DNA of 64,000 bases from Eledone cirrhosa (lineage: Eukaryota), in assembly GCA_964016885.1 (NCBI GenBank), contig OZ024744.1, positions 35,154,001-35,218,000 of the forward strand, in the 5' to 3' direction. A model generated the notes under the pieces. That model was not told where the DNA came from. It was given only the letters and a program-made list of their open reading frames with translations, and made no database searches. Made by a program: the position numbers and the translations under genes. Each line of letters starts with the position of its first letter. The stretch's first letter is position 1. Of the stretch, positions 1 to 64,000 are shown one piece after another.

Positions 1-1259
1 TGTGCATATGCAGGCATGTAATACAGCAAAGAAAATGTGTGCATGCAGTCATATATACAATGATAGAAGAAAAAAATGAATTTTCATATTATACAGTTTA
101 AAAGAAATAAATGTTCAAACATTGCCTGTAAAAAAAGAAAGAAAGAATTGTTTTTTAACAAAAAGTTCACTTTTTCTTTTCTTTTGGGATAAGAATGTTA
201 TCGCTCTTACTAGGAAGCTAGTAGAGTTGTTGTTGTTGCTGCTATCGAAGCGAAGTCACAGTAAATCTTCAGTAGAATCGAAGGCGAACGTTGAAGAGCT
301 TAGAGTCAACAATATGCAAGTCACATCTGACGCCATAGTGTGGTGAGAAAAGCTGTGAGTTCGAATCATGTGGGACGTTAGAAACATCGATGAATCGTGA
401 AGTTTTGCACAGCAGTGAAGATTTGCAAGCGTTGAATTCACAATGCGTTGTTTATGGTTAGTGGTTAACCAATGTTGTCGCTGCTGCTGCTGTTGTTGGT
501 ATTGCTATCCGTTGTGGTGGTGGTTGCGGCGGTATAACTACAAAGGTGTCACTATATTGCGTCAGTTGCTGCTGATGGTATTTGTAGAGGAGTACTTGGT
601 GATAGCCATTTTGAAAATATTCTACTCGTGTTGAAATTTTTTGAAATACTGCTAATTTTTTTTTTTTCTTTGAAAGGAATATTTCGTACTTAAATATTCC
701 TCCGTCGGGGGTCACCATTTTAGCAGAAAATAATATTATGCCTACATGGCATAATATTAATAAGAAAGAATATATGTTATTGTTGTTAGAGATTATGAAG
801 CACGTGGTGAAGTGTTTAGTAATGAATGGAAAAATCAAGGCGAAGTCACTGTAAATATTCCGTAGAATGGAAGTTTGGTGAATAATTTGAAAAAGTGAAG
901 TTTTATCATGTCGTAGAAAAAAGGTTGCGTGTTGTTTCCTTTTTTTTTTTTTTAAATCACGTCGGGGTTACCAATTTAACGAGGGGTATTTTTAGTGGTT
1001 ATTATGATGATAACATGGTTGCTATTTGTTATAGTGAGAAATGTAAGGTTTGTTAAGTGAGAGACAGGCAAAGTTAACTATAAGGTGAATGTTTGTTGAA
1101 AAGGTTGTAGTTCATTGTAGGCTTTGTAGAAAAATAATATTATGAGACTATAATATTTTACAAGCTTTATTTACAACCGACCACAAAAGTTAAGCTGGGT
1201 TGACAAGTCAAAGAAGAGAACAAATGAAATTAAGAATTTTTAAGAAGTAAAGAAAAGGC

Positions 1260-1530
1260 GCTGTGCCAGGCCAAAGGTGGCCGACAGGCCAAAGTGAAAA
1301 TCTCACCGTTACATTATTGCGTGTTCACCCTTCAGAGTCCAAAGCAGCAAGAGAGAGATTTTTGAATCGTCGCGGGAATTTTTCCCTCTGGGTGGAAGTC
1401 GAGACACATTCTCCTACGCTGATAGCGATTGGCTGAACTGAGCCAAACAACGTACGGAGAATGTATCCATGAGCCCTCGGAATGCAGGTCACTACAAATG
1501 CTTTGATAACATTATAAATAGCTCGCGATT
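1260..1530. promoter_or_regulatory. CpG-richer putative promoter / first-exon region, possibly of a divergent minus-strand gene
   Basis: Local excess of CpG over flanks. Reverse CCAAT box (GATTGGCTG ~1427), CTCGCGA motif ~1522, ACTACA ~1491, and a minus-strand donor-like AACG|GTGAGA at 1307/1306. No transcript evidence. Confidence 0.35.
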
Positions 1531-1644
1531 CATTCAGAAAGATATATTCTTTTAATGTTACAATATTAAAGAAAATGTAAAAGAAGGGCTGAACAACCGA
1601 GCCAACACCAGAGCAAAAGACAGCAGCGAGGGGTACTGGGCAAC

Positions 1645-2075
1645 CTTTCTAATGATTTTTGAGGCAAGCCAGCACACTCGCAGCGTTGCCTCGGGTGATG
1701 GCGAGGCTAGTGCGTTGAAACAACCAAGCGCCCTCGCGAGATTCGCCAGTTACCTCTATTAGGCGAGCTGCCAGTGAAGAGGGGAACCTCGCAGTCAGCG
1801 GCCCGACTCCCCCAAAAGTCTCGAAAACCACAGGCTGAAAAATGTAGCTGGCCGATAGATCAGAGTATTTGATGGTCTTACTCCGCTCGGCTGCGGAAGC
1901 TGTGGCTCTCGTCCTAACCGCAACATCCAGGATGTGGGAAAGAGCAAAAGAGTCACTAACAGTGACATCCCAGACAAGGCACCTGCCTCTAGGCCAGGAG
2001 CACAGGGTTTTTTGCCGTCACTTCTGGACAACCCAGATGGTTCCATTCGTCCGGGCTCTCTTCAGAAAATAGTTA
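1645..2075 (-). mobile_element. CRE-like non-LTR retrotransposon 3' fragment (restriction-like endonuclease domain), frameshifted
   Basis: EPSGLSRSDGKK..PW..GR.L.WDVT and VFETFGGVG...REGAWLFQRTSLAITRGNAASVL motifs across ORFs 1795..2046 and 1649..1831. Confidence 0.75.
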
Positions 2076-2148
2076 TTTGTGGTAATGTAGAAAATAAATA
2101 CAAAGTATAAATTAATAGAAACAGATTTCACTCCAGGAAAGAAGATAC

Positions 2149-2331
2149 ATTTATAGAAAAGCGCCCGGTGGGGTTCGCTAAGAAAACTTTTAAAGGTTTT
2201 TACGCATTTTCAACTAATTTGACCTCCGACATGCTATCAATCGACTTCGGGGCCAAAATTAATTGAAAACACACGAACAACAAAATAAAATAAAATTCAT
2301 AGCGAACCCCAGCGGATGCTTTTCTATAAAT
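2149..2331. mobile_element. MITE-like element with 32-bp terminal inverted repeats
   Basis: 2149-2180 ATTTATAGAAAAGCGCCCGGTGGGGTTCGCTA is nearly the reverse complement of 2300-2331. Confidence 0.6.
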
Positions 2332-3559
2332 TTACCGGAAAAACAAACCAAAGGAAATATATTTTCTACTTATCACTTGTATCCACCGTGACCAGACAGT
2401 GGCAAAAAAAAAAAAAAAAAAAATGTTTTAGATCGTTAAAAAAATGTTTTATTTAAACGTTACAAAATTGTTAGTTCAGACTAAATGCTGATTATGGAAA
2501 AGGAAGCATAATTTTTTTTAAAAGTGGAAGAGGGTTTAATTTTAATGAACTAAATGGCAGCAGACAATCGGGTTAACTATGGAGTTTTGTAAAGACACTC
2601 AGCTCAAGAATACATAAAAAAAAAGACTTCGTGTATCTGTATAAACATTGTGTCTATAAATGTACATAAATAAATACACGATATGACGAGTTAACTAATA
2701 CGTATTTTCATTATGAAAGTGTAAAGATTATCATTGAATAAAGAAAATGCTACGAAAGCAGGCGTCGTCAGAACGTGGGACAATCAATTTGCATGTATTT
2801 GTTACGGCTTTTTACGTTCTGAGTTCAAATCCCATCGAGGTTAAGTTGGCCCTTCATCCTTTTGGGAATCGACTTTCCCTAAACATGACAACACTAATGA
2901 GATTTTTAGTTGAAGTATATTTTTAATAAACGTTTAATAAAGTATATTTTTAATAAACTTTTTATTAAAAGTGTGACATTTTTTTTTTTTTACATAACCA
3001 TTTTTTATAGTGCCATTATTACATAAGTTCATCCCGGTTCACCTAACTGTAAATAGGTACAATAGACTAAGTCTATTTCTAGCATAGTATAATTAAAGTA
3101 CATTTTATTAGTCTATAGTGCCAAGTTAAAGTCATTCTATGAATGCAATCTAGTAAGCTGACTTAATCATTGTTTAGTCTATTTTCCTTGCTTGCATGGG
3201 TTAGATGGGTTGTCACATTCTAAGGCTAGACAGATCATCTGCCCATACGTTCTATTTTTGGTTTGGTTTCTATGGCAGGATGTCCTTCCTGATGCCAATC
3301 ACTTTACAGCATGTACTGGGAGCATTTATTTTATTGTGGCACCATCATGACCACCTTGCAGGATTGACTGGATGTTCTTTATTGTACCACCAGCCCCCGT
3401 ACAGGGTGGACTGAGGGCTTTCAGAGTGGGCGGGATGCTTTTCATCATGGTGCCAACATTTCCATTTTACAGGGTGAACTAGGTGCTTTTTATCATGACA
3501 GCATCTTATGACTTGTCTTATATATCTATAACCCTCAATTCTGGGTCTAGCCAGATTGC

Positions 3560-3890
3560 TTAGGGTTGGTGGGCAGTGGGTTGTTGGTATTAACTGTTGT
3601 CCTTTAGCTGGAAGTAGATATCTTATATGGGGCACCACTGTCAGTGGGGTCACTGCATCTATAGTCAAATGTAATAAACAACTGAAACATTGGAAATTAT
3701 AACTAAACAACATTTTTCAACCTGTAGCATTCAGGACTTTCAAGGAAGCTGAGCTGCTGAGATTTTTGTCATTCTTGATGACTCGTGTTAATAAAGTATC
3801 AGGTGATGCTTGGCTATTCCAGCACCTTTGCCCCACTTTCACTCATGGCAATGCCATGAGCACTTTGATTTGCCTCAAAATGTTTTAAAG
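3560..3890 (+). mobile_element. Highly decayed CRE-like retrotransposon 3' fragment
   Basis: Nucleotide similarity to 62500-62850 (tttttcaacctgtagcattc...tcaggtgatgc...ctattccagcacc...ggcaatgc...ttgcct). Confidence 0.5.
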
Positions 3891-4454
3891 GGTAACATCA
3901 GCATTTCCTATTGTAGTGTATACTTGATAGCCACATCTTCTCTTGTATTTTTTTGTGTAATTCTTTCTTCTCTGATGAATTTTTATTGATTTCTTTTTTA
4001 GTTTTTGTAAAGTCATATTCATTATATACTTTGTATTTATATGTTTAAAAGTCTATTGAAGCCCACACTCGTCAGGCCTAAGATTATTCTAGTTTAAGTG
4101 ACTGAGGGTATGAGACTCACCCCTGGACAGGACACTAGTCCAATGCAGAGTTAAACTCCAACTGCTGCTGCTACTGCTGGTGTTAATTTTCAAGTGAATC
4201 GACTGAAACAATGTGAAATGAAGTGTTTTACTCAAGAACACAATGTGCAACCCAGTTCAGGAATTGAACCTGTGTCATTATAGTCATAAGTCCAATGTCT
4301 TAACCACTTTAACAAAATCTATAATTTGCATTTATAACCTACACAGACAAACCTTTTCATATAATATCCACTAAAATATAGTAATTCATGGAAATAAGCA
4401 AATAAGCACAAACCAAAACCACTGCCATTCCTTATTATCAGGGCCTCTGAGAGT

Positions 4455-4770
4455 GGTGGATTGGCAGTATCGGTAGAGCATTGGCTAACATGTTTGCAGC
4501 ATGTACTTACGTCCTTTTAAGTTTTGAATTCAAATCCTGCGGAAGTTATCTTTACCTTTCAACCTTACAGGGCCAATAAAATAAAGCACCAGTAACACAC
4601 TAGAGTTGAGCATGACAATCTCATTAGCATTATGACATGATAAAATTGTGATCTGAGTTCAAATCCCGCCGAGGTTGACTTTGCCTTTCATCCTTACGGG
4701 GTCGATAAAATAAAGTACCAGTAATGCACTGGGTAATTGCTGGCCTTGTGCCTAAAGTAGAAACAATTAT
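4455..4770 (+). mobile_element. tRNA-derived SINE family A, two adjacent copies or fragments
   Basis: A box (TGGATTGGCAGTATCGG), B box (GTTCAAATCC) and tail gcctttcatccttacggggtcgataaaataaagtaccag. Further copies near 2810, 18677, 20550, 29013 and 37794(-). Confidence 0.75.
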
Positions 4771-5504
4771 GACATGATAAAATGCACCAAGTGTATTCTA
4801 TAAAGTGTTTGGGAATAGGAAGGACATCAAGGGGTAAAAAGCTTGCCACATAAAGGCAGAGAGGACTCTTCAGTTGTGTCAAAGATATGACAACCTCATT
4901 AGTGCTGGTGTCATGATAAAATGCATGGTGCACACAGTAGAATGCAGGAACATATGTAAATGAGATGAGGTCCCGGCAATGATCATTCAAACCTTACTGG
5001 CAGTGAAAATGGATAGTAAATGATGTTGATGATGATGATGACACACCTCATATCAACATACTTATATATAATCAATAAAACCTAATGCACCCAGTATGCT
5101 CTGTAAAATGTTTGGCAATCAAAGATAATACAGGGTACAGAGAACTCTTCAGTCAGGCCTAGTGCATGACAACCTCTCTGGTATTGGTGACATGAAAAAA
5201 TGTACTCAGTACATTCTGTAAAGTGATTGCCATTAGGAAGGGCATCCAATCATAGACACCATGCTGAAATATGGGGTGTATGAACACAACATTATTATCT
5301 GCTCATGTTTTGTCCAGGACCATGACAGCCCATCCAATCCATGTCAGCAGGGAAAACATACATAAAATAACAATGACACTGGTGGGTAGTGTTGGTGATG
5401 GTGAGGATGGTTATCGTGTGATAGTGGTGTTAGTGATGATGATAATGGTGTTGGTGATAACTTGAATATCAATGTCATGAAATTGTTGTCATTATTATTA
5501 ATGT

Positions 5505-5870
5505 GACAGCAGGTGTTTGGCATAAACTCAGAAGTCAGCGATGCTCAGTCACTGGATGAGTGCATGCATGACAGTTTCATTGCCCTGCGGGCATCACGGA
5601 CCAGCCCAGCTGACAGCACCTCCATGCCTGTAGAGCTTATCTCGAACTGGCAACACTCACCAGTAGCACTGCCAGGCCAGGAATTTCTGGAAGGGCTTTG
5701 GACCAAAAGTCCTGCGGAAGAGAATGGATTTTTGTCGACACCCAGAGTTTCCCCAAGAACATCATTAATTTTACTCATCTCTAACCCTCTATAGAATGCC
5801 AAGGTGGAGTTTCCACCAATTGTAGTGCCTGATTGGCTGAGGTCTATGAGTGCTTTAGACATTCTAGCTT
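5505..5870 (-). mobile_element. Tx1/L1-type LINE ORF2 fragment (zf-RVT region)
   Basis: STLAFYRGL..K.NDVLGETLGVD and SLAWQCY...PVRDKLYRHG match the copy at 41570-43335. Confidence 0.7.
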
Positions 5871-6560
5871 CCTGATTAACTTCTTCAAGTTTTACTTAAA
5901 GAGGAAGATTGGGGAGGGGGGAAGTTCTGCCTTCCAACTAGATTGTTAAAGGTGGGTGAAAAAGGTGAGCATGGCCTGAGCGAATGGGCCTGCTCTGAGC
6001 ATGTGCCTATTGATCGAAGAAGGAGACCTGGGAGAAGACTTGCCCTGGTGGTCAGGGTGACTGATTTTTTGTGGGCTTTCTCCACGGGTTGCCTTGGAAG
6101 TCTCTCCCCTATTAAAGAATTTTCTTTTGTTCTATTTTTTTTTACATCTTTTGTTTTTGTTTTATGTTTGTTTTTACACACAGAAACCCACATTTCCCCA
6201 TCCTGTGCTGTCCTTAATGTATTATTTTGTAAAACTTTCGTATTTAATGAAGAAAACGTTATTATTATTTTATTGCACAACATTATTGCTTTACTGAACA
6301 CAGCTCTGAGCACCTTGGGTATGAGCAGTGTAGTTTATAGTGGTTTCTATTGTATTGATAGTACTTTTCATAATATGTGTGCAGTGCCTTATAGTGCTAT
6401 CTTTTGTATGTTGTATATATTGGTAAGTTCTGGAGTTTTGGCTATGTCTTTGTCTGTGTGTTTTTTCATCAATCCCAGAGTACCTATTATTATAGGAATT
6501 GTTATCATTATTATTATTATCACTTTCTTTTTCTTTTTTATTATCTAGAAACTGGAAATA

Positions 6561-6858
6561 ATGCATCTAAAATTAATTTCATCTCTCCTGGTGATTAGCC
6601 TGTGGGCATGTGCACCTGCACAATCCACATACAATGCAGTGTTGGACAGAATTATGCGTCTAGCAGAATTCAGAGATATAGAAGGGAACCCGACATCATA
6701 TGTTGATGACGACCGTTCAACTATCAGGAAGAACTGGTTAAATTCTCCGTCAGATTCAAATCTAGATTTAAGTTACCGTGATTTCCTTGGTGCAACCAAC
6801 CAGCGTGATGAGGAATACCTCCCTGAAAATACCCTATGGGGTTATCAGTTTATTTCAG
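6561..6858 (+). CDS. SCG5: Neuroendocrine protein 7B2, coding exon 1 (signal peptide and N-terminal domain)
   Basis: Polypyrimidine tract and AG acceptor ending at 6548, ATG at 6561, hydrophobic MHLKLISSLLVISLWACAPA, 7B2-type RDEEYLPENTLWGYQFISG, donor CAG|GTAAGA at 6858/6859 (phase 1). Confidence 0.93.
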
Positions 6859-8029
6859 GTAAGAAGAATTCAATCACTTATAGCAAACTAAATAAATGTT
6901 GGTTTCTAATTTATGTACAAAACCAGCAGTTTTAAGGTGAGGCATAATAATTACCATATTTCTTATGAAATTTTCATATAATTTTGAAAATATACAAGGA
7001 TTTAATCATACTAAAATTTTTTTTCAACGCACTCACACGTATGTGTGTGTGTGTATGTATAAGTATATAAATACATTTATATGTATAAGTATATAAATAC
7101 ATTTATATGTATAAGTATATAAATATAAACGCACAAACACAGACACACTTACAAAAATACACACTCACAGACATAGATTCACACAAATACACATACATTC
7201 ACACAAACACACACATATATTCACATACACACATACATTTACACAAACACACACATACATTCACACACAGCATAGCAAATGGAACACCAACCGCTGTTTT
7301 GCTATAATTTTTTCACCATCCCCCTTCCTACACACACATACATTCACACAAACACACATGTACACATTGTGTGATGGACGGAAATGGCTCAAATTTATAT
7401 AGAGATAACTAATTTTCTCATTACCTGTTTTGATACCAACCTGACCAAAACCAGATCTAGTTATATGAAACAAACCCAAGCATTAAAAAAATCTTTATAT
7501 AACAACCATATGTTAAATTACTTTCTTAGTAATGAACCGATTAATTATTTTAGTAAATTCCACAAAATTCCACATTTATTAATTGAATTAGAGTGTATTT
7601 AATTAGACTTCATGATATAAAACATTTCAATAGTTTCCAATTTCAGTACATGGCCTGCAATTTTAGGGGGAGGAGAAAGTCAATTAAACTGACTTTATTT
7701 TATTGATCTTGGATGGTTGAAAGGCTATGTTGACCACAGCAGGATTTGATTTCAGATTATATAGAACTGGAACAAATACTGCAAAGCATTAGTCCAACTC
7801 CCTAAGGAATCTTGCCAATCCACTTAATAAATAATAAAATAAGATGCCATGCTTGCCAGATGATCCTGTTAAATTGAATACTAATGAATTGCTGGAGCTG
7901 GTGCAGTATTACCCCAGCTTCAGCATTCAGTAATCAGAAGAAGGGAGGTAGGTGTAAAAGCCAAACTCCCTATCTTCAATTTGGTATTCATGCCAATGGT
8001 CATAAATCTTGGATAATGTCTGAAAAATA

Positions 8030-8430
8030 CAATTGTGAAAACAAGTGGCCAAAATGGGATTCCTCTGAAGGTTCTTTGGAGTAACATTACTTGATAGAGT
8101 GCGTAGCTCGGAGATCAGAGAGTCACTCCAGGTTGAGCCACTATTTCTCTGAATTGAGAGATCACAGCTCCGATATTACAATATTACAGACATGTGGATA
8201 GAATGTCTCAGGAAAGAATCGGTGGACAGATTTTACAATCACAACCAACTGGTAGGAGACCCAGGGGCAGATCCAAAGCAAGATGGTTGGATAACATCCA
8301 TGAGCTTGGCTTGTCTTGCTTGGGGATCCAAACAGATCAGTTGGAGATGGTTGCTTCTGAGAGGACCCACTGGAAGGAGTTTCTGAAGACTCTATGCCTG
8401 CAATCCTCTCAGGAATAAGTGGGCTAAGAA
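8030..8430 (+). mobile_element. RTE-clade LINE 3' fragment (Expander/Rex3-like)
   Basis: RSSEIRESLQVEPL..IERSQLR..RMSQER....PTGRRPRGRSKARWLD; related copy at 19255-19770. Confidence 0.7.
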
Positions 8431-10089
8431 GAACAACAAATTTGGTGATGAGAAACATGTTAGTTGTTTTGATATCAAATCACCAGAAACTGGCCATGGT
8501 TCAATGAAGCTTTTAATTTTAAAGTGTTTATATTTATCTAAAGTTTTTCTACCACCATACTTTTGTTAAGTTCCAAATACCACCTTAATATCGAGAACAT
8601 TAATTATATTACTAAATTCTTCAAAATTCTGGGTTATTTACAATTTTTTTTTTTTTTTTTCCAAAATTATTGGCAGTGTCTTTAATAAGAAATATGGTAG
8701 CAAAAGAGTTAATAAAATTTATTTGAAGAATGTTTGATGATGCTAGTAGATGCAGGCATGGCTATGTGGTTGAGGAGTTTACTTTACAACCTCATAATTT
8801 CAAGTTTACTTACACTGTGTAGTATCTTGGGCAGGTGTCTTCTACCAATTCCTTGAGCAAAATTTTTTAGACAGTAAGTGCAGTAACCCTTCACTGAACT
8901 CTCTCTCTCTCTCTCTCTGCCATGTCCAAAATGTTCTGTGACTGGCATAACTAGAATTATGTTTACCTCCTAACTTTCTAAATAATGCATATTTTTAAAA
9001 TGAAATTTTTCAGAGATACATTTTCGGTGATGTGTATGATATTTAAAAGTAAATAAACAAATTGAACTTATTACGCGGATGACAGGAGCGAATATTGCAA
9101 ACCTTTCTAGTCGCCGTTCTAACAATTTTGCTACTTCGCTGTCAGTCTAGGCTGTTAATAGCAGTTATTCTGAAATAGGCTTAGTTGGAATTTGAAACTA
9201 TAACTTTGTCTCGGTTTATTAAGAAGTTCACAATCGTAAACGAAGAACATTTTAGTACACTATATTACATACAATCTTTCTATTAAAAACATTCTTCTCA
9301 TAATTGCCAACAAATAAATTGTTAGCAGTGAGAAGGTGGAGAACGGTGAAACAAAAAAGAAAAAAGAAATTTGATTGCATTAGTCAAGGGTACATAATTT
9401 AAAATATTGGTTGAAATAAAATAATTACTTCCCTTTATTAAACGGGAGGTAATTCAAAATGATATTTTTTTTCTATCGTTGATCAGTGCTTCACGTAGTA
9501 ATATGAAACTTGCTTAGGTACTGATTATCCTGGAAGTATTAGCAACTGGTGATGTTGATGTTGCTATTACTATTACTATAGCTGTTTGTGATGCTAATGA
9601 TGATAGAGATGTATCAAGAATGGTGGTTTCTCTATGTGCTAGCCATCCGTCGGGTCTGACGTCGAACGAATAGTTGAGTTGTTTGAGCAATGCAACAGCC
9701 AGCTCGTGAAATTAGCGTGCATGTAACTGAGTATTTCACATATACTGGCACCTTTAACGTAGATCTCAGAGAGATTCAGTTTTACACAATGCAAAGGCCC
9801 TAGAAATTTATTTGTGCCCTTTGCTAGGCTTTTTAGTTTTATTCCTTTGACAACAATTACTATATTTTTAACAAAATGTATTTTATGTCCTTACTGTGAT
9901 AATCAGAACAAGTGAAAAAAAGTTAGAGCTATCAAATGATGTGTCCTTAAAGAACTGAGCATCCCTGTAATATTTGGTGTTCTCATATAGTTACATAATC
10001 AAAGTGAGACTTATGTATGTTTGTTATACATAAACATATTGTCCACTTCGATACACCTCTATTTTTACAATTATGTATACTTCCGTGTT

Positions 10090-10435
10090 AGATTTATATA
10101 TAATGGTCAGAATATTTGCACATTTGATGTGCAATATTAGTGTATGTGAATGACAGATCACAAGAGAGCTGAGAGAAAATTTTAGTTGAATATACTGTAC
10201 AGGAATAATGATTGCACTGATATGGACATATGATACAAAAGGAGAGCAAGAGTTGTATAAAAAAAAAGCGCCAAATGCTTGAAGTGGAAGATCAAGGAAA
10301 ACATGGGAGGAAGTTGTAAAGAACGACATCAAGAAACTGAACCCAACAAAATAAATGACACAGGACAGAGCTGATTGATGATATGACATAATATAAAAGA
10401 TATGCCCAACAGTACAAGAAGTGAGACACTAAAAT
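10090..10435 (+). mobile_element. Decayed RTE LINE 3' fragment
   Basis: gatgtgcaatattagtgtatgtgaa...gagctgagagaaaa...ggaagatcaaggaaaacatggg resembles other RTE 3' ends in the window. Confidence 0.5.
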
Positions 10436-11964
10436 TGAGAGTAGTGAGAGATCGGAGACTACAGTGTTTGGAAATCGAATGGAGACAATATAGTGTTTAA
10501 GGGATCACTTTAGTCTGGCCAGGCGTGTGATGACCTCTTTAGTAGTAGTGCCACAATAAAATACACTCAGTATATCCTGTAAATTGTTAGTGTTGGTGCC
10601 TTGATAGAATATACATAGTCAACTGTGTAAGGTGGTTGTGCTGGTATCGCAGAATCAATAAACATTCTAAAGTGGTTATGTTAGGAAGGGCACCCAGCCA
10701 CAGAAACCATGCCAAATATCTACTGTTTAAGCAATATGAAGTTGCTCTGATATGGTCCCAGACTGTGGCAACCCATCCAACACATGCCAGTGTGGAAAGT
10801 GGACGTAAAATGAGGATGGTTAGATTTTTTGGATTTAATACCTGTATGTATAACTTTTCGATTCCAGTTACTTGTGCCAGTCAATATTGATATGTAAAAT
10901 TAGGGGTTTGCATGTATTTGAAATTTGTTGTTGTATGAGGGGGCCCTCCAAACCTGAAGTGTCCCAGGCCGTCAAGGTCTAGATCCAGCCTTGTACCCAT
11001 ATCTCTGCATGTTGTAAGAGACAACTACAAGGGTTAACACCAGGAAGGGCATCCAGCCATAATAGCTTGAAAAAGGACTTTATGAGGGCCTGTATGGCTA
11101 ACCCATACTCTAGCCAGAAAAATGGCCTTAAAGCACTTAGCTCTCTCTATCACACCCTAGTAGCTACTCTCTACCCTCTGTGCATCCTGTGATGAGATGT
11201 TGATTTCGATTGACAAGTATTCTTTGATTTTTGTATGTGTGTGCGATGTCGGAAGGGCCTTCAAGAGAAACTTTTCAAGGCGGTACATGACTCCTTTGAA
11301 GAAGGGAGTTTCTCAAAATGGATGTTGCATGGTTACTGTGAGGCCTTCTTAGCTCTTGGGCCCTGGAACAAAGTACCGACTGGAGCCTCGTCTCATAAGC
11401 CATGGGGGTGGGAATGTTGTGGTGGTGATGGTGATGTTATTGTTAGTGGTGGTGGTGTTGGTGTTAAGTGATGGGAACTTATCTCTTGTCTGTTATTTAC
11501 ATGGGAAAAATAGGAGCTGAACATTGGTCGTGACATATTTTTATTATTTTTTCTATTACTATATGTGAACAAATTTATCAATCATTGTGATTAAAGAAAC
11601 AAATTACGTCAAGGGTTTACAAACTGCAAACTTCCTTAACTACCAGAAGTGTATGCCATTCCCACTTTTTTAGTTTAGTAGGGAAGTCAATTCAGTCAAC
11701 AGTGAATAATATAGGTAATACATATTTCATATAAACATTTTCGTTTTCATGAGGGATGGGGGTTCAGAACCAACTTTTATGTTAGAATAAAAAAAAAACA
11801 GAAAAAGAAAAATATGGAAAATATTTACTTTTTATGTTTTATTTTATTGGATGTGAAGTTTATGTACTGGAATACAAAACAGATGGGCTTGATTTCAGAT
11901 ATTACTATCATAGATAATTGGTTTTACTCAACTAACATATTGAGCAGGAAAGAATTCCACAGAG

Positions 11965-12120
11965 AAGTAGTAGTAGCAGTAGCAGTAGCAGCAATAGTAG
12001 TAGTAGCAGCAGCAGCAGTAGTAGTAGTAGTAGCAGCAGCAGTAGTAGTAGCAGCAGCAGCAGTAGTAGCAGTAGTAATAGCAGCAGCAGTAGTAGTAGT
12101 AGTAGTAGTAGTAGTCGTCA
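11965..12120. repeat. Compound (GTA)/(GCA) trinucleotide microsatellite
   Basis: Read directly; explains the poly-Val/Ala and poly-Thr/Ala ORFs. Confidence 0.95.
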
Positions 12121-13799
12121 TCGTCGGAATAAAGACTTGCAAACGAAGCTTGGTATTAGCTAGATGTTCTTCTTAACGCCTACCAATTTACAGAATAAAT
12201 TTTATCACTGTACCAGCACTAAGAAGGTTGTCCTATCCTTGACAAAACTGAAGAGCCATCACAACCCCTTTTTTGCATGATTTATATGGCTGGATGCCTT
12301 TCCTGACACTACAACCCCTTTACAGAGTGTACTGGATGTATTTTATTATGACACCAACATTAGGAAGGTTGTCATGTCCTTTAAACAACTTAAGAGTTGT
12401 GTCAGCCCTTTCTATAGAAAGGTTTCTATGGCCGGATGCCCTTCCCAATATCAATCACTTTATAGTGTGTTGTAGCTGTATTTAATATGTTGAAATAGCT
12501 TTAGCATGGTACAAGTATGGCCGAGTAGTTAAGGAGTTTGCTTCACAACCATGTGTTTTCAGGTTTACTCCCTTTGTGTGAAACCTTGTGCAAGTGTTTT
12601 CTACAATAGCCTTGGGTTGACTAATGCCTTATCGATGAAATTTGGTTGATGAAAACTGTAGGAGCTTGTCTTATGAATATGTGTCCCCCTCTCTTCCACT
12701 AACACCTCCCAGCAGCTATCCTTACCATCACTGAACTCCCTTCTTTAAAGACCTTAGATACCTTCACTATTGTACCCTAGTAGCTATTCTTTCTATCCTC
12801 TTGTGCACCCCTGCCACTATAACCCCTTAGCTATTTCTCTATTACTACACCCCAACACACTATTGACCCCCTACTACATCCCCTCTTCCCATATCTATCT
12901 CTCACCCATTCCCCTTACTCATCACCCTGCCAAATCACTATATTCACCATACACCAATAACTTCATACCTACCTCCCTTCTACAAACCCACATAGCAGAG
13001 AGGGCTCTTCATTTGGGACTATATAAGCAACAATCTCTCTAGTGATGGACCCATGAAAATGCACCCTGTACACCATGTAAGGTGGTTGACAACATGAAGA
13101 GCACCCTGCTGTAGAAACCATGTCTAAAAGGGTTAAGAGGACCCTTCAGTTGTGCCAATGACACAACCTCTCTATAGTTGATGATCTTTATGATAAATGC
13201 ACCCAGTACATGTAAAGTGGTTGGTGATAGGAAGGGCATACAGTTGTAGAAAATTTGCCAAACAAAGGGTTGGGAGGACATTCCAGTTGTGTCAAAGACA
13301 TGACAACCTCTCTAGTGTTAGTGATGGTGCCATGATAAAATCACTTGGTAGAACATGAAACTGTATGTAAGTGAGATGACTGGGAGGCCAGTAGCCCTGC
13401 TTCTGTATAGACTTGGTCTATGAAAACCTGTCTAACCCTTGCTAACAAGGAAAGTAGGATGTCAAATGATGATGATGTCTGCATGTATGTCTCAGTCCAT
13501 TTCTGTGTTTACCAGGCCTATCCAACCCTTGCTAACAAGGAAAGTGGATGTCAAATGATGATGATGTATGAATGTGTCTGAGTATGTGTCTGTGATTACA
13601 TTTGTGTCTGTCTCTGTTCAACAAAATATTACCAGACTTAAAAGATATGAGTACTTGGGTTGACATGATAGACTAAATACCTTCAAAGAAGTGCTCCAGC
13701 ACGGCTGCTATCAAATGACTGAAACCAATAGAAAAATATAATGATTGCGAATGTGTGTGTGGTGGTGGGGGTAGTGGGGTGTGTTGAACGGTCAATAGA

Positions 13800-13877
13800 C
13801 AGGGTGCCCTCGAAAATATATACACAAATGTATGCATTCTAATAAATATTATGTATACATTTTTTCGGGACACTCTG
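13800..13877. mobile_element. Tiny Tc1/mariner-type MITE
   Basis: CAGGGTGCCCTCGAAAA...TTTTCGGGACACTCTG terminal inverted repeats followed by TA; same CAGGGTG terminus as the maT element at 32300. Confidence 0.55.
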
Positions 13878-13959
13878 TATAGGTAAGGATTAATACAATA
13901 TTCAAATTAGGTAGTACAGATGTATTTATTTTCTTTCTTGATTTTTTTTGAAAATGTTA

Positions 13960-15582
13960 TCATCATCATCATCATCAGCGTTTTACATCCGTTCTTCCAC
14001 GCTAGCATGGGTTAGACGGGTTGTCCTGTTGTGTGCAGTGTCTGGTTGGCTGACCATGCCTTGCTCATACAGGAACTGATTTGGCTTGATTTCTACAGCT
14101 GGATGCCCTTCCTAACACCAACCTCATTTACAGTGAGTGCTGGGTGCTTTTTCGTGGCGCCTACACGTCCACTTTACAGTGTGGGCTGGGTGCTTTTTCG
14201 TGGCGCCTACACGTCCACTTTACAGTGTGGGCTGGGTGCTTTTTTGCCGTGGCACCTCCACGACCACCTTGGAGTGGGAGGGTGTGGGGGCATATTGTCT
14301 ATATGCTTCAGCTTGTAGCCATGGGAGGTCGGGTACTCTGTATTACTGCGTGACGCCAGAGGTCACGGTCGTGTGTCATCGCCTTTGAGAGGTGTAATTG
14401 GGTAAGGTCGGCTTTTATCACATCATCCCAGGTCATCTTGGGTCTCCCCACTCCGCGGTTTCCATCGACTTCTAGTGCTCTGCACCTTTTTATGCAGCTG
14501 TCATCCTTCATACGCATCACATGTCCATACTAACGCATCCGCCTCTCCTGCACACAGCATTTGATTCCTCTTATGCTCACTCTCTCTCTCAATTCATTTA
14601 TGCTTTGTCGTTCGCGTATATTACTGTTACACATCCATCGGAGCATGCAGGCTTCGTTTCTCTCTAATCTACGTAAGTCTTCCACCTTCAGCGCCCAGGT
14701 CTCACTACCATGTAACATTGCTGTTCGGATACACGCATCATACAGTCTGCATTTCATTTTGAGGGAGAAGCCTTTTGCAGCTAGCAGTGGCAGTTGTTCC
14801 CTGAACTTCTTCCATCCCGTTCTTACCCTAGTTATTGTACTTTCTGAACACCCACCTCTGCTGCTAATTCGGTCACCTAGGTAGCAGAAGCTGTCTACTG
14901 TCTCTACAGAGCCCTCCCAGAGATTGGTGGTACTTGTTTCCTGTGGCTGTTTGCTGCTTGCTGTCCCAGTACAGCTGCTGCATGTGAAGCCTACATTCTT
15001 AATTAAGCTTCCTGAGATCCCACTACATCTCTTGTGTACCCATTGTTTGCATTTGGGGCAGAGAATGGAGTTCCTACCTACACCTTTCCTATATACTGAG
15101 CAAGGCCATTTCCCTGAAGGGATCTGGGTTCTGTTTTCTCGTCTACTTACCTTAGTCTACTTACCTTAGTCTTTGTTATGTTGACTTTGAGACCCTTTCT
15201 TTCTAGTCCCTGCTTCCAAGTTTGGAATTTCTTCTCTAGTTCTACCATAGATTCAGCTATAAGTGCGAGGTCATCAGCGTACAGGAGTTCCCATGGGCAT
15301 CCGGTCTTAAACTCCTCCGTTATTGCTTGCAGGACTATGCTGAACAGGAGAGGGCTAAGAACAGAGCCCTGGTGGACACCAACCTGTACGCTAAATTCCT
15401 CGCTATACTCATTGCTAATCCTAACTTTTTGACTGCTCCCCTATACATGGCTTGTACAGCTTTCACAAGCCATTCATCTACTCCTAGTTTTCTAAGAGCC
15501 CACCAGATTACAGCACGTGGAACTCTGTCAAAGGCTTTCTCGAGATCGACGAATACCAGGTAGAGTGGCTTACTTTTAGCTA
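13960..15582 (-). mobile_element. RTE LINE, 5'-truncated (RT C-half, Cys-rich insert, 3' UTR, (TGA)n tail), in 7B2 intron 1
   Basis: FVDLEKAFDRV, GVHQGSVLSPLLF, ELLYADDL, GKWPCS.C.KGVG.NSI.C..C, LHGSETW, GRPK.TW; near-identical to 38148-39330. Confidence 0.92.
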
Positions 15583-15687
15583 GATTTATTAATATATTGT
15601 GTATTTATTCCACTAACATGTTGAGTGCTTTATATCAGTTATAACATTTTTAAGCTTGTTGAATCCCAACAAATTAAATATAACCTC

Positions 15688-15750
<63 letters not shown>

Positions 15751-17029
15751 TGGGTGTATTTGTATTTAGAGTGTTTGAAGACATCTATAACTGACTATAT
15801 GTCACTGCATTGAGTTTGTTGTCAGAGTTGGTGATATGTCACTAGACACATATGTGGTGGGGGAGATCAATAAGTAGATAGGGATAGAAACAATTCTGCT
15901 GGAGTATAGGATTAACAGATACTTTATTGTTCTCACGAGGACCCTTTACCAATGCCCTTCTAGTACTTCATCATCATCATCATTATCATCATCATCATTT
16001 AATGTCCATTTTCCATGCTAGCATAGGTTAGACGGGCTGTCCCATTTGGGTCAAGTCAGGTCAGGTAACTATCTTGCTCACACAGGACTGTTTCTGGCTA
16101 GGTTTCTATGGCTGGATGCCCTTCCTAACGCCAACCACATGTGTATGGATAAACGGTGCTAAGTCAAAATCTGTTCATAATCTTCATGAATATGACTGAC
16201 ATGTGCAGCAAGGGGCTGAAGGAGGTGCCCCCCCCCCCCACTCCCTCGGATGGCTGGTCTCATTTGGGGAAGGGGGGAGTCTAGCTGGATCATTTGGAGA
16301 CTGTTGTTTCTCTTTGATAGGACCCCCCAGGAAGGCGTGTCTGAGAACTCTGCACTCACACCTCCCCCTCTCTCTCTCTCACTCTCCAGAATAAGTAGGT
16401 GAAGACGGAGGAGGAGGAGAAGGAAGAGAAGGAGGAGGAGAAGAAGAAGAAGGAGGTTGAAAAGAAGCAGTTTTCAACATATGCAATACAGGTTTCATTT
16501 TTGTTTGTTTTTTATCTAATGGGTGTAGTTCCATTTAGTGTGTTGAAAGCTCTTTAACTACAAACTGTTGTTCAAACCTAGTACGGATTTAATGTTTTTA
16601 TATCTGGGAACATTGGAATAACAGCTTTCACATATACACTGCTATTGCTTTCCTTAGTGTCACTCAACTGTGAACACATAAGATTTTCTTTCTTTCATTT
16701 TTTAAAAAAATTATTTCTTTCAATCATTCTATCTTGATTTTATTTATTTATTTATTTATTTATATTTCAGTACAGAATACAAGATAGATTAGAACAGGTA
16801 GAAATATACAGTCAAGGTCAATAATAATAAATAGAATAACTTTGCCATGGATGATAATTTTATTTTATATATTTAGGTAAGGTGAAATGATGGGTGAGGT
16901 GGGGTGGGGCAGTGTTGATTGTGTGTGTGAAAGAAGGTGGGGTGGAGTAATGAATTATGAGTTAATTGGTGAAAGTTGATTGGACTTTATTATATATATT
17001 ATTCTATATATACACAAACACACCTATAT

Positions 17030-18345
17030 CATCATCATCATCATCATCATCATTCTACGTCCATTCTTCCACGCTAGCATGAGTTAGATGGGTTGTCAGG
17101 TTATGTGACCATGTCTTGCTTATAAAGAACTGATTTTGGCTTGATTTCTACAGCTGGATGTTCTTCCTAACACCAACCTCATTTACAGTGTGTACTGGGT
17201 GCTTTTTTACTGTGGTGCCTACATAACGACTTTAAAGTGTGAACTGGATGTTTTTTGTCATGACACCTCCATGACCACTTTATAGTGTGGACTGGATGTT
17301 TTTTGTCGTGACACCTCCATGATCACATTACAGTGTAGACTGGATGCTTTTTGTCGTGACACCTCCACGACCACTTTACAGTGTGGACTGGATGCTTTTT
17401 GTCGTGACACCTCCATGACCACTTTACAGTGTGGACTGGATGCTTTTTGTCGTGACACCTCCACGACCACTTTACAGTGTGGACTGGATGCTTTTTGTCG
17501 TGACACCTCCACGACCACTTTACAGTGTGGACTGGATGCTTTTTGTCGTGACACCTCCACGACCACTTACAGTGTGGACTGGATGCTTTTTTGTCATGAC
17601 ACCTCCACGACCACTTTATAGTGTGGATGCTTTTTTGTCATGACACCTCCACGACCACTTTATAGTGTGGACTGGATGCTTTTTTGTCATGACACCTCCA
17701 CGACCACTTTATAGTGTGGACTGGATGCTTTTTTGTCATGACACCTCCACGACCACTTTACATTGTGGTTTGGATGCTTTTTTGTCATGACACCTCCACG
17801 ACCACTTTACAGTGTGGACTGGATGCTTTTTTGTCATGACACCTCCATGACCACTTTACAGTGTGGATTGGGTGCTTTTTGTCGTGACACCTCCATGACC
17901 ACTTTACAGTGTGGACTGGATGCTTTTTTGTCATGACACCTCCACGACCACTTTATAGTGTGGACTGGATGCTTTTTTGTCATGACACCTCCACGACCAC
18001 TTTATAGTGTGGACTGGATGCTTTTTTGTCATGACACCTCCATGACCACTTTACATTGTGGTTTGGATGCTTTTTTGTCATGACACCTCCACGACCACTT
18101 TACAGTGTGGACTGGATGCTTTTTGTCGTGACACCTCCACGACCACTTTATAGTGTGGACTGGATGCTTTTTGTTGTGACACCTCCATGACCACTTTACA
18201 GTGTGGACTGGATGCTTTTTGTTGTGACACCTACACAACCTCATTACAGTGTGGACTGGGTGCTTTTTGTTGTCACATCTCCAGGACCACTTTGCAGTGG
18301 GAGGGGGTGGGGGCATATTGTCTATATGCTTCAGTTTCGGCTTGT
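17030..18345 (-). repeat. RTE 3'-UTR segment whose internal 48-49 bp unit is expanded to a minisatellite of about 23 copies (~17190-18300)
   Basis: Unit GGACTGGATGCTTTTTGTCGTGACACCTCCACGACCACTTTACAGTGT repeated head-to-tail without spacers; flanks match the RTE tail at 13960-14310. Confidence 0.9.
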
Positions 18346-19254
18346 ATGTATATATTTGCATTTTTTATTTAGATAATTTTTTTTTGTTTAGATAAATTAT
18401 GTATCAGTTGTATTAGAGCCTCCAGTTTTTGTTGTTATTGTTGTTATTGCTTATAGCCATAGGCAAGTCTGAATTAACAAAATCTATAATCAAATAGTGT
18501 AGGGTAAAACATCTTTTAGTGTTTATTCTGATTCTAATATATTCATATTTAAATTAAAAAAACAACCATTGTAATTTTATATAAGAACCTTTTTATTTAA
18601 TAATACAAATATCAATTTTTAAAATTTTTTGTCTCTCTTTTATGTGTTTATATTTGTGTTTATCAACAACATTATTGACTTTACCTTTCATCCTTACGGG
18701 GTCGATAAAATAAAGTACCAGTAATCTACTGGATAATTGCTGGCCTTGTGCCTAAAGTAGAAACAATTATATTTGTAATGTTATTCTGAACAAATTGTGA
18801 GCAATTTATAATGTTATTTCCACATTTGTAATGTTATACAGTTGTGAACTACATAAAATTTAACTTTTTCATTTACCCTATTTCTAATGAAAGACCCTAC
18901 CTATTATTTTGAAAATAATCAAGAATTTGCATGATTTTAGTATAATAATTAACTTCGACATTAAATTATAATCAACATTTTAAAGATAAATATAAACATT
19001 TCAAAACAAACAGTTTTGTATCCTAGAACCAAGGGTGGTTTTAGGCGTCTTGGTATCAAAAGGATTAAGCTGGTGTTTGGAACATAACTTAATGAAGGTT
19101 CTAACATAAAATTATGATAGAAGGTTTTTAGATAAATATAAAAACTTTAAAAAAACATTTTTGTATCATAGAACCAGGAAGAGTTTCAGGTAGTTTGATG
19201 CCAAAAGAGTTATTTGGTGAAAGTTGATGGGAATATCTTTTTTTTTTTATTTAC

Positions 19255-19770
19255 TATGATGGACATATGGTTTGGATGTCTCAGGAAAGAATCTCTGAAT
19301 TGAGAGATCACAGCTCCGATTCTATGGACATATGGTTTGGATGTCTCAGGAAAGAATCTCTGAATTGAGAGATCACAGCTCCGATTCTATGGACATATGG
19401 TTTGGATGTCTCAGGAAAGAATCTCTGAATTGAGAGATCACAGCTCCGATTCTATGGACATATGGTTTGGATGTCTCAGGAAAGAATCTCTGAATTGAGA
19501 GATCACAGCTCCGATTCTATGGACATATGGTTAGAATGCCTCAGGAAAAAATCGCTGGACATATTTTACGGGCAAAACCAATTGGCAGGAAACCCAAGGA
19601 CAGACCATGAGCAAGATGGTTGGATAACATCCATGAGCTTGGCTGGTCTCGCTTGGAGATCCAGTCGGATCAGTTGGAGATTGTTGCTTCTGACAGGACC
19701 CACTGGAAGGAGTGTTTGAGGACTCTGCCCCTACAACCCTCTCAGGAATAAGTGGGCAAAGAAGAAGAAG
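19255..19770 (+). repeat. Four tandem 65-bp units fused to an RTE 3' end
   Basis: GGACATATGG starts at 19261, 19326, 19391, 19456 and 19521, then continues into sequence homologous to 8190-8430. Confidence 0.9.
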
Positions 19771-20166
19771 TAGAAGAGAAGAAGATATATCAGTTGTTTA
19801 TATTCACTAGTTTTTGTTGTTGTTACTATTGTTATTGATTATAGCCGTAGGTTAACCTTGGGTGAGCAAGGCCAATATAAATTGCCTTGTGGTATTTGTT
19901 TAGGCTCTAAAGTGTTTGTATTTAATTTAAAAAAAAATTTCTATTGAAATTTTATGTAAGAAACTTACATTTCGTTATGTTCCAAATATCCAGGGTCGAT
20001 GAAATAAAGTACTAGTCATGCACTGGGGGGTCAATTTAATTGACTTTCTCCTCCACCAAAATTGTCGGCCTTGTACCTAAATCAGAAACCACTGTATTCA
20101 GAATTAATTGAAGCATGTGGATAATTTAAAATTTCTAACTGTTTGTGTTTATCTTATTTAACACAG

Positions 20167-20292
20167 GAGGCTCTGGAGAACAACATTTGACACCCCAAGG
20201 AAAGCAAAAGACTACTAAACAAGAAATAAAATCTGATAAGGATTTACCAGCTTACTGTAATCCACCTAACCCTTGCCCAAAAGGATACACAG
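20167..20292 (+). CDS. SCG5: 7B2 coding exon 2 (proline-rich PC2-activation motif)
   Basis: ACAG| acceptor; GGSGEQHLTPQGKQKTTKQEIKSDKDLPAYCNPPNPCPKGYT; donor CAG|GTAAGT; 126 nt, phase 1-1, in frame with exon 1. Confidence 0.95.
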
Positions 20293-20799
20293 GTAAGTAA
20301 ATCCTTTACCTTCAATAATAATGACATTGTCATCATCATCGTTATCATCATTGTTGTTGTCATCATTATCATAATCACCACGATCACCATAATTACTGTC
20401 ATCTTTACAATTATGATAATGATAATGATCATCATCATCACCATCACTATAATAAACATCATATCATTCTCTTGTTTGTTATAGTAGTATTTTATGGTCT
20501 TCAGCATTGCTAATGTTGTCGCTGTTGGTATCAATATTATCATTATAGGGTGGTAGATTAGCAGAATCAATAGAGTGTTGGACACCATGATTTGCAGCAT
20601 ACATTCCGAATTCAAATCCCGCCGAGGTTAGCTTTGCCTTTCATCCTTACGGGGTCGATAAAATAAAGCACCAGTAATGCACTGGGGTCAGTTTCATTGA
20701 TTTTCCCCTCCTCAAAATTGGAGTTAGTTAACCTTATGATGGATTGATTTCCTATCCAGAGAAGAAGAGAGTGTATGTCTTGTAAACTCAGATGCTTAA

Positions 20800-21608
20800 C
20801 ACCACATGAATGAAAAGCAGGCTGTATGATGCATGCATACGAACGGCAATGTTGCATGGTAGTGAGACCTGGGTGCTGTGAGCAGAAGACTTGCATAGAT
20901 TGGAAAGAAATAAAGCTTGCATGCTCCGATGGATGTGTAATAATAATATACTAGAACAGCAAAGTATATATGATCTGAAAGAGAAACTAGGCATAAGAGG
21001 AATCAACTGCTGTGTGCAGGAGAGGAGGTTGTGTTGGTATGAACATGTGATACATATAAAGAATGATAGCTGCATAAAAAGGTGCAGAGCAGTAAAAGTC
21101 GATGGGAGCCTTAGAATGGGGAGACCCAGGAAGGCTTGGGATAAGGTGATAAAAGCTGACCTTGCCCAATTGCATCTCTCAAAGGTGATGACACAGGACA
21201 GATCTCTGGCGTTATGCAGTAATACAGAAGGCCTGACATCCTACAGGCACAGGCTGAAGCTGAAGCATATAGACAGTATGCCCCACCCCACCCTCCCATA
21301 CATCTCCACGAGGACAGGCCAAAGTATATGCATCCAGTGAAGCCTGAGCCCACACGGTAAAGTGGTCATGTATGTGACATGGCAAAAAGTGCCCAGCCCA
21401 CACTGTAATGTGATTGTGTAGGTGTCACAACAAAAAGCACCCAGCACTCACTGTAAATGAGGTTGGTGTTAGGAAGGGCATCCAGCTGTAGAAACTAAGC
21501 CAAAACTAGTTCTGTATGAGCAGGACATGGACACCTGACCTAGCATTGCCCACAACAGGACAACCCGTCTAACCCATTCGAACATGGAAGAATGGATGTA
21601 AAACAGTG
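20800..21608 (+). mobile_element. RTE LINE 3' fragment in 7B2 intron 2
   Basis: RLYDAC.RTAMLHGSETW, MLRWMCN, ERRLCWY.HV, GRPRKAW plus the shared 3' UTR. Confidence 0.85.
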
Positions 21609-22692
21609 ATCCAGTCCACACAGCTGGCAAAAATGTGTTGTACCTGTAATTCACAGGGCCAGTCTTGTCACACACTGTGTCCTGTCACAGTGAATGTCCC
21701 TGGGAACTATATTAAAGGTACACATATCTATAGAATGCTCAGCCACTTGCACATTAATTTCATGAGCAGGCTGTTCTGTTGGTTGAATTCCTGGGCACTC
21801 ATCGACTGAATTGATGGAGGTCTGACGACTAAGATACAACATGTCAGTATCCATAGTAATCAAGGCGTGCTCAGTGTATTTTGTTGTTTTTATCACCCTA
21901 TCAAATCACACCTTACCATACATCCATAACTTCATTTTTATCTCCCTTTTCCTCTCCTCCCTCAACCCTACAGAACAGAGATGACTCTTCTGTTGGAACT
22001 ATAACTAACAACCTCTCTAGTGTGCCACAAAAATGCACCCAGTACATGCTGTAACCAAAAGGGTTAAGAGGACTCTTCAATTTGCATCAATGGCATGAAA
22101 ATCTCTCTCATGTTGGTGATCTATGCAATAAACACACCCAGTACATATTGTAAAGTTGTTGGTGATAGAAAGGGCATCCAGCTATAGAAATCTTGCCAAA
22201 GAAAAAGAGTTGGGAGGACCCTTCAGTTGTGTCAAAACATAACAATCTCCCCAGTGCCTGTGTCATGATAAAATGCACACTGTAGAGTCTGTGACCATAT
22301 GTAAGCAAGAATGTGAGCTCCATTCCTGATGGGAATGTCAGTAGATCCGCTTAGTACTGACAAAGTCTGTTTAGACCCATCGACCCATTGCTAGCTGATG
22401 TTAAATAATGATGATGATGATGATGACTTTATTATGGCTAAGTAATGAGTCTTGTTACTCAGGAGATTCACCTGTGCATTCACAGAATCATCAGACAACA
22501 TTGTGAGTACACAGATGAAACTTCAGAGTAACGACACTCATCACAGACATAAAGAATATCTAAACTCTAATTCAGTATTGAGTACTTATTCTCATGGCTT
22601 CACAACATCACATGGATATATATATTGATTGAGACTTACCAGTTTAGACCATTATTTACCCGACATCAAAACGTCTCTCTCTCTCTCTCTCA

Positions 22693-22732
<40 letters not shown>

Positions 22733-22837
22733 CATCATCATCATTATCACTTTACATCCATTGTTTCATGCAGCGAGTAAGTTTAAAAATTGATAGAAAT
22801 GAAGAAAATTTCAAACACAGTAGAATAGCTATGGAAA

Positions 22838-23014
22838 TAGCTTTAGAAAATCAGATAAAATATCTCTACAGATGGAAAAAGTGGCACTCTGTATCACTTA
22901 ATGGCACAGAGCGCACAGCTGGAATTTGAAAGATACTGAGTTGGATTCTCTGTTGTGGTTGCTGGTCACTTTTTCCATCTGTTGGGGTAATTTTATCCAA
23001 TTTTCTAAAACTAT
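22838..23014 (+). mobile_element. tRNA-like sequence enclosed by ~50-bp inverted repeats
   Basis: atagctttagaaaatcagataaaat..acagatggaaaaagtggc versus gtcactttttccatctgt..attttatccaattttctaaaactat; centre has degenerate A box (cttaatgg) and B box (gagttggattc). Confidence 0.5.
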
Positions 23015-23884
23015 TATACTGCATTCATCTCTCTCTCACCTCCACTCACTCACATAACTCATCATCATCATTGTTTGACATCCATTTTTACATGCTAGCA
23101 TGGGTTAGATGGTTTGTCCCATGAGAGACAAGTCAGGTCAGATGACTGTCTCTTACTCATATAGAACTGTTTCTGTCTAGGTTTCTACAGCTGGATGCCC
23201 TTCTTAATGCCAACCACATTTACAGTGTGTGCTGGGTGCTTTTTGTCGTAACACCTAAACAACCACTTTATAGTGTGGATATATATTTATATATTCAACA
23301 ATATTTTAGTTAGGCAGAGAAATGCAGTACTCATGAACCTTGTTATGGAACCTCTGAGACTGTTGGGAAGGAAGGTATTCCCAAACTTGAGACCTGGTTC
23401 AAATGCTTGCAATTGAGTGGACTCTGTTATAGCTACCTAACAACCAGGTAGTAGGGTTAAACTGTGTGATGGATTAAGTCTACTACATAATTCTGATAGT
23501 ATATGATCAAATTATCTGGTAGAGTTTAATGTAGAAACAGACAAAATGGACTTAATTAATTAATTCCGACCTAACCCAATCCTAAGTGATAATTCTGGTA
23601 CCATGACAAAAAGCACCCAGTCCACTCTGTAAGTGGTAGGGTTGGTGTCACAAAAGAAAGCACCCAGTCCACCTTGTATGATGGTAGTGTTGTTGCCATG
23701 AAAAATGCTCCCAGTCTACTATGTAAGGTGGTTGGCATTAGGAAGTGCATCCACATAGCAAACCAAGCCAAAAAAATGGAATTTAGGAACAAGACATCAT
23801 CATCATCATTATCATTGTTTAACGTCTATCTTCCATGCTAGCATGGGTTAGACGGGTTTGTCCCATTTAGAGGCAAGTTGGGTT

Positions 23885-24640
23885 GGGTGACCATGTATCG
23901 CTCATATAGGACTGTTTCTGGCTGGTTTTCTATGGCTGGATGCCCTTCCTAGCACTAACCACATTTACAGTGTGGGCTGGGTGACCATGTATCACTCATA
24001 TAGGACTGTTTCTGGCTGGTTTTCTATGGCTGGATGCCCTTCCTAGCACTAACCACATTTACAGTGTGGGTTGGGTGACCATGTATCGCTAATATAGGAC
24101 TGTTTCTGGCTGGTTTTCTATGGCTGGATGCCCTTCCTAGCACTAACCACATTTACAGTGTGGGCTGGGTGACCATGTATCACTCATATAGGACTGTTTC
24201 TGGCTGGTTTTCTATGGCTGGATGCCCTTCCTAGCACTAACCACATTTACAGTGTGGGCTGGGTGACCATGTATCGCTCATATAGGACTGTTTCTGGCTG
24301 GTTTTCTATGGCTGGATGCCCTTCCTAGCACTAACCACATTTACAGTGTGGGTTGGGTGACCATGTATCACTCATATAGGACTGTTTCTGGCTGGTTTTC
24401 TATGGCTGGATGCCCTTCCTAGCACTAACCACATTTACAGTGTGGGTTGGGTGACCATGTATCGCTAATATAGGACTGTTTCTGGCTGGTTTTCTATGGC
24501 TGGATGCCCTTCCTAGCACTAACCACATTTACAGTGTGGGCTGGGTGACCATGTATCACTCATATAGGACTGTTTCTGGCTGGTTTTCTATGGCTGGATG
24601 CCCTTCCTAGCACTAACCACATTTACAGTGTGGGCTGGGT
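23885..24640. repeat. Eight tandem 94-bp units derived from an RTE/SINE tail
   Basis: GGGTGACCAT starts at 23885, 23979, 24073, 24167, 24261, 24355, 24449 and 24543. Confidence 0.95.
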
Positions 24641-25413
24641 GCTTTTTGTATGTATATATATATATATATATATACATAACATGTCATATATATATATAAT
24701 CTATGCTGGCATGGAAAAAAGATATTAAACAGTGATGATGATCAAGATGATGATCAAGATGATGATAATGATGATGATGATGTTCTTTTTTTGGGGGGGC
24801 GGGGCATAATTGGCAACATAGCTCTAAAGCTTAGATTTCATTATCAACATCATCATCATTTTACGTCTGCTGTTCCATGTTTACATGGGAGCTTTGCTAG
24901 TGAAGGCACTAACATTTGGTGCTAAATGTTAAGAAATCAATATTTTGGTACATGGAAAATATTTTTATCACTTTGTTCACAGCAACAAATATATGGCACA
25001 TTAAACAAGTAAGTATCTGTAGCCTCAGGTTGACAAAAAGTTTTGTTAGTGAAATTTGATGGATGGAACATATTTTGAAGCCTGTTAGTGGTTGTACTTT
25101 TGTTTTAGAATAGCAAGCATAATCCATTCAACTGGTCCTTAAGTATCTTTAGCAGAGTCCACTTTATTGCAAGTATTTCAATTGAAGATGACTCATTTTT
25201 AAAAAATCCTATTTGTCCTGGGGGCACTAGTCACTGCTTTAGAGATAACTCCTTTTTTCTTTTAGTCCCATTTGTCATGGAAGTCCTGAAAATGGATCAT
25301 GGGAATTGCCCTTTTTTTTTCTAATTAGGACATTTAAAAAAATGCATATAAACCATTTCTTCATTTTTTAATTGTATTTTTTTGCTTTCAATTCAAACCG
25401 GTTTATTGTTCAG

Positions 25414-25616
25414 AGAGAGATGGATGTTTGGAGAAATTTGAAAATTCTGCTAATAACAACCGAAAATATCAAGAATCTCAGAATTGTCCCTGTGATGCTG
25501 ATCACATGTTCACCTGCCCTGCTGGCAGTAAAGTGATCAATACAAAAAGTCGAAAAGCAACTGCCAGTATTGGATCTGGTGTTGCACATGCTTTGGGTGA
25601 TCAAGAAAGCAATGAG
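25414..25616 (+). CDS. SCG5: 7B2 coding exon 3
   Basis: TTCAG| acceptor; ERDGCLEKFENSANNNRKYQESQNCPCDADHMFTCP (7B2 consensus GC.E.F.N.A...R.YQ..Q.C.CD.EHMF.CP); donor GAG|GTAAGT, phase 0. Confidence 0.95.
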
Positions 25617-25626
25617 GTAAGTTTAA

Positions 25627-26312
25627 CCCTTTAGTATTTAAACTGGCCATATCAGGCCAAAAAACTCTCACCTTTTTCTGTTCAAACCGGCCATAACTGG
25701 CTGCTCATATTGATGTTAGGGTATTGTTCTCAAAATAAATAATATCAAAATCTCGTAGATTTGATATTATATGAGATAAAGCCTTTACCGTGAAAATATA
25801 ATAGTATATATAGAGTAATGTAAATGCTAAACTAAGTTTGAAGCTTGTCATGGAGCTTGCAAGGTTAACTCCTGCTTACAATTTTAATGAAAGGTACTGC
25901 TTACAATTTTCAAATAATATTGATTTAGTAATTTAATTAACTTTCACATTATTAAGTTGGTGTTTGGAACATAACTTAACAAATGTTCTGACATAGAATT
26001 ATGGTGGAAGGTTTTTAGATAAATGTAAATATTTAAAAACAAACAATTTTGTATCTTAACCCTTTAGTATTTAAACCAACCATATCTGGCCAGAATTCTC
26101 TCATTTCTTTCTGTTTAAACTGGCTGTACCCAGCCACTCATACTGATGTTAAGGTATTATTTTCAAAATAAATAACATCAAAATCTCATAGGTTCGGTAT
26201 TATGTGAGATAAAGCCTTTACCATGAAAATACAATAGTATATATAGAGTAATGTAAATATTAAAGGGTTAAACCGAGGAGTGGTTTCACATGGATCAGTA
26301 TTAAAAGGTTAA
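25627..26312. mobile_element. Nested piggyBac-type MITEs filling 7B2 intron 3
   Basis: Inner element 26060-26267 is TTAA-CCCTTTAGTATTTA...TAAATATTAAAGGG-TTAA. Outer element starts TTAA-CCCTTTAG at 25627; its right part matches 19066-19210. Confidence 0.75.
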
Positions 26313-26399
26313 AATGGTGAGTTGTTGTGTACATAGAATACATTCTACAATATTCCAAACATTCTTTCAAGAAGTTTATTTTCTATTGGCAAATTTCAG

Positions 26400-26453
26400 A
26401 AACGTCAGTCAGTAGTTGCGAAGAAATCTCCTTTACCACTTAGTCCTTACCAG
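26400..26453 (+). CDS. SCG5: 7B2 coding exon 4 (first C-terminal inhibitor motif VVAKK)
   Basis: TTTCAG| acceptor; KRQSVVAKKSPLPLSPYQ; donor CAG|GTAATT; 54 nt, phase 0-0. Confidence 0.92.
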
Positions 26454-27869
26454 GTAATTAACAATCTTCATTTAATTATATTTTATTACATTTTATTGAT
26501 GCAGCATGGTCGAATGGTTATGAAGTTTGCTTTGTAATCATGTCGTGGGTTCAATTGTGAGGCACCTTTGGCAAGTGTCATTAAACTACAGCTTCAAGTT
26601 GACTCAAGTTGTGTGAGAGAAATTGCTTAGCTGAAAAATATTTGGAAGCCCATTGGATGGACTGTCTGCTATTCAAAACTCTACACAGTTTCATACTGAA
26701 TCTCCCTGAGAATTATGTTAATGATACACATATCTCTGAAATACTCAGCCACTTACACTATAATACAAGATGGACTGTAACAATAATTAAAAAAGCCAAC
26801 TAACATTTCACACACTCTGTGTAATGCTGAATCTCCCTGGGAATTACGATTAGTGTACATATGCATGTATGCTTATAGGTAGGCTTATTCTTACTAGAAA
26901 ATATCACAGTAATATCACTGTAAATGTATCAAGGTTTTCAACTATATTGAAAGTAATGAGTGAAAGTATATAACATTCAGCTAATATTGGCCATACTGAA
27001 ATATATTGGATCCATCTGTTCCGATAACATTCCAGTTATTTGAACAAAGGAACAGCCTGTTTATGAATTTAATGTATATGTGGCTGAGCATGAGATTTGC
27101 CATCCTTTTCCCTTTTTCTCATACATGTGTGGCACAAACATGACCTTTTAGTCTTTTGCTAAGGACATAGATTCCTATCTGTTTATGATGCAGCAAAAGA
27201 AAAGGCCATGCTCACACAATATATGTGTAAGTTGTTTAGATCAAGTGATGCCTGTGCTTGAAGCTTTTTTAAGTGGAAAAAGGCCTTATACTAGACCAAT
27301 CCACTCCCTGAATAAGGGTGACAGGTATACAAAGAGAAGAACAGGTCAACATCATTGACTGCCATCATCACAGGTTTTACATCAGTTTTTCCTTCTCCTA
27401 GAATGATATCCTAACAATAACTAAGGTACTCTCACTCCTAGTAGGGTAACCACATGCTTGGGCATCAAAGTGAGTATTTCCATGTCCACTCACATACATA
27501 CATGCATACACACTCACACGTGTATATATGTGTGTGTGAATATAATATATATATATATATATCCACAGACGCACATACACACATATATTTACACATGCAC
27601 ATGTACATACATCTGTCCACACTTACATACATACATATGTACATACATACATATATATATGTACATACATACATGGTCACAAAACATAGTGGCCATAGAA
27701 ATGGATCCAGAAGTTTCTCCCATCTTTTCTTTGCCAATTATCTGAAATTTTATGAGACAAATATCAACTATGTAAAAAACCACAATTGGATATCATTACC
27801 CAATTTTCTACTGACATTGGAAAGAAATTTAGTGAGTTGTCCCCAACCTCTGAAAACCTAAAAACGAAC

Positions 27870-29370
27870 GGCTTGAGGGTACAACCTTTGCAGTCAGGTG
27901 ACAATTATAGGTATTTGGGCAGGATGAGAATGTAAAAAATGATGATGATTCAGTATGACACTGTGTATGTCAAGGCTTGGTTTTTGAATAAGGAGAATAT
28001 GATCATCAAAACTATCAGTGTACAACAAGTACATTGCCCATAATACTTTTGCTGCATCCATCCTAACTCCAACATATGGCCTGCTGAATAGATTATTGTA
28101 AGAACTAAGTGAGATGGATGTAAGAACTGGCAAGCTGCTCAGTGTTACTGGAAACTTTAACATCAATGGTGATGTGAATAGGCTACACTTCTCACTCAAG
28201 GAAGGTGACCTGGGTCTAAAATCCATATTAACATCACACGAGACCTTGATAAGAATACTGAAGCAGCATATCCAACAGAATTAGGGTAGCAACTAATTTA
28301 GAAAAGAAATATGAAATAAAACCTGATACAAATCTCTCTCCCAGGAACATTGGAAGATCCTATTCAATGCTCGAACAAAATTAAAAAAAGGATCAATCCA
28401 TTGAGAATGTTTTACATGGGTACTTAAGAAGAAAAACGCAGAGCATAGAGGGGGCTATACCATACTAAAAGCCTGACATAGTGTTTTGACAAGTTCATAA
28501 CATTCCACCTTGAAGGATATCCCTATGCAATCCAGGAACAAGAAATCCCCAGCAAGTACCTACTGCACAAAAGAGGAAGGTCATCAGTTGATAATAAATA
28601 TAAGCTGTGCAAAGCAGATTGAAGATGTTAGCCACATTGTTGCCAAGTGTGAAAGAATGTCATCTCTATACTACCTCTCCATGAGGCATGATGTGATAGC
28701 TAGAACGATATGGAATGCGTTACGGAAAACAAAAATCAAATCAAATATGGTTGAGACTGATGGTTCAAAGTAATACTAATGAAACCTAAAAATAAAGACT
28801 GCCACTAAATTAAAACACAACTGGTCTGATATTGTTGTTTGAGACCAGATATTAAAAACATGCTCTGTTGAAGAAGTCAGCTGCTCTCTTGATGTCAATG
28901 TGGTAAGAAAATGCAAGGGAAGGAGGATATCTACGGACTATTGATGATGAGTTTGCAGGTTCAGTATCCAAGATACACATTCAAGTTCATACTCATTATT
29001 ATTGGAACTACAAGGGCAGTGGATTGGCAGTATCAGTAGAGGGTCGGACGTCATGCTTTGCAGCATAGAGTTACGCCCCTTTACGATCTGAGTTCAAATC
29101 CCACCTAGGTTAACTTTGCCTTTCATCCTTATGGGGTCGATAAAATAAAGTACCAGTAATGCACTGGGATAATTGCTGGCCTTGTGCCAAAAGTAGAAAC
29201 AATTATTATTGAAACTACAGGTATTATACCAGCTTGCCTGGAGCAAAGTATAACTGGATTTGGATTTGTAGAGAAAGAATGTAGCCCCTTAATTCACGGG
29301 TTACAAATGGCCGCAATATCTGAAACCTTAAAAATGTATAAAACATTCCTACGATTCAAATTTATTAATG
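27870..29370 (+). mobile_element. Decayed R4/Dong-like LINE (RT end, CCHC finger, RLE nuclease), interrupted by a SINE
   Basis: GDVNRLHFSLKEGDLGLKS, C..QIEDVSHIVAKC......Y..RHDVIA, KHN..DIVV, EVSC.LD.NV, F.FI.IIIG.TG; many stops and frameshifts. Confidence 0.7.
29013..29201 (+). mobile_element. Full-length SINE family A with 18-bp target-site duplication
   Basis: ATTATTATTGGAACTACA (28995-29012) and ATTATTATTGAAACTACA (29202-29219) flank the A/B-box element. Confidence 0.85.
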
Positions 29371-30271
29371 CTTACACAATAGACGATGACTATTTCCTTT
29401 AAAACCATGCCACCAGGAAGTTGGCCGGTCAAACATAAACTCAAAATTAAGAGAAGAGTATACATACATAATACATACATACGTACATACATACATACAT
29501 ACACACTACATACATATGTACATACATACATACAAACATACATATGTACATGCATACGTACATACATACATATATACATACATAAATATATCATAGATAT
29601 TTACATACATACTTATATCAGACATATCTACATGCATGATTACATTCATTGGAAGGATTGTCCTGACATTGTTTTTCTGGAATAGGGAACAAAAATAATA
29701 ATCAGCTGACCAGTGCATGTGAATGTTTCCTTTAAATTTCTCATTTTAACAGAAAATGTCTGTTAAAGTACTCTGAGCCTTACAGCCTGTGTATCCTGGT
29801 TGTAAATTCCCATTTGTATCTATTGTCAAAAGTGAAGCTATACAATGGCAAATTTTGCATAAACATCTAAAAATGCTGGGAGCTTCCCACAAAACACCCC
29901 CTACCCATAACAAACCTAGCTGACTCACATCCTTCTCTAAGTCCAGTGAATTGTAAAACATTCCTAAGATTCTAAATTTGATTTTCCTAAAAAAATTAAG
30001 GCAAACTTGGGTGATTTCTAGCTGATAAAGCTGTACTGAATGTAAGTAACGCTATACTGAATGCTGTTGTTCTAGTTGGTATTACTTGCTATCTGGACAG
30101 ATACTTACAGACAGACACGTTTCCGTTTGGTGAGCTTATATGCCCCATTAGTTTACTAAAAAATATGGGGAAATATTCTAATTCAATTTCAATTTTGAAA
30201 TTCCGCTCACTATTTTCTAATCTTTCCTCATAATTTACTATGTTTTTCATTATATTTGTTTTTTATTTCAG

Positions 30272-30349
30272 GATGATTTCATTGATGATGGGAACAATAT
30301 GAATGAAGTATCTCTTAAAAGAATAGCGAAGAAGGCCCCATATATCTAA
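30272..30349 (+). CDS. SCG5: 7B2 last coding exon (second AKK motif, stop)
   Basis: Strong polypyrimidine tract and TTTCAG|; DDFIDDGNNMNEVSLKRIAKKAPYI-TAA; spliced CDS totals 759 nt = 252 aa plus stop. Confidence 0.85.
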   Translation, partial: DDFIDDGNNMNEVSLKRIAKKAPYI

Positions 30350-31030
30350 AGCACCAAAAAAAAAAACAGACAATCATATAATCAAGAAATCAAAATGGAA
30401 AAATTCCTTGATGGAGATATATTTAACTTGAAAAATTAACAGAAAAATTAACAAAAGTATTCCACTGCTGTAATTTATTCTTCTTATTCTTATATAACCA
30501 CTGTTATATATTTTTTGGCAGATTTTAACGGACGTTGTTATTGTTGTTGTTTTTTTTTTGTTTTTTTTCTTTATGTTTATAGTTTCATTTGTTAATAATT
30601 CAGTTTACATATTTGATATTATAGGACTTTTGTGAATTTTAGGAGGATCATTTTTGCAACTTAAAAAATACAAACATACTGATTGTAGTCAACTTCTTTA
30701 TTTGTCTGTTCAGTTCTTTATTGTTAAAAATGTTTTTTGTCACACTACTGTGGCCTTATCAATGATCTGTCATTAATAAGGTTGCAGTATTGTCATGAAC
30801 AAAAATTTGTTACATATTAATTAGTTAATTAAAGACATAAAGAAGTTGACTTCAACCAATGCTTGTGTTTTTATTTTGAAAAATAACCCTTCCAAAGTAC
30901 AGCAATATTGGTTATAACATATGGTTTCAAATAAAAAAAATCTTTAAAGAAACACAAAATACAAAAACAACTTTTGTGAAATTTCAAAGAAATTCTATTT
31001 AATGAAATAAATATTTAATTCTCTTCCAGC
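30350..31030 (+). other. Putative 7B2 3' UTR with long fold-back and poly(A) signals
   Basis: AATAAA at 30930-30935 and 31006-31011 followed by T-rich sequence; internal inverted symmetry centred on 30766-30769. Confidence 0.6.
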
Positions 31031-31849
31031 TCCCTATTTTTCTTTATTTTTCAAAATTTGATCTAATTCTTTTATTAAATTGCATTTTACAATTTGTCAA
31101 CAATTTTACAATTGTTGTTGGTTTCAGTTTTCTAATGGACAACTCACTGGATTACTGTATTTCATTATGTCATAGGTTTGATCCCATGGCATGGCATCTT
31201 AGGCAAGTGTTATTTACATAGCCCACGGTTGATCTAAGTCTTGTGACAAACATTGTGTAGACAGAAACTGTTTAGAAGCCTATCAGATAGACTGTAACTG
31301 GATTTCAATGGGCTAGCCTTGTCACATTGGATCTTCCTGAGAATTTCATTAAGAGCATGTGTAATTGGAGAATCTTCAGTTACTTGTATGTTAATTTAGT
31401 AGCAGGATGATGCTTTGATCAAACAACTGGAACACTTATCGTGAAAACCAAAGGAGGGCAATTCCATTCATATTTATCATAGTAAGATTTGACAAATGAA
31501 AGTCTGTAACTTAGTGCAAAGGACAATGTTTGAAGAGAACCAACTTTTTGTTGATTATTTTTCATTCTTTGCCAATATACAATGACAAATGATATACTCC
31601 TACAGACACATTACAGCCTCCCTAGTGCTGGTGCAATGATACATTGTACCCAGTACACTCTGTTATGTGAGTTGATGTAAGGAAAGACATCCAGCTGTGT
31701 CAAAAATGAAATGTATGAGTGAAATGTGGTCCTGGAATCCAGCTATGAGGACAAAAACATATAATAAAAATTGGCTAAGATTGTGATGACCTGTGCAAGC
31801 AATGCCAGCATGGAAATAATATATATATATATAAATATATATATATATA

Positions 31850-32290
31850 TCATCATCATCATCACCATTTTACGTCCGTTCTTCCACGCTAGCATGGGCT
31901 AGACGGCTTGTCCTGTTGTGGGCAGTGTCCGGTTGGCTGACCTTGTCTTGCTCATATGGGAACTGATTCTGGCTTGATTTCTACAGCTGGATGCCCTTCC
32001 TAACACCAACCTCATTTACAGTGAGTGCTGGGTGCTTTTTTCCGTGGCGTCTACACGTCCACTTTACAGTGTGACTAGGTGCTTTTTTGCCGTGGCACCT
32101 CCACAACCACTTTGCAGTGGAATGATATGGACCCCAGTCTCTATCATCTCATTTCTCCAGCTGAGTAAACTGGAGCAATGTGAAATAAAGTGTCTTGCTC
32201 AAGGACACAACACATCACCCGGTCTGAGAATTGAACTCACAACCTTTCGATTGTAAGGCCAATGCTCTAACTACTAAGCCATGTGCCTCC
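31850..32290 (-). mobile_element. tRNA/CORE-like SINE family B carrying an RTE-derived 3' tail
   Basis: Head GCACATGGCTTAGTAG..GAGTTCAATTC, core CCTTGAGCAAGACACTT, tail shared with the RTE 3' UTR ending in (TGA)n. Other copies at 39548-39880(+), 55040-55235(-) and 4190-4310(-). Confidence 0.8.
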
Positions 32291-32299
32291 ATATATATA

Positions 32300-33593
32300 C
32301 AGGGTGCGGACGATATTTGTTCACAAGATTACTGTCTAGGAAAAAATAACACAGTAGTTTTATTTTTTAAGATATATTTATCAAACTTGGGTCAGTTTGT
32401 CTTGATGACGTGTTCTTTCGGTCTCACTTGATAAAGCCGCCATTGGCTTTGATGACGGCCTCAAGGCGGCCTCGGAACCAGCTACAGGCCTTCGTCACTG
32501 TCCCCCGACTTAGGCCCCTAAAGGCACTTGTGATCCTGGCCTTCAGATCGTCTTTCGTATTGCAGCTAGATCTCGTTCCACTGCGCCCACACAAAGAAGT
32601 CGAGGGGGTTGCAGTCAAGCAAGCTGGGAGGCCAAATGTCAGGTGAAAAGTGGTCGATGAAGTTCTCTGATAGCCAGGCTTGGGTCTTTCGGCTGGTATG
32701 GCAGGGCGCTGAGTCTTGCTGCCACACATACGTCCTACCTGCAGCTACCTGGTCGATGCAGGGCTTTACTACCTCACTGAGAATGCGGATGTAGCCATCG
32801 GTGTTCAGCTTGAGGCCCTCAGGGAAGAAGTGAGGTGGCATGACGTCACCTTGACTGCTGACGACACCTAAGACCAATGTTGTCACTGGAAACTTTGTCT
32901 GCATGACTCTGGGCACGTCTTTGGATGAGACAGCGAGCCACCTGTTGTTCTGGGAGATGATCTTCTGGTCTTGGCAGAAGTTTTTCTCGTCGGAGAAAAA
33001 CCAGAGCATCTGGCTCCAGTGGGTGTTTCAACTTGTTGATCAGCTTCTTTGCGTGCTTCAGTCGCTTTTCTTGCATCGCCTTTGACAGAAATTGTCCTTT
33101 CCTCATCTTGTATGAAACGTAGCGAATGTCTTCATGTACCACTAGCCTAATGAGCTTTTCATCCACGCCTTTCTCCCTTGCAATGGCACGCATCGACTTG
33201 CTAGGTTCATTGTTGATGATATCCTGAACTTCAGCGACAAACTCAGGCGTTCTGAAGGCGTCAGATCGTCGATCATGTGTTTTCCTCTCTGATGTTGCTT
33301 CGTAGTCGAATCCTGAATCTTCCAATTCCTTTCTGACCTTTTCCACCATTCTGCTGTTGACGCCGAGAAAGTCTGAAATTTCCTTATTTATCCTCCCGGT
33401 GCGGATTCCAAGAAGAACTCCGTGTTTCTTCCACAAATTTGGAGGTTCAAAATTATTCATAATCAATTATTCTGAAAATAAATAATGGAAATATAGTCAC
33501 TGTTTTTATGAAGACAAGAGCGACAACGGAAGTAAAAGAAATTTGCATAAAATTAGCAGTTGAAAATTGCGAACAAATATTGTCCACACCCTG
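32300..33593 (-). mobile_element. Full-length maT/Bmmar1-type (DD37D) Tc1-mariner transposon with frameshifted transposase
   Basis: 27-bp TIRs CAGGGTG(C/T)GGAC(G/A)ATATTTGTTC(A/G)CAA with TA flanks; FSDEK, WQQDSAPCH and DCNPLDFFVW motifs with 37 residues between 2nd and 3rd D; ORF split into 32846..33466, 32566..33009 and a short tail. Confidence 0.93.
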
Positions 33594-33744
33594 TATATAT
33601 ATATATATATAAATATGTTGTTTCCTTGAGCAAGACACTTTATTTCACATTGCTCCAGTTTACTCAGCAACCGGTCTAACCCATGCTAGCGTGGAAGAAC
33701 GGACGTAAAAAGGTGACGATGATGATGATGATGATGATATATAT

Positions 33745-36585
33745 CATCATCATTATCATCATCATCATCATTTTACGTCCGCTTTTCCCTGCTTGCAAGG
33801 GTTGGACGGGTTCTATTCAGCATCTCTCCACTCGTCACGGTCCTTTGTCATCTCCTCAGTCAGTTTCAGTGATCCGAGGTCTGCTCTCACCACCTCCGCC
33901 CATGTTTTTTGAGGTCTACCTCTACTGCGTCTTTCTTCTACTCGGACTTCCTGGCACTTCTTCACCCATCGGTCATCCTCCATGCGCATCACATGTCCAT
34001 ACCATCTCAGCCTTCTCTCCTGCACACCACAACTTATCCCTCTTATACCCAGTTTCTCTCTCAACTCATCCATGCTTGGTCGCTCACGTACATTGACATT
34101 GCACATTCAACGCTTGTTTCATTTCTCTCCAGTCGTCGCATATCTTCTGCAGTAGCTGCCCATGTCTCACTACCATGCAGTATAGCGCATCTCACACAGG
34201 CATCATATAACTGTCCTTTCGTATGCAGGGAGAAACCCTTCTTTGTCAACAGAGGGAGCAGCTCCCTAAACTTCTTCCAACCCATCCTTATTCTAGATAC
34301 TATGGCCTCGGAACCCCCTCTCATGCTAATCTGATCACCTAGGTACCGGAAGCTATCAACCACTTCTATAGAACCCACCTGCATTAGAAAAATGAGTCTA
34401 TCACATCGATTACTACTGCCAACTTTCCCTGCATACGTAGTTTTCCCTACCTGTTAGTTTGCCTGCTATCCCACTACATCTCTTGTGTACCCAAGATCTG
34501 CATTGTGTACATTTTATGGAATTTATGCCAGTTCCTTTTCTGCATATCGAACATGGCCATTTCCCTGATGGAATCAGAGTACTGTCCTCTCTTCTACATA
34601 GCAATGCTTTTGTTTTAGCTATGTTCACTCTCAGTCCTCTTGATTCCAACTACTGTTTCCATAGCCAGAATTTATTCTCTAGCTCCTCTACTGATTCTGC
34701 TATAAGAATCAGATCATCAAAATAGAGAAGTTCCCATGGGCATCCAGTCTTAAACTCCTCCGTTATGGCTTGGAGGACTATAATGAACAAGAGTGGGCTG
34801 AGGACCGAACCTTGATGTACTCCTACTTGTATCTGGAATCCCTCACTAAACTCCATTCCTATTCTCACTTTACTGACAGCATCCCTGTACATAGCTTGCA
34901 GTGATTTCACAAGCCTTTCCTCTACCCCTAGTTTCCTTAGGGACCACCAGATGACAGATCTGGGTACCCTATCAAAGGCCTTCTCTAGGTCAACAAAAGC
35001 TAAGTATAGTGGCTTATTCTTCTCTAAGAACTTCTCTTGTAGTTGCCTCACTAAGAAGAGGGCATCTGTTGTACTTTTCCCAGGCACAAAACCAAACTGC
35101 ATCTCATCTAAATTGACCCTTTCTCTAATTAGTTGCGCTAATATTCTCTCTCCCGCTTTCATAACCTGATCCATCAGGTTTATGCCCCTATAATTGCTCC
35201 TCTCCAGAGCATCCCCTTTACCTTTGTAGCAATTTATGAGAAAACTGCTGCACCAGTCTTTGGGTATGACACCACCATATATAACTTGATTGATGATGAA
35301 TGCAACCAGTTTAATGCCTACTTCACCTGATGCCTTCAGCATCTCGGCAACTATCCCCGATGGTCCAGCAGCCTTACCATTTTTCATTTCCTTAATTGCC
35401 TCTTGTACCCTATATTCGTCAATCTCAAAAGCTGGTCCCTCTGTTGGGTCTACTGGGGGTAATTTCTCTCTTTCCCATTTGTTCTCTACATTCATCGGTC
35501 TCTCATAGTGACATTTCCAGGCCTCCTTCTTTTGATCATTCATGACACTAAGTACACCGGCATTATTCCGGACACACTTATCTCCAACAACATCCTGATT
35601 TGCACTGACACACTGCCTTGCAATGTCTCTGATCTTCCCGTCGCAGAACATTGGCAAACCTCCTACTCTCAGCCTCCCTGCGTGTTAAGTACACCTGATG
35701 TCTAGTTTCTCTCTTAGCAGCTGTGTATCTGTCTCTACTACCACCATTTTTCCAAGCCTTCCATGCCAGTCTTTTGTCTCTACCGTGCTGTTCCACCACC
35801 AGGTGACTCTTTGTCTGGTTGAAGCTCTGCTCTAGCCACAAGTTTCTTCAGTAACCTGTAGTAAGTTGTCACACAAGAAATTCCAGTTATCATCTATGTC
35901 ATGCAACTCTAAATCGTCTTCTTTTTCGTTGTATGCATCTTGAAGGGCTTTGCTAAATTTATATTTTAATGAAAGGTCTTTTAGCTTCCAGACCTTTTTT
36001 TTCCACACCTTCATGAATGTCTCATTCTTTCTCTTGCTTACTGAGATGTCACTAACGACTAACCTATGCTGTGGGGGTACAATCTTCCCCAGGGTAAGCC
36101 TTAGTATTTGACACCATCTGTCTGTCTCGTTGTCTAACTAGCAGGAAGTCAATCTGGCTTATGTGCTCACCTGATTTGTAGGTTATTAGGTGGTTGGTAG
36201 GCTTCTGGAAGTTAGTGTTGCAAATGGTTAGTGCATTTGCATCACAAAATTCACGAAGCGTCTCCTTCTTCAATTCTTGAGCCGTAACCGTGCCCACCAT
36301 GTACCCCAGTGTATCCATCCTGGAGCTGTCCAACATGTCCATTGAAGTCCCCTGCTAGCATAACGATGTCTCTATCCTCTGTCATTGAGGCTGTCTGTAA
36401 AAGTTGCTTGTAAAAGCAATCTTTCTCATCTTTACCTAGGCCAACCTGGGGAGCATAGGCAGAGATGATTGTCAGTAGTCTCTTGCCTACAACTAATCTA
36501 AGCTTAATTATTCTATCACTAACTCTAACTACCTCTATTTTCTTATTGATCCATCTCTCAGCCAGTAATATGCCCACCCCCACCT
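33745..36585 (-). mobile_element. RTE LINE, long copy (partial APE endonuclease and RT), pseudogenised
   Basis: GVGILL, ISAYAPQVG, AGDFNGHVG, QIDFLL, NYRGINL, QFGFVPGKSTTDA, FVDLEKAFDRV, HQGSVLSPLLF, LYFDDL; several stops and frameshifts. Confidence 0.93.
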
Positions 36586-36589
36586 AACC

Positions 36590-37200
36590 CATTCTCACAC
36601 ATGGCCTCACTAGCCACCCCACTACCATGCGCAGCCCTAACACGGTTAGTGTTATTGCTGTTAACACAGTTCTTTTTGTGCGATTGCTTGATGATAGTCA
36701 GGGGGTTCTCGCACATGGCTGCACCAGCCACCCCACTACTCTGCACAGCCCTAACATAGTTAGTGTTATTGCTGTTGACGCAGTTGCTGCAATTCTTATT
36801 TTTGTGCTCATAATTTTGGCATTTATTATACTGGTTGGATGCCCTTCCTAACACCAGCACCACTTTTCAGCATGGACTGGGTGCTTTTATTCGTGCCACC
36901 AGCACTAGAGACATTGTCTTAGTGGACTCAGGGTCCCTCTTTACCCCTCCATTTTACAGCATGGACTGGGTGCTTTTATTCGTGCCACCAGCAGTAGAGA
37001 GGTCATCTTACTGGACTCAGGGGCCCTTACCACCCCTCCATTTTACAGCATGGACAGGGTGCTTTTATTCATGCCACCAGCATTAGAGAGGTCATCTTAC
37101 TGGACTCAGGGGCCCTATCCACCCCTCCATTTTACAGCACGGACTGAGTGTTTTTATTCGTGCCACCAGCCCTAGGGAAGTTGTCCTACTGGACTTGGGG
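36590..37200. repeat. Short tandem duplication (~115 bp x2) followed by a ~88-90 bp minisatellite (~4 copies)
   Basis: agccaccccactac..cagccctaaca..gttagtgttattgctgtt occurs twice; ttttacagcatggactgggtgcttttattcgtgccaccagc is repeated. Confidence 0.75.
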
Positions 37201-38147
37201 AACTTCTCTACCCCACACCAATTTATTCGGAGTGGTAACTCTCCTAGACGAGTTGCCTAATTGCGGTTTATGGAGCCTCCGTCCGCCCCTTGTCTGTTCT
37301 ATGATATATTCACGAGGGAATGGTTATCATACAGCGTCGGACATGTATACCGAATGTGTTGGAGGTGCAGTGGGTGGGTGGGAAGTGAGAACCGTTGCCA
37401 GTCACATACACACAAATATAAATAACAAATATACAGCCATCTTTACGGACACTTTTCGTACAAACTGTTGTTACACATACTATTTGAACATAATTTGTAG
37501 ATAAGAAGAAATAAAATGACACCTATCTTTATAAATCCATACAGTGTAATAATCATGGCATGCAGCACGTTTAGAGATATAACGGAAATCTGCATGTTTA
37601 GAGATATAACGTAATGGCTGATACATAGAATTTTTAAACACAGTTGCCAGTCACATACACACAAATATAAATAACAAATATACAGCCATCTTTACGGAAA
37701 ATGAGAGCGTAACGGCTTCCACTCTTCATACAAACTGTTATTACAAATACTATTTGAACATAATTGTAGATATATATATATATATATATAGTAATAATTG
37801 TTTCTACTTTAGGCACAAGGCCAGCAATTACCCAGTGCATTACTGGTACTTTATTTTATCGACCCCGTAAGGATGAAAGGCAAAGTCAACCTCGGCGGGA
37901 TTTGAACTCAGATCGTAAAGGGACGTAACTATGCTGGAAAGCATGGCGTCCGACCCTCTACCGATACTGCCAATCCACAGTAATAATGATAATAAATGTG
38001 AAGACTAAAATCCAAAGAGGGCTCGATAAGGATAAATATATATCAAATATATAAGAACCCTAGCAAATATTTATTAAAATACCAGATTAAAGTTTAAGCA
38101 AAGAATCGCTGCTTTCACCCTTAACGGGATCTTCTGATATATATATA

Positions 38148-39330
38148 GAGGCAGTTACAGGAAAAGTACATAGCTAAAAGTAAGCCACTCTACCTGGCAT
38201 TCGTCGATCTCGAGAAAGCCTTTGACAGAGTTCCACGTGCTGTAATCTGGTGGGTTCTTAAAAAACTAGGAGTAGATGAATGGCTTGTGAAAGCTGTACA
38301 AGCCATGTATAGGAGAGCAGTCAGCAAAGTTAGGATTAGCAATGAGTATACCGAGGAATTTAGCGTACAGGTTGGGGTCCACCAGGGCTCTGTTCTTAGC
38401 CCTCTCCTGTTCATCATAGTACTGCAGGCAATAACAGAGGAGTTTAAGACCGGATGCCCATGGGAACTCCTGTATGCTGATGACCTCGCACTTATAGCTG
38501 AATCTATGGTAGAACTAGAGAAGAAATTTCAAACTTAGAAGCAGGGACTAGAAAGAAAGGGTCTCAAAGTCAACATGACAAAGACTAAGGTCCTTGTAAG
38601 TAGACGAGAAAACAGAACCCAGATCCCCTCAGGGAAATGGCTTTGCTCCGTATGTAGGAAAGGTGTAGGTAGGAACTCCATTCTCTGCCCCAAATGCAAA
38701 CAATGGGTACACAAGAGATGTAGCGGGATCTCAGGAAGCTTAATTAAGAATGTAGGCTTCACATGCAGCAGCTGTACTGGGACAGCAAGCAGCAAACAGC
38801 CACAGGAAACAAGTACCACCAATCTCTGGGAGGGCTCTGTAGAAACAGTAGACAACTTCTGCTACCTAGGTGACCGAATTAGCAGCGGAGGTGGGTGTTC
38901 AGAAAGTATAATAACTAGGGTAAGAACGGGATGGAAGAAGTTTAGGGGACTACTACCACTGCTAGCTGCAAAAGGCAGACTGTATGATGCGTGTATCCGA
39001 ACAGCAATGTTACATGGTAGTGAGACCTGGGCGCTGAAGGTGGAAGACTTACGTAGATTAGAGAGAAACGAAGCCTGCATGCTCCGATGGATGTGTAATA
39101 GTAATATACGCGAACGACAAAGCATAAATGAATTGAAAGAGAGACTGAGCATAAGGGGAATCAAATGCTGTGTGCAGAGAGGTGGTATGGATATGTGATG
39201 CGTATGAAGGATGACAGCTGCATAAAAAGGTGCAGAGCACTAGAAGTCAATGGAAACCGCGGAGTGGGAAGACCCAAGAAGACATGGGATGAGGTGATAA
39301 AAACTGACTACCCAATTACACCTCTCAAAA
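38148..39330 (+). mobile_element. RTE LINE, 5'-truncated, near-identical to 13960-15582
   Basis: RQLQEK..AKSKPLYLAFVDLEKAFDRV, ELLYADDL; ORFs 38287..38538 and 38575..39198; in-frame stop and small deletions. Confidence 0.92.
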
Positions 39331-40293
39331 AAGCACCCAGCACTCACTGTAAATGAGTTTTGTGTTAGGAAGGGCATCCAGCTGTAGAAATCAAGCCAGA
39401 ATTAGTTCCCGTCCCACCCTTGCAAGCAGGGAAAAGTGGACGTAAAATGAAATGATGATATATATATATATACCCTTGCAAGCAGGGAAAAGTGGATGTA
39501 AAATGATGATGATGATGATGATGATATATATATATATATATGATGGAGGCACATGGCGTAGTGTTTAGAGCATTGGCCTTGTAATCGAAAGGTTGTGAGT
39601 TCAATTCTCAGACTGGGTGATGTGTTGTTTCCTTGAGCAAGACACTTTATTTCACATTGCTCCAATTTACTCAGCTGTTGATATGAGATGATAGGGACTG
39701 GAGTCCCTATCATTCCACTGCAAAGTGGTCGTGGAGGTGCTATGGCAAAAAAGCACCCAGCACTCACTGTAAATGAGGTTGGTGTTAGGAAGGGCATCCA
39801 GCTGTAGAAATCAAGCCAGAATCAGTTCCCGTCCCACCCTTGCAAGCAGGGAAAAGTGGACGTAAAATGATGATGATGATATAAACACACACACAAACAC
39901 ACAAAAATAATGAATATAAAACAAGAGATGAAGACTAGTGCTTAATTTGATAATTGCTTTACGATCATTTCATGATAAATCGTTATATTTACTAATTGAT
40001 AGTGGTTATGCCACCGCATATTACAAGTCTTGATATTCTAGATCCATCTCACCATCTTCCGTGCTCAAACCACAGACACGTCTGCCCTTGGCAACAGTAA
40101 AAAAAGAATGAGGGGCCCACACTGGTAGTCCTACCACCTATGTGATGTTTCTCAGCCTTTTACTTTCAGCAGGAAACCCAACGATATCTTTAAGCTTCAT
40201 ACTTCTGGTAAGGCACCCTTAATTCCACAGGGAAGAGAACTCAGGCTTGTGAGAAGAGATATAATGTATTTTAATATAGTCTGATGATTACAA

Positions 40294-40357
40294 ATTCATA
40301 CTACACATGTTTCAAAGCTTGGGCATATATGCACAATTTTTTTTATCAGGTATGAAT
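40294..40357 (-). ncRNA. Degenerate type I hammerhead ribozyme
   Basis: attcatac-CUGAUAA-stem II-GAAA-catgtg-UA/gtatgaat: 8-bp stem I intact, core G8 changed to A. Confidence 0.55.
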
Positions 40358-41569
40358 ATTTGTAAAATGTCTGTGTCAGTGAAACTATGAGATAATGCAA
40401 TATTATGTGAGATTTTCATGGAGAGCTGATTTATGATGGAAGGGGTTTAAGTATATTGGATTTTGTCCTGAGTTATTTCTCCTCTGAGATAGTTGAGCTC
40501 CTCGAAGGAAAATGGTAAATTTGAAAATATTGATGGCTAAACTGAATGCCTGTGTAAATTGTGTAAAAGTGTGTAAATTGATTTATGCACACACATACAC
40601 CCACAAACATATATATACATATATATGTATTAAGCCTATAATGTCTGAGGTGTCAGTTGTAGTGAGCAGGAGAGGGGATTGAAATAGTATGGACATGTGA
40701 AGCATATGGAGGATGACAGCTATATAAAAAGATGTAAGCCACTCAAAGTCAATGGAAACTATGGAAGAGGAAAACCTAGGAAAATTTGGGATGAAGTCAT
40801 AAAAGCTGACCTTGCACATTTAAACCTCACAAAGGAGATGGCACAGGCATTGTGTTGTACTGCAGAAGACCTGCCTTCCCATGGACACATGATGAAACAA
40901 ACATGTAGAGGACACCAGCCTGCACCAATTCTTTCTTTAGCCCTCCACATTCAGCATCAGTCTTATACCCCACCCTCACCAGCTAAATATCCAATGCACC
41001 TTGTCCATGTCAAACTTGCTTCCTTGTTCCCCCTTCTCTTCACCCTTGATATACCTCTCCTGCCCAGCCCATACATATAAGCATAGAAAGCTGGACACTC
41101 TATATTTGCACTCACGCAAAGCTGTTGTCACAACAAAGAAAGCACATATTCCACCCTGTGTGGTGATCTGGTGCCACAAGAAAAACATCCAGTCCACCTT
41201 GTCAGGTGGTCATGCTGGTGACATGACAAAAAATTCCCAATCTATTCTGTAAAGTGGTCGTTTTGGTGCCATAATAAAAGCAACTAGTCCACCCTGTAAA
41301 GTGGTAGGTGTTAGGAAGGGTATCCAGCTGTAGAAATCAAGACGTGGTCAGCTGATCTGCCTTGTCTCACAATGTAACAACCTGTCTAACCTCTGCAAAC
41401 ATGGAAAAATAGATTTTAAATATTGGTGATGATGTTGATGATTGATAACCATATATACGCATACATCCTACTACATATACAATTTGGAAATTTAATCAAA
41501 GGTCTACCTGCCTATCTTTCCATCAACCTATCTATCTATCTATCTATCTATCCTAAACCTGTCTGTCGG

Positions 41570-43340
41570 TTTGTAACTTGGCACATGGAGAAGCAAACCC
41601 ATGCTGTCTGACAGTGTTGGATACTGGATGGAAGGACCAGTAAAATTGCTCAGGGTCTGGTTTGGTCCAGATCTCCAGGTGGACAAAAACTGGAACGAGG
41701 TCACGGGGAAGGTGTTTGCATTCACTCAGAAGTGGGCTGAGTGCAAACTCTCCTTAAAAGGTCGAGCACTTACATAACATCCCTCATCTACTACCGCTTG
41801 ACGGTCGTGCCTTGTCCCCGCGATCACCTCACCAAAATGGAATGTCTTCTCTTCAAGTTCCTTTGGAAGAAACAGGCTCCGTTGGTGAGGAGATCAATCT
41901 GTTGCCAACACCCTTATAACGGAGGGCTGGGTATGCTGTGGCTGATGATGCGTAAACACACGCTGAGGCTATGCCATCTCCAGGTATTCCTGACCGGTGA
42001 ACCAGTGGGGTTGGCGTTTGTGAGACGAGCTTTTCCACAACTCGTCTCGCTAACACAGTTGCAGTCCTGGGCCAAGCGAAGATCGAAAATGGGCGCCTGG
42101 CATCTCGTGTGCCTTCAGGCGCTCACAGCCCTCTACCAAGCGGAAACGACAATCAGCGGAGACTCCAATTCGACATTCTATAGAGAATTAGTGGATGATA
42201 AAGGTGACGATGTTCTCGGGGAGACTCTAGGCATCAAAGAGGATGAACTGACCAGTCTGTAAAAGGACCTGTCTAAGATGTGAGCAGGACATTGAAACCG
42301 TTCTGCATGCAATTGTTCAGTGCCCAGGGGTGACTGACCTGTAGAATTATGTCAAACAACTACTGTCACGTGTGGGATGCATTCAGTTGTCAGCCGAGTC
42401 CATCGTGAGGATCACCCCGCCGCCTTCATTTAAGAATGAAGGAGAAGCGGTTTTCCTCTGTCTGGTGGTTATGGAGAAAGAGGTAATATGGTGGACGAGG
42501 CTAAAAGGACTGAGGGCAAACACCTTTCTCTCCGGACGCGACGACACACTCGGAGACGCTCTGGGCATAGAGGAAGACGAACTGGCCAGTCTGTTCGGTA
42601 GGACTTTCCGCCTGGGACCGATGGACAACTTCCAAAAGTCCCTGGCCTGGCAGTGCTACCGACGAGCTCTACAGACATGGGCGCCCGGGCAGGGACCCTT
42701 CGAAAAAGATCTGTCCGAGATGCGTGCGAGACGAAGAAACCGTCGCGCACGCATTCATACACTGCCCGGGTGTCACCGACCTGTGGGGCTATGTAGAACG
42801 ACTATTGTCGCGGGTGGGACCAATCCGGTTGACCACCGAGTCCATTGTCATTATCAAACCGCCACCCTCCTTCAAAAACGAAGGAGAGGCGGTTTTCCTT
42901 TGTGTGATAGCTATGGCGAAAGAGGTTGTATGGTGGACGAGGTTAAAATGGCTGAGGTCAGACACCTTTCTCTCCGGCCAACAACTGATTCTTTTTTTCA
43001 AATACCACTTTGGAAGAAGAATCAGGATGGAGAGAGAGGTGCTGTACCCCAGCAAGTTTTATGAAAGGTGGGTGAAAGTGGCGAGAATAGCCCGAGTGAA
43101 TGGGCCTTCTCTCTATATCAGCCTTGAGGAAAAGGAGGAAGAGAGGAAAGGGGTACAAACTCCTTGTACTCCTGGAGATGAGGGTTGCACATTTTTTCGG
43201 GGGTATGTGTTACCCCTATTGGGGAAAATTGATTAACTTTTCAATTGCATTTGTGACAATATTTTACACGTTTTTATTGTATGTAAACTTACCCCTTTGT
43301 ATTTATCCCCTTCTTTTGTGCCTCTGTGGCTAATAAAGAA
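41570..43340 (+). mobile_element. Tx1/L1-type LINE 3' part with internal duplication, flanked by (TATC)n
   Basis: K.LGVWFGP, FKFLW, GGLGM, SLAWQCYR, ETVAHAFIHCP..LW (zf-RVT); ends AATAAAGAA at ~43332. Confidence 0.85.
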
Positions 43341-43969
43341 ACATATCTATCTATCTACATCAGACAGGGGCAACTTTTTCGAGTAATTGGCCACATAGGA
43401 TGTGGTTTTTCATAAGGCAGACTGCACTACTGAAAAATTCAAAGTAATTTTTGCGTACCATTCAGAAATCCAAACAGGCTACATGTGGCTCGTGGGCGGC
43501 AGTTTGCTTATGACTGATCTACATACATCGATGCCTATCTGCATACCTCCCTACCTAACTATTTACATACCTACCTGTATATCTGTCTGTCTGTTTGTCT
43601 GTTTGTCTGCCTCTCTGTTTGTCTGTTTATTTACCAGCCTGCCCTCCTGTCTGTCTGTTTACCTGTAAGTCTATGTGACTGCTGGTCTGTTGGGTTTTGT
43701 GAAACTCCCAATCCCGCAACAGACACAACACTTCAATTACTACATGAAATACATAAAAAGTAACAATATCAAAAACAAGTAAAAAAATGTTCTCACACAT
43801 ACACCTCCTCACTTAGGTATGGTAGATAACTAGGTATGTATGTGCATACGCACACACGCACATATACATACATATATATACATATATACATATATACATA
43901 TGTATCATCATCATCATCATCACCATCATCAACGTTTTTACGTCCATTTTCCAGGCTTGCATGGGTTGG

Positions 43970-44029
<60 letters not shown>

Positions 44030-44033
<4 letters not shown>

Positions 44034-44171
44034 AGTAAGTAAGACCCCGACGGCTGAGCTCAAGCCGTTTCGGCGGCTAATTCTGTACTGAATGTTATAA
44101 TGTGCTAATTCAGTACAGAATTAGCCGTCGAAACGGCTTGAGCTCAGCCGTCGGGGTCTTACTTACTCCTA
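44030..44171. repeat. Near-perfect 64-bp-arm palindrome built from the 3' half of a hammerhead motif
   Basis: 44030-44093 is the reverse complement of 44108-44171 (1 mismatch, 14-nt spacer); contains GAAA-CGGCT-tgagctc-AGCCG-TC. Confidence 0.9.
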
Positions 44172-44317
44172 TTACCCACTCTACTACCCTAAGTATTGAG
44201 TATTGGTGCGTTATGGTCCACCTGGTTCCTTACCACTTTTCCCTCGCTATATATATATATATATATATATAATAAAATAAATATGGTTTTATAAATATAG
44301 TTTCCATTTATTAATAT

Positions 44318-44386
<69 letters not shown>

Positions 44387-44465
44387 CCCAGGTAGGTTTG
44401 GTTACTCCGGAGTAATGTAAAATAAAATAAATAAGTCAAATATTTAAAATTTGGCTTCGTTTATT

Positions 44466-44520
44466 ACTGCTATATATATTTCGGTGACAGCCATCATTGG
44501 CTGTGACCTCTTCAGGCAGT
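44466..44520 (-). ncRNA. Type I minimal hammerhead ribozyme (family Z)
   Basis: actgc-CUGAAGA-ggtcacagcca(atga)tggctgtcacc-GAAA-tatata-UA/gcagt; palindromic loop 3. Confidence 0.8.
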
Positions 44521-45812
44521 CCGAATTGGTGTGGTAGAGACCCTCTTCTCCCATTGGTCAGTTGTGAGAACATTCCTCAGTCGAAAGTTTATAGAAATTC
44601 ATTCTGAGGCGGGGAAATCTGTAGTGGTTGTTTTTGTTATTGTTAAGTACAGCTGACCTCTTCCCTTATGTTGGTAGTGGTGTTGGTGTTGGGGGTCAGC
44701 TTAAGTCCTGCTGCTGCTATTTTTAGAAGAATTTGTATCTGTGTGTTGGCATCTATCCTGCCACCATTTCTCGTGGTGGTGGTGGTGGTGGTGGGGTGGG
44801 GTGGGGGTGTTTGTGCCAAGCATATGAAGAAATAAGATAAAATAAAGTAAAAGGGGGGAAATAAAAGGCAATAAAATGAAGAAAATAAAAAATAAAAAAT
44901 AAAAAATAAAAAATAAAAAATAAAAAATAAAAAATAAAAAATAAAAAATAAAAAATAAAAAATAAAAAATAAAAAAAATAAAGAGAAAAATAAAATGAAA
45001 TGAAAAGGTAAAAAACTAAAAAATAAAAGAATAAAATAAAGAAATAAAAAAGTAAAATAAAATACAATAAAATAAGATAAAATAAAATAAGAAAATAAAT
45101 AAACCAACAAAATGATAAAATAGTAAAAGGAATAAGATAATGAAAGAATAAAATAAGATAATCAAATAAAATGCGTGTGTGTGACCGAAGTAGAAAGGCT
45201 GTCAGAATCAATCTTTACACTATCATGGTGTGGTGCGTTTTAAGAGCAAATGAGACAAGGGTGGAGTGAAATACCCCAGAACCCGAGTGTTAAAATCCGG
45301 AAATGCAGTTCCCATTTTGGCATAGAGCACATATGCGTGTATGTCAACTCACATCGTTCCAAGCACACATGCACAGGCACAGGCCCAGGTGCATCCCCTA
45401 AGCACACACACACATACACATTATAACCCCCCCCCCCCACACACACACACATACACACACGTACACACACCCACACCCACATGCATACGCACACCCACAC
45501 CCACACGCACACGCACATGTAAGTATCTGTGCATGTACAATCTTAAATAACAGTATCTATATATGGACATATGTATAAGTATGTGTTGTCACAGGAGTCG
45601 ATCGAGGCAGGGGTATGGTGGGGCTGCTGTCCTTATAGCTAGAGGGAAGTTCCCACTACCAACATAAGGGAGGAGGTCAGCTGTACTTAACAATAACAAA
45701 AACAACCACTACAGATTGCCTCGCCTCAGAATGAATTTCTTTAGACTTTTGACTGAGGAATGTTCTCACAACTGACCAATGGGAGGAGAGGGTCTCTACC
45801 ACACCAATTCGG

Positions 45813-45867
45813 ACTGCCTGAGGAGGTCACAGCCAAAGATGGCTGTCACCGAAATATATATAGCAGT
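45813..45867 (+). ncRNA. Type I minimal hammerhead ribozyme (family Z)
   Basis: actgc-CUGAGGA-ggtcacagcca(aaga)tggctgtcacc-GAAA-tatata-UA/gcagt; predicted cleavage after 45862. Confidence 0.8.
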
Positions 45868-45998
45868 AATAAACGAAGCCAAATTTTAAATATTTGACTT
45901 ATTTATTTTATTTTATATATATCCCACTCTACTACTCTAAGTATTGAGTACTCTGGTGCGTTATGGTCCATCTGGTTCCTTACCACAATTCCTTTGTT

Positions 45999-46068
<70 letters not shown>

Positions 46069-46551
46069 GACTCTTTATAATATACATATAAGGAAAATGA
46101 TAAAAAAAGGTTTGGAAAACGCATCTGGTACATATATAAAAGGTCTTTATAACATGTACAACAATTGATGTTAAAAATTGATGTCTAACAAAGCCCGCTT
46201 TCTCTATATTGGATTATCAAAACATTTGTTATTTAGTGAAATTGTTTTTCCTCGTTAAAACTCCTGTGGTTGAGAATCAGCATGCTGTGATTCATCTACG
46301 TACCTAATCTATGATAGCAAGTCCCTTGGCTTAATGGTTAAAAGTTCCTAGCTGATATTGGGGAGATATGGGGTTTGATTCCTCATAACAGCTGATAACA
46401 ACTTCGTTTTCCCTATTTTAAGGGTTTTCCCCCTATTTTATAAGCTATTTTGTAGCATCTCTGCACATGAGCACATCATTTGTTATATTAACTTTATTTT
46501 CTCAGCGCTTTGAAGGAGTTTGAGAGATCAGCTATGTATACATAAATATAT

Positions 46552-47087
46552 ATTAGGATTGGCGCTCTGAAATAGCTATATATATATGAATGTATATATA
46601 GTGTATTTTGCAATACACTGTATGCTTATTAAAAGCATTTCGAAGACCTTATGCTATTGTTTTAGAGTAGTGACAGTCTCACTTACTTTAAATTTTCAGC
46701 AAACAGGCGAGATAAAGCTGACAGAGCTATGTTTCGTACTGATTGGTACTTATCAAAGCCAAGTACTCCACCTGTTTGCTGAAAATCATGAATGTTTGAT
46801 TCTTATAGAATTTCTAGTAAATAATCAGGAACTGATTATACAGAGCGGTTGCCGATCAAGCAGAAATTGAAAATTAGGATTGGCGCTCTGAAATAGCAAT
46901 ATATATATGAATGTATATATAGCGTATTTTGCAATACACTGTATGCTTAATTAAAAGCATTTCGAAGACCTTTTGCTATTGTTTTAGAGTAAGTGAGACT
47001 GTCACTACTCTAAAACAATAGCATAAGGTCTTCGAAATGCTTTTAATTAAGCATACAGTGTATTGCAAAATACACTATATATACATT
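46552..47087. repeat. Direct plus inverted repeat unit (Penelope pseudo-LTR-like architecture)
   Basis: 46552-46670 repeated at 46873-46991 (period 321), then 46988-47087 is the reverse complement of 46588-46687. Confidence 0.8.
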
Positions 47088-47129
47088 TATAAATATATAT
47101 ATTTTATAGGAATTCTTTGCCGTAAGGCT

Positions 47130-47510
47130 AAGCTTATCCAAGGGCAAAGAATCCCCATAATAGTATCTACACTCCACAGTCCTCCCTCTTGCAATCTATA
47201 GTTTCTTCTTATACCCAGATTTTCGCCCAACTCATCAGTGCTCCATTGTTCATACACTTCAATATTGCACATCCATTTGCATAGACTTGATGAATTTCTC
47301 CTCCTCCTTGTCACATCCTTGTCACATGTAATATTGCACATCACATACAGCAAACCTTTCATTCATAAAGAGAAGCCTTATGTTGTCAACGATAGTAGCT
47401 CCGTTAAATTTTCCATCTGGATTTTATTCTAGCTATTATTCTCTCAGAGCAACTTCTAATTAGATCACCTAGGTAGCAGAAGCTATCAACCACTTCTATG
47501 GAACCTTTAT
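47130..47510 (-). mobile_element. Decayed RTE LINE fragment
   Basis: GSIEVVDSFCYLGDLI, KWMCNI.V.E..S.DELGE.LGIR. Confidence 0.65.
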
Positions 47511-47689
47511 GGGATTGGGAAAAGTATATTTTGCTGCTGCTCTTACTACCAACTATCACTGAACATCTACCATAGTCTGTACACATCATACAAGGTTTGT
47601 CCCAACAGTAAAAGTACTGATGTTTTAAATCTATATTAGATGTACATCAACTCACAAGTTATCTCCTTCAACAGTTATTTCCTGTAGGA

Positions 47690-48410
47690 AATGACTCACT
47701 GGTTCCAGCATCTTTTCCATTTATTGTAACAATACTGGCAGTCATTTTCTGTAAATGTCCTTAGCTCGTTGGTTACAATTTTTTGTGTTTTCCACAGTCC
47801 CAAACTAATGACCCTTCAATTTCAATTTCAAATTAGGGAAGATGGAGAAATCCCATGGAGCTAGATCTGGGCTGTAGGGAGGATATGGAAGAGTGGGAAT
47901 GTTTTTCTTTGCCAGAAATTTTCTAATTGAAAGTGCTGTGTGAGCAGGTGTGTTAACATGGTGCAGGTGTGTTAACATGGTGCACTACTCTGCAATGTCT
48001 GTTTGGACTCACTGGACCCGTTTTCGAAGTCACTCCAAGACATCTTTTCTGAAGGTGCGATCAACTATTTGTCTTGGTTGTAAAAATTCTTTGTAAATGG
48101 CCATCCAAAAAATGATAATCATTGTTTTCATCCTGGATCTGCTTATGCCAGCTTTCTTCAGATGAGGAAAAGTTTTCGTGTACCACTTCTCACTTTGCAG
48201 ATCTGACTGATCAGGCAATATGCAATATACAAATCAGGTCAATCAGTCACGGGATATTTCAGAAAATATTATATATTTTCACTAGCTCTGACAGTTGGCA
48301 GGTAAGTAGTATACGGTACTAATAAAGGGTAATCACCCAGAAACATTAGTGTCTGCAGTTCTGTTTACATGCCAATACAAGAGCATGAATGAAGGTTCAT
48401 TCTACTGACA
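47690..48410 (-). mobile_element. Decayed mariner-type transposase remnant
   Basis: KKAGISRSRMKTMIIIF, YKEFL, and cctacagcccagatctagctccatgggatttc (PYSPDLAP.DF motif) on the minus strand. Confidence 0.7.
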
Positions 48411-48481
48411 TGGCTTAAAGAGGTTGTTTGCATAATTGCAAATGAATCGAATATTATTATTAATATTCGAAAAACTTAGAT

Positions 48482-48534
<53 letters not shown>

Positions 48535-48539
<5 letters not shown>

Positions 48540-48970
48540 CTTTTATCCCCAAACCGAAAAGGTCTCAAAACTGAACATGTTTGCAGGATGTCGTTTGCAC
48601 ACCAAAACTCGTGTTTGGCGCCAAACTCGACCCGAAACAATCCATAGTCAACCCAGATCACGCAGTTGTGTCTCAGTGCCCCTACCAGTCAGACGCACGT
48701 CATCTCCGCTGCACACAGAAATTTTGTTTATTTTTTTGTTTATTTTTTTTTTACTTTGAAGAATGAAAATATGAAAGAGAGCCGCAGATTCTCTCTGGTT
48801 AACAGACGCAGAAAAGGAAGCGTCTGTCATTGTCAATAGCAGAGAAAGTAGAGTTTTTGCAGAAGCTTGATCAAGGTGAATCTGTGTGGTGTCTTACTGA
48901 AGATTGTATTGTGGGAACTACCACCATATATGACCTAAAGAAACAGAAACAAGTTTGAGCAAGTTTATGT
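48535..48970 (+). mobile_element. pogo/Tigger-like transposon 5' fragment (CENP-B-type psq HTH)
   Basis: KRKRLSLSIAEKVEFLQKLDQGESV..LTE...VGTTTIYDLKKQK read at ~48812-48950. Confidence 0.7.
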
Positions 48971-49128
48971 TTAAAGTTTTACTTAATGATTTAGCTTTCT
49001 TTTTTTTATTATTTATTCAGTGGATTCAAGAATTCCTGAGTCCATATAGCCCCGCTAGAGTGACAAGAGAGCACTACTTCCCTTACTGGGTAACTGCCGG
49101 GATTGAGGCGCAAACTCGCGACATTGTG

Positions 49129-49170
<42 letters not shown>

Positions 49171-49178
49171 CACACACG

Positions 49179-49222
<44 letters not shown>

Positions 49223-49326
49223 CAAAAGGGATATTTAATTTGTTGGTAATTCAACAAATATATCCAGGAAAAACATGAACCTTTAAGATCTTCCTGGATA
49301 TGTCAATATTTATAAAACAAACTTTG

Positions 49327-49387
49327 TATTTTATCTGATGAGAGCGTACCAAAGTGTTGGTACCCTTGAAATATATATAATAGAATA
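49327..49387 (+). ncRNA. Type I minimal hammerhead ribozyme (family Y)
   Basis: tattttat-CUGAUGA-gagcgtaccaa(agtg)ttggtaccctt-GAAA-tatata-UA/atagaata; 8-bp stem I; predicted cleavage after 49379. Confidence 0.8.
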
Positions 49388-49470
49388 AATATGGTTTTAT
49401 AAATATAGTTTATATATATATATATATATATGACAAGTAAGTATGTTTTGAAACAGTGAGCAGGTTTGAA

Positions 49471-49778
49471 ATTAGAAAATAGAATAGCTTTCACCGTATT
49501 TTTTACTAAAGAAATTTTAGGCTGATAATGGGGTTTAGAACCCTCAGATAAATGGAAAAAGATGAGTATTGACGTACATGGGAGTCGAACCCACATCTTT
49601 GGTTATCCAGACCACTGTGCTAATGGTAGCACAGTGGTCTGGATAACCAAAGATGTCGGTTCGACTCCCATGTACGTCAATACTCATCTTTTTCCATTTA
49701 TCTGAGGGTTCTAAACCCCATTATCAGCCTAAAATTTCTTTAGTAAAAAATACGGTGAAAGCTATTCTATTTTCTAAT
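49471..49778. repeat. 152-bp-arm snap-back palindrome centred in a tRNA-like sequence
   Basis: 49471-49622 is the reverse complement of 49627-49778 (1 mismatch seen, 4-nt loop); contains B box GGTTCGACTCC followed by TTTTT. Confidence 0.9.
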
Positions 49779-49796
49779 ATATATATATATATATAT

Positions 49797-50509
49797 AATA
49801 AGATGTTGTGAAACACTCCAAAACTGTCTAGTTGTTACTAGGCGATTGCCCAATATAGGTCTGTTATTTTTCTTAATTTAATATTTAAAATTAAGTCTGA
49901 CAAACCATATTGCTGTAGTTAGTATTTTTTCACCCTAACAAACTTGGTCCTTACGATTCGAACACATGTATGTTTATATTAGTGTTCATCTCTCTTGTTT
50001 ATTCAATTATATTGTACGGCTCAGAAAAGCTTTTTTCTTAGAGTTATTTAATTGTAAGAGACTACTCTGAGTTTCTAACTCACTATATATTTGTTGGCTC
50101 CATCACGTAGAGCTAATTTTAATGTCCTGTTAACCAGGCTGCTTATTTTAGCGGCATGGAATTTTGAGACATGCTGGGTTCCGAAGACACGTGTGATAAT
50201 TCTTATCGCACGCAATTCAGTCTATAATATTTTTAGAAGTGGAAGGATCACTAATTTCTCAACAATTACTGAGGAGCAGAGAAAAGAGTGGACTTCACTT
50301 AATAAGATGTTGCGAAACAGTCTCCAAAACTGTCTAGTTGTTACTAGACGATCGCCCAGTATACGTCTGTTATTTTTCTAAATTAATATTTAAAATTAAG
50401 TCTGACAAACCATATTGCTGTAGTTAGTAGTTTTTCACCCTAACAAACTTGGTCCTTACAATTCGAACACATGTATGTTTATATTAGTGTTCATCTCTCT
50501 TGTTTATTC

Positions 50510-50517
<8 letters not shown>
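49797..50517 (+). mobile_element. Non-coding retrozyme-like element: ~216-bp direct repeats overlapping a hammerhead, inserted in (TA)n
   Basis: 49797-50012 is repeated at 50301-50517; HHR cleavage-site equivalents at 49828 and 50334 (506 nt apart); no recognisable protein. Confidence 0.7.
50261..50342 (+). ncRNA. Canonical type I hammerhead ribozyme (family W, GUC cleavage triplet)
   Basis: aacaatta-CUGAGGA-gcag...ttgc-GAAA-cagt(ctccaaa)actg-UC/tagttgtt; 8-bp stem I, 5-bp stem III. Confidence 0.85.
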
Positions 50518-50552
<35 letters not shown>

Positions 50553-50554
<2 letters not shown>

Positions 50555-50990
50555 TAAAAGGTGCAGAGCACTAGAAGTCAATGGAAACCGCGGAGTGGGG
50601 AGACCCAAGAAGACCTGGGATGAGGTGATAAAAGCCGACCATACCCAATTAAACCTCTCAAAGGCGATGACACACGACCGTGACCTCTGGCGTCACGCAG
50701 TAATACAGAGTACCCGACCTCCCATGGGTACAAGCTGACGCATATAGACAATATGCCCTCACACCCTCCCACTGCAAAGTGGTCGTGGAAGTGCCACGGC
50801 AAAAAAGCACCCAGCACTCACTGTAAATGAGGTTGTTGTTAGGAAGGGCATCCAGCTGTAGAAATCAAGCCAAAATCAGTTCCTGTATGAGCAAGGCATG
50901 GTCAGCCGACCAGACACTGCCCACAACAGGACAACCCGTCTAACCCATGCTAGCATGGAAGAACGGACGTAAAACGGTGATGATGATGAT
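50553..50990 (+). mobile_element. RTE LINE 3' end (same subfamily as 13960-15582)
   Basis: KRCRALEVNGNRGVGRPKKTWDEVIK plus 3' UTR and (TGA)n tail. Confidence 0.85.
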
Positions 50991-51079
50991 ATTAATATAT
51001 ATGGGATTTTTACATAAATTTAGTTTTTGAGTACACTGAGATGCAACCAGTACTGCTAGTCCCATCAACTTATTATATG

Positions 51080-51123
<44 letters not shown>

Positions 51124-51196
51124 CACATATATATACACACATATATATATACACACATATATATACACACACACACACATATAAATGTGTGTATAT

Positions 51197-51228
<32 letters not shown>

Positions 51229-51442
51229 TTTACGTCTGCTTTTCCCTGCTTGCAATGGTTGGACTGGTCCTATTCAGCAGAGCATCTCTCCACTTGTCAC
51301 GGTCCTTCGTCATCTCCTCCGTGAGTTTCATATGATCTGGCTAGCCTTATAGTGTGACAATCTGCCTAACCCATGCAAGCACGAAAAATAGGCATCAAAT
51401 GATGATGATATATATACATATACATATATATATATGTGTGTA

Positions 51443-51552
<110 letters not shown>

Positions 51553-51581
51553 AAAGAATAGAGGTGTAACACACAAGTTAT

Positions 51582-52265
51582 TATATATTGGTAAACGGAA
51601 TAGAAAATGCTGACAAATTGTTCAGAGTGAAAAATAGTTTAATTAGTGAGAATTAGTAATTGTATTGGTTAGTATTCAGTTTTGGTTTTAAGTTTTACCG
51701 GTTGCGCATTACTAATGCTTTTCAAAAATAATTTTGAGATAGAGCGTCCGTGATGTTTGCTCTGATCTGATTAGTTTTGTGAATTCTACCTGTTTTTATG
51801 TTAAAAAAGTGGCTCCAGCGGTATTAAAATAAGTTTTGCGCCAATTCTTGTTGCAAAAATTCTTGTGGTCAAAACAATTTTGATTGGTCGGTAGAGGTCA
51901 TGTGAATGTAAAAAATTGATTTTGCGCCAAATGTAGGTTTGTGTCGGCTGACTGAGAAATTACTCTTTCACAACAAATATGTGTGTGTGTGTATGTAGTA
52001 GTAGTAAAGTGTTCGTTGTTGTGATAATGGTCAGCAGGGATGTGTGTGCGAACCGCAGCCTGTTGACAGTTCAAATGCCTATTAAGACAAGTGTGTGTGT
52101 GTGTGTAGCAGAGTAATTCGTGGTAGAGGGATGGTCAGTAGGAATGTGTCTGTAAGTGAGTGGGGGATATTTTAACATGTTAAAGATATTTTTCAGCTCT
52201 TGTCTTATACAGAGAAGTGTGTGTGTGTGTATATGTCTCTTTGTATGTTAATGTACGCGTGTGTA

Positions 52266-52297
<32 letters not shown>

Positions 52298-53010
52298 AGA
52301 ATGTGTGTGTGTGTGGGTGGACCAGTATTTTTTTCCTGTTAAAATTGGTGTACATTATTCGATATTTTCAGTAAAATCGATTCTCATCTTTTAACATGTT
52401 AAAATATCCCCCACTCACTTACAGACACATTCCTACTGACCATCCCTCTACCACGAATTACTCTGCTACACACACACACACACACACACACACTTGTCTT
52501 AATAGGCATTTGAACTGTCAACAGGCTGCGGTTCGCACACACATCCCTGCTGACCATTATCACAACAACGAACACTTTACTACTACTACTACTACTACAC
52601 ACACACACACACACATATTTGTTGTGAAAGAGTCATTTCTCAGTCAGCCGACACAAACCTACATTTGGCGCAAAATCATTTTTTTACATTCACATGACCT
52701 CTACCGACTAATCAAAATTGTTTTGACCACAAGAATTTTTGCAACACGAATTGGCGCAAAACTTATTTTAGTACCGCTGGAGCCACTTTTTTAACATAAA
52801 AACAGGTAGAATTCCCAAAACTAATCAGATCAGAGCAAACATCACGGACGCTCTATCTCAAAATTATTTTTGAAAAGCATTAGAAATGCGCAACCGGTAA
52901 AACTTAAAACCAAAACTGAATACTAACCAATACAATTACTAATTCTCACTTATTCCTAATTAAACTATTTTTCGCTGTGAACAATTTGTCAGCATTTTCT
53001 ATTCCGTTTA

Positions 53011-53019
<9 letters not shown>
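51582..53019. repeat. Large inverted repeat: ~600-630 bp arms, ~200-bp (GT)-rich spacer, next to (TA)n
   Basis: 51582-52187 is the reverse complement of 52386-53019, apart from scattered substitutions and microsatellite length changes. Confidence 0.92.
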
Positions 53020-53077
<58 letters not shown>

Positions 53078-53277
53078 CGAGAGAAAGAGAAAGTAAAAAT
53101 GACAAGAAAATGACAGACACAGAGGGTCTTGACAGAAATACATGCATAGAATGCAAGACAGACAGATATATAAAAGTAAAAATATAGAGTGCATATGTTG
53201 AGACAGTAGGTTTCTTTTGTAAAACGTGACCAAGATAAAATCAGACCACCAATCATTGTGTCAGCATGTCATTGTGA

Positions 53278-53342
<65 letters not shown>

Positions 53343-53659
53343 ATATATGTATGTCCATATATAACAAAAGAAACATTTTAAATATAGGTTAGTTCTTATA
53401 TTAGTATGTCGGTTGAAATGTTTTAATTATAATTTTTCTTCCCTTTTCTCCTTTCTTTTACACCATTTATATTCCATATCTTACTAACCGTGGGAGTTCA
53501 TTATAAAACTATATATAGATGAGTGTGTGTGTATATGCATATATATATATATATGTATATGTATATATACATACATATATAGGTATATGTATATATATAT
53601 TCCTACATACATATATATATACATATATACATATATACATATACATATACATCTATCTA

Positions 53660-54090
53660 GGGCGTGTAAAATTCCCGACATCCATGGATGAGTTCTCTCC
53701 AGCGGTCTCTGTCCCTCATTATCGCTGCCATGTCCTGCGTCTCCAAGTGACCAGTGTCTGTCCTTAGGTCACCAACATATGTCAACCTCGGTCACCCTCT
53801 TCTAGTGTGTCTTTGCAGGGGCTCCCACAGGAGCACTGAGTGCAATGTCAACTCTGGATGTCGGTGAGCATGTCCAGCTAACCTCAGTCTCCTCTGTGTC
53901 ACTTTTGAGCTGACTTTTGGGATGCTCGCATACAGCTCTGAGTTTTTCATCCTCAGTGTATACTGATTAATGTTCAGAGCCATCCTCAGCATTCTCGTGT
54001 AGCACCCATCCACCATCTGAGTGAGTCTCTTGGTCAGTGTCCAAGTCTCAGACCCATACAACAACACAGACTCCACTGTAGCAAGCCCTC
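53660..54090 (-). mobile_element. RTE-X/RTE-like LINE 3' fragment
   Basis: ATVESVLLYGSETWTLTK....DGCYTRMLRMALNI...RRLRLAGH..RH. Confidence 0.8.
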
Positions 54091-54163
54091 CACAGTTGAA
54101 TGCCCTTCCCATCACCAACCACTTCATAGGTATCAGCTGCTAGGTACGTTGGGGTGGGGCACA

Positions 54164-54203
<40 letters not shown>

Positions 54204-54266
54204 TGTGCCAATACTGGAATTGAAATATCAAGACCATAGAGGTATGTCATATATCAAATCATATAT

Positions 54267-54327
54267 TTTATCTGACGAGGACGTACCAGAAAAAAAAACA
54301 CAGTACCTTCGAAATATATATAATAAA
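54267..54327 (+). ncRNA. Type I minimal hammerhead ribozyme (family Y, second copy)
   Basis: tttat-CUGACGA-ggacgtac(loop)gtaccttc-GAAA-tatata-UA/ataaa; predicted cleavage after 54322. Confidence 0.72.
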
Positions 54328-54376
54328 GCATATATTTTGATTATGTGAATATCTTCATTAGTTGATATTTTGAATA

Positions 54377-54453
<77 letters not shown>

Positions 54454-54619
54454 TAAGACGTAAGGTATTCAGGATTGCGAGGCAATGTGTCAAGGAAAAT
54501 TGTAATATTAGTGGGGGAGACGTGTGGTCGTAATGACAATGGTGTACTTGCCCTCACTGACAGTGATAAGAAGGTAAGTTGGCAGTGTCACTACGAGAGG
54601 CTACTGTGGATGTGTAATG

Positions 54620-54930
54620 GGTAATGTGGATGTGTAATGTTAGTGTGCATGAGAGACATAGCATAAATAAACTGAGAGAAAAACTTGGTATTAGAGAAAT
54701 AGGATGTAGTGCACAAGAGAAAAGTCTGTATTGGTATGGCCATGTGATGTGCATGAAAGATCGCAGCTGCATAAAAAATACAGAGAAACCCCAGTTGTTA
54801 GGACTGGTGAAAAAGGCAGACCCAAGAAGACATGGGATGAAGTTATGATGACCGACCTTAAAAAACTAAACCTCATAACAGAAATGACTAAAGACTGCAA
54901 GGGCTGCGCTATGCAGTTCTGAAGAAGACC
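54620..54930 (+). mobile_element. RTE LINE 3' fragment
   Basis: WMCNVSVHER.SI.KLREKLGIR...WYGHV..M...GRPKKTWDEV. Confidence 0.75.
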
Positions 54931-56400
54931 AAACCTGAAGCATATAATGTGACATGAACTATCCCCATTCCCCCACCTCCACTAACCCCTAACAGCTCTT
55001 CTCAACATCACTACTTCAACCACACTGCGCCCCACCCCCCAACATACCTAGCAGCTGACACCAATGAAGTGGTTGGTGATGGGAAGGACATTCAACAGTG
55101 GAATGATAGGGTCCCCAGTCCCTATCATCTCATTTCTACAGCTGAGTAAACTGGAGCAATGTGAAATAAAGTGTCTTGCTCAAGGAAACAACATATCACC
55201 CGGTCTGAGAATCGAACTCACAACCTTTCGATTGCATGCATGCATGCATGTATGTATGTATGTATGTATGTATGTATGTATGTATGTATGTATGTATGTA
55301 TGTATGTATGTATGTATGTATGTCAGGTCACCAGTTGGTGCTACTGGTAACATGTATGCCAGTACAACCTGTCCCATGGTCGGGTCGTTGGCGACTAAAC
55401 TGGCAACCCCACCAAGGTTTCTTGGTGAGGAGGGTGACTTTGGATATCCTGCAGGACTAAAAACAAAACCTGTCAAAGGGCAAAGGAGCTCTTTAGAGTC
55501 AATGGTCATCCAAAATCACCGGGAGAGATGACCCCTTAGCCTTTGTCAAGGCAGAATTCTAGGAGAAGGAAAACTCTGATATAACACCTGCAACCCTGAT
55601 GGTATCCAATGATGTTGACTTGTTCTTCTTTTTGAAAATATCATCTTGGTTAAGAGAGTGCAGTGCCTTTGCTCACTATAAAAGCTTCACGGCACAGGCA
55701 TTGCTTTATATCTGGAGATCTCTCTGCACTTGTCGTCACATGGTACCATGGGCCCAGCACTATGTGTCAATAATTGTCACAGGTGTAGTGTTTGTACCAG
55801 AGTTTTCAAGTCGCTGGCTGGACTAAAAAGTCACACTCGTTCAGCGCATCGGTAGGGGTTCTCTTACATGGATATAAAGTAGTGGCCGTACTCGAAAACG
55901 AGTTGGCAGCCACCATATATATATAGAGATGTATATATATATATATATATATATATGAAAAACAGGTAGAAAAAGACGATTATTAGGAAGAAAAATATTT
56001 TTTTTTCCTTTTTATTTTTTTCTCTCTTTTTTTCTGGGTCAGAAAATGATTAAAACGAAATATATTACTTTGTGTGAAGGGTTAGGGTATTAGTTGATTT
56101 ATTTATTAATTAACAATGGCATTTATTTATTTATTTATTTATTTAATAATTGTCTATTACCGGTTTCAACATTTTTATGCATTACCAAATGATAATAATA
56201 TGTATTGGTGTAAAATGGTGGTGTTGAACATGTTAAGGAAATGGTGCAGAAAGAATAATGTTATTTACAAACAAGGTTTATAATATATATATATATATAT
56301 ATTTATTAAAATAACAGATTAAAGAATCGCTGCTTTCATCCTTAACGGGATCTTCCTTATCGAGCCCTCTTTGGATTTTAGTCTTCAAATTTATTATTAT

Positions 56401-56471
<71 letters not shown>

Positions 56472-56637
56472 TAATATATATATAAATTTTGAGTATATGT
56501 TGGTTGTTTACCGACACCTCAATATGCAGATTGGAGCACTCGACGAAGTACGCAGGTTGGTTTGGTTATTCCGGAGTAATGTAAAATAAAATAATTAAGT
56601 CAAATATTTAAAATTTGGCTTCGTTTATTAAAGATGT

Positions 56638-56692
56638 ACTGTTACATATATTTCGGTGACAGCCATCATTGGCTGTGACCTCTTCAGGCAGT
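56638..56692 (-). ncRNA. Type I hammerhead ribozyme (family Z, third copy, slightly decayed)
   Basis: Same core and stem II as 44466-44520; loop 3 is tatatg and the first stem I pair is mismatched. Confidence 0.65.
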
Positions 56693-56927
56693 CTGAATTG
56701 GTGTAGTAGAGATAGGTACGCATGTTGTTGAGGTGTTTAACTCCGTCAATACTCCAATATGCCCAGTTCCTGGTTGGGTTGTTATTTCTCTGAGGAACTG
56801 GAATATATATATATTAATAAAAGGAATTCCAACTTTGTCTGATTTACTCGTTTTATTTACAATCCTTTAAAATTATAATGATATTATAATGAAATAGTAT
56901 GGTAGAATATTAAATGTTAAATGTTAA

Positions 56928-56968
56928 TTGAACAAGTACTTTCATGCTTTCGCAATCTTCAGGTTCAA
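56928..56968 (-). ncRNA. Minimal hammerhead ribozyme in the Penelope 3' pseudo-LTR
   Basis: ttgaac-CUGAAGA-ttgc(gaaa)gcat-GAAA-gtac-UU/gttcaa; palindromic AGUACU loop 3. Confidence 0.7.
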
Positions 56969-59900
56969 ATTCAGTGGTGACAGTCAAGTTTGCAATTTTC
57001 AACTGTAATGAGATGGCTAAAATCTGTGCCTTATATACAGTAAAAAAGGGTTACAGAATGCTAAGTTTTGCAAACTGTATTTCGAGCAATCGTTGTGTGG
57101 TTTCACTAGATTACTAAAACTGATTGGTTTAGGCATCTCGGTTGGTTGAGCATGTTTAACGACTTCTATTTGACCCTATCCAAAGCATTAATTTTTTTGC
57201 TATTTTTAGAAATGATGAAAAGAGCATTTCCTAGGGTTTTAAAAATCTTCAGTAATCATCACCATCAACATCAATGTTATTATTATTATTGTTGTTGTTG
57301 TTGTCAGTGGTGGTAGTCGACATGGTCGTTGGCGTAGTCATTTAGCTTGGGTTTGAATTTATCAATAAAATTCTTTTCTTTAATTTCGGGTCTCTGATTT
57401 GCTGGCGGTGCACCCGTGCACGTTCCAATAGTGCATTTCCAGTTTGACCGACATATATTTCTTCACAATTCGGGCATTTAATGCAATAAATTAGATTTCT
57501 GCTTTTCCAGTTCATATTTGCATTTGGGAATATTTTTCCAGTTTTTGTGTTCATATATTGACCAGTGTGTATGAATTGACATGTGCCACATCGACTATCA
57601 TTGCATTTAGATACAGTGAATGATTGGTCTTTGTTGTTAAGGTCAAACTTTGCCTATGTTAGTAATTGATTCAAATTTTTCGGCTGTCTTTTACTAAGAG
57701 TCAAAGATCAGTCTGTGATTAAACCTTTTAATTCATTACTTTGAGCAATGATCGGTAGGTTTGCTTTGGCAGGGTTGAAGATATTCTGGTGACATGGGTT
57801 GTGTGTCATTATAAATGGTATGGCCAGTTCTTGGTTTCTTCTTTCTTGGGTTGTCCTAAGTTGTTGTATAGGTATTTTTATAGCTCGCTGTATGCCATTT
57901 TCTATAAGTAGAGATGGGTATTTTTGTTTCAGCAAAAATTCTCTCAGTTCTGTTAGGCGTTTGTTCCTGGTATTCGTATCTTCTACAATGGTACAAACTC
58001 TTCTGGATAGACAGTATGGGATGTTGCGTTTTGTATGAGGTGGATGGCACGACTTAAAATTTAGATATTGATGGGTGTCTGTGTGTTTATAATATATATC
58101 CGTGGTAATGGTGGTGTCGTTTGTGATTACCATTATATCTAGGAATGGTAATTTGGTACTACTCATCTCTTTTGTAAATTGGAGAGATGGGTGTAGGTTA
58201 TTCAGGAGGATATTGAACTCATCCAGAGTATCTAGAGATTCTGTCCAGATGATGAAACAGTCGTCAAGGTATCTCTTCCAAGACTTTTCAATGTAATTTC
58301 TAAATTCAGTGCTATATTTTTCCTCTAAATCTTGGTAGAGTTATTGTTCTAAGTATCCCATTACAGAGTTCACGTAAACGGGAGCAAACTTCGTTCCCAT
58401 CGCTGTGTCTCTAATTTGGATGTAATTCTTTCCATTGAAGAAAAATGTGTTGTTTTCCAGAATAAGTCTGACTGCGTCTAATATAAATGGCATTGTGAAT
58501 CTGGTGGGAATCACTTCTCTATGTTTTTCCACCCAGTATTTAACCGCCTTTATTCATAAATCATGTGTAATGTTGGTGTAAAGGCTTACCGCATCAAAAC
58601 TAAGTAGAAGTGAATTTGTTTCCGTGGTTTTGGGAAGATGGGACAGGAAGTCGATATCATCCCGGATGAAACTGGGTATGTGAATACATAGTGGTTTCAA
58701 AATAATGTCAACAAAATTGCTTAGACGGTGGGTGGGCATGTTGGACCAGCTATAATAGGTCTAAGTTTTAAGTCTTTTGGGTGTAGTAATTTAATGTACT
58801 CACTTTTTTGTTCTTTTACTGCAGGTTGTATTTCTTATGAACTTTCGGTAGGCCATACAGGTTGCTGGGTTTTGGCTCAAAATTGGTGATGTAGTCTCTT
58901 TCATTATTAGTAAGTGAGTTGTAGTATTTTGAAGCCAGGTTTTTGATCTTCTTCATGATGTTGTGGTCTATATTTGACGGTATTTCATGGTAGAATGTTT
59001 TGTCTTTCAGTTGTTCCTCAACCAAATATTTGTAGTATTCAGCATCCATTATAACAACTGCAGCCCCTTTATCTGCTTGTTTAATTATTATTGTTTTAAC
59101 ATTTTGTATACGTTTAAGTGCAGACATTTCCGATTTGTTAATGTTTGGCCTAACATTAATATTACAAGTAAGAATAAATTTAGACAGGATATCAATGTTT
59201 TGGTCGAGATAGATATTTCTTCCTTTTGGTGGAGTGAAATTTGATTTATTCTTTACTAGTGATTCATCACTCTCATTACTTTTATCAGCGAAGAATTCTA
59301 CAATGCGTAATTTACGACAGAATTCTTGGGTATCCTCCTTTAGTTCTTGGTGGTTGACTGTTGGAGTCAGTGTGAATTTCAGTCCTTTTGACAAAATTTG
59401 CATTTCATCATTGTCAAGATCTCTTTTGGGTAAATTACTTATTTTAGGATCTACATGTTCAATTGTTTTGGGTATGTTTCCTCCTGGAGTTTTTGTTTTT
59501 CCGGTTTTTGTTGTCCTGACGTTAAAAAATGGATTTTTCTCTGTTCAGGATTTATATTCCTGTTGGTGTTTGCTTGATGAACTTTTGGTTGTGATATTAT
59601 ACTTAGTTTCGTTATTTTTTGTCCTATTTTTGGATTATGTATATTATTTTTCCATTTCTTGTTAGCATTATTTTTAACAATCTGGGAAAATGACCTAGGT
59701 TTGCTTTCAGGTTTAGATCGTTTTTTTGCCCAGTTTCTTGTGGGTAGTCTCTGTTGAGATCTTGAAAGTAATCTGGTTATTCTACGGATTTTTTCCCTGT
59801 TCCGTGTGGCTAGTCTCTGTTGAGATCTTGAGAATGATCTCCTGGTTTTACTACTTCTCATGGTCTGGTCAAAGGAATATCTATCGTGTTTGCGCTTTTT

Positions 59901-60998
59901 GTTCATGTTGTGTGCGTTAGGGTGTTTTTGTAGAAAAAACGAAGAATTCTTACCGTAGTCTTCTTTGATTCAAGGTAAGGTGAGTGTTTGTGTTGCCACA
60001 TGTTCTGGCGTATGTTGTGTTGGTGAGATTGTCCACTTTTAATGCATTTTCTCAGAGTTCCAGAGTCTTTACTGTAATTTGCAGCATATTCGTCGAGAAA
60101 TAATTGTTTCTGCTGCCAAAACTTTCTTGATTTGCTTTCTTCTTTTGAGATATCTCTGATCCATAGTTCTCGTAGTTTTTCAGCTATATTACCAGTCATT
60201 AGCTTTGAAATTTCGACTTCAATTTGGTCATCAATAGCTTTGTATTTGGTTTTGTAGCGGGATTGTTTACATTGAGAAATGGAGATGTCAGTCCTGAATT
60301 TTGTTAATGTAAGTTCCCATCGGAGTTTTGTTTCTTCTTCTGGCTCTCCCGCAATTTCTTTAATTAGGTATTTACGAGGGAGTATGGGTGCCGTCAGAGA
60401 GAGCCATTTCGAATGTGTTTCGACATATTTTTCGCATTTGTATGCTTTCCAGAAGTTTTGGTTTCTTATGTTAAGAAATATTTTCCATGTCATCCACATT
60501 TCTTTTCTTATTCGATGTGTTTTGTTTTCCAAATTTCTTTCGTTTAGTTCTGACGTCCAAGGGGGTTGTGGTAGGCTTTCTCTTGTATCTTTGATAACTG
60601 TTGGTATAATTTCAGCTAAATTCTTAATTTCAGAGTTTATATGTTCAGTTATAAGTTTTCCGTCTGTAGATTGTTTTTCTATTTCCTTTAAAATAGAGGA
60701 TTGTGTGTCAATCATCGTGATAAGTGTTGATAATTTCGATGATATCTCCTTTAGAATTCTTTCTGATTCTATTGATTTCATTTGTTGCTTTCCAGACATG
60801 TTGGCATACACACAATAGGAATATAGATATATAGATATAAATAAATATATACGGGTGTGTATGATTGTGTATAGAAGATTATATTAATAAAAGGAATTCG
60901 AACTTTGTCTGATTTACTCGTTTTATTTACAATCCTTTAAAATTATAATGGTATTATAATGAAATAGTATGGTAGAATATTAAATGTTAAATGTTAAT

Positions 60999-61037
60999 TG
61001 AACAAGTACTTTCATGCTTTCGCGATCTTCAGGTTCA
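60999..61037 (-). ncRNA. Minimal hammerhead ribozyme in the Penelope 5' pseudo-LTR
   Basis: tgaac-CUGAAGA-tcgc(gaaa)gcat-GAAA-gtac-UU/gttca. Confidence 0.65.
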
Positions 61038-61679
61038 TATTCAATAGTGACAGTCAAGTTTGCAATTTTCAACTGTAATGAGATGGCTAAAATCTGTGCC
61101 TTATATACAGTAAAAAAGGGTTACAGAATGCTAAGTTTTGCAAACTGTATTTCGAGCAATCGTTGTGTGGTTTCACTAGATTACTAAAACTGATTGGTTT
61201 AGGCGTCACGGCTGGTTGAACATGTCTAACGACTTCTATTTGACCCTATCCAAAGCATTAATTGTTTTGCTATTTTTAGAAATGATGAAAATAGCATTTC
61301 CTAGGGTTTTTATAAAAAATCTTCAGTAATCATCACCATCAACATCACTTTTATTATTATTGTTGTTGTTGTTGTTGTAAGTGGTGGTAGTCGACATGGT
61401 CGTAGGCATAGTCATAGTAGGAGTAATACCCCTAAGCATTATTATTGTTCATTTAGCTTGGGTTGGAATTTATCAATAAAATAGTTTTCTTTAATTTTTC
61501 TCTTGATTTCACTTGGGCTGTGTAGTTTGTAGAATGAAAATATTATAAATATTTTCTGACCACATGTTGCTAGATGGTTACTCAGGGGTATCTGACGGAC
61601 ATTTGGGTCTCTGATTTGCTGTCGGTGCACCAGTGCAAGTCCATCTTTCAGTCTAAGTTGGCTAACCTCAAGCAACTTT

Positions 61680-62850
61680 TAAAAAACCCCGAAGTCAAGG
61701 TTTTTTCATTCTTTGGAATTATCTGTCAATCCTTAAGTTGTATTTCCTTAGAGTTAGTCCCTTTTACAAATTCTCGTTGTCCCCGCAACACTTTGACGAG
61801 ACCTAATATTCAGTGAGCTCGAGGGTTTGGTTAATGTCCGACTCTCTCCAGAGTCCCACAAGCAAGCTACCTTACCCAAATGGTTGGGGGTCTTGGTTTG
61901 CATAAGTGTACTTCATTGTTCCTACCTTGCTTTTTTTCCTCCATCCACGCCTGCTCCCCTTTGGTAGGTGACATCCTTTCCTTCCCAACTTGGACTAGTT
62001 CCACCAAGGAGTTCCACTAGTTCCACCACGAAGCTTTACTACAGTGGAGAGAACTGGCTTTGTCAGTTCCAGTTACTGATGAGGATAAACGGAAGCAGAG
62101 AGTATGGGACAATCTACGTTCGAGGGAAACTTCCAACTCTCTCTTTGATCTTTCCGATAAATTTTCTTGGTGCCGCTTACTCTCTGCTAGCGCAAAGTTT
62201 TCAGGTGACTGGATTGATGCCCTGCCTATGGCCAACATTGGTTGCCTTCTCAGTCAGGACGAACTCCGCATCTCCATTGCACTTCATGTGGGAGCCGACG
62301 TCTGTGGGGGTCTGAGCGCCGCTGTGGTAGATCCCTCGACTCCATGGTTTGTCCTGCCATCTGAATGCTGGTCGTATTGCCCGTCACACTGAGCTAAACC
62401 TGATCATCAAATGGACCCTGGCTTGGGTTAATATCCCCACAGTTCTGGAGCCGGCTGGTTTATCCAGAAGTGATGGGAAGAGACCAGGTGGTCTTACCTT
62501 TTGTCCCTGGGTGAGATGAAGGTGTCTCATCTGAGACATCACAGTCAATGACTCTTTCCCCCCCTCCCACATCATGGACGCCACGGTGAATGTAGTGGGT
62601 GGGGGGGGGGGGGTCACTGCTTCGGAAATACCAAGACTTATCAAACAATTATTTTTCCAGCCTGTGGCGTTCAAGACGTTCGGTGGAGTTCGGCTGCTCA
62701 CAGTGATGTTCTTGTCTTCACTGGTCGCTCGCCTTTCTGAGGTGTCAGGTGATGCCCGTGAGGGTATCTAGTTATTTTAGTGCCTTAACCTTGCTATCAC
62801 CCGTGATAATGCTGCGAGCGTGTTGGCTTGCCTGAAAGTGTATAGTTAAC
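61680..62850 (+). mobile_element. CRE-like non-LTR retrotransposon 3' part, decayed
   Basis: QATLP...GGLGL, RLLSASAKFSGDWIDALP..NIG.LL..DELRISIAL, RH.ELN.II, EPAGLSRSDGKRP.GLT.CPW, FQPVAF.TFG, LAITR.NAASVL. Confidence 0.8.
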
Positions 62851-63789
62851 CCCTAAGATGTGAGGTGTTTCAGACTGTCACACTTGGGTGTGGATTTACC
62901 TCCCTCCCTTTTTTTTACTGATTTGAGTTGTGTGTGCGTGTGTGTATGTGTGCGTATGTGTGTGTATGAGTGCATGTGTGTGTGTGTGTATGTGTGTGCG
63001 TCTGTGTGTGTGTGTGTGTGTGCACCAGTTAACCCAATACTGGCTGAAAGAGACGGTCAGTAGGTCAGTAGGGCCATAATAAAGATAATTGTTAAGCGTG
63101 TAAGGAGAAGCTGTCCTGATAGGGCTGAGCGGTGTGTGTGAACAATTACGATCTACTTTCATCGGCTGGGTAATGTCCATAGGGGTGGTATATCACGAGG
63201 AATAATAATATCATATATCATTTCTGTCAGACATCAACCAGAAGAAGCCGTCCCTAGCATTGGCACACATAACGTTTGTTACAAGCATATCGAGACAACA
63301 GGCTGTGGAAGGTTTCTACAGACGGGAGAAATTTTAAATAGGAATAAAAGAAAAAGAAGAAATGTATACCTAAGTGGTCATGTGATTACGTCAGCACAAT
63401 GATTCCCAATGGGCTGATGTGTTGATTTTGGCTGTGAGATAGAAATCAGGGCATTCATCCGCATATACATACATGCGCTTACGAACGTACATATGCAAAT
63501 ATATGTATGATATATACATATAGGCAGTGACATATGGAAAATCAATTAGTGGTCAGTTCTTCAGTCTAAAATCCCTAGGGAGAATAGGTCGCCAAATAGT
63601 GTTTGTACAAGTTGAAAACATGTATGTATACATATATATAAATCTATATATACACATGTACATGTACACACATAAACACACTTCCATATATATATATTGA
63701 GTGAGTGTGAAAGACCAAAGGTCATTATTAAAATTCTCTGGATGTGTATACTTTTTATTGGAGATACTCTAAACCACCATGCATTTAGG

Positions 63790-64000
63790 GAGTAAAAACC
63801 CAGCGTCCACATACTCCCTCCACAGCACTAATATCAAGAAGTCTTCTTGTGAATGTGACCTGGGCATTGCGGTCAGCAGCGATTAGCGTTGGACGAAGCA
63901 CGTCTCTAAAATTGTCAAGAGGGCCGAGGGTGTCTTAGCATCACCCAGCAAGACCTTTGTCAGCCGCTCTCCAGCTATCTATTTAAGGCTGTACATGGCT
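63790..64000 (+). mobile_element. CR1-type LINE ORF2 fragment, running off the window end
   Basis: ECDLGIAVSSD*RWTKHVSKIVKRA.GVL....KTFVSRSP.IYLRLY. Confidence 0.7.

Follow-up and report, generated by a model that had tools for sequence, protein, structure and literature searches.

Within the window, the 64,000-nt stretch of Eledone cirrhosa DNA analyzed here, sequence reading and self-alignment identify an insert of ~720 bases (49797–50517, plus strand) that consists of 1.4 head-to-tail units of a non-coding repeat. It lies between a left (TA)n target tract (49778–49797) and a right one (50513–50556); a preliminary description of the locus had reported both the 1.4 units and the two TA tracts, and both are seen in the sequence. 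The two repeated segments are ~95% identical over ~215 nt by alignment and share two rare alleles, the local GC content is 0.34–0.35, and the longest stop-to-stop frame is 100 aa. The insert opens with a 5′-truncated upstream round (49797–50012) that holds the damaged 3′ half of a hammerhead, with a cut motif ending at 49828, and a terminal domain running to a position we refer to as site A (49999–50012). A 78-nt tail (50013–50090) then extends from start site A to start site B (50077–50090), and in inverted insertions this tail is present at only one end. The non-coding unit interior (50091–50260), with small hairpins common to several families, is followed by a complete type I hammerhead (50261–50342) and by a second terminal domain (50335–50517), whose start site A (50504–50517) forms the 3′ end of the insertion. 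The two cut-site motifs, after 49828 and after C50334, are 506 nt apart and delimit a cut-to-cut unit of 506 nt at this locus (49829–50334). This unit, which had been called larger than typical, does exceed the 150–450 bp given in PMC7229834 but falls within the 51–972 bp of a 2026 preprint (Li, Clavereau and Pollet, 10.64898/2026.07.22.740005); these and all further papers are cited for the parts of their text that were covered. The unit is predicted to fold more stably than shuffled sequences (z −3.3 linear, z −4.6 circular), with the minus strand doing so equally, and the two interior hairpins named earlier both appear in its predicted fold.

A script located the complete hammerhead with the features previously given for it: CUGAGGA at 50269–50275, GAAA at 50314–50317, a cut after 50334, a stem I of 8 bp (50261–50268/50335–50342) and a stem III of 5 bp. 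Stem I includes one G·U pair, private to the window copy, at 50266, and the 4-bp stem II carries a 30-nt loop. The word ‘canonical’ is apt for the core but not for the loops, and an Rfam scan gave no match at the gathering score. The first A of GAAA, core position A13 (50315), is intact at this locus, yet it is the most often altered site of the family. As for the second hammerhead 3′ half, its cut motif is indeed present, but the CUGAGGA strand is missing, C11.1 is changed to U, and stem III is short by 2 nt, so that the locus lacks two consecutive complete ribozymes, the arrangement by which the 2026 preprint recognizes ‘active’ elements. The complete ribozyme also carries private changes, including downstream ones that favor a competing hairpin, and is predicted to misfold; in a local 96-mer, the predicted share of the active fold is ~1e-7 for the window copy vs 4e-4 for the family consensus. 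Release of a 506-nt monomer from this locus, as the preliminary description had predicted, is unlikely, and any circle would come from other copies.

The repeat is dispersed in the 3.0-Gb genome of the same species and not single-copy, as a genome-wide search that had been proposed as a check made clear. This search returned 2,428 candidates, of which the best 40 were scored; a 24-base motif from the 3′ end has at least 539 exact matches, the exact ribozyme core has 119 where a backwards control pattern has 0, and relaxed core patterns add 1,762. A set of 130 loci, fetched by the full unit, the 3′ motif or the intact core and with four widened, was reduced to 109 by dropping 21 that overlapped. 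The family consensus unit is 510 nt long, with a range of 503–522 nt in 9 loci. A total of 65 full monomers form six clusters, each with at least two members, with 67–88% identity between clusters, and the focal repeat is one of at least six ~500-nt families in a hammerhead superfamily. One sister group carries a U4A core with 655 exact genome matches (examples are loci L225, L229, L230, L233 and L254), and its stems are intact and covary; the covered parts of PMC3088659, which do not extend to its figure, do not name U4A. This group offers a ready natural variant for a cleavage assay. Four further loci (L242–L245) represent more long-loop hammerhead families, in which we found neither a match to the focal profile nor a linked ORF. 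Between families, the best conserved portion is the tail, which carries two conserved hairpins, and site A is predicted to lie within a multiloop closed by a helix that pairs the tail with the region upstream of A. The modeled structure of tail and site A is a candidate element for recognition by a reverse transcriptase (RT). Compensatory pairs outside the ribozyme, at 0–2 per helix in the six consensus units, provide only a hint.

The ends of the copies are highly ordered. Of the main arms of the 109 loci, 47 have their 3′ end at site A, 54 at site B (78 nt further) and 8 at other positions; among loci selected on the ribozyme alone, 42 of 47 likewise end at A or B. An adjacent inverted arm occurs in 63 of the 109 loci, with an end elsewhere in 18 and both ends defined in 45, and all 45 of these pairs combine one A with one B. 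Because 101 of 109 ends are at A or B and every defined inverted pair has one of each, the ends are not random permutations. Instead of the circularly permuted ends proposed earlier, the copies have two Penelope-type start sites at which their 3′ ends are fixed, and variation is confined to the 5′ ends: these are scattered, with breakpoints that do not pile up at one position. A (TA)n tract adjoins the 3′ end in 94 of 109 loci and the 5′ end in 64, and in contigs built from short reads of a single sample (three runs), loose TA ends recur at sites A and B and coverage is biased toward the 3′ end. That the repeat is a local tandem duplication or satellite unit, not spread through RNA, is extremely unlikely; the two rare alleles common to both rounds at the window locus would fit such an origin, but copies dispersed over many contigs, the coverage bias, 5′ truncation, inversions and (TA)n targets all speak against it.

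The same anatomy is known from Penelope-like elements, which form partial tandems and inverted 5′ copies, frequently with a tail on just one end (Craig et al. 2021, PMC8557442), and whose tail is defined in vitro by two internal RT starts, with both strands extended (Frangieh et al. 2024, PMC11167929). Within this genome, the 25 loci examined of a coding RT/GIY-YIG family end at A (10), at B (14) or elsewhere (1), and 6 of its 7 inverted loci have opposite ends. Mobilization of the focal repeat by Penelope-type machinery is very likely. By its sequence, the repeat is a non-autonomous Penelope-type element (non-LTR retrozyme) of a known kind, and the family and end data agree with the earlier reading that a helper RT spreads a retrozyme-type element which is non-coding, carries a hammerhead and exists in many copies. 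For this element type the helper has so far been proposed from co-occurrence and homology alone; here the copies themselves bear the two-start, one-tail signature of Penelope, with coding and ribozyme-free families of the same genome as controls.

Fixed ends, a tail and inversions are also what coding Penelope-like elements have, which raises the possibility that the unit is merely the pseudo-LTR (pLTR), that is the 3′ end, of an autonomous element, and the insert a truncated piece of it. The preliminary description had named this as a refuting case; the ends are indeed fixed, but no coding sequence is attached to any examined copy. Five probe proteins were used to look for an ORF joined to the upstream side of a copy, and none was detected in 80 focal loci (counted before duplicates were removed), 50 superfamily loci or 30 loci chosen by the tail; what few ORF pieces occur near copies are downstream, on the opposite strand or separate, and element matches near copies are separate insertions in TA tracts. 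Long copies, moreover, wrap into the unit’s own 3′ end, and the 5′ breakpoints share no common pile-up site. A helper sharing the 3′ end was likewise not found among the approximately seven coding families sampled, which are a small part of the candidates. One search, for the GIY-YIG family, scored the best 150 of 10,595 candidates and examined 50 loci, and another, for a divergent endonuclease, covered 25 loci with 33,635 candidates. As only part of these ~10,600 and ~33,600 endonuclease candidates was examined, and as UTRs were ended at the first TA run in the comparison, so that some true 3′ ends were possibly missed, the pLTR reading retains some probability, but we consider it very unlikely. 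Identity with an autonomous Penelope-like element was rejected, as no linked RT and GIY-YIG ORF is present in the loci examined. Loci L261–L285 belong to a young coding Penelope-like family with 33,635 candidates, 96–97% protein identity, a ~65–85-nt tail and the same one-end rule.

In its workings, then, the focal repeat resembles non-autonomous Penelope-like elements, and its sequence has the features expected of metazoan non-LTR retrozymes (Cervera and de la Pena 2020, PMC7229834; Li, Clavereau and Pollet 2026). Its tandem units, like theirs, are AT-rich and non-coding, each with a single type I hammerhead; the monomer is structured, and the repeat occurs alongside Penelope-like elements, put forward in both papers as helper or origin. 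It differs in being dispersed as insertions of 0.1–2.8 units and not as long arrays, in its 5–7-bp stem III, long loop II and a ribozyme predicted to be blocked in the circle, and in its two starts, tail and inversions, which the covered text of those papers does not describe. The preprint argues that retrozymes are derived from Penelope ends. The focal family, known here from sequence alone, lacks homology to the sampled autonomous 3′ ends; the preprint’s main text, its supplements aside, mentions no molluscs, tails or inversions. With endonuclease-bearing Penelope-like elements (PMC8557442, PMC11167929), the repeat shares partial tandems, 5′ truncation, an inverted 5′ arm, a tail at one end, the (TA)n target, a hammerhead upstream of the 3′ end and two internal RT starts, but it contains no ORF, its tail measures 78 nt instead of 30–40, and its ribozyme is of a monomer type and theirs of a minimal dimer type. 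Both of its start sites show TA-like microhomology, whereas the starts of the anole Penelope element have no homology with the DNA that is cut. Among Chlamys elements, non-autonomous members such as MRC1 (PMC8557442) are also Penelope-type, with pLTRs and head-to-tail insertions, but they generally have 3′ sequence in common with their helper, and canonical hammerheads are absent from most of them. Plant LTR retrozymes, for which we follow PMC7229834 and the preprint, resemble the repeat in having a hammerhead-flanked non-coding unit whose fold is predicted to block the ribozyme; their type III ribozyme, their LTRs (which come with a PBS and PPT), the target duplication of 4 bp and the Gypsy helper do not fit the anatomy seen here, and identity with them is ruled out by the type I topology and the Penelope-type ends. 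For cephalopods, 235 hammerheads have been counted, and only counted, in the giant squid (PMC6962438). In the literature covered, which leaves out most subscription papers and the repeat databases, neither the focal family nor a hotspot like that at A13 is described.

Several observations bear on the RNA template. Of 25 arms that arrive at a cut site in the least biased set, 21 pass it and 4 halt within 6 nt, a modest excess at most, and locus L024 is the sole copy starting exactly at the cut. The junctions at cut sites are seamless, with indels at 2 in 511 bases compared with 285 in 33,220, in keeping with the earlier suggestion that the template continues past the cut site. Across 39 tandem pairs, 71 of 614 comparisons at 41 diagnostic sites are mismatched vs 49% between loci, which identifies the rounds of a tandem as rounds of one haplotype. 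No position-specific difference between rounds occurred more than 3 times in one direction, and a diverged linear master was rejected as the source for want of such differences. Locus L008, where the rounds resemble different subfamily haplotypes (5 of 15 diagnostic mismatches), suggests a template switch between two RNAs.

From these data we propose that the window copy is a 5′-truncated 1.4-unit insertion, likely made by the RT and GIY-YIG endonuclease of an autonomous Penelope-like element. The endonuclease would nick (TA)n on both strands, and the RT would start internally on the RNA, at either site A or site B; both have a 5–7-nt TA-like stretch able to anneal to the target. The RNA template would be continuous across the ribozyme cut site, most likely as a ligated circle: rare two-ribozyme copies would release the monomer, a host ligase would close it, and the RT would circle it more than once. 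A circular template, as put forward in PMC4209133 and PMC7229834, is plausible in that it accounts for the end, junction and haplotype data, which do not require it. We lean slightly toward this complete explanation, and with a similarly narrow preference toward the circle as the usual template.

The insert adjacent to the focal one shows why tandems alone do not settle the matter. It spans 49432–49778 and contains an inverted repeat of 152 bp that is near-perfect and, on one side, a tail of ~40 nt, indicating a young Penelope-type insertion; its unit is 260 bp long, tRNA-like (Ser-like at a relaxed threshold; at its default threshold ARAGORN found no tRNA gene in the window) and has no CUGANGA on the sense strand. 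The 260-bp family has 1,193 candidates with copies 95–99% alike, and in 20 loci (2 of them duplicates) it forms tandems of 1.2–4.2 units with two ends and inversions. A family without a ribozyme thus produces tandems of this length and a matching end pattern, which counts against the circle explanation, and the greater-than-unit length of the focal insert does not by itself imply a circle made by a hammerhead, as had been supposed. The identical anatomy of this neighbor family would equally fit the same non-autonomous Penelope-type element copied from uncut linear read-through transcripts of tandems, with occasional template jumps rebuilding the tandems and no circle, and with the ribozyme carried along or used at another step. 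In vitro, Penelope insertion does not need hammerhead cleavage, and uncut RNA is the main substrate (PMC11167929); the predicted misfolding of the ribozyme points the same way, and young, identical source tandems would also give matching rounds. Nevertheless, 5′ truncation is heavy, with 5 of 58 arms in the least biased set exceeding one unit, and the longest copies reach ~2.5–2.8 units with no longer array among the matches listed. Tandems must for this reason be rebuilt, and linear sources would shrink. The seamless cut-site junctions also argue against a linear template, as do stems that covary between families 67–88% identical, and we regard it as rather unlikely.

The covariation is evident in compensatory changes of stems I and III between families. 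In 21 ribozymes picked from the superfamily, 89% of stem cells are paired, and 47 double-change cells were observed vs 14.9 in shuffled alignments, with 0 of 500 shuffles as high; two of five covariation measures did not rise above shuffles. The invariance of the core among these 21 is circular evidence, because most of them were found by core patterns. The active fold is the predicted fold in none of the six family circles, a strict scan found no locus with two intact ribozymes among the 109 focal loci, and 16 of 183 arms span at least two cut sites; a sister locus (L253) has two near-intact hammerhead motifs 515 nt apart. The U4A-core family reached its 655 exact copies with a changed core, which speaks against the proposed explanation. 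Conversely, A13 is the majority base in every family consensus despite its loss from about one third of the copies, from which we infer selection for the ribozyme in source copies; this retention suggests that ribozyme activity is selected there, and ribozyme function is probably necessary for spread.

The loss of A13 is conspicuous. In 63 arms not selected on the core, this base has 20 substitutions (G 11, T 8, C 1) and 5 deletions, compared with 211 substitutions in 9,112 background A bases; after subfamily correction its variability ranks first of 508 sites (33% vs a median of 2.8%). Its rate exceeds background ~10-fold and that of CpG sites three- to fourfold, and other A bases after CG are mostly changed in 2–9% of arms, with one at 22%. 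Genome-wide, variant patterns gave 135 matches for A13 and 50 for A14, with 5 and 8 for controls, and a hand count of the focal family on contigs 1–4 yielded 64 intact cores, 27 A13 substitutions, 3 A14 substitutions and 5 deletions (p 6e-5). Hand counts over the first 159 Mb of contig 1 gave 2 variants vs 56 intact in sister families with the same 11-base context and 3 A13 variants vs 39 intact in the U4A group, although one subfamily of U4A is likewise hot, at 4 of 8 unselected. Among other hammerheads, from seven families in flanks or coding elements, A13 is altered in 2 of 86. The changes are rarely shared: 8 of 15 tandem pairs include an A13 variant, and none of these 8 shares it between rounds, whereas 2 of 5 unselected inverted pairs do share one. 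The nearest neighbor carries a like change for only 4 of 24 A13 variants (shuffle 2.3, p 0.25, with a duplicated locus left out), compared with 43 of 54 for a diagnostic site; among the 14 arms with G, 0 have another G arm as nearest neighbor. A13 changes are mostly independent between copies. The A13U arms of L008, L028 and L117 may share an ancestor, which would mean that a dead ribozyme has spread.

Two simple causes were rejected. A-to-I editing gives neither T nor deletions and, as both are present, fails as the sole cause, and selection against active ribozymes alone fails because the other core bases are not hot. A cause without RNA modification, namely a DNA-level hotspot set by wider sequence, structure-induced RT error or partly assembly error, has in our view about an even chance. 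One point in its favor is age: a less-corrected test of A13 substitutions looked flat (9 of 31 younger vs 11 of 32 older arms), but the better-corrected one found A13 altered in 8 of 31 younger and 14 of 32 older arms, a ~1.6-fold higher rate in the older that is CpG-like and leans toward a clock (p 0.19). Discordant rounds would fit mutation after insertion equally well, and the variant share is lower in short-read contigs. Against such a cause stand the size of the excess over background, CpG sites and most other A bases after CG, the cold sister families with the same local context, and the recurrence of A>G at A13 in 5 short-read contigs in each of three runs from one sample.

Alternatively, the RT could misread a modified adenosine (m1A-like) at A13, each pass independently giving A, G, T or a deletion, with the ribozyme silenced in the circle; we put this somewhat short of an even chance. 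It would account for the alteration of 25 of 63 arms at the top-ranked site, for the discordance of all 8 variant tandem pairs, for the preponderance of A13 over A14 in the contig 1–4 count and for the coldness of both the sister families with the same context and the other hammerheads. The context of A13 differs from the usual T-loop methylase motif, which counts against it. The mix of G and T with low C matches the RT signature of m1A followed by A (PMC4787781). On the other side, the age test leans the other way, a check for RT stops found no pile-up of 5′ ends at A13, and A58 of the tRNA-like family, a positive control for misreading of a modified base, is A in 33 of 33. In the short-read contigs, furthermore, A>G at A13 makes up 2–6% of depth and A>T is not listed, with the proviso that such contigs drop rare variants. 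That all parts hold together, with a ~510-nt circle spreading the family, a host m1A-like modification of A13 silencing the hammerhead and a Penelope RT misreading it in about one third of passes, seems to us unlikely. If it were true, the genome would be a fossil record of RNA modification in which only A13-keeping copies found new rounds. PMC7229834 leaves open what, other than pairing, must block the ribozymes of animal circles; such a modification would supply the answer and demonstrate an in vivo need for the ribozyme. The loss of A13 provides, in any case, a cheap test of how such ribozymes are silenced in vivo.

The window holds further elements of related kinds. A near full-length coding Penelope-like element with RT, Cys motif and GIY-YIG, frameshifted, occupies ~57340–61660 on the minus strand and has ~92% protein identity to the ORF at locus L064. 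Four minimal type I hammerheads with a palindromic stem III belong to other abundant families and lie at 45818–45862, 49335–49379 and 54272–54322 on the plus strand and at ~44471–44515 on the minus strand. Minisatellite arrays with a shared repeat motif are found at 17182–18299 (48 bp), 19259–19557 (65 bp), 23879–24641 (94 bp) and 36860–37195 (89 bp).
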